A DNA stretch of 30,652 nt from an uncultured Chthonomonadaceae bacterium. GTDB taxonomy: Bacteria; Armatimonadota; Chthonomonadetes; Chthonomonadales; Chthonomonadaceae. Positions 1 to 30,652 of this stretch are shown here, piece after piece. The position numbers and the translations under genes were made by a program. The number at the start of each line of letters is the position of its first letter. The stretch's first letter is position 1. The notes below the pieces were generated by a model. That model saw nothing but the letters and a program-made list of their open reading frames with translations, was not told the DNA's origin and did no database searches. The stretch spans positions 1 through 30,652 of the forward strand of contig CAWIEK010000006.1 in the NCBI GenBank assembly GCA_963835065.1, read 5' to 3'.

Positions 1-7
1 TCATGGT

Positions 8-625
8 TCAAGACAATCGGCGGCGCAGGAAAGCGGCTCCGCTCAAGGCTATGCCGACCAAAAGCGCAATGCTGCCGGGTTCGGGAACGGCGGCGGACGC
101 GGCTGTTGGCATGGAAAACGTGATGGCATATGCGCCGCTTCCCACTCCCGGTCCCTGCCAACCTGCCAGCACACCCGCCGGATTCAGCGTACCGTTGTCA
201 TTGTCCTGAATAATCGTGTTCGTATTGTCCAGCGCTTCCAGATTGTTTTGCCCCACGCCGAAGTAATACGCGCCCGGCGAAATCGCCAGCGTCAGTTGGC
301 TGTTCAGACTCCCGCCAAAGTCGTCATTGGCCCCGCGAGGGTTGCCCGCGCTGTTGAAACTGTGCAGGTTCATATTCAGGCCGCCCGCCAGGGCAAGCGC
401 GTTTACGGTCAGCGTTCCGGTGAAATCGAAGTCGGCGCGGAACAGGTCAATGTCCCCGTTGAAAAGCGTTCCTTCGATCCGGTTGACAGCGCCGCCCACA
501 TTCTGCGCCGAACCGAGCAACTGCCCCGTATCCCCGGCCTCCGTATAAGTTTGAGCGTGTGCCGACAAACTGCAGGCGAACAGCGCAAGCATTGCGCAAG
601 CCGCCGAAAAATAAAAACGAGTCAC
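8..625 (-). CDS. PEP-CTERM exosortase-sorted surface protein (PPC/DVUA0089-like extracellular domain)
   Basis: C-terminus VPEPGSIALLVGIALSGAAFLRRRLS (PEP motif, TM helix, basic tail); signal peptide ending SAHA-Q; GTG at 625 follows a GGAAAGGA RBS, so the ORF-track start at 832 is too long. Confidence 0.9.
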   Translation of the reverse strand: MTRFYFSAACAMLALFACSLSAHAQTYTEAGDTGQLLGSAQNVGGAVNRIEGTLFNGDIDLFRADFDFTGTLTVNALALAGGLNMNLHSFNSAGNPRGANDDFGGSLNSQLTLAISPGAYYFGVGQNNLEALDNTNTIIQDNDNGTLNPAGVLAGWQGPGVGSGAYAITFSMPTAASAAVPEPGSIALLVGIALSGAAFLRRRLS

Positions 626-990
626 AGACGTATCCTTTCCACAATCGTTCCTCCAACAATCCAGCAAAAAAGAAACAGAAAAAGACAGGAAAAACCAAAC
701 ACGCAAAAAAAGCGAACCCTTTGTCCCTTGTATCTTCCCGAAAAAAGCGCGACGGGCTTGTTGATGTCGCCAATGAAGGAGCGCAAAATCCATCCCATTT
801 GGATGCCCACAAACGCATACAACACGCCCCACAAATGGAAACTCTGCCGATGCTGGACATGGTGAGCCGGCAAAACGCGGTTAAAACGGCGCAGCAAAAT
901 CTGCCCGCCGCCCACAGCAACCCCGAACATGGCCGCATTGAAGAGAACCGTCGTGTTGGGAGCATCGGTTGTCGCGTTCCAACCGCCAAC

Positions 991-1806
991 CTACGGCGTA
1001 AGCGGATGCCCGTGTTCGTACACAGTGGGGAAATGCCTGCCTTGCAGGATTTCACCCGGCGCGACTTCGACATTGTGTTCGACGAGATGCGTTCGGCGCG
1101 GGTCTTTTTCGTAGCGGGTATAGCCGGGCATATAATGAACGGCAATCGCGGGGCGTCCGCGCTCGGAGCGGTTGGGCGGGCTGCCGTGCCACGTCAGGCA
1201 ATGGTGCAGGCCGGCGTGTCCCTTCTTGACAGGCATGGGAACCGGCGTAACGTCAATGCCGGGGGGAAGCAGGCTCAGGTCGGGCGCGGGCGAAAAGTCG
1301 TCGCGGTTCGTGCCGATGGTTCCGCCCTTGTGCGGCCCCCATTTGTGGCTGCCGGGAACCATCCACATGCAGCCGTTTTCCTCGTCCGCATCCTCTAGCG
1401 CCACCCACGCGCTGACCAGGTTGGCGGGCTGAATAATCGGCCAGTAGGGATGATCCTGATGCCAGTCCGTCGGCCCGCCCACGCGGGGCGGCTTGTACTG
1501 CACCTGATCGTGCCAAAGTCGCAGCGTGTCCGTGCCGATCACTTCCGCCACCATCTGCGTCATAGCCGGTTCGTACAAATGCGCTTCAAACAGCGGGTCG
1601 GCTTCCCATATATTGACGATTTGCACGACAACGTTTTCCCGCTGCCCGTTCATGTTGCGCAGGGCTTCCGGCTGCGATGCGGAACGCCCTTCCATCACGG
1701 CAAACATCCGTTCGCGCAAAGCGTCGGCCTGCTCGTCGCTGATGACGCGCCCCACCTGCAAATACCCCTTTTCGTGAAACTCCGCAATCTGTTCTTCGGT
1801 AAGCAT
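991..1806 (-). CDS. Phytanoyl-CoA dioxygenase (PhyH) family Fe(II)/2-oxoglutarate dioxygenase
   Basis: MLTEEQIAEFHEKGY start, WHQD (HxD), SAWVALEDADEENGCMWMVPGSHKW, distal HGS..N.S..R. Confidence 0.92.
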   Translation of the reverse strand: MLTEEQIAEFHEKGYLQVGRVISDEQADALRERMFAVMEGRSASQPEALRNMNGQRENVVVQIVNIWEADPLFEAHLYEPAMTQMVAEVIGTDTLRLWHDQVQYKPPRVGGPTDWHQDHPYWPIIQPANLVSAWVALEDADEENGCMWMVPGSHKWGPHKGGTIGTNRDDFSPAPDLSLLPPGIDVTPVPMPVKKGHAGLHHCLTWHGSPPNRSERGRPAIAVHYMPGYTRYEKDPRRTHLVEHNVEVAPGEILQGRHFPTVYEHGHPLTP

Positions 1807-1966
1807 GGCTTCGTTCTCCCCTATCTCCGATGATTGGAGGCGTTTTGAGGCGTTCTATAGAATGGCTAGAGGTTCGTCAACGCCTGCCAACTTTCCTTTA
1901 CTTGTAGACAATAGGCCGCATGGCTTCCTGCTTTCGGCCCGTCGCGTAACGCGGAACTTAAAGATG

Positions 1967-4265
1967 TTATAGGCTGGGAACTTCCCGCACCCAACGTTCG
2001 ATCATCGGAACGGCAAACGCGCCTTCGGCGGTCAAAACGTCGTGATTGCGCAGCCAGGCGTGGGCGGCGGGAAAATCCGGGAGTGGGCTGCCGTGCGCAA
2101 GAGCGCGAAAAATCGCCTGCCCGTCCTCGCCCGCATCGCTCCAGACATTCGCAAAATACTCGCCGCCACTGGAAAGCGCGGCGGCAATCGCGGCTTCCAC
2201 GTCCTCACAGGTCGCCTGCCTGCGCTGCTGCTGATTAAGATACTCCACAAGTTCATACGCGACCGCCTGCGTGAGATACGGCTGCCCCACCGTCTGATTC
2301 AGCACGGCTTCCAATGCCCCCTCCGCATACGTCATATCGAAGCGCGGGTCGGGATTCAGGAGCAAGGGACGCAGTTCGTCCGGGGGCAAGAAACTGACGC
2401 GCATCCGCCGCGCGCTGATAAAGCGATCCGTCCAGGCGGGGCCGAGTTCCGCAAACGTCCGCGCGCCCGTGAACATCAGCACAAGGCGCGGGCGGTGCTG
2501 CAAGGTATGGCGCAGCATATCCAGAAACTTCCCGCCCCAACCCGCGTCTACCGCTTCCTGCAGCCGTTCGTACTCGTCCAGGCACAGCAGGGCGCGCATA
2601 TCGGGGGGCAGGGCGCGTTCCATGTCATTCAGCCAGTCGTCAAAGGCGGCAAACGGCTCCCGCGCCAACATTTCCGCCGTGAGGGGTTCGATTGTCACCT
2701 GCCGCCGCTTCAAGCCCTCGCAGAGTGTGCGGGAAAAATAGCGCAGAAGAGTGGCTTCACTTCCAACGGCTGCCGGGTTCTGGCAGTCCAGCACGGCAGG
2801 CGCAAACTGGTTTCCAAGAAGGCGGGGCAACTGGTTCAGCAGGCTTGTCTTACCCATGCGGCGCGGGCCATGCAGCAGGAGCGTAGGCGGGTGCGCCGCG
2901 CCCAAAATGCTGCGCTCGATTTGCGCGGCAATGTCGCGCCGCCCGATGAACACATTCTGCTGTAACTCGCCGACAGGATTGCCGAACACGAACGGATTGT
3001 AAATTTCACCCGCTGGCCTCGATCTGCGTTTGCAGGGCAATGCGCTCATGCTCCAAAACATCGCGCCATTGGTTAGCCGTTTGCAATAGGCGTATATCAA
3101 ACTTTCTGCGCACTCCAATTAGAGCCACCTGCAAACCTTCCAGTTCCTTAATAGCGCTCTGCAGAGCTTCAACCTTGCGATGTTTATTGTAGAGCGTTCG
3201 CAACTTGCCCAACATTGTGGCGCAACGTCTTTACGAAGCAGCGGCGAACGCGGTGTGAAAAGCTTCCGGCAGTGTCATGGGTGCATCTGACCGCCCATTG
3301 CAGCCGCTCTTCGGCGTTTCTTCGATTTCGGGCAACGTGCCTGCCTGAAGATCATCAAGCGCAATTTCCTGCAACGACGATCGCGCGCTACGCGTCTCTG
3401 CAGAGGACGTTCGGCGGCAACAAAAGCGATTTGCCGCAATCCTTCTACTCTGTCTGCCCGCGTCAACAGCGACAAGCAATTCGAGATACATACGGCAACG
3501 GCAGCCAGATAACCTCATTCCAAGATACAGGACACAATCTTCCATGCGCGCTGCAATCCTTGTAAATTACGATCCTCGAATTGTCCACGCATAAGCAGTC
3601 AATCCCCAATCAAGTGGATAAGCATATCAGGCGAAAATACGTCAGCCAGAACGCCATAGCTGAACTGCCACACCGTACTGCCACACCTCCTGCCTATGCC
3701 AAATCGTACACCGAGTGCCACCCAAATGCTACGCCAGTCCCACACGCTGAGTATCACCGAGTGCTACGCCGATACCTACGCCCAATCGCTACGCTGAGAT
3801 GCCATCAGCCGAACCCTTACGCCGAGTGCCACACCGACTACTACGCCGAACCTCGCACCTCCCATCACGCCAATCCTACGCCCGAACCTTATGCCAAGTG
3901 CTACGCCCAATGTTACGCACGATCCCTATGCCAAGCTGCCATGCCGCAACGCCTACGCCTAGCGCTACGTCCTGATTGCTACGCCGAAACCCACGCCTTA
4001 TCGCCATGCCCATGCCAGAATGCAAGCCATTGATAATGAATACCGAACACTTTAGCAGCAGATGCCCGACAAGCAGGTTGCCACAGAGTGGCGAACGCCA
4101 CGAACACAGGGAAGTATCTTGAGCATGTAGCGTAATCGTTTCTGCCATGCTCATGTTCGAGGCTGACTATGTCTCGTGCCCTCCACTTCACGCTCGGAAC
4201 CGTGACGGCTGAAAATAGAGCAGAAAGAGTTGATGTAGTGACCATCGGAAGTAGGATTTCAGCAT
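1967..4265 (-). CDS. Membrane-anchored P-loop (STAND/AAA-like) ATPase with N-terminal Gly-Val-Ala-x repeat TM region, ~760 aa, reconstructed across many frameshifts
   Basis: Manual stitching: ATG 4265 MLKSYFRWSLHQLFLLYFQPSRF; 12-nt period GVAL/GVGF/GIGI repeats at ~3660-4015; AFWLTYFRL; PVSWNEVIWLPLPY; helical linker (ORF 3006-3215); EIYNPFVFGNPV..FIGRRD; Walker A GPRRMGKT; Walker B LLCLDEYE; GQPYLTQ. Confidence 0.78.
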
Positions 4266-4274
4266 GGGCGGAAC

Positions 4275-5616
4275 TTACCAAGAGGGCAGCAGAGACGCGC
4301 ATCTCTTCATTGGCGCGCTGTAAAGCAAGGAGAAATGTTGTCGTCGTGTTCCTTCTGCCTCGACGACATAATAGCAGGCGACTTGAAGCGCGAGAGGGTG
4401 ACAGCGGGCAAAGTCCAGTATGCGTGCTTTCTCATCGGAGTGAAAGGCGGGAATGCCGGAACGGAATACGGCTGAGGAAGTCGGCAGCATCGTGTTCCGT
4501 AAAAGGTCGAAAGAGAAAGCAAGTGGAAACATATTGATAGAAGGGGTGATGTGGGATCGTTGGGTCGGTCAAACAGTGTACTGAGAGGCTGGCGCGAGGC
4601 CGTGATGAGCGACATTCCCACCTGACTGCACGAACGTAACGTGAGGAAGAAAGTCACGGCGAAAACTGCTCCCGCCGCTCGAAAACTTCCTCGAACTCAT
4701 CTAGGCATAGCACCGGACGTTGTCCTTGCCGGCACAATGCCTCAATACCCTCCGCGAATTCCGTCAAATCATTGGGCAGTGACTGTGCAGGCCGAATTCT
4801 CTCTCCCGCCCGGCGCAAAAAACCGTTCAGGGTGAAGCATGTCGGGTGCTGCATATCCATGAAAGCAATCCTTGTGTTCGGCATCCACTCCGCAGCTTGC
4901 CGCGCCACTTGCAGCAGGAGGGAGGTTTTGCCGATGCGCCGTTCGCCCACAATCTGGCTGTTCTGACGCTTGCTGCAAAAAGTTTTTCAAACGGCGTTGC
5001 TCATGTTCGCGGTTGAAAAAGGCGTTTGCTTCCGTAATGCCGCCCCGCCAGACGAATGGATTGGCGGAGTGCGGCAACGTGCCATGCCAGTTGACAAGGC
5101 GATGTACGGTTATTTGCTTGGATACGCCTTTCAAATCGAAATCACGGACATGGGCAATTTCCGCTTCCCTGCCGTGAAGATGCTGCTCGACGTTTGCTGT
5201 AAAGTAAACCTCTCCCGCAGGACACTCGCTGCACACGCGGGCTGCGCGATTGGCGGCATCCGCGCGCAGGTTGCCGTCTCGAGCAGCATCGTGGCTTCGC
5301 CAAAGTCCATGCCGATATGCAGGTCGAATTGCAAATGCGGGTTCGTCAGTTCGGCATTGCGCTCTTGAACGCGCTTTTGGATCAGATGCCCGCACAGCAC
5401 GGCGTCACTACACGCGCCGAACGTGAGCATGTGCCCGTCACCCGTATCGGCAATGATAACGCCCCGACACAGCCCCGCCGCTTCCGCCGTGAGCGCGCTT
5501 TGCTCATGGGAAACCTGCCGTTTTTCTGCCGGCGTCCGCTGTTCCGAACGCGCCGTAGAGCCAATCTGGTCGGTGAACATCACCACTTTGAGTTCTGTTT
5601 TGAGTTCTGTCGCCAT
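4275..5616 (-). CDS. Class III nucleotide cyclase fused to a P-loop (STAND/AAA-like) ATPase, ~445 aa, reconstructed across frameshifts
   Basis: ATG 5616; VVMFTDQIGST, TGDGHMLTF, LHIGMDFGE, DAANRAARV, LKG (cyclase); NPFVWRGGI..FFNRE, Walker A GERRIGKT, Walker B VLCLDEFE, LITASR, HPLALQVAC; stop at 4275. Confidence 0.82.
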
Positions 5617-5671
5617 TCCTGCCGCCTTGTATGCAAACTCGTTGGAACTGTAAAAGGTTAAGTTCCCGAAG

Positions 5672-5695
5672 GTAGGGGCGTTGCTTGCTGCGCCC
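5672..5695 (+). repeat. GTAG-type REP-like palindrome
   Basis: gtaggggcgttgcttgctgcgccc; near-identical copy at 11473-11495. Confidence 0.7.
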
Positions 5696-5988
5696 GCCAA
5701 GAACAACCGATTATGCCCATCGGGAAGTAATAGATGTATAGACTCCGAAGCAAGCGCCCTTTCCCCATTCCCACACGACACCAACAGCAACCATCCAGCA
5801 AAAAAACAGAAGCAAAGCCAAAAAAAGAGCAAAGTAACGCGAAAACAATGAACCTTTTGCCCCATTCCCTCTGTCTAACAAGCACAAATGTCTACTTTTC
5901 AGACACAAAGGCTGAACGTTGGTAGTTCCTATCAACTATCATAACCTAAAACCCTAAAACTAAAATAGCCAAAGGGAGGTACAGGCCT

Positions 5989-6325
5989 ATGTCCCACCCC
6001 TCCCGTTCGCCCTGACGCTGCTGAGGTCACGACGCCTCTCTCCTACAACCTGACACAACGAGACATCGGGCTGGAAGCGCTGTATTGCCAAGATTTCGAC
6101 GATGACTCTACATACTCTTATCTTTTACCTATATCTTCCCGGCTTATCTCTCCGAACTTCCCGTTGCTAGAGTTGGGCTTCCGCTGGTCGGGAAGCTATA
6201 GATTCGACCTTTGCTTGCCCGGATGCGCTCAATACGTAGTTCGTCAGGCGGCAAGGCAATTCCTGCATGGAATAAAAACTGCCGTTCCGGGGATTAAAAA
6301 TCCTCGGTCGCCGAAAGCGCCTTGA
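5989..6325 (+). CDS. Possible hypothetical protein with a frameshift near its 5' end
   Basis: Strong RBS AAAGGGAGGT before ATG 5989; that frame stops at 6015, but the +1 frame is open to 6325 (PDAAEVTTPLSYNLTQRDIGLEALYCQDFDDD...); no recognisable motif. Confidence 0.35.
6287..6307. repeat. REP-like imperfect palindrome (CCGGGnATTGAAAATnCnCGG family)
   Basis: ccggggattaaaaatcctcgg; relatives at 10613-10633, 10711-10731 and 24673-24692. Confidence 0.6.
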
Positions 6326-6525
6326 ATTTCAAACGCGCTTGTAACAGCGCCTCCGAACAAAGAACGTTGCCATCGAACAGGCGGGCGGCAATCGCGCTCT
6401 CCTCTTAAATTCTCCTTCGTGGAGAATAAATCGCCTGTACAAACCGCGTCAACTTTGCTATAATGCAGCCGTATCCTGATTGAACAGGATACGACTGCAT
6501 TGCTTGTTCTGGTCGGAGGAAGCAC

Positions 6526-6819
6526 ATGGTTACATTGGATAGAGCCGCTGAAATCTCATTGGATACCTTGAAAGCGGAAGACCGCGTATTGGCGGAACGC
6601 GCTTTTGCCATTATCGAATGTTTTACGGAGGGAGATACGATGCAGAAAATCCGCAAAGTGTCTATGCCCGATCCCTCCGAAGACTTTTACATTGTGGAAC
6701 AAGGCCACCTGAGTTTTCTGTTTGAAGTGCATGGAGAGTGCAAATTGGTAGTGGACATCACGGCTACCGCCCGCCTCCGATTTTTCCAAAAATTGCGCGA
6801 AGCGGAGACCGCGGCGTGA
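6526..6819 (+). CDS. Small hypothetical protein, possibly RelE/ParE-like fold
   Basis: 97 aa, GGGAGG RBS; pattern VTLDRAAEISLDTL..helix..KIRKV..FYIVEQGHLSFLFEV..LVVDI resembles RelE topology; stop overlaps next GTG start (GTGA). Confidence 0.6.
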   Translation: MVTLDRAAEISLDTLKAEDRVLAERAFAIIECFTEGDTMQKIRKVSMPDPSEDFYIVEQGHLSFLFEVHGECKLVVDITATARLRFFQKLREAETAA

Positions 6820-7450
6820 AAACCTATTCGCAGTCGATCAATGCCAAATCACGCCGCGTGTCGGAATGAACTGGATGCTTACAAACTGTTACTTGACAGT
6901 AAACAGGAGTTGAGCGAAACCGTTGATATTCGCCCGTTCTTCGAGCGTAATCAGCACCTTGCCGCCTTCATCGGCTCTTATCATACCGGCATTGTTGATT
7001 TCGATATGGTTGCAGACCAGTTTTCGCTCTTTGGGGACTTTAGCTGTGACCTCGTAGTAGGTGACTCAACAACGAAAGTCATTCTACTTTGTCGAATTTG
7101 AAGATGGCGGGGAAACAAGTCTGTTTCGTTCCAAGCGGAATTAAAGCAACGCGGGAATGGGCACCACGTTTTGAACATGGATTTCAGTCAAGTCGTGGAT
7201 TGGTTCAACAAACTGGACGACATGAAACACACAAAACAGTTTGAGACGATGTTCGGCAGAGACGTTGAATACAGTGGTTTGCTGGTCATCGGGCGCAACA
7301 GCGCTCTTAAGCCAGGTGAGCGAGATCGTTTGCGCTGGCGGCAGCAAAATATACTGGTGAACTCGCGCAAGACGTGGAATGTGTCACCTTCGACGATTTG
7401 CACAGCATCGGCAAGGAAGTTGAAACGCTATCAACCTATTTGCTGCGCGG
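6816..7450 (+). CDS. Shedu (SduA / DUF4263) family anti-phage nuclease core, several frameshifts; 3' end approximate
   Basis: Stitched: MKTY..CRNELDAYKLLLDSKQELSE..IRPFF..LFGDFSCDLVVGDS..FYFVEFEDG..SLF..ATREWAPRFEHGFSQVVDWF..LLVIGR..RLRWR..VECVTFDDL; D, E and QxxxW, IGR and TFDDL motifs match DUF4263. Confidence 0.78.
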
Positions 7451-9534
7451 CTATTCCGCAAGGTCTTCTTCGCAGAAGACGATTTCTACATAACCTCCAT
7501 ACGTGTTCCCGTCTTGTTCGGCGCGGTTGGTAAAGGTGACATTGCCGTGCAGGTCGTGGCGGACGAGGGTGAGAACCAGTTCCAGCCCGATGTTGGCTTG
7601 CTTCATCTGGATTGAAGTCGGGCGGAAAGCCCGGCCCGTTGTCCTGCACAACCACATGTACATTGCTCCCCTGCCGCGTTAAACGAATTTCTATCGCCTT
7701 CTCGCTTTGCCCGCCATCTTCTTGCGGATTGCCTTGATGGCTGTCTTGAAGGTGGCTTTGAAGATGGCTTTGATGCTTGCGGCTGTGCTTGTCGGCGTTG
7801 GCAATCAGTTCCTGCACCACCAGCGCCAGCGAAGTTGCCGCTTTGGTCGGTATCCATGCGGCTTCGGTTCGGCAGCGCACCGGATGGGGCCGCTCGGACG
7901 TTTGCATCCCCGCCGCCATCAACTGCGTGAGATTGGTCAGCACCACGCCGGCGTTGACTTTGCCCATAGGCTGATCCCGCGCCAGCAAATCATGCACGAG
8001 GGCAATCGCCTTGATCTGGTTTAATCCCTGCCGTACCGTTTCCACCGGCATCGTGTCGCTGTCGGGCGGCAACTGCATTTCCAGCAGCGCCGACACGCCT
8101 TGCAGCGAATTCTTCACCCGATGATGCACTTCCTGAATGGCGCGGGTCAATTGCGCGCTGCGCTCCCGCTCGGCCTTCCACAATCGGCCATTTTCCACCG
8201 CCAGCCGGGTCCGAACCGCAACGGTTTCCACCAGCGTCACCTCGTCGGGCGTCCAGACGCGCGGTTCGCCCGCCGCGCTGACGACGAGGGAAGCCACCCG
8301 CTTGCCGTTTTCCATGAGGGGAACAGCAAGATAAGCGCGTATTTCGGTCGGCGCGTAAACCTCTTCGTAGCTGGAGGCAGTTCGGGGATCGGTTTGCGTG
8401 TCGGCAATGGTGACGGTTTTGCCCGCGTTCAGTTCGGCAAGCACGCCCGCGCCAAACGAACTCAGGCGATAAGTTCCCGCCCAGCTTGCCACATTGCGGC
8501 AGTAGTCGCGGTGAATGACCACTTTGTCGGCGTCCGTATCCGTATCGGTATAATAGCAGCGCGACACTTGCAGATGCTCGCCCAGCGTTTCAACCGCCGC
8601 CCACATCACGTCCTGCGGGTCCGGCGTCTGCCGCATGCGCTCGCCCAATTCACTCAGCCAGCCGCTCCTGCCGCTGCGCCCGCTTTTGCGCGTCAATGTC
8701 GGTGGCTGTGCCGAACCACTTGACAATGCCGCCGTCGCCATTGCGCATGGGCGTGGCGCGGGTAAGGAACCATCGGTACATCCCATCCCTGCCCCGGAGC
8801 CGATGTTCGATCTGGTACTCCCCGCCGGTCTGCAAAGCCTGCGCCCACGCCGTTCGCGTCGGCTGCAGGTCTTCGGCAAACACAATTTGCCGCGCTCCAC
8901 CCGCCAGCGTTTGTTCCAGCGTCAGGCCCGTATACTCCATCCAGCGCTGATTGTAATAATCGCGCCTGCCGTTCGGGTTGGCCGTCCACACGATCTGCGG
9001 AATGGATTCCGCCATAAACCGATACCGCTGTTCACCGCCGCGCAGGGCGGCTTCGGCCTGCCGCGCGTCCGTAATGTCGCGGGAATTGATGACAATGCCC
9101 GCCACGCTTTCATCATGCAGGAGATTGCGCCCCCGCGATTCCAGCAGACGCCAGGAGCCGTCCGCGTGACGAAAGCGGTACTCCACGCTCAGGGTCGCGC
9201 CAGGACGCTGCAGCAGTTCGTCGAACGTATCCGATACGTAGGCCAAATCATCCGGGTGGACATAAGCAAGGCAGAATTGGCCGTTCAAGTCTTCGCGCCC
9301 ATATCCCAGCGTTGGTTCAATGGCGGGACTCTCGTAACGAATGGTGCGGTCAGCGTCCACAATCGTAATGATGTCGAGCGCGTTTTCAATCAGCGATTGA
9401 AAATGGCGCGATGTCATTGCCGCCTGCGCTGCTTTCAGAGGTTCGTCAGGAAGGGCAGTCCAGCCGTCAGACGAAACAGGAACGCGCATTGCGGCGTGGG
9501 AAGCGGTTGTATCAGGCGCGGTAGGTTCCGACAT
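7451..9534 (-). CDS. Cytoplasmic sensor histidine kinase, PAS-PAS-GAF-HisKA_2-HATPase, with two apparent frameshifts (~8655, ~7600)
   Basis: PAS/PAC motifs VHPDD..EYRFRHADGSWRLLE and EHRLRGRDGMYRW; GAF (AYLAVPL..PRVWTPDEV); H-box EVHHRVKNSLQ; QELIANADKH; VQDNGPGFP; NIGLELV. Confidence 0.88.
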
Positions 9535-9585
9535 ACGTTTTTCCGTTTTAGAGCCTCTCCCAATCACGTATTTCGCTCTTGCGTC

Positions 9586-10494
9586 TCATGTATTCCGCTT
9601 TTGTTGACGGTACAAAGCGGTGACGCCGATACCGGCCAGCGCGACAAGGCCGACGGCGGCAAGCAGGCGCGGCAGGGGGTCGGGAACGGGTGGCGGCACG
9701 GCAACCAGGCCGTGTTCGTCGGCCAGGGCGGGCGTCGGCACATAACGCCCCCGTTCCGGCATCATGGACTGACGGGCAAAAGCCTGCAACTGTCCGGCAA
9801 TTTCGGGGCCGGAAATCGCCACGCCATGCCCCGCTCCAATCGTGAGCGGTTCCAGTTCGGCCAATCGGCGGACGGAATCCTGCGCGGATTCGTAATCCGG
9901 CGTGGCGGGCGCGGGCGGGCGGTTGAGTTCCGGCTTTTGCAGCACAAAGTCAACCATATTGTCCACGTCCACCGTAACGAACGCATCCCCCGCAATCAGC
10001 GTCCGGTCCGAAGCGCGGAACAGCGAAACGTGTCCGGGCGCGTGACCGGGCGTAAAATGCCATTCCCATTCGGGCAGAAACGGCACACCGCCATCCGCGG
10101 GCAGTTCGCGGATATACGGGCGCAAGTCCCGGTACGTTTGTGGAATAAAGCGCAGCGCAAACGCGAGAAAGCCGCCAACCGTCGGATCGAACGGCGCGTA
10201 CAGCGACTCGCCCGTAATGTATGGCAGTTCCAGCGCGTGGGCATAAACCGGCACGTCCCATTCCCGCGCCAGCGCTAAGGCGCTTCCCGAATGGTCGAAG
10301 TGTCCGTGCGTCAAAATAATGGCTTCGGGGCGCGCGTCCAGTCCGTAGCGCTGCTGCGCCGCGCGCTTGATGTAGGCGGCAAACGCGGGTACGCCCGTGT
10401 CCACCAGCACCCAGGCTTGCCCCGGCCTGCCCACAAAATAAATGTTGGAAATGGCGACTTGCAGCCGCGCAATATCCGGCGTGACTTCCTGCAT
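9586..10494 (-). CDS. MBL-fold metallo-hydrolase with C-terminal membrane helix
   Basis: LVDTG, THGHFDH, TPGHAPGH, AGDA, GHG; hydrophobic tail LLAAVGLVALAGIGVTALY-RQQKR. Confidence 0.92.
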   Translation of the reverse strand: MQEVTPDIARLQVAISNIYFVGRPGQAWVLVDTGVPAFAAYIKRAAQQRYGLDARPEAIILTHGHFDHSGSALALAREWDVPVYAHALELPYITGESLYAPFDPTVGGFLAFALRFIPQTYRDLRPYIRELPADGGVPFLPEWEWHFTPGHAPGHVSLFRASDRTLIAGDAFVTVDVDNMVDFVLQKPELNRPPAPATPDYESAQDSVRRLAELEPLTIGAGHGVAISGPEIAGQLQAFARQSMMPERGRYVPTPALADEHGLVAVPPPVPDPLPRLLAAVGLVALAGIGVTALYRQQKRNT

Positions 10495-10611
10495 CCTGTG
10501 CGTCTCCTGTCTATTCGCGGGAAGCTACGGTTGGCTTCCCGTCGTAAACAGTGTACGCAGCCATGCCGCCAACGTTTGCGCCTGCGGCGCGTTTAGAGCC
10601 TATCCCAATAG

Positions 10612-10732
10612 GCCGGGCATTGAAAATACCCGGTCTGGAAAAAGCAAGCGTCCTGCGGACGCGGGAATCTGGATAGAGAATCGCGTCTGAAAGACGCTTG
10701 CACTTTCCTGCCGGGTATTTTCAATACCCGGC
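10612..10732. repeat. REPIN-like element: two inverted ~40-bp arms, each with an internal palindrome
   Basis: gccgggcattgaaaatacccggtctggaaaaagcaagcgtc (10612-10652) pairs with gacgcttgcactttcctgccgggtattttcaatacccggc (10693-10732). Confidence 0.8.
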
Positions 10733-10930
10733 ACAGGCAATGCCTTAAATTTGAAACGCACCCAGTTGAAACTTGCAGGGAAGGATTGACAAACATTCGC
10801 CGGGAATACTATACTACGCGGAAGCGCTCTTGAGGCCGGCGGGAATGTGGGGCGCAAACTAATGGAAGTCGGCAGAAACGGAAGCAGATAGAGTCGCAGG
10901 AACCGGCAGAGGACGGCAGGCAGAAAACGC

Positions 10931-11470
10931 ATGGCAGATATTTGTATGATTGCGGGGAGTCCCTCGCGGGCCGGAAAGTCCGCGGCGGTTCTCGCTTTGA
11001 TTAAGTCCATACTGGAAGCCGGGGGCTGGACAGTAGAAACGGTTGCGGTGCGCGGCCTGCCTGCCGAGGATTTGCTGCATGCCCGCCTGGACAGCCCGGA
11101 CATTGTTGCCGCGCAAGCCAAACTGGAGCAGGCGCGCGCCGTTATTGTCGCCACGCCCATTTACAAGGCGGCGTACAGCGGCGTGTTGAAGACGTTTTTG
11201 GACCTGCTGCCGCAAAACGCCCTCCACGACAAGATTGTTCTGCCGCTGGCAACCGGCGGCTCCCCCGCGCATCTGCTCGTCATTGACTACGCGCTCAAAC
11301 CGGTTCTGGGCGCATTGGGCGCGACCCATATCCTGCGCGGCGTCTACCTGCTTGACACGCTGATGCAGTTGGAACCCGACGGCAGCCTGCAAATGGAAGC
11401 CGGACTGGAGCAGCGTCTTCAGGAGGCGATACACGAGTTAAGCGTACAGTTGAAGAAGGCAATGGGCTAA
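10931..11470 (+). CDS. ssuE: NADPH-dependent FMN reductase
   Basis: IAGSPS..KS, ATPIYKAAYSGVLKTFLDLLPQ, LPLATGGSPAHLLVIDYALKPVL; adjacent to ssuD. Confidence 0.93.
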   Translation: MADICMIAGSPSRAGKSAAVLALIKSILEAGGWTVETVAVRGLPAEDLLHARLDSPDIVAAQAKLEQARAVIVATPIYKAAYSGVLKTFLDLLPQNALHDKIVLPLATGGSPAHLLVIDYALKPVLGALGATHILRGVYLLDTLMQLEPDGSLQMEAGLEQRLQEAIHELSVQLKKAMG

Positions 11471-11472
11471 TT

Positions 11473-11495
11473 GTAGGGGCGTTGCTTGCTGCTCC
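11473..11495 (+). repeat. GTAG-type REP-like palindrome
   Basis: gtaggggcgttgcttgctgctcc directly after the ssuE stop; matches 5672-5695. Confidence 0.65.
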
Positions 11496-11524
11496 TTAGT
11501 TCGCGGCTGTCAAAGGGAATTCGT

Positions 11525-12652
11525 ATGGATATTTTGTGGTTTTTCCCGACTTCGGGGGATGAGCGGTATTTGGGAACGCCGCTTGGCAGGCGGGCGGCGA
11601 CATTCGATTACTTGCAGCAGATCGCGCAGGCGCTGGAGTATCTGGGCTATTACGGCGCGCTGCTGCCCACCGGAACGGGGTGCGAGGATGCGTGGGTGAC
11701 GGCAAGCGCGTTGATGGCGGTCACGCGGCAGTTGCGCTTTCTGATTGCCGTTCGCCCTTCCATTATGCAGCCCTCGCAGGCGGCGCGCATGGCGGCGACG
11801 TTTGATCGCATGTCGAACGGGCGGCTGCTCATCAACGTCGTCACGGGCAGTGGACGCGAAGACATGGCCGGGGATGGCGTTTGGATTCCCTACGACAAGC
11901 GCTATGCCCTGACGGATGAGTTTTTGACTATCTGGAGCGATTTGCTGCGCGATGGGCGCGCGGACTTTGCGGGCGAGTTCCTCAAAATCGAGGGCGGCGT
12001 GAACGCGCACAGCCCGGTACAAAAGCCGTACCCGCCCCTGTGGTTCGGCGGGTCGTCTGAGGAGGGTATTCGAGTTGGGGCGAAACATTCGGACGTGTAT
12101 CTGACATGGGGCGAACCGCCGGCAATGGTGGAGGAAAAGTTGAACCGCGTTCGGGAAGCGGCCAATCGGGAAGGCCGCGCCCTGCGCTTTGGTATTCGCC
12201 TGAATGTGATTGTCCGTGAAACCGAAAGCGCGGCGTGGCAGGCGGCGGACGAACTGATACAGCATCTGGACGACGCCAAAATCGCGCAGGCGCAGGCGCT
12301 GATGAACCGGCGCGACAGCGAGGGGCAGCGCCGCATGATGCAATTGCACGGCGGCAGCAAGGATAATCTGCATGTCAGCCCCAACCTGTGGGCAGGGTTG
12401 GGACTGGCGCGTCCGGGCGTCGGCACGGCTTTGGTTGGCAGTCCCGAAATCATCGCCGAGCGGATGCGGGAGTATGCCGCATTGGGCATAGACACGTTTA
12501 TTATGTCCGGTTACCCGCATCTGGAAGAAGCCTACCGTTTCGCCGAACTCGTGTTTCCCCTCCTGCCGATTACATTCCATCCGCCTGTTACCGCCGCGCC
12601 GATTGCCGCGTCTTCGGCTCCCCTGTTGAGCAATCATAACATCGCCCGCTAA
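11525..12652 (+). CDS. ssuD: FMNH2-dependent alkanesulfonate monooxygenase (luciferase-like)
   Basis: WFFPTSGD.RYLG, LLPTG..CEDAW, RMAATFDRMSNGRLLINVVTG, YLTWGEPP, SEGQRRM, SPNLWAG, SGYPHLEEAYRFAELVFP; ATG 11525 after AAGGGA. Confidence 0.93.
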   Translation: MDILWFFPTSGDERYLGTPLGRRAATFDYLQQIAQALEYLGYYGALLPTGTGCEDAWVTASALMAVTRQLRFLIAVRPSIMQPSQAARMAATFDRMSNGRLLINVVTGSGREDMAGDGVWIPYDKRYALTDEFLTIWSDLLRDGRADFAGEFLKIEGGVNAHSPVQKPYPPLWFGGSSEEGIRVGAKHSDVYLTWGEPPAMVEEKLNRVREAANREGRALRFGIRLNVIVRETESAAWQAADELIQHLDDAKIAQAQALMNRRDSEGQRRMMQLHGGSKDNLHVSPNLWAGLGLARPGVGTALVGSPEIIAERMREYAALGIDTFIMSGYPHLEEAYRFAELVFPLLPITFHPPVTAAPIAASSAPLLSNHNIAR

Positions 12653-12869
12653 AATCTATATGCGAAGGCTTCCATGCGCGTAGGAGAAATTAGGTAAATG
12701 CAGACACTTCTTTGGTAGGATAACATCGGCAGGCGGCGCAAGTAGATTAAAGGAGAAACCCGCAATGAGCGCGGTTTCGCGCCAAAGCAAGCCGAGCGGC
12801 AGGAATTGCCGTCCGGCTATCCGCAAGCCTGCGCCGTCGCGCCGAACTTGTGCAGAAAGAAGTGTTCTC

Positions 12870-13772
12870 ATGATTATTCGCATGGACAGATTGCTCACCG
12901 AACTCCCGGAGCCGAAACATCCTTCGCCTAAATCCGCCGCCGCCATTCAGGAATTGCTGGGCGGCAAATTCGGCGAAATGTCTACGCTGATGAACTACAC
13001 GTTCCAGTCGTTCAACTTCCGGGGGCGCGCGGAAGTGCGCCCGTTTTACGAACTGATCGCCAACATCGCGGCGGAAGAGTACGGGCATATCGAACTGGTA
13101 TCCTACGCCATCAACATGCTGCTCAACGGAGCCACCACGCGCGGAACCAACCCCGACTCGACGCCGCTCAAATCCGCGGCGGATGAGCGGTATGCCTACC
13201 ATTTCCTTGCCAGCGGACAGGCCGCGTTGCCGTTCGACAGCATGGGCAATCCGTGGACGGGCCAGTATGTGACCGCAACCGGCAACTTGAAAATGGACTT
13301 GCTGCACAACTTCTTCCTGGAGTGCGGGGCACGCGCCAACAAAATGCGCGCGTATGAGATGTGCGACGATCCGACAGGCCGCGCCCTCACCGGCTATCTG
13401 CTGGTGCGCGGCGGTATTCACATCGTGGCCTACGCCAAAGCGCTGGAAAAACTGACCGGCGTTGAGGTAGGCAAGCTGCTGCCGATTCCCGACATGAGCA
13501 ACAAGAAATACGACGAGGCGCGCAAACTGGAAGAGCAGGGCCTGCATACCGTCATGTACCGCTACAGCGTCCATGACTACACGCGGCTCGGTGAAATCTG
13601 GAACGGTCCGCACCCGGAAGACGGGCAAGAGTTAGTTGTCGCGGACGGCCCGCCCGAAGGCGTTCCGTACCCCGAACTGCCCGCCGAGCCGCAGCTAGGC
13701 GCGCCCTATGGCGACCCGGAAATGTTCGCCGACATTGCCAAAAAGATGTTCGGCAGCACCAATCCCACATAG
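12870..13772 (+). CDS. Manganese catalase family protein
   Basis: QELLGGKFGEMSTLMNYTFQSFNFRG, EEYGHIELV, NFFLECGAR, YLLVRGGIHIVAYAKALE. Confidence 0.93.
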   Translation: MIIRMDRLLTELPEPKHPSPKSAAAIQELLGGKFGEMSTLMNYTFQSFNFRGRAEVRPFYELIANIAAEEYGHIELVSYAINMLLNGATTRGTNPDSTPLKSAADERYAYHFLASGQAALPFDSMGNPWTGQYVTATGNLKMDLLHNFFLECGARANKMRAYEMCDDPTGRALTGYLLVRGGIHIVAYAKALEKLTGVEVGKLLPIPDMSNKKYDEARKLEEQGLHTVMYRYSVHDYTRLGEIWNGPHPEDGQELVVADGPPEGVPYPELPAEPQLGAPYGDPEMFADIAKKMFGSTNPT

Positions 13773-13775
13773 GCC

Positions 13776-13809
13776 GGTATTCAGGTGTTCAGGTGTTCAG
13801 GTGTTCGGG
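13776..13809. repeat. Octamer tandem array (GGTGTTCA) x ~4 right after the catalase stop
   Basis: ggtattca ggtgttca ggtgttca ggtgttcg. Confidence 0.85.
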
Positions 13810-13913
13810 CATTTTTATACGGAATGGCGAACGCAGTTCCATAGCCCTGCTGCCAAAAGCATCGGATTCTGCCAAAAAGCATCGAAGAAGGGCAATCTAC
13901 GGGAGTAGGTTCT

Positions 13914-13950
13914 AAGCCCCTTTCCAACGCGCGTTGGAAAGGGGCTTTTT
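13914..13950 (+). terminator. Perfect 34-bp palindrome followed by T-run; probable intrinsic terminator
   Basis: aagcccctttccaacgc/gcgttggaaaggggctt then ttt. Confidence 0.6.
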
Positions 13951-14141
13951 ACGCGCTTCTCTTGTGACGCTCCTCAACGGCGATGGAACAGCAGGCGCGT
14001 CCCGCACAAACGTTCGCAGGCCAGCAGGGCAAGCGCGCGCTGTTGGTGGCCGTACCCCGGTAATTGTGACGTTTTTGGCCCAATCGCCGCCCGTATTTAC
14101 CAGATTTACGTAGATACCGTTATTGGCATTGTAGTGTGGGC

Positions 14142-14270
14142 CGGTAAACTGTACGATAGGTCTGACGCGCAGGAGGTAGATAGGTAGATGGGTAGAGTAG
14201 ATAGGTAGATGGGTAGATGGGTAGATAGGTAGAAATGCCCGTCGGTAAACTGTGCCATAGGTCTGACGCG
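14142..14270. repeat. (RGGTAGAT)n array bracketed by 28-bp direct repeats
   Basis: cggtaaactgtacgataggtctgacgcg (14142-14169) vs cggtaaactgtgccataggtctgacgcg (14243-14270), 26/28 identical; octamer array at 14174-14232. Confidence 0.85.
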
Positions 14271-14451
14271 AGGGGCCGGCAGGAGATTCTTCGTCGAAGG
14301 CGAAATTCAGGACGGAGAATGTCACCAGCGTGTTGGCGTAATGCGCGGGGGCCATACCCCTACAGCAGGACGAGAAGTGATTGCAAACAACCCGAAACAA
14401 GTGTTTTCGCTGGGAGGCGACAGGCGCGTGGGGGAAGCGAGGATGGTCATC

Positions 14452-17400
14452 ATGCAGACGTACCGCATCCAACTATTGGGCAAGCTGCAAGTGGACGGCG
14501 CGGAAACAACCCTTACGCGGTTTCGGACGCGCAAGACCGCGCTGCTGCTGGCGTACCTGGCGTATCATTCCGCGAAACCGACGCCCCGCGATGTGCTGAT
14601 TGAAATCGTCTGGCCGGAGTTGGATGTGGACGCGGGGCGCAACAACCTCAGCACGGCGCTATCGTCCCTGCGCCGACAGTTGGAACCGCCCGGTATGGCG
14701 GCCGGCGCAGTTTTGCTGGCGGATCGGCAGGCCGTGCAGTTACGCCCGGAAGCGATTGTCACGGACGTAAGCGAATTTGAAAACGCTCTGCGCGCGGCGG
14801 AAGGAACAACAAACGGAGCCAGGGCGGGACTGCTGGAAGCCGCCGTAAAACGTTATGCCGGCCCGTTGCTGCCCGACTATGACGCCGATTGGATAACCGT
14901 CGAGCGCCTGCGACTGGAGGAAGCGTACGCGCAGGCGCGCGGACAATGGCAGGCGCTGCAAGCCGAAGCCGGGAAACAAGCGCCTGCGGCAGTCAGCCAC
15001 AGGCACAGCGGGCAGGATACGCGCCTGCCCCTCTCGCCGCCGCTCGGCACGGTCACAATACTGGCAGTGGGAATGACTGCGCGAATAGCGGAAGGGGAGC
15101 GGGCGCTTTTTGAAAGCAAGTGGGGAGCGGAACCGGCCAGCGAACCGGCATGGCAAACGCCGGCCCCGATGCAGGCCGCTATTTTGCAGAACCAGTGCCG
15201 ACGGTTTGGCGGGGTTGTGATGCCGGGGGAAGCCGGGGCGTTTGTGGCTTTGTTCGGAAGCGCGGAAGACGCGCTGGAATGTGCCTTTGCCTGCCGCCAA
15301 TCGCTCGACGCGCAAACCCATGCGACGGCAAGCGCCTCCTCCGCGTTCTGTATGGCGCTGCATACCGGGGAAGTGGCAACCGAGGAAGACGGCCAGTGCG
15401 GCGCGGCGCGGAGGATTGCGCTGCGATTACTGGAAGTGGGGCATGGCGGGCAAATGCTGGGCACGATGCCGTTGGCCGCGCTGCTGCAAAAAGCCCGCAG
15501 CCACCGCGCCGCATGGGAAGACCTGGGCGAGTACCGGCTGGCCGAAGGCGCAAGCCCGGAGCGCATTTTCCAGATCAACGCTGCCGAACCGTCCCTGCCC
15601 CCTTTTCCGCCCCTGCGGGCTTCCCGGCTGACAACGGAAACGTTGCCCGTTCCCCTGAACCGCTTTTTTGGCCGCGAAGCGGAACTGGCGCGGCTGACGG
15701 CCTTGCTGCGCGCGCCCGATACGCGGCTTGTCACGCTGACGGGCATGGGAGGAACCGGCAAAACGCGGCTCGCCATCGAAGCCGGACACCGCGTACAGGC
15801 CATGATTCCCGGATTGGTCTGGTTTGTGTCGCTGGCAGGCGTGGAAGCCGCGAACCTGCTTCCCCACGCGCTTTGCCGGACGCTGAACCTTCTCCCGCAT
15901 CCCGCCGCCGACCCATTCGAGCAGATTTGCGATTTTTTCCGCCATCAGAACAGCCGCGATTTGCTGATTCTGGACAACTTCGAGGCATTGGTTACGGATG
16001 GAGCCGAATGGCTGCATCGGCTGCTGACGCGCGTTCCCAACATCGCCTGCCTGCTCACGTCCCGGCAGGCGCTCGAACTGCCCGGCGAATGGGTGCAGCC
16101 GGTGCTGCCGTTGCCCGTACCGGGCGAAGAAAAGGAGAAGAGGAGAGAGGGAGAAGAGGAGAGGGGGAGACAGGGAACAGAAGAGAAGCAGAAGACGGAA
16201 GACAGAAGATAGAAGCGGATGCGCTATCAACATCACTCATCACTATCACTCCTCATTTATCCTTCACCCCTCAACCCTCAACCCTCAGCTAATCTCCTGC
16301 CCCTCCGTGCAGTTGTTTGTCAACCGGGCGCAGGCGGTGAAGCCGGATTTTCAGATTACGCCGGGTAACGCCGACGCCATTGCCCGCTGCTGCATCGCGC
16401 TGGAAGGGATTCCCTTAGCCATCGAACTGGCGACGGCGCGGGCGCAGGTGATGACGCCGACGGAAATGCTGGACGCGCTGAAACAGCGGTTTGCGTTTCT
16501 GATCACGCGCCGCCGCAGCGTTGCGCCGCGCCACCAAACCCTGCTTGCCACCCTGGATTGGAGTTACGAGCGGCTGCGCCCCGAATTGCAGCAGTTTTTT
16601 GCCCAATGCTGCGTCTTCCGCGACGGCTGGACAGTGCAAACAGCCGCCGAAGTCTGCGAAATTGCCGCCGCGCAACACTCAACACCTGAATACCGAACAC
16701 CCGAACACCTGAATACCCAACACCTGGAATGGCTTCAGGAATTGCAGGCGCAATCGTTTATTGTGGGACGGGAGCCGCCGCCCTTTGCTGAGATGCGCTT
16801 CGGCGCGCTGGAAACGCTGCGCGAGTACGGCGAGGAAAAACTCAGCGTGGCAGCGCGGAACGCGGCGCGTAATCGGCATCTGGCCTGCTTTTTGAAGTTC
16901 GCGGAAACCGCGGCGTCGCATTTGCAGGGCGCGGAGCAGGCGCAGTGGCTGGCGCGTCTGGAAATGGAATACGCCAATCTGCGCGCGGCGCTGGCGTGGA
17001 GTTTGACCGACGCGGCGGAAACGGGAGGAGTGACAGCGGAAGCGGCGCTGCGCCTGGCGGGGGCGCTCGGCCCTTTTTTTCAGATACGGGGCTATGCGCG
17101 GGAGGGACGCGCGTACTTGCAGGCTGCGCTTGCCCGCGCGGATGCGATGCCCTCCCGCGCCCGCGCCCAGGCGCTGAACGAAGTCGGCGCATTGGCGCAA
17201 ATTCAGGGCGAATACGCGCAGTCCCGCGCCGCGTATGCCGAAAGCCTGGAAATATGGCGAAGGTTGGAGCATGAGCAGGGAATTGCCAACGCGCTCAACA
17301 ACCTGGGATTGATTGCCGAACTCGAAGGCGATTTAGACCTCGCGGAAGATTTGTACGCGCAGGGGATGGACATACGGGCTAAAATAAACGACAGGCCGGG

Positions 17401-18211
17401 GCTTGCCGCATCGTACAATAACCTGGGCATCCTCAAACAGATACGCCGCGATTACGCCGAAGCCGGCGCCTGGTACGCGCGCAGCCTGGCAATCAAGCGC
17501 GAACTGCAGCAGTGGCGCGGCGTAGCGTCCACGCTGAACAACCTGGGCAACATGGCCCACGCGCAGGGCGACTACGCCGCTTCGCAGGCGTACCATGAGG
17601 AGAGTCTGGAAATACGGCAGAAATTGGGAGACAAACAGGGGATCGCCGGTTCGCTGAACAACCTGGGCATGGTCGCCGAACAACAGGGTCGTTCTGAAGA
17701 AGCGCGCGGCCTGTATACGCGCAGCCTGGCAATCAAGGAAGAATTGGGAGACAAACAGGGCATTGCCATGACGCTGCACAACATGGCGAACCTTGCGCGC
17801 CGGCAGGACGAGTTGGAAGCGGCAGGCGTATTCTGCCGCCGGAGCCTGCAAATTCAACAGGAGATTGGAGACAGGCACGGCATGGCAGGGGGATTGCAGG
17901 CGCAAGCAATGATTGCCCATGCGCAGGGGCTTGCCAAGCGCTCGGCCCGCCTGTTTGCCGCCTATGCCGGTTTGTGTGACGCGCTGGGCCTGAAACTTTC
18001 CGCAGAAGAACAGGTCGAACAGGAGCGTATCACTTCCGAACTGCGCGCCTGTTTGGGCGCGGAAGCGTTCGCGCGAGAACAAGCCGCCGGTATCGCGCTG
18101 ACGCCGGAAGAAGCCATTGCCTGCGCTCTATCCGCCGAATACCTGAACACCGACCAGGAAGGCAGCCGCATCGAACTCTGGGAACCGCCCAAAGGAGCAG
18201 TGGGCAGATGA
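14452..18211 (+). CDS. AfsR/SARP-like regulator: winged HTH, truncated BTAD, degenerate cyclase domain, STAND ATPase, TPRs; one +1 frameshift within 16119-16209
   Basis: IQLLGKL..RKTALLLAYLAY..RDVLIEIVWPE..LSSLRRQL; LPVPLNRFFGRE; Walker A GMGGTGKT; LLILDNFE; TSR..L; SVQLFVNRA; LEGIPLAIELA; HQTL.ATLDWSY; repeated A.SLNNLG TPRs; second frame is open back through the gap. Confidence 0.88.
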
Positions 18212-18411
18212 TTGTTGCCCGGGCGTTTTTATACAGGATTGGAGTTCTGCAGGCGGTTCCGCGCCTTATTTTGCTATGTCATTTTCAAAAAGTGCAGAAT
18301 ACTCGTAGGAATACGGTATGCTGAAAGAGAACTTAGCAGTAGATAAGCAGTTCATGCGCTGTCACTATGCCGTGACTGAGGCAGACGGTTTTTAGCAGCA
18401 AGGAGGGCGTC

Positions 18412-19134
18412 TTGAAACGGCTGGAAAAAAAACACCCCTTAGCCATACGATGGTTCCACTGGCTAAACTTTCCGATTTTAATGGTGATGATCTGGAGCGG
18501 GCTGGTCATCTATTGGGCCAACGATGTCTTTCACGTAGGGCCATTTCACCTGTTCCCGGACTGGTTCTACCATCCCGGCTACAATGCCGAAAAGGAAACC
18601 GGGCATGCGGTTTACAATCTGGATAGGCGGCTGGCCGAAGGCATGGCGTGGCACTTCCTGTTCATGTGGTTCTTCGCCATCAACGGGATTCTGTATGTCC
18701 TGTACACCTTCTTTTCGGGCGAGTGGCGCTATCTGCTGCCGGACAGGCATAGTTTCAAGGAAGCCCTTCAGGTCACGCTGCACGACCTGCACCTGAGCAA
18801 GTATCACCCGCCCCGCCGCAAATTCAACGGCGCGCAGCGCATCGCGTATTCCAGCATCATCGTCATGGGGTTGGGGTCGCTGCTGACCGGGCTGGCCGTG
18901 TACAAGCCCACGCAGTTCGCGTGGCTGACGAGTCTGCTCGGCGGCTACGCCTTCGCCCGCTTTTTCCACTTCTGGCTCACAATGGGCTACTGCGCGTTTT
19001 TCGTGGTGCATATCATTCAGGTTATTCGGGCCGGCTGGAACCAGTTCCGGGCGATGGTGACGGGGTATGAAGTGACGGACGACGGCCAAACCGTGCCCGG
19101 TTTCAAGCCTGTGCCGTTGGAGGATATTGGCTAA
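18412..19134 (+). CDS. Cytochrome b/b6-type membrane subunit (thiosulfate reductase/Ni-hydrogenase cytochrome b family)
   Basis: HPLAIRWFHWLN, WHFLFMW, KFNGAQRIAY, LTGLAVYKPTQ, ARFFHF..FFVVH (four TM His); TTG after AAGGAGG. Confidence 0.88.
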   Translation: MKRLEKKHPLAIRWFHWLNFPILMVMIWSGLVIYWANDVFHVGPFHLFPDWFYHPGYNAEKETGHAVYNLDRRLAEGMAWHFLFMWFFAINGILYVLYTFFSGEWRYLLPDRHSFKEALQVTLHDLHLSKYHPPRRKFNGAQRIAYSSIIVMGLGSLLTGLAVYKPTQFAWLTSLLGGYAFARFFHFWLTMGYCAFFVVHIIQVIRAGWNQFRAMVTGYEVTDDGQTVPGFKPVPLEDIG

Positions 19135-19135
19135 T

Positions 19136-20242
19136 ATGGACACAAACAACCCGCTCGAACCACAGCCCTTGCCGGAAAACAATCTCCCGCAAAGCGATCT
19201 CAACGCCACGCCCACGCTGCCTGCGTCTGCTCCCCCCTTGACGGCAACGGGGATGCCCGCTGCCGCGCCCTCCCTGAACGCGCAGGGCAACGGGCAAGCG
19301 CCCGCCACGCCTACTGCCGCCCCGCCCGCGCCGAACCTGCCCTACGATTCCGCGCTGCTGCCCGACGCGCCTTATGTGCGGGAACAAACGCCCGGACAAA
19401 CGGCAATGGCGAACGCGCCCATCAGCGACTTGCCCCTCCATGCGCCCGTGATGTTAAAGCCGGACGATCCCGCCGCCAATGACGCGGAAGTGGAAAAAAC
19501 CATTCGCCGCATGTCGCGCCGCAGTTTTCTGTGGGGCGCGGCGGGCATTGCGACCACTTACGGCTTGTGGCGCGGCATCAACATTCAGCGACAGGCAGAC
19601 GGGATTGGCTGGCCGTTCCGCCTCGCCCTGCAAGCCAACGAAAACCTCGCCCGCGATTACTTTGCCGCCACCCGCCTTGCCCCAACCTTCACCAACGCGC
19701 AAATTGGACGCCTCCCGGTGAACGGCACGTATGGCGCGGACCCGGACGATGATTTCGAGTCGGCGGATTGGAAACTGCATGTTGTCGGCCTGGAGGATGC
19801 GGGTGATGAAGAAGGCGGGCGCGCGATTACCCTTGCCGACATCAAGAAACTGCCGCGCACGGAAATGATTACCGAACTCAAGTGCATCGAAGGCTGGAGT
19901 TCCATTGTGCAGTGGGCCGGCGTTCGGCTTGCGGATTTCGTCGCTCACTACAAACCCGCCAAAATAGACGACGCCATGCCGCAGTATGTGGCGATGGAAA
20001 CCCCGGACAAGGGATATTATGTCGGGCTGGACATGGAAAGCGCGCTGCACCCGCAAACCCTGCTGTGCTACGAAATGAACGGCAAGCCGCTCACGTATGA
20101 ACACGGCGCTCCCTTGCGCCTCGTCATTCCCGTCAAATACGGCATCAAAAACATCAAGCGTATCGGCACGATCACCTTCACCAACGACCGTCCCAAAGAC
20201 TACTGGGCCGAGCAGGGCTACGACTGGTACGCCGGGCATTAA
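19136..20242 (+). CDS. Sulfite oxidase family molybdopterin oxidoreductase (MsrP/YedY-like)
   Basis: SRRSFL twin-Arg plus TM; KCIEGWS (Mo-ligand Cys); W.GV.L; ALHPQTLL.YEMNGKPL..HGAPLRLVIPVKYGIKNIKRI; YWAEQGY. Confidence 0.9.
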   Translation: MDTNNPLEPQPLPENNLPQSDLNATPTLPASAPPLTATGMPAAAPSLNAQGNGQAPATPTAAPPAPNLPYDSALLPDAPYVREQTPGQTAMANAPISDLPLHAPVMLKPDDPAANDAEVEKTIRRMSRRSFLWGAAGIATTYGLWRGINIQRQADGIGWPFRLALQANENLARDYFAATRLAPTFTNAQIGRLPVNGTYGADPDDDFESADWKLHVVGLEDAGDEEGGRAITLADIKKLPRTEMITELKCIEGWSSIVQWAGVRLADFVAHYKPAKIDDAMPQYVAMETPDKGYYVGLDMESALHPQTLLCYEMNGKPLTYEHGAPLRLVIPVKYGIKNIKRIGTITFTNDRPKDYWAEQGYDWYAGH

Positions 20243-20270
20243 AAACAGAGGGGGAGGAATCTCTTTGCCG

Positions 20271-21908
20271 TTAATCGCAGGACTCGCAGCCGTGCCGGAG
20301 GACATTTAACGCGCCTTTGGCGGTGGGAGCGATGACGGCGGTGATGTGGGTGTGCGGTTCCAGGTGGGTGTCGGCGAGGGGAACCCACTCGCGGCTGCCT
20401 TCGCGGCAACTGATGAGGATGCAGCCGGGCGGCAGGCCGAGTTCGCGCACCGATTTGCCCGCGAACGGCGCTCCCGGCTCCACTTCGATCTCAAAAATCA
20501 GGGGTTCTTTAGGGTCGGGAAGCGGGCCGCCGCGCAGCAGGTCGCGTTCCAGCAGGTTTTCGTAGATGGGCAGTTCGCCCAAGCCTTCGGCAACGGCATA
20601 CGCGCCGAAACACGCGACAAGCAGGGGCAGCATCTGCGCGTAATTGCCCGTCATTTCGATAATCAGCACAATGCCGGTCAGCGGGGCGCGGACGATGGCG
20701 GTAAAGTACGCGGCCATGCCGACAACCGCGAAACTGGCGGGCACGGGAACCAGATGCGGGAACCATTGCGCCGTCAGTTTGCCCACTCCAAGCCCGATCA
20801 ACGCGCCAAGCACGAGCAGGGGCGCGAAAATGCCGCCCGGAGCGCCCGTGCCATAACTTGCCATCGAGAGGACAAAGCGCGCGATAAACCAGAGCGGGAT
20901 AGCCCATAAGGCGGCGTTGCCGTCCAAAAACCTTTCGGCAAGGGTATGCCCGCCGCCCACGCTCAGGGGTTGAAACCATGCGGCCAGCCCGATGATTGCG
21001 CCCACAACACCGGCAGGCACAAGCCGGAAACGCTCCGGGACGCGGGAAAATAGATTGAGCGTGGCGATCAGGCTGCGGTTGTAGGCGACTCCCAACAGCC
21101 CGCACAGAACGCCGAGAATGGCAAATGCCGGCAGCGCGGCGAGAGCGGGCACGGGATAACTTGGAATTCCGAAGACGGGAACCTGCCCCGACGATAACCG
21201 GGCGACAATATCCGCTGTTGCCGCCGCCACAAACGCCGCCCCGAACACCGCCTGCCGAAAATCTTTCTGTACTTCTTCCAATACGAAAATCAGGCCGGCA
21301 AGCGGGGCGTTGAAGGCGGCGGCAAGTCCCGCGCCCGCGCCCGCCGCCATCAGCGTCAGCCGATCCCGCGTACTCATCTTCATCCAGCCAGCCACCGCCG
21401 CCCCGACTGCCCCACCCATCTGCACAGTCGGGCCTTCCCGTCCCAACGCCAGCCCGCTCCCCAGTGCCAGCGCGCCGCCGAAGAACTTCACGGGCAACAC
21501 GCGCTTCCAGTTTAGTTCGCGCAAGCGGTGCAGGACGGCTTCCAGATGCGGGATGCCACTGCCCGACGCTTCCGGCGCGTACCGGCGCACCAGGTAAACC
21601 GAAGCCGTTGCGCCTGTCATGCCGAACAGAATGGGCAGCAGCCAGCCGACAGCATGCCAATGATGCGCCCACGCGAGCATCGCATTGCGCAGTTTATCGC
21701 CTGCGTCTAAAATGGCGCGAAACGCAACCGCCAGCAGCCCGGCAAGCAGGCCCACAAGGGCGGCGCGGGGAAACAAGCGACGGCGCTGCTGCCGCACATT
21801 CAGATACTCCTGAATCTCGGAGCGAACCTGCGCGGAAGCCGCTTCCACTTCCGGTACGGTTTGATTTATTTCCGACGCTGTTTGCGTGGTGTCGTTTGTT
21901 GGTTTCAT
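20271..21908 (-). CDS. clcA: ClC H+/Cl- antiporter with C-terminal TrkA-C (RCK_C) domain
   Basis: GSGIP, GREGPTVQ (gating Glu), FVLEE, GIFAP, IYE motifs; GKSVRELGLPPGCILISCR tail. Confidence 0.92.
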   Translation of the reverse strand: MKPTNDTTQTASEINQTVPEVEAASAQVRSEIQEYLNVRQQRRRLFPRAALVGLLAGLLAVAFRAILDAGDKLRNAMLAWAHHWHAVGWLLPILFGMTGATASVYLVRRYAPEASGSGIPHLEAVLHRLRELNWKRVLPVKFFGGALALGSGLALGREGPTVQMGGAVGAAVAGWMKMSTRDRLTLMAAGAGAGLAAAFNAPLAGLIFVLEEVQKDFRQAVFGAAFVAAATADIVARLSSGQVPVFGIPSYPVPALAALPAFAILGVLCGLLGVAYNRSLIATLNLFSRVPERFRLVPAGVVGAIIGLAAWFQPLSVGGGHTLAERFLDGNAALWAIPLWFIARFVLSMASYGTGAPGGIFAPLLVLGALIGLGVGKLTAQWFPHLVPVPASFAVVGMAAYFTAIVRAPLTGIVLIIEMTGNYAQMLPLLVACFGAYAVAEGLGELPIYENLLERDLLRGGPLPDPKEPLIFEIEVEPGAPFAGKSVRELGLPPGCILISCREGSREWVPLADTHLEPHTHITAVIAPTAKGALNVLRHGCESCD

Positions 21909-23299
21909 CGGGCTGCGTTTCTACCGGGAGCGGCATAGTCGGAATCGGCGGGCGCGGGCGGCATGGCGTTCCCGAAAGCGCCATTGGACAGGGCGGAAAG
22001 CGCTTCCGGCATGTTCTGAATAATCACGGTTTGTATGTCGGTGGGCATGGAAATGTGTTCGCGGTCAAAGGCTTCCTTCACGCGCCGCATACACCGGCTG
22101 CCGACGCGCAGATAATCGGCGCGTTGTGAACTGGCGTAAAAGCGGATGCGCAGGTTTACGGTGGAAGCCGCGAGTTCATCAATCAGCACATCGGGCGGCG
22201 GGTCTTCCGAAACTCCCTCCGTACTCCGAACCGTTTCCATCGCCACTTCCTGCGCCCTGTCTATATCCGCCTCATAGCCGATGCCGATTACAAACTCGCG
22301 GCGGCGGTGCGGGCTGGCCGTGTTGGACGTGACAATGGAAGTGAACACGTCGCCATTGGGGATGATAACGAGGCGGTTGTCATACGTGCGTAAATATAAG
22401 GCGCGGAGTTCGATGCGCTCCACCGTTCCCTCAAACTCTTTCACGACGATTTGATCGCCGATGTGAAACTGCCGACCCATCAGCAGCATGAACCCGGCAA
22501 AAAAGTGGGAAAGAATGTCTTTGAACGCGAAGCCAAGCACGAATCCCGAAATGCCTAATGTGGTCGCAATGCTGCCGCTTTCCAGGCCGAGCGTAGACAG
22601 AATGGCTAACATCCCCACTGTCCAGGTTCCGTAAAACGCAAGGGCGATAAAAAGCTGCCGCAGATTGGCATCAAATCTCGCGTGAGAAATGAGGAACTTC
22701 GCTATGCGTTTGTTCAGGCGGGCCAGCGCCCAAAAGATGAGCGTCAGCACAACGGCCCCGGCAAAATGGGGAATCCAGCGCAGCACGGAAACGAGCAGAT
22801 CGGAAAACGAGTTGCGAATGAGAATGCCCGCGCCGGTCAGCGGGTTGCGGTGCGCGGTACGAGCGTCAATGACCGCGCCTGACATTTTTTCGCCCCAGCG
22901 CTGCGCCAAATCCTGCCGGGTGGCAAGAGCATCTTGGGCGTCGGCGTCGGTCACGGTCATAATGGTATCGCCGCCGATTTGAATGATCGTCTGGTTGTCC
23001 TTATCCTGCAAATCCTGCGGCGAAAACGCCGGCACATCGTTGGTGCGCAAAATCAGGTTAACCAGCCGGCGGTGTATCTTGTCGGCGCGTTCCGTAGCGG
23101 ACAGTCCACTGCCCGCCAACACGTCAAACAGCTTGCGATTATCAAGTTTCACGGGCGCATACGCGCTGGCGGGCGGCGTGGCAGTGGCGTCCGCCGCCGT
23201 TCCTCCCGGCGTTTGCGCCCAAACATTCGGAGAAAAGGCAAACCCAATCAGAATGAACGCGAACAAAGCGATCATCGAAAATTTTCTTACAGACAGCAT
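21905..23299 (-). CDS. MscS family mechanosensitive channel with N-terminal periplasmic domain
   Basis: GFVLGFAFKDILSHFFAG, FHIGDQI..EGTVERIELRA..RTYDNRLVIIPN; signal peptide; ATG 23299 after GAAGGA; stop overlaps clcA start (ATGA). Confidence 0.92.
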   Translation of the reverse strand: MLSVRKFSMIALFAFILIGFAFSPNVWAQTPGGTAADATATPPASAYAPVKLDNRKLFDVLAGSGLSATERADKIHRRLVNLILRTNDVPAFSPQDLQDKDNQTIIQIGGDTIMTVTDADAQDALATRQDLAQRWGEKMSGAVIDARTAHRNPLTGAGILIRNSFSDLLVSVLRWIPHFAGAVVLTLIFWALARLNKRIAKFLISHARFDANLRQLFIALAFYGTWTVGMLAILSTLGLESGSIATTLGISGFVLGFAFKDILSHFFAGFMLLMGRQFHIGDQIVVKEFEGTVERIELRALYLRTYDNRLVIIPNGDVFTSIVTSNTASPHRRREFVIGIGYEADIDRAQEVAMETVRSTEGVSEDPPPDVLIDELAASTVNLRIRFYASSQRADYLRVGSRCMRRVKEAFDREHISMPTDIQTVIIQNMPEALSALSNGAFGNAMPPAPADSDYAAPGRNAAR

Positions 23300-23351
23300 G
23301 GTACATCCTTCGTTGAAAAGCGCAAAGGAGCGTCCCTGCCATAAATACGCC

Positions 23352-23389
23352 AGGAGCGTTCCTGCCATTGATACGTCAGGAACGCTCCT
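23352..23389. terminator. 13-bp stem hairpin between the aldo/keto reductase and mscS genes
   Basis: aggagcgttcctg-N12-caggaacgctcct; a variant arm copy sits at ~23326-23342; no clear U-tract on the coding strand. Confidence 0.4.
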
Positions 23390-23426
23390 TATGTTTCTAT
23401 GCGCTTTGCTGCTGTCCACTCAGGCG

Positions 23427-24497
23427 CTATCCAAGCCATGCCGGGTTTTTGGCCGTGCTGTCGAAGTGGTTGGTTGTTTTGAACAACTCGAACGCGCCAC
23501 TGGACGCCGCGAGTTTGGTGCGATTCAGCAGGCCGGCAATCTCGCTTTGCGTCAGGGGCTTGAACGTTCGCGTCGCTTCAAACGCCTGATCCAGTATCTT
23601 CATGCTGTCAATGCCCGTAATCACGACGGACGTGGGCACGGTCATGGAATAGTGCAGCATTTCGATGGGCGTGGCCGCATTCGTTTGCAGCGCGTTGTCC
23701 AGTATAAAATGGTCGCCGAACGTTTTCATGCCTAATACGCCGATCTGCTGCTTGACCAGTTCCGGCATCACTTTATGGGTGAAGCTGCGGAAATGCGCGT
23801 CCATCACGTTCACGGGCATTTGTACGGTATCAAAGTGAAAGTCGTGCTTTTGCGCCGTTTCCAGCATCCGCAAATGGACAAGCGGGTCCTTATGCCCTGT
23901 AAAGCCGATGTAACGGACTTTGCCCGCTTTTTTCGCGTCTAGAATGGCTTCCAGCGCGCCGCCGGGAGCAAAAATGCGATCCGGGTCTTCCATGCGAATG
24001 ATTTCATGGAACTGCACCAGATCAAGGTGGTCGGTTTGCAGGCGTTTCAGGGATTGCTCAAGCTGCTCATTGGCTGAGGCTTTGGTGCGCCCGTCCAGTT
24101 TGGTAATCAGGAACACTTTGGAGCGGTAGCCATCCAGCAGCGCTTTGCCCATGCGCTCCTCGCTTTTGCCCTCATTGTAGTCCCAACTGTTGTCCATAAA
24201 CGTGATGCCGCGATCTATGGCGCTGCGTATCAGCGTAATACTTTCCTGCTCGTCGGCCTGCTTGCCGATGTGAAACCCGCCCAGGCCAATCAGGGACACC
24301 TGTTCGCCCGTGCGCCCCAATGTCCGGTACAGCATATCACCCTTGCGCGTTGTCGCCGGCGTTTTGAAGGAAGTCAAAGGCGCGGCGGTATCCGCAATAG
24401 TGACCTGCTGCGCTTCCGCCTCCGAACCGACTGCCAATCCTCCCGCGATACCTGCCATAACCACGCTCTCCTTAATAAAATCTCGCCTGCTTTGCAT
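23427..24497 (-). CDS. Aldo/keto reductase with Tat signal peptide
   Basis: SRRDFIK..AEA signal; YRTLGRTG..VSLIGLGG, GITFMDNSWDY, SLKRLQTDHLDLVQFHE, GKVRYIGFTGH. Confidence 0.93.
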   Translation of the reverse strand: MQSRRDFIKESVVMAGIAGGLAVGSEAEAQQVTIADTAAPLTSFKTPATTRKGDMLYRTLGRTGEQVSLIGLGGFHIGKQADEQESITLIRSAIDRGITFMDNSWDYNEGKSEERMGKALLDGYRSKVFLITKLDGRTKASANEQLEQSLKRLQTDHLDLVQFHEIIRMEDPDRIFAPGGALEAILDAKKAGKVRYIGFTGHKDPLVHLRMLETAQKHDFHFDTVQMPVNVMDAHFRSFTHKVMPELVKQQIGVLGMKTFGDHFILDNALQTNAATPIEMLHYSMTVPTSVVITGIDSMKILDQAFEATRTFKPLTQSEIAGLLNRTKLAASSGAFELFKTTNHFDSTAKNPAWLG

Positions 24498-24640
24498 TGT
24501 CTTGTTCCTTCACTCCCTGCTAAATTGGTTCTATCAGATCGAATGTCCCTGCGAAAAGTTCCCGTAAACATCAACATCGGATGATATAACGGCTGCCGTT
24601 GAAGCAAATGTCAGGTGTTTTTCAACTTGGGAAATTGTTA

Positions 24641-24693
24641 GTGCCGGGTACTTTCAGTGCCCGGCACTCATGCGAGGATTTTCAATCCCCGGC
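24641..24693. repeat. Two adjacent REP-like palindromes
   Basis: gtgccgggtactttcagtgcccggcac (24641-24667) and cgaggattttcaatccccgg (24673-24692; reverse complement matches the 6287/10613 family). Confidence 0.6.
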
Positions 24694-24868
24694 GAACCCA
24701 AAAGAAGGAAAGGCGCAGCCACGCAAGGAAATAACATCCACGTTATGACTATGCAGAAACAGTCGTATTGAAGTGTGATGTTCTCTCAATGAAGACAACT
24801 CGGCGGACGATACATTTTTGTAAAAATTCATACCGACACCGCCAGCAGAAGAGCGCGAGGAGAAACCC

Positions 24869-27145
24869 ATGTTGACAGACACCGAAAACCCTGTTTTGCG
24901 CGTACAGCCTGCTTCCGTTCCCGACGAGCGCCGATTTCAAGGCGGGCTGCCGCCGGAAGCCTGGTTTCAAATGGGGCCGGATCAGCATGGCATCCGCCGC
25001 AGCCGTCCTTACTTCCTCGTGCCTTTGTTCGGCACGAAGTTCGGGCAGAAGTTCGGGACGGCGGGAAGCCAGAGCGGGCAAACGCCCAATCAAACAACCG
25101 TTTCCGAAGCGACGGGAACCCCCTATCTGGCAGCGCGGCAGGAAGTGAAGCAGCGCATTTCCGGGTACATACAAGCCCAAAGCCAATTCCCACCCTCCAC
25201 CGGGCAAGGCCCGATAACCGATGTTTTTATCCTCAGTCACGGCTGGCATCGCAACTTTTATGCGGGTATTGCCGCGTATGATCGCCTGTACAGCCGCCTT
25301 GCTCTGCTGATTGGGGATGGCCGCATTCCACTGCCTGCCAAAATGCCGTTCAGCCCGCTGTTTATTACCCTGCACTGGCACTCCGACCCCGGCGCGGATA
25401 CGTGGGTAGACAAGTCGGGCCGGCGTCACAAAGCGAGCTTCATGCAGGCGGCAGCAGACCTGTTTACGCTGGAAGACAGCGCGGCGAAACAGTACAAGGC
25501 TGAACTGGCTGCAATGTCGGCTGCGCCTGCCGGAAAGTTTGCGGGCTACGCGCCCAAAGAACTGGATTTTGTCCGCGACTTTGAGCAGATATTCCAGTAT
25601 TTCTCCGAACTCTCCGCCCCGGACCGCCTCCACACTTGGGACGCCAAGACGACGCAAAACGCCGACTATCTGACCAAGATGGCGGAAGATTTGTACCGGG
25701 TGTTGGGCTATTACACGCTCAAGGAAGAGTGCCGCGCCCTGCCCGAAGACAAGGTGGTTGTGGCGTGGCGGTGCTATCACGAGGCGGATAGTCGCGGTGT
25801 TCAGGTGGACGCCGAGACGCCGGGTCCCGCCGGTCCCGCCCGCTCCCTGAAGGGCTGGGAATCTTTTGTGTCCGTAGTACGCTTTGCCACCGCGGTACTG
25901 GGGCCATTGGCGCTCCTGGGAGGTATCGGCAGACCGATTACAACGTGGATTTTACAGCACAAACTGCAAAGCGCGGCGGTGTTTCTGATTCTCATCGGCG
26001 TGTCGGCCTGGGTGCTGGAAGCCAACGTTCAGCGGCGGCGTAACTGGAAACTGGCGCATCAGCAACGCGACAAACCGCAGTCCGGTATGCCGATTGCCCG
26101 CCTGCTGGCGTATGCCGTGCTGCAGATCGTCTGTATTCTGCCGCTGGTTCTGCGCTGCCTTGTCGGCTACGTGATGAGCGCGTTTCTAGGGCAATACGTC
26201 TTTCCGCTGTACGACGAGCGCACGGAAAACTATACGCTTCCCTGGTCGGTAAAATTTGCGCGCTACCCGGTGCGCCAGTTGCAGCAGGCTGTCGGTCCCG
26301 ACAGCAGCGTTCTAACGCTTGTGGAAGGGCTGGATTCGCAGGTTGCCTTTTGGGAAATGCAGCACAAGGGAGTGTGGGCGGGGCATCAGGCGGCGGCGTT
26401 TTTGAACGAGCTAATGGAGGAAAACCCAACGCTGTTTCCCGCAGATGGTAACGGCGCGCGCATCCATACGATAGGCCATAGCTTCGGCGCTCTCGTGGTG
26501 CTGAACCTGGCGCGTAAACTGACCGAACTGCGCAAAGGCCGGAACACGCATATCAAATCGCTGTGCCTGCTGGAAGGCGCGGTTGCCAGCGGGTGGTTCG
26601 ACGCCGAACCACAACTTGTGGACAGCATCACCAACCAGAACCGGGGCGTGATTACCTCGATCTTTTCCCGCTATGATACCGCCAACGGCTACATCTATCC
26701 CCTTGTCAATCAGGCGCGAATGGCGCTCGGCAGCGTCGGCATGGCGCGTATCGGAACGGCCAAAAAGGGCGCGGCAGGCCATAACAGTATTGCCGCATCA
26801 AATACTATTGCCGCGCCTAATAGCATTGCCACGCAAAATACGAATGTGGGAGTAAACACCGCAGCCGTGCAAAACAGCATCGCCGGGGCCAGCGGCTACA
26901 ACCTGCCGCCGGAATGGCCGGTATGGCGCAATGGGTTTGCCTCCCTGGTGACGCCGCCCGACCTTGATGTAACCGCGCCCTGTATGCTCAACATTGACGC
27001 CAGCCGCCTGATCTACTTCGGCGCTCCCGCTCTGGGCGGCGGGCACGACGACATTTTCAAAGACGATGTGCTGCACCTGCTCTGGGCCGTCAGCCACGTT
27101 CCCGCCCGCCTGCAATACGCCGCGCAGCCACAGGCAGAGGGATGA
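24869..27145 (+). CDS. Alpha/beta-hydrolase-fold protein with an internal multi-TM insertion
   Basis: VFILSHGW (oxyanion region), TLHWHS, nucleophile elbow HTIGHSFGA, LCLLEGAV, SRYDTA, GGGHDDIF; 3-4 hydrophobic helices mid-protein; GAGGAG RBS. Confidence 0.78.
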   Translation: MLTDTENPVLRVQPASVPDERRFQGGLPPEAWFQMGPDQHGIRRSRPYFLVPLFGTKFGQKFGTAGSQSGQTPNQTTVSEATGTPYLAARQEVKQRISGYIQAQSQFPPSTGQGPITDVFILSHGWHRNFYAGIAAYDRLYSRLALLIGDGRIPLPAKMPFSPLFITLHWHSDPGADTWVDKSGRRHKASFMQAAADLFTLEDSAAKQYKAELAAMSAAPAGKFAGYAPKELDFVRDFEQIFQYFSELSAPDRLHTWDAKTTQNADYLTKMAEDLYRVLGYYTLKEECRALPEDKVVVAWRCYHEADSRGVQVDAETPGPAGPARSLKGWESFVSVVRFATAVLGPLALLGGIGRPITTWILQHKLQSAAVFLILIGVSAWVLEANVQRRRNWKLAHQQRDKPQSGMPIARLLAYAVLQIVCILPLVLRCLVGYVMSAFLGQYVFPLYDERTENYTLPWSVKFARYPVRQLQQAVGPDSSVLTLVEGLDSQVAFWEMQHKGVWAGHQAAAFLNELMEENPTLFPADGNGARIHTIGHSFGALVVLNLARKLTELRKGRNTHIKSLCLLEGAVASGWFDAEPQLVDSITNQNRGVITSIFSRYDTANGYIYPLVNQARMALGSVGMARIGTAKKGAAGHNSIAASNTIAAPNSIATQNTNVGVNTAAVQNSIAGASGYNLPPEWPVWRNGFASLVTPPDLDVTAPCMLNIDASRLIYFGAPALGGGHDDIFKDDVLHLLWAVSHVPARLQYAAQPQAEG

Positions 27146-27252
27146 GGAGAGGGGGAGAGGGAGAGGGAACAGGGAACAGCAGGAACCCAATCGGCAATCG
27201 ACAATCCACAATCGGCAATGAATTCATCCTTCATCCTTCATCCTTCATCCTT
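27146..27252. repeat. Three different heptamer arrays filling a convergent intergenic gap
   Basis: GAGAGGG/GGGAACA units 27146-27179; CAATCGG/CAATCGA/CAATCCA units 27188-27219; (TTCATCC)x4 27223-27250. Confidence 0.85.
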
Positions 27253-27254
27253 GC

Positions 27255-27833
27255 CTACGGCGTGTTGGCGGCGCGAACGGGAGCGTCGGCGCGGGCTAAT
27301 TGTTGGGTGAAGAAGGCGGCGCGTTCGGGGGCGATGGCGGCCAGCACTTCACCGACTTTTTTCTCGTCCATGCGGCGCATCAAGGCGACAGTCTGCGGAT
27401 CGGGCATTTTGGCAAAGATTTTTATCACGCTGTCCGCCGGCATCTGCTCATAAATGGAAGCCAGCCGCGCCACTTCTTTGGGATCAAGGGACGGGGCCGT
27501 GGTTTCCTGTTTGGCTTTGTCGGCTTTGGCTTTGGCTTCCGTGTTGGCCTGCGCCTGCTTTTGCGCTTCCCAATCCGCGCGCTCCTTGTCCAGCGACGCG
27601 CGCTGCGCTTGCAACGCCTGCTGTTCCGGCGAAATCGTGGGCGCAGCGGGCGCGGGCTTTATCTCCGGCGCTTTGTACAACCCCAACGGCTTCAAGACGC
27701 GGGCCAAAGCGGGGTTTTTCTCCCCCATCTTCTGCGCCGGGATTATCTGCGCCTTCGCCAATCCAAACCCAATCCCAAGCGCCAGCGCCAGCGGCACAAC
27801 GGTCAACAAAACGATTTTTAAGCCTTTGGGCAT
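27255..27833 (-). CDS. MotE/FlbB-like flagellar protein (TM, coiled coil, MgtE_N-like domain)
   Basis: N-terminal TM; coiled coil; RLASIYEQMPADS..IFAKM...LMRRMDEKKVGEVLAAIAPERAA; flagellar operon context. Confidence 0.78.
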   Translation of the reverse strand: MPKGLKIVLLTVVPLALALGIGFGLAKAQIIPAQKMGEKNPALARVLKPLGLYKAPEIKPAPAAPTISPEQQALQAQRASLDKERADWEAQKQAQANTEAKAKADKAKQETTAPSLDPKEVARLASIYEQMPADSVIKIFAKMPDPQTVALMRRMDEKKVGEVLAAIAPERAAFFTQQLARADAPVRAANTP

Positions 27834-27845
27834 TGAAGTCTCCAG

Positions 27846-27971
27846 AAGTAGTCAGAAGTGAGTAGTCAGTAGTCAGTAGAGGAACCCATTCTTGCAAGCT
27901 GGTTCCATAGCACAACGCCATGAGTAAACAGGCATTTCTACTGACTACTGACTACTCACTTCTGACTACTT
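27846..27971. repeat. Perfect 35-bp inverted repeat built of AGTAGTC heptamers, 56-bp loop
   Basis: aagtagtcagaagtgagtagtcagtagtcagtaga (27846-27880) is the exact reverse complement of 27937-27971. Confidence 0.92.
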
Positions 27972-28583
27972 TCCTACCATTCCCATGATCCGCTTCACAT
28001 AATTCTGCGTTTCTTTGTAGGGGGGGATGCCACCGTACTTTTTCACCGCGCCCGAACCGGCGTTGTAAGCGGCGAGGGCGAGAGGCGTGTCGCCTTTATA
28101 TTGTTTAAGCAGGCCGGCCAGCAGGCGCGTCCCTGCCGCGATATTTTGTTCCGGGTCGAAGGCATCGGTGACGCCTAATTCCTGTATCTCTTCGGGCATC
28201 AACTGCATCAGTCCCTGCGCGCCGGCGTGGGAAACGTCGCGGGGATTGCCGTCCGACTCCTGCCGAATCACGGCGCGTACCAGTTCGGGCGGAAGGCCGT
28301 TTTGCCCGGCGTGTTTGGCAATCAGCGATTCGATGTAGGGCGCGAAGGGCGGGCCGCCATTGCCCGTCGGCTGCAACTGGACGCTGCCCGTCGCCTGCGC
28401 CAGCGTGAGATTGAACGGCTGCTGCGTCGCGCCCGTTCCAGATGCAGGCGTTAGCCCCGGCAAACCCTTCCCGGCAGCAGGCGAAGCAACCGCAGGCAGC
28501 ATCGCAGGCGGTTCCGGTTCCGCAAACATGTTCAACCGCGATTGTATCTCCTGAACGCGCGCCATCGCCAACTCATAACTCAT
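27966..28583 (-). CDS. Lytic transglycosylase (SLT domain), flagellar operon-associated
   Basis: AVIRQES (catalytic Glu), GAQGLMQLMP, DPEQNI.AG, ALAAYNAG, PPYKETQNYV. Confidence 0.93.
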   Translation of the reverse strand: MSYELAMARVQEIQSRLNMFAEPEPPAMLPAVASPAAGKGLPGLTPASGTGATQQPFNLTLAQATGSVQLQPTGNGGPPFAPYIESLIAKHAGQNGLPPELVRAVIRQESDGNPRDVSHAGAQGLMQLMPEEIQELGVTDAFDPEQNIAAGTRLLAGLLKQYKGDTPLALAAYNAGSGAVKKYGGIPPYKETQNYVKRIMGMVGK

Positions 28584-28665
28584 CGTTCCTACTCCTTATG
28601 CGCAGGGCGCAACAAAATGAATTTCTTTGCTGTAGGGCGTTCCGCCAAGTGTCTGCCTGCGCGGA

Positions 28666-28699
28666 CACCAACCACGAACCACGAACCACCAGCCAGCAA
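28666..28699. repeat. Heptamer array (CACGAAC-like) x ~5 abutting the fliJ stop
   Basis: caccaac cacgaac cacgaac caccagc cagcaa. Confidence 0.75.
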
Positions 28700-29158
28700 T
28701 TATGCTGCTTTCTGCCTGTCAGCGCGGATGTGGCGCAGGGTGGCGAGTTCATCCAGTGTTTCCTGCTCCAGCTTTTGCGTTTGTTCCGTGTGCAGAACAA
28801 GGTCTTTGTCGCGCAGTTGCGACACGGCTTCCCGCGCCTGCCGCGCTATGAGCATTTCCTGCCGCTTTTCTTCCACGACAATCTGCGCGGCTTCCACGCG
28901 CCGCGTCTGCTGTTCCATGCCCGCCTGCAGCGCTTGCAAATACCGCTCCCGGTCAAAAATAAGATGCGCGTCGAACGGCTCTCCCGTTTTGCCCGGACGC
29001 CCGGAAACAATACGCGCAAACTCGTCCTGCATTCCCATCAAGCGGGCTTGCAGCGTCTGCCAATGCCCCTGCGCATTCGCAAATTCCTGTTCGCGCAGGC
29101 TTTCCAGCGTTGCGCGATGCCGCAGAACGGTTTCCAATCGAAAGGTGAAACGGCGCAT
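28700..29158 (-). CDS. fliJ: Flagellar export protein FliJ
   Basis: MRRFTFRLETVLRHR start, coiled coil, EQETLDELA end, 152 aa, directly downstream of fliI. Confidence 0.9.
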   Translation of the reverse strand: MRRFTFRLETVLRHRATLESLREQEFANAQGHWQTLQARLMGMQDEFARIVSGRPGKTGEPFDAHLIFDRERYLQALQAGMEQQTRRVEAAQIVVEEKRQEMLIARQAREAVSQLRDKDLVLHTEQTQKLEQETLDELATLRHIRADRQKAA

Positions 29159-29172
29159 GGCGCTCCGGGGAA

Positions 29173-29280
29173 GGTTTCAGGTTTCAGGTGTCAGGAAAAA
29201 CCTTTCAACTGTTTTCATGCTTTACAGCACAAGGTAGAGGAGCAGGCGCTTCCTGACACCTGAACCTGAAACCTGAAACC
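29173..29280. repeat. Inverted repeat built of GGTTTCA heptamers, 52-bp loop
   Basis: ggtttcaggtttcaggtgtcaggaa (29173-29197) vs ttcctgacacctgaacctgaaacctgaaacc (29250-29280). Confidence 0.88.
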
Positions 29281-30651
29281 TAATTGGTGAATTGCGTCAG
29301 CAGCGCCCGCAGCGTGTCCATGTACGAACTGGGCGCGTCGGCGGGCTGGCGCAGGAAAGCGTTGGCCTGGTCAATTTTGGCTTTGGCGCGGTCAATGCGG
29401 GGGTTCGTGCCGTCCACATACGCGCCGATGTTGATCAGGTCTTCCGCCTGCTTGTAGGTGGCGAGAATATCGCGCAGGCTGTCCGCCGCGTGGCGCTGTT
29501 CGGGCGCGGTGATTGCGGCATGACGCGGCTGATGCTTTGCAGCACGTCGATCGCCGGATAATGGCCCCGGTGCGCCAGATGGCGCGAAAGGACAATATGC
29601 CCGTCCAGAATACCGCGCACCGCATCGGCAACGGGTTCGTTCATATCGTCGCCTTCGACAAGCACCGTATACAGGCCCGTAATGCTTCCCGGCCCGGTTC
29701 CCGACGTGCCCGCGCGTTCCAGCAGGCGCGGCAGCATGGCGAACACGCTGGGCGTATAGCCCCGCGTGGCGGGCGGTTCGCCAATGGCTAAACCGACTTC
29801 GCGCTGCGCCATCGCGAGGCGGGTGACGGAGTCCATCATCAGCATCACGTCGGCGCCCCGGTCCCGAAAATATTCGGCAATGGCGGTGGCGACAAGCGCG
29901 GCTTTGATACGCACAAGGGCGGGCTGATCCGAAGTGGCGACCACGACAACCGAGCGCTGTACGCCCTCAATCCCCAGACTCTCCTCGACAAAATCCCGCA
30001 CTTCGCGCCCGCGTTCGCCGACAAGCGCGATCACATTGACATCCGCGGTGGAACTGCGGGCGATCATGCCCATCAGCGTGGATTTGCCGACGCCCGAACC
30101 GGCGAAAATCCCATGCGCTGCCCTTGCCAATCGTCAGGCAGCCGTCCAGCGCGCGGACGCCGGTGGGCAGCGGTTCGGTGATGCGGGGGCGCGTGACGGC
30201 GTTCGGCGGCGGGCGATTGACCGGATAGATGGTTCGAGGTCGAGCGGCGGGCCGCCGTCCATCGGCTGGCCCAGGCCGTCCAGCATCCGGCCCAGCAGCG
30301 CGTCGCCCACCTGCACCTGCTGCGTTGCCGCGTGGCCACGACTTCGCTGCCCGGCTTGATTCCTTCCATCACGCCAAGCGGCATGAGCAGAACGCGGTTT
30401 TCCCGGAAGCCGACGACTTCGGCTTTGATCGGCGGCTTGTTCGGGTCGTAATGGTTGGCGCGGTCATAATAGATGTCGCAAATCTCGCCAAGCATGGCGT
30501 TCGGCCCGATGGATTCGATGACCAGCCCGATCACCTGCGTGACCTTGCCATTCTGCTTGACCAAATCGGTACGCAAAACGCGCTGCCGGAACCGATCCAG
30601 ATCAACGGCAGGAGGCACAATGACGGGAAAATCAAGAGAGGAAGCGTTCAT
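29280..30651 (-). CDS. fliI: Flagellar export ATPase FliI (several apparent frameshifts)
   Basis: [92 protein letters not shown]; stop TAG at 29280 after ..LLTQFTN. Confidence 0.93.
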
Positions 30652-30652
30652 A

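Follow-up and report, generated by a model that had tools for sequence, protein, structure and literature searches.

Two adjacent genes on the minus strand of the window (the whole stretch of 30,652 nucleotides from an uncultured Chthonomonadaceae bacterium that was analysed here) form a conserved two-gene unit that is paired across phyla. Both encode STAND-type ATPases, the first (A) with a class III nucleotide cyclase at its front and the second (B) with a glycine-rich hydrophobic bundle that is predicted to lie in the membrane. We give a probability of about 0.5 to the reading that the pair is a split STAND switch in an anti-invader response, in which B would be the membrane sensor and A would dock onto it and bring a swappable enzyme into action.

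Gene Layout and Domain Anatomy

The first-pass annotation of this DNA had proposed two genes 9 bp apart, a class III cyclase joined to a P-loop ATPase and, after it, a transmembrane or glycine-zipper region with a helical linker and a related ATPase. Motif reading, intact homologues and fold bear out this layout (Table 1), the membrane helices of B being predicted ones. The signatures said to be common to both ATPases (NPF..G..F..R, GxRRxGKT and LCLDE[FY]E) are also legible in the sequence; beyond the Walker motifs, A reads NPFVWRGG...FFNR and B reads NPFVFGNP...FIGR. Intact homologues of A and B are about 445 aa and about 750 aa long, and intact copies of the pair, of about 3.6 kb, are found whole in dozens of other bacteria. 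Gene B is not a chance reading, since, of 8000 candidates scored against its ATPase piece, 412 longer proteins match at E<=0.001, the top matches being about 750 aa long and 60-76% identical. The WxExIWLPLP motif of B is conserved, and 37 of 38 aligned homologues have 3 to 9 hydrophobic segments in the hydrophobic region. Promoter and terminator scans at the pair gave chance-level results only.

Table 1. Features of the two-gene unit and of the nearby nuclease gene in the window
Feature	Position	Strand	Description
Gene A	5616-4275	minus	ATG at 5616, TAA at 4277-4275; class III nucleotide cyclase fused to MNS-like STAND ATPase, short helical tail
A cyclase domain	5085..5616	minus	closest to Ma1120/LipJ
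A ATPase	4278..5065	minus	Walker A GERRIGKT 4947-4924, Walker B LCLDEFE, invariant Arg of LR-motif (predicted arginine finger)
A-B gap	4266..4274		9 nt separating the A stop from the B start
Gene B	4265-1967	minus	ATG at 4265, stop at 1969-1967; hydrophobic Gly-rich bundle, WxExIWLPLP, helical domain, STAND ATPase and C-terminal helical part
B glycine-rich hydrophobic region	3600..4125	minus	GxxxG repeat-like; membrane helices predicted
B PVSWNEVIWLPLP motif and helical domain	3015..3531	minus	motif at 3531-3493; portion contacts A in the complex model
B ATPase	1970..3010	minus	unbroken; Walker A GPRRMGKT 2869-2846, Walker B LCLDEYE
Shedu-like nuclease	6841..7533	plus	frameshifted; PADLOC SduA E 3e-25, two pieces

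The cyclase piece of the window has no Pfam match at E<=0.01, and its identity rests on a weak NCBIfam match to LipJ, on the Pfam Guanylate_cyc matches of intact A homologues and on the fold, which superimposes on Ma1120, the closest solved relative, with an rmsd of about 2 Å. The class III residues are well kept among 25 homologues (the two aspartates in 24 and 24, with one truncated; the asparagine in 23; the arginine in 25). In the window itself both metal aspartates, the asparagine and the arginine are present, while the base-selecting lysine and aspartate read alanine and asparagine, and the subclade with Ala/Asn rather than Lys/Asp may form a nucleotide product different from cAMP. Matches of the cyclase to PycC in PADLOC are weak (E 5.6e-7 at best).

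Frame Breaks in the Window Copy

The two genes of the first-pass annotation stand, although its count of about ten open reading frame fragments understated the breakage, which comes to about 27 frameshifts. Frameshift-aware alignment, whose counts are approximate in the repeat-like glycine region, finds 7 frameshifts and no stop in A (against the L030 homologue, 63% identical) and 20 frameshifts and one stop in the first half of B (against P0001, 54%); the breaks of B all come before position 3013, with none in the last kilobase of the gene. These breaks are most probably assembly errors, because so many frameshifts are accompanied by a single stop, while decay through point changes is expected, from mutation ratios, to introduce many stops. 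It is unlikely that the window holds a decayed pseudogene pair, a condition that would concern this strain and not the family, even though frameshifts are far denser in the pair than in the other genes of the assembly (about 10 versus about 0.3 per kb), just 1 of the 27 breaks falls at a homopolymer, and conserved columns are retained slightly less often than in homologues (0.84-0.92 versus medians of 0.93-0.95). Against decay, every catalytic motif can still be read, frameshifts also occur in 7 of 24 other gene rows of the assembly, that of serine hydroxymethyltransferase included, and two unrelated sequencing runs both differ from the window through single-base gaps at 7607, 7659, 8658 and 10634, one of them having a further such gap at 4196, which adjoins the first break of B. 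The best public read holder contains 0.11 of the window's words.

A Conserved Pair with an Exchangeable Front Domain

A is the gene immediately upstream of B in 53 of 59 evaluable loci, in 48 of 52 once near-duplicates are removed and in 29 of 30 in the near clade, as expected of the unit of paired STAND-type ATPases that had been proposed. A search from the A side returned five best matches (at least 185 bits), each with a hydrophobic B directly downstream, two of them being loci already in the B-side set. Walker A is regular in every B of 47 pairs, and three A proteins (L015, L043 and L052) have no regular one, so that the Walker motifs are constant in B and occasionally decayed in A. One arginine in each protein, A R147 and B R369, is invariant in 35 rows each and is a putative arginine finger. 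The distances among A and among B proteins agree overall in a mirror-tree test (r 0.91, best shuffle 0.29); inside the near clade the agreement is not above that of shuffles (r 0.49, best shuffle 0.69).

The spread of the pair is patchy, an observation on the side of defence: a full-length match is absent from 30 relatives, both same-genus genomes included, and the flanks vary between loci. A single-protein query found no relative among viral contigs, plasmids gave cyclase-only matches for A and two records for the ATPase part of B, and the ESM Atlas holds just unnamed cyanobacterial and Chloroflexota clusters with feature scores <0.9, which serve as leads only.

The front domain of A is exchangeable, much as had been foreseen for the N-terminus of the upstream ATPase. 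Among 29 near pairs it is a cyclase in 24 (2 of these partial and assigned by likeness), with one case each of a TIR domain, a patatin, an HTH domain, an unknown domain and none at all, and the A protein that has none is encoded directly downstream of a patatin gene. Far pairs add a caspase-like domain and an HTH domain, and CHAT comes from two loci of the phylum Chloroflexota. No front domain is recognisable on A in 17 of 19 far pairs, and the effector is thus optional. In the tree, the TIR, HTH and trypsin versions of A are nested among the cyclase versions. According to Kaur 2020 (PMC7159879), front domains of conflict-system components include cNMP cyclases, peptidases and TIR-fold domains. 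In sister pairs the B type has GAF, HEAT or membrane-linked fronts and the A type has kinase, HD-type or DNA-binding/transcription-factor outputs; in one related pair there is a fusion to a DNA methylase, next to a restriction gene.

Folds and a Predicted A-B Complex

The ATPase of B has a PH/SSO-type AAA+ P-loop fold followed by a helical module; its best match in a fold search is 2qen (E 6.7e-7, TM 0.65 of the target), with 2fna sixth (E 1.7e-5), and an A profile finds both by sequence as well. The models of A and B stop shortly after the ATPase module, and that of B is without a repeat-type sensor.

That the paired ATPases associate, as the first reading of the sequence had supposed, is predicted by a complex model built from the intact L030 proteins rather than from those of the window. 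The complex scores 0.67 against 0.00 for the best control, at a mark that is reached by 116 of 157 solved pairs and by 2 of 215 mismatched pairs, with the limit that both chains have AAA+ folds and the score may owe its height to a resemblance to solved rings. The model runs share at least 91% of their contacts, and the partner pLDDT is at least 82. R147 of A, 100% conserved, contacts Q279 of B in the model, and R252, R253, T257, D277 and E348 of B also lie at the interface. The model places the arginine of A in trans and not that of B, and A's invariant arginine is thereby predicted to reach the ATP site of B, which would be complete in the complex only. Residues at the modelled interface are not more conserved than the rest of either protein (0.66 versus 0.62 in B, 0.53 versus 0.57 in A).

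Relation to Described Systems

The first-pass annotation knew of no named system with this architecture; the pair matches none in PADLOC or NCBIfam, the searches giving just weak PDC-S27, PycC and LipJ matches, and in the literature searched we found no paper on this architecture. The accession stems and terms sought for these proteins are absent from seven supplements of PMC13581612, though the main clade tables of that source may list them. The term undescribed nevertheless needs a qualifier, because a two-STAND operon, nSTAND2, was predicted in 2021 (PMC8195603) and is the closest known kind, the A-type ATPase being a relative of the nSTAND2 family. Kaur et al. 2021 (PMC8195603; Pfam PF20702) describe nSTAND2 systems as mobile operons of two genes that each encode an MNS-like STAND NTPase; an arginine finger is conserved in the two proteins, which are predicted to form a hetero-multimer, and one of them bears a variable effector. 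The present pair likewise has adjacent genes each with a STAND NTPase, in the 48 distinct loci counted above, and a conserved arginine in both proteins. It differs in gene order (there '??+STAND+wHTH' and then nSTAND2, here A first), in the place of the effector (there TPR+HEPN or GT4, C-terminal in the second gene; here N-terminal in the first), in keeping both Walker sets intact in the window where one nSTAND2 NTPase is eroded, and in the hydrophobic bundle of B, the source table of PMC8195603 holding no membrane partner or fused front cyclase. The A-type profile retrieves strong nSTAND2 members (138-485 bits); in the other direction the PF20702 cut-off of 24 bits is passed by 6 of 16 A-type partners of hydrophobic B, and the three A homologues nearest the window stay below it (none, 16 and 19.7 bits). 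A FastTree tree sets the A type and nSTAND2 on separate branches.

The matches of both proteins to 2qen and 2fna also liken them to the MNS clade (PH-type Paby2304, SSO1545), whose solved members are stand-alone archaeal ATPases, unlike the pair described here. Npun2340/2341 were reportedly noted as a neighbouring pair by Leipe in 2004. Their family is named, and no more, in Kaur 2021 (PMC8195603). Avs and bacterial NACHT proteins resemble the pair in having a STAND ATPase and an N-terminal effector switched on by assembly, but each of them is one tripartite protein with a repeat sensor at its C-terminus (Lee et al., PMC13581612), which A and B lack, and PADLOC gave no Avs or NACHT-system match for the pair. 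According to PMC7159879, the EACC1 membrane-associated two-gene systems and the VMAP/iSTAND ternary systems likewise combine one constant and one variable component and have cNMP cyclase, caspase, trypsin or TIR-fold domains at the front, as in A; no EACC1, MoxR or vWA core gene, however, travels with the pair. Pycsar and Pucsar share with it a class III cyclase adjoining a membrane protein. The Pycsar-like cyclic-nucleotide logic once suggested for the pair is not supported, no cNMP-binding domain being seen in B or among the best five families for 233 neighbours, and the cyclase is here fused to an ATPase, replaceable and only weakly similar to PycC.

Genomic Neighbourhood

The genes around the pair are mostly housekeeping genes, and no conserved third gene or cNMP receptor was seen among the best five families for the 233 neighbours. 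Enrichment in defence islands, which had been anticipated, was not found. Defence-like neighbours, mostly single domains or toxin-antitoxin genes, occur at 3 of 25 near loci and about 7 of 21 far loci, counts that have no matched control, and whole systems adjoin 2 of 46 loci (type III restriction at L106, a HEC-01-like pair at L027) in a scan of 84 selected from 240 neighbours, together with 3 proteins of the window. This frequency does not exceed the null of 0.0153 given by Lee et al. in a comparison made by hand between differing methods.

The Shedu-like nuclease reported beside the pair is a real gene, about 1.2 kb from A, but its link to the pair fell away: we rejected it as a part of the system, as it lies on the opposite strand, a related contig skips 6819-7450, and SduA_C is absent from the best five families for the 233 neighbours.

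Proposed Function and Its Rivals

In the split switch that we propose, a membrane disturbance, perhaps phage entry or phage membrane proteins, would alter the glycine-rich bundle of B; B and A would then assemble in an ATP-dependent oligomer, and crowding in that oligomer would dimerise the cyclase domains of A, class III cyclases being active as dimers. Host receptors would detect the cyclic nucleotide, since the pair has no receptor gene beside it, and where A carries a TIR, caspase-like, CHAT or patatin domain, as in other strains, crowding would activate that domain instead.

The strongest rival, less likely than the defence reading, is that the same split switch serves ordinary signalling, with B as the membrane receptor of an envelope or metabolic cue and A passing cAMP or another output to host regulators in a two-component-like manner. 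Plain signalling is a serious rival on account of the sister pairs, which link GAF, HEAT or membrane fronts to kinase, HD-type or transcription-factor outputs, and it fits the housekeeping neighbours, the lack of a third gene, a cyclase closest to Ma1120/LipJ and weakly like PycC, and a host genome with 31 cyclase and 11 cNMP-binding matches; STAND clades of defence and non-defence are, moreover, interspersed (Lee et al., PMC13581612). What speaks against it is that TIR, caspase-like, CHAT, trypsin and patatin fronts are typical of conflict systems and that the pair is sporadic and was not found in the close relatives searched. One B-type family is present in 7 of 7 genomes of one family and in that respect looks like housekeeping; this, the cyclase and cNMP-binding matches of the host and the kinase and HD-type sister outputs are observations that count against defence.

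A Pycsar-like order, in which A senses and makes the cyclic nucleotide and the glycine-rich helices of B form a killing pore, is improbable: glycine-zipper helices do make pores in other proteins, the model of B has a helical bundle ahead of the ATPase, plant NRC resistosomes are among its high-ranking fold matches and B is retained where A has no effector, but those NRC matches have an rmsd over 20 Å and a TM of about 0.3, B has no cNMP-binding domain, its hydrophobic region varies in segment number, and unrelated enzymes replace the cyclase while B is unchanged.

Implications

To our knowledge, the bacterial STAND receptors that have been tested are single-chain proteins whose C-terminal repeats recognise phage proteins in the cytoplasm. 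The pair has no such repeat sensor; its input and output are divided between two ATPases, and it is predicted to be anchored in the membrane. We tentatively suggest that it may represent a class of immune receptor whose parts are divided between two STAND ATPases, with an envelope-sensing glycine-zipper B whose ATP site is completed by the arginine of its partner and with plug-in outputs, and that this class may be one branch of a wide 'two-ATPase' input/output family with kinases and phosphohydrolases among its other outputs. If defensive, the pair would add a membrane-sensing heteromeric STAND to bacterial immunity and would offer a first test case for the two-STAND operons of the 2021 prediction; if it serves signalling, it would link receptor to cyclase in a modular way that needs no histidine kinase. 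Either way, there are intact copies of about 3.6 kb to work with, and the model names the residues to mutate.

Pairing and distribution of the A-B genes

Gene A (a cyclase joined to a STAND-type ATPase) and gene B (a hydrophobic bundle, a helical domain and a second STAND-type ATPase) form a real, widespread and modular two-STAND unit. In the window they are separated by 9 nt, and six-frame translation recovers all of the motifs that the first-pass annotation had named in them. With the B ATPase piece as query, 412 longer proteins were found among 8000 scored candidates, and 38 of the B homologues were aligned. Scans yielded 26 genome loci and at least 78 metagenome loci (best 80 of 111 kept from metagenomes), and among the named hosts are Acidobacteriota, Verrucomicrobiota, Planctomycetota, Latescibacterota, Bacillota and Chloroflexota. 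The search gave no full-length match in 30 relatives of the genome that holds the window, nor, in a 300-genome sample of the phylum, in the 17 genomes of the same family.

Among 103 loci with B, 59 were evaluable, i.e., included the B start and 600 nt upstream, and the other 44 were truncated or had another build. By a 700-nt rule, B has an A-type ATPase immediately upstream at 52/59 (53/59 at 800 nt). With near-duplicates removed, the adjacency that had been anticipated for other genomes holds at 48/52 distinct loci: 29/30 in the near clade (loci closer to the window's pair) and 19/22 in the far clade. The exceptions are L019, which is without A; L095, too short upstream; L080, with A about 0.9 kb away; and L098, with one gene between A and B. 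Because the A profile was seeded from genes upstream of B, the count was rechecked from the A side: among 52 A-type loci in 552 genomes, viewed with 1.5 kb flanks only, the five best matches all have a hydrophobic B downstream. The total with such a B is 11; at 15 weaker loci a B-type ATPase is found on the upstream side instead.

Swappable domains and the wider family

The N-terminal domain of the upstream ATPase is swappable, as first proposed, with cyclase, TIR, patatin and HTH versions among the near pairs. The 29 near pairs comprise 24 cyclase fronts and one each of TIR, patatin, HTH, unknown and none, the last having a patatin gene 6 nt upstream; in the 19 far pairs there are 17 without a front, one HTH and one caspase-like. 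CHAT occurs on A at L178 and L183, and the trypsin versions (L057, L061) are convergent with B-type genes rather than tandem. In a FastTree tree (a quick method, midpoint root) the two deep groups are the A types and the B types, and TIR, HTH and trypsin versions nest within cyclase versions. L006 and L045 join a near-clade B to a cyclase-ATPase A of another branch, so that partners are exchangeable.

Strong Pfam nSTAND2 proteins are recovered by the A profile as well; they carry a kinase at the C-terminus, and the gene in front of them is often that of a B-type ATPase. Other B types carry HEAT, GAF, TIR, sigma-54 activator, tubulin-like or DNA methylase fronts, and other A types have HD-type, transcription-factor, patatin or caspase tails, so the input tends to sit on B and the output on A.

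Several other arrangements were seen. Loci L140-L162 hold nSTAND2-Ser/Thr kinase fusions from the phylum Acidobacteriota, many of them with a B-type ATPase gene immediately in front; in L130, L134 and L137 a HEAT-repeat B-type ATPase precedes an A-type ATPase-HD-type phosphohydrolase fusion. At L100, L101 and L086 several A- and B-type genes lie clustered, and kinase, FHA, caspase and transcription-factor domains occur among them; L086 has two tandem A-B pairs. A plasmid operon (L190, 2254-10019) encodes WYL, a type I restriction subunit, a DNA methylase-B-type ATPase fusion and an A-type ATPase. L128 (5059-9345), L129 and L135 encode proteins of about 1,430 aa with a C-terminal B-type ATPase, B-type matches being present in 7/7 genomes of one family; the L128 protein, the one scanned, has a tubulin-like front, and no A partner was seen beside the three.

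Structure and predicted docking

The model of an intact B homologue (P0001; pLDDT 81, pTM 0.53) consists of a hydrophobic helix bundle of low confidence, a helical domain and an ATPase that in fold comes closest to 2qen, an archaeal PH-type ATPase. Three to nine hydrophobic segments precede the WxExIWxP motif in 37/38 aligned B proteins, and B is predicted to lie in the membrane; that it forms a pore there is improbable. The A model from an intact homologous pair (L030; pLDDT 89.7) shows the cyclase, the ATPase and three short helices.

The best of three controls (none a homodimer) scored 0.00, and docking of the L030 A ATPase with the last 547 residues of B scored 0.67, a mark reached by 116/157 solved pairs and 2/215 mismatched pairs. 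Contacts agree by at least 91% between runs, with partner pLDDT at least 82. In the model, invariant A R147 contacts B Q279, the B Walker A and B residues lie at the interface, and A makes a second contact with the B helical domain. Both partners are AAA+ folds, and the score may come from their likeness to solved rings; conservation of the interface is not above that of the remainder of the proteins. Walker A is kept by B in 47/47 pairs and lost by A in three, which fits a working site in B.

By sequence and fold the A cyclase is nearest to Ma1120 and LipJ. It retains all of the metal aspartates, Asn and Arg; the base-selecting positions are Lys in 20/25 and Asp in 19/25 homologues, and Ala/Asn in the window and L030. 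The roles given to these positions are those described for class III cyclases, placed via the Ma1120 alignment.

Origin of the frameshifts

Compared with intact homologues, A in the window has 7 frameshifts and no stops; in B, about 20 frameshifts and a single stop fall in the first half, and the last kilobase has neither. Assembly error is the likely origin. Decay is favored by a local frameshift rate some 35 times that of the assembly and by homopolymer breaks in only 1/27. Against decay, frameshifts occur in 7/24 non-B gene rows of the assembly (26 rows, two being B itself; two of the 7 are one gene), and two runs from different studies share single-base gaps against the window at four places in neighbouring DNA, one run having another at 4196 in B. 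Both runs are relatives of the source, not the source itself (share of words 0.11 at best); in run X1, a contig spans the junction from inside A into B. Conserved columns are kept at 139/154 in A (homologue median 0.95), 68/81 in the first half of B (0.93) and 160/174 in the second (0.94). The family argument is independent of whether error or decay affected this copy.

Gene neighbourhood

Features of the window
Feature	Coordinates	Strand	Observation
Gene B	4265-1967	minus	Six-frame translation
Gene A	5616-4275	minus	Six-frame translation
Intergenic repeat family	5800-5900		About 60 genome matches
Intergenic repeat family	5980-6120		About 160 genome matches
97-aa ORF before Shedu-like gene	6526-6819	plus	No Pfam, PADLOC or NCBIfam match; both related runs have contigs over it
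Shedu-like gene (stretch skipped)	6819-7450		Strain-variable insertion; skipped in an X1 contig, with 68 other letters between
Intergenic repeat family	10610-10732		About 190 genome matches; palindromic (REP or MITE-like); replaced in a related contig
Another STAND protein	14341-18211	plus	Transcription-factor HTH, ATPase, TPRs; two or more ORFs that are probably a single frameshifted gene
ORFs of 758, 103, 135 aa	24869-27861	plus	No Pfam or NCBIfam match

A Pfam scan covered 132 neighbours of 25 near loci and 101/108 neighbours of 21 far loci, the remaining 7 being scanned separately or further family members. The defence-island enrichment that the first-pass annotation put up for testing was not found: neighbours are for the most part housekeeping genes, and by raw count, with no matched control, defence-like ones occur at three near (L009, L012, L043) and seven far loci (L027, L065, L082, L084, L088, L104, L106). 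Among neighbours of the 46 loci no common third gene was seen, nor cNMP-binding or SduA_C in the best five families shown. The host genome has 11 cNMP-binding and 31 cyclase matches.

Relation to known systems and function

No description of the A-B architecture was found in the literature searched; the Npun2340/2341 pair reportedly appears in Leipe 2004. The passages and supplements of Lee et al. that were covered make no mention of cyclases. Passages of Kaur 2020 (PMC7159879) supply the effector vocabulary, and those of Kaur 2021 (PMC8195603) describe a mobile two-gene STAND operon, predicted to be a hetero-multimer. This nSTAND2 operon (PF20702) is the closest known system and the A-B pair works like it, but the pair lacks the eroded NTPase, the C-terminal HEPN/GT4 effector and the gene order, and adds a membrane partner. 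Input on B and output on A tend to be seen in conflict-like and signalling-like versions alike. Ordinary signalling is a tentative reading of what the A-B unit does; that it acts as an anti-invader switch has, in our estimate, a probability of about 50%.
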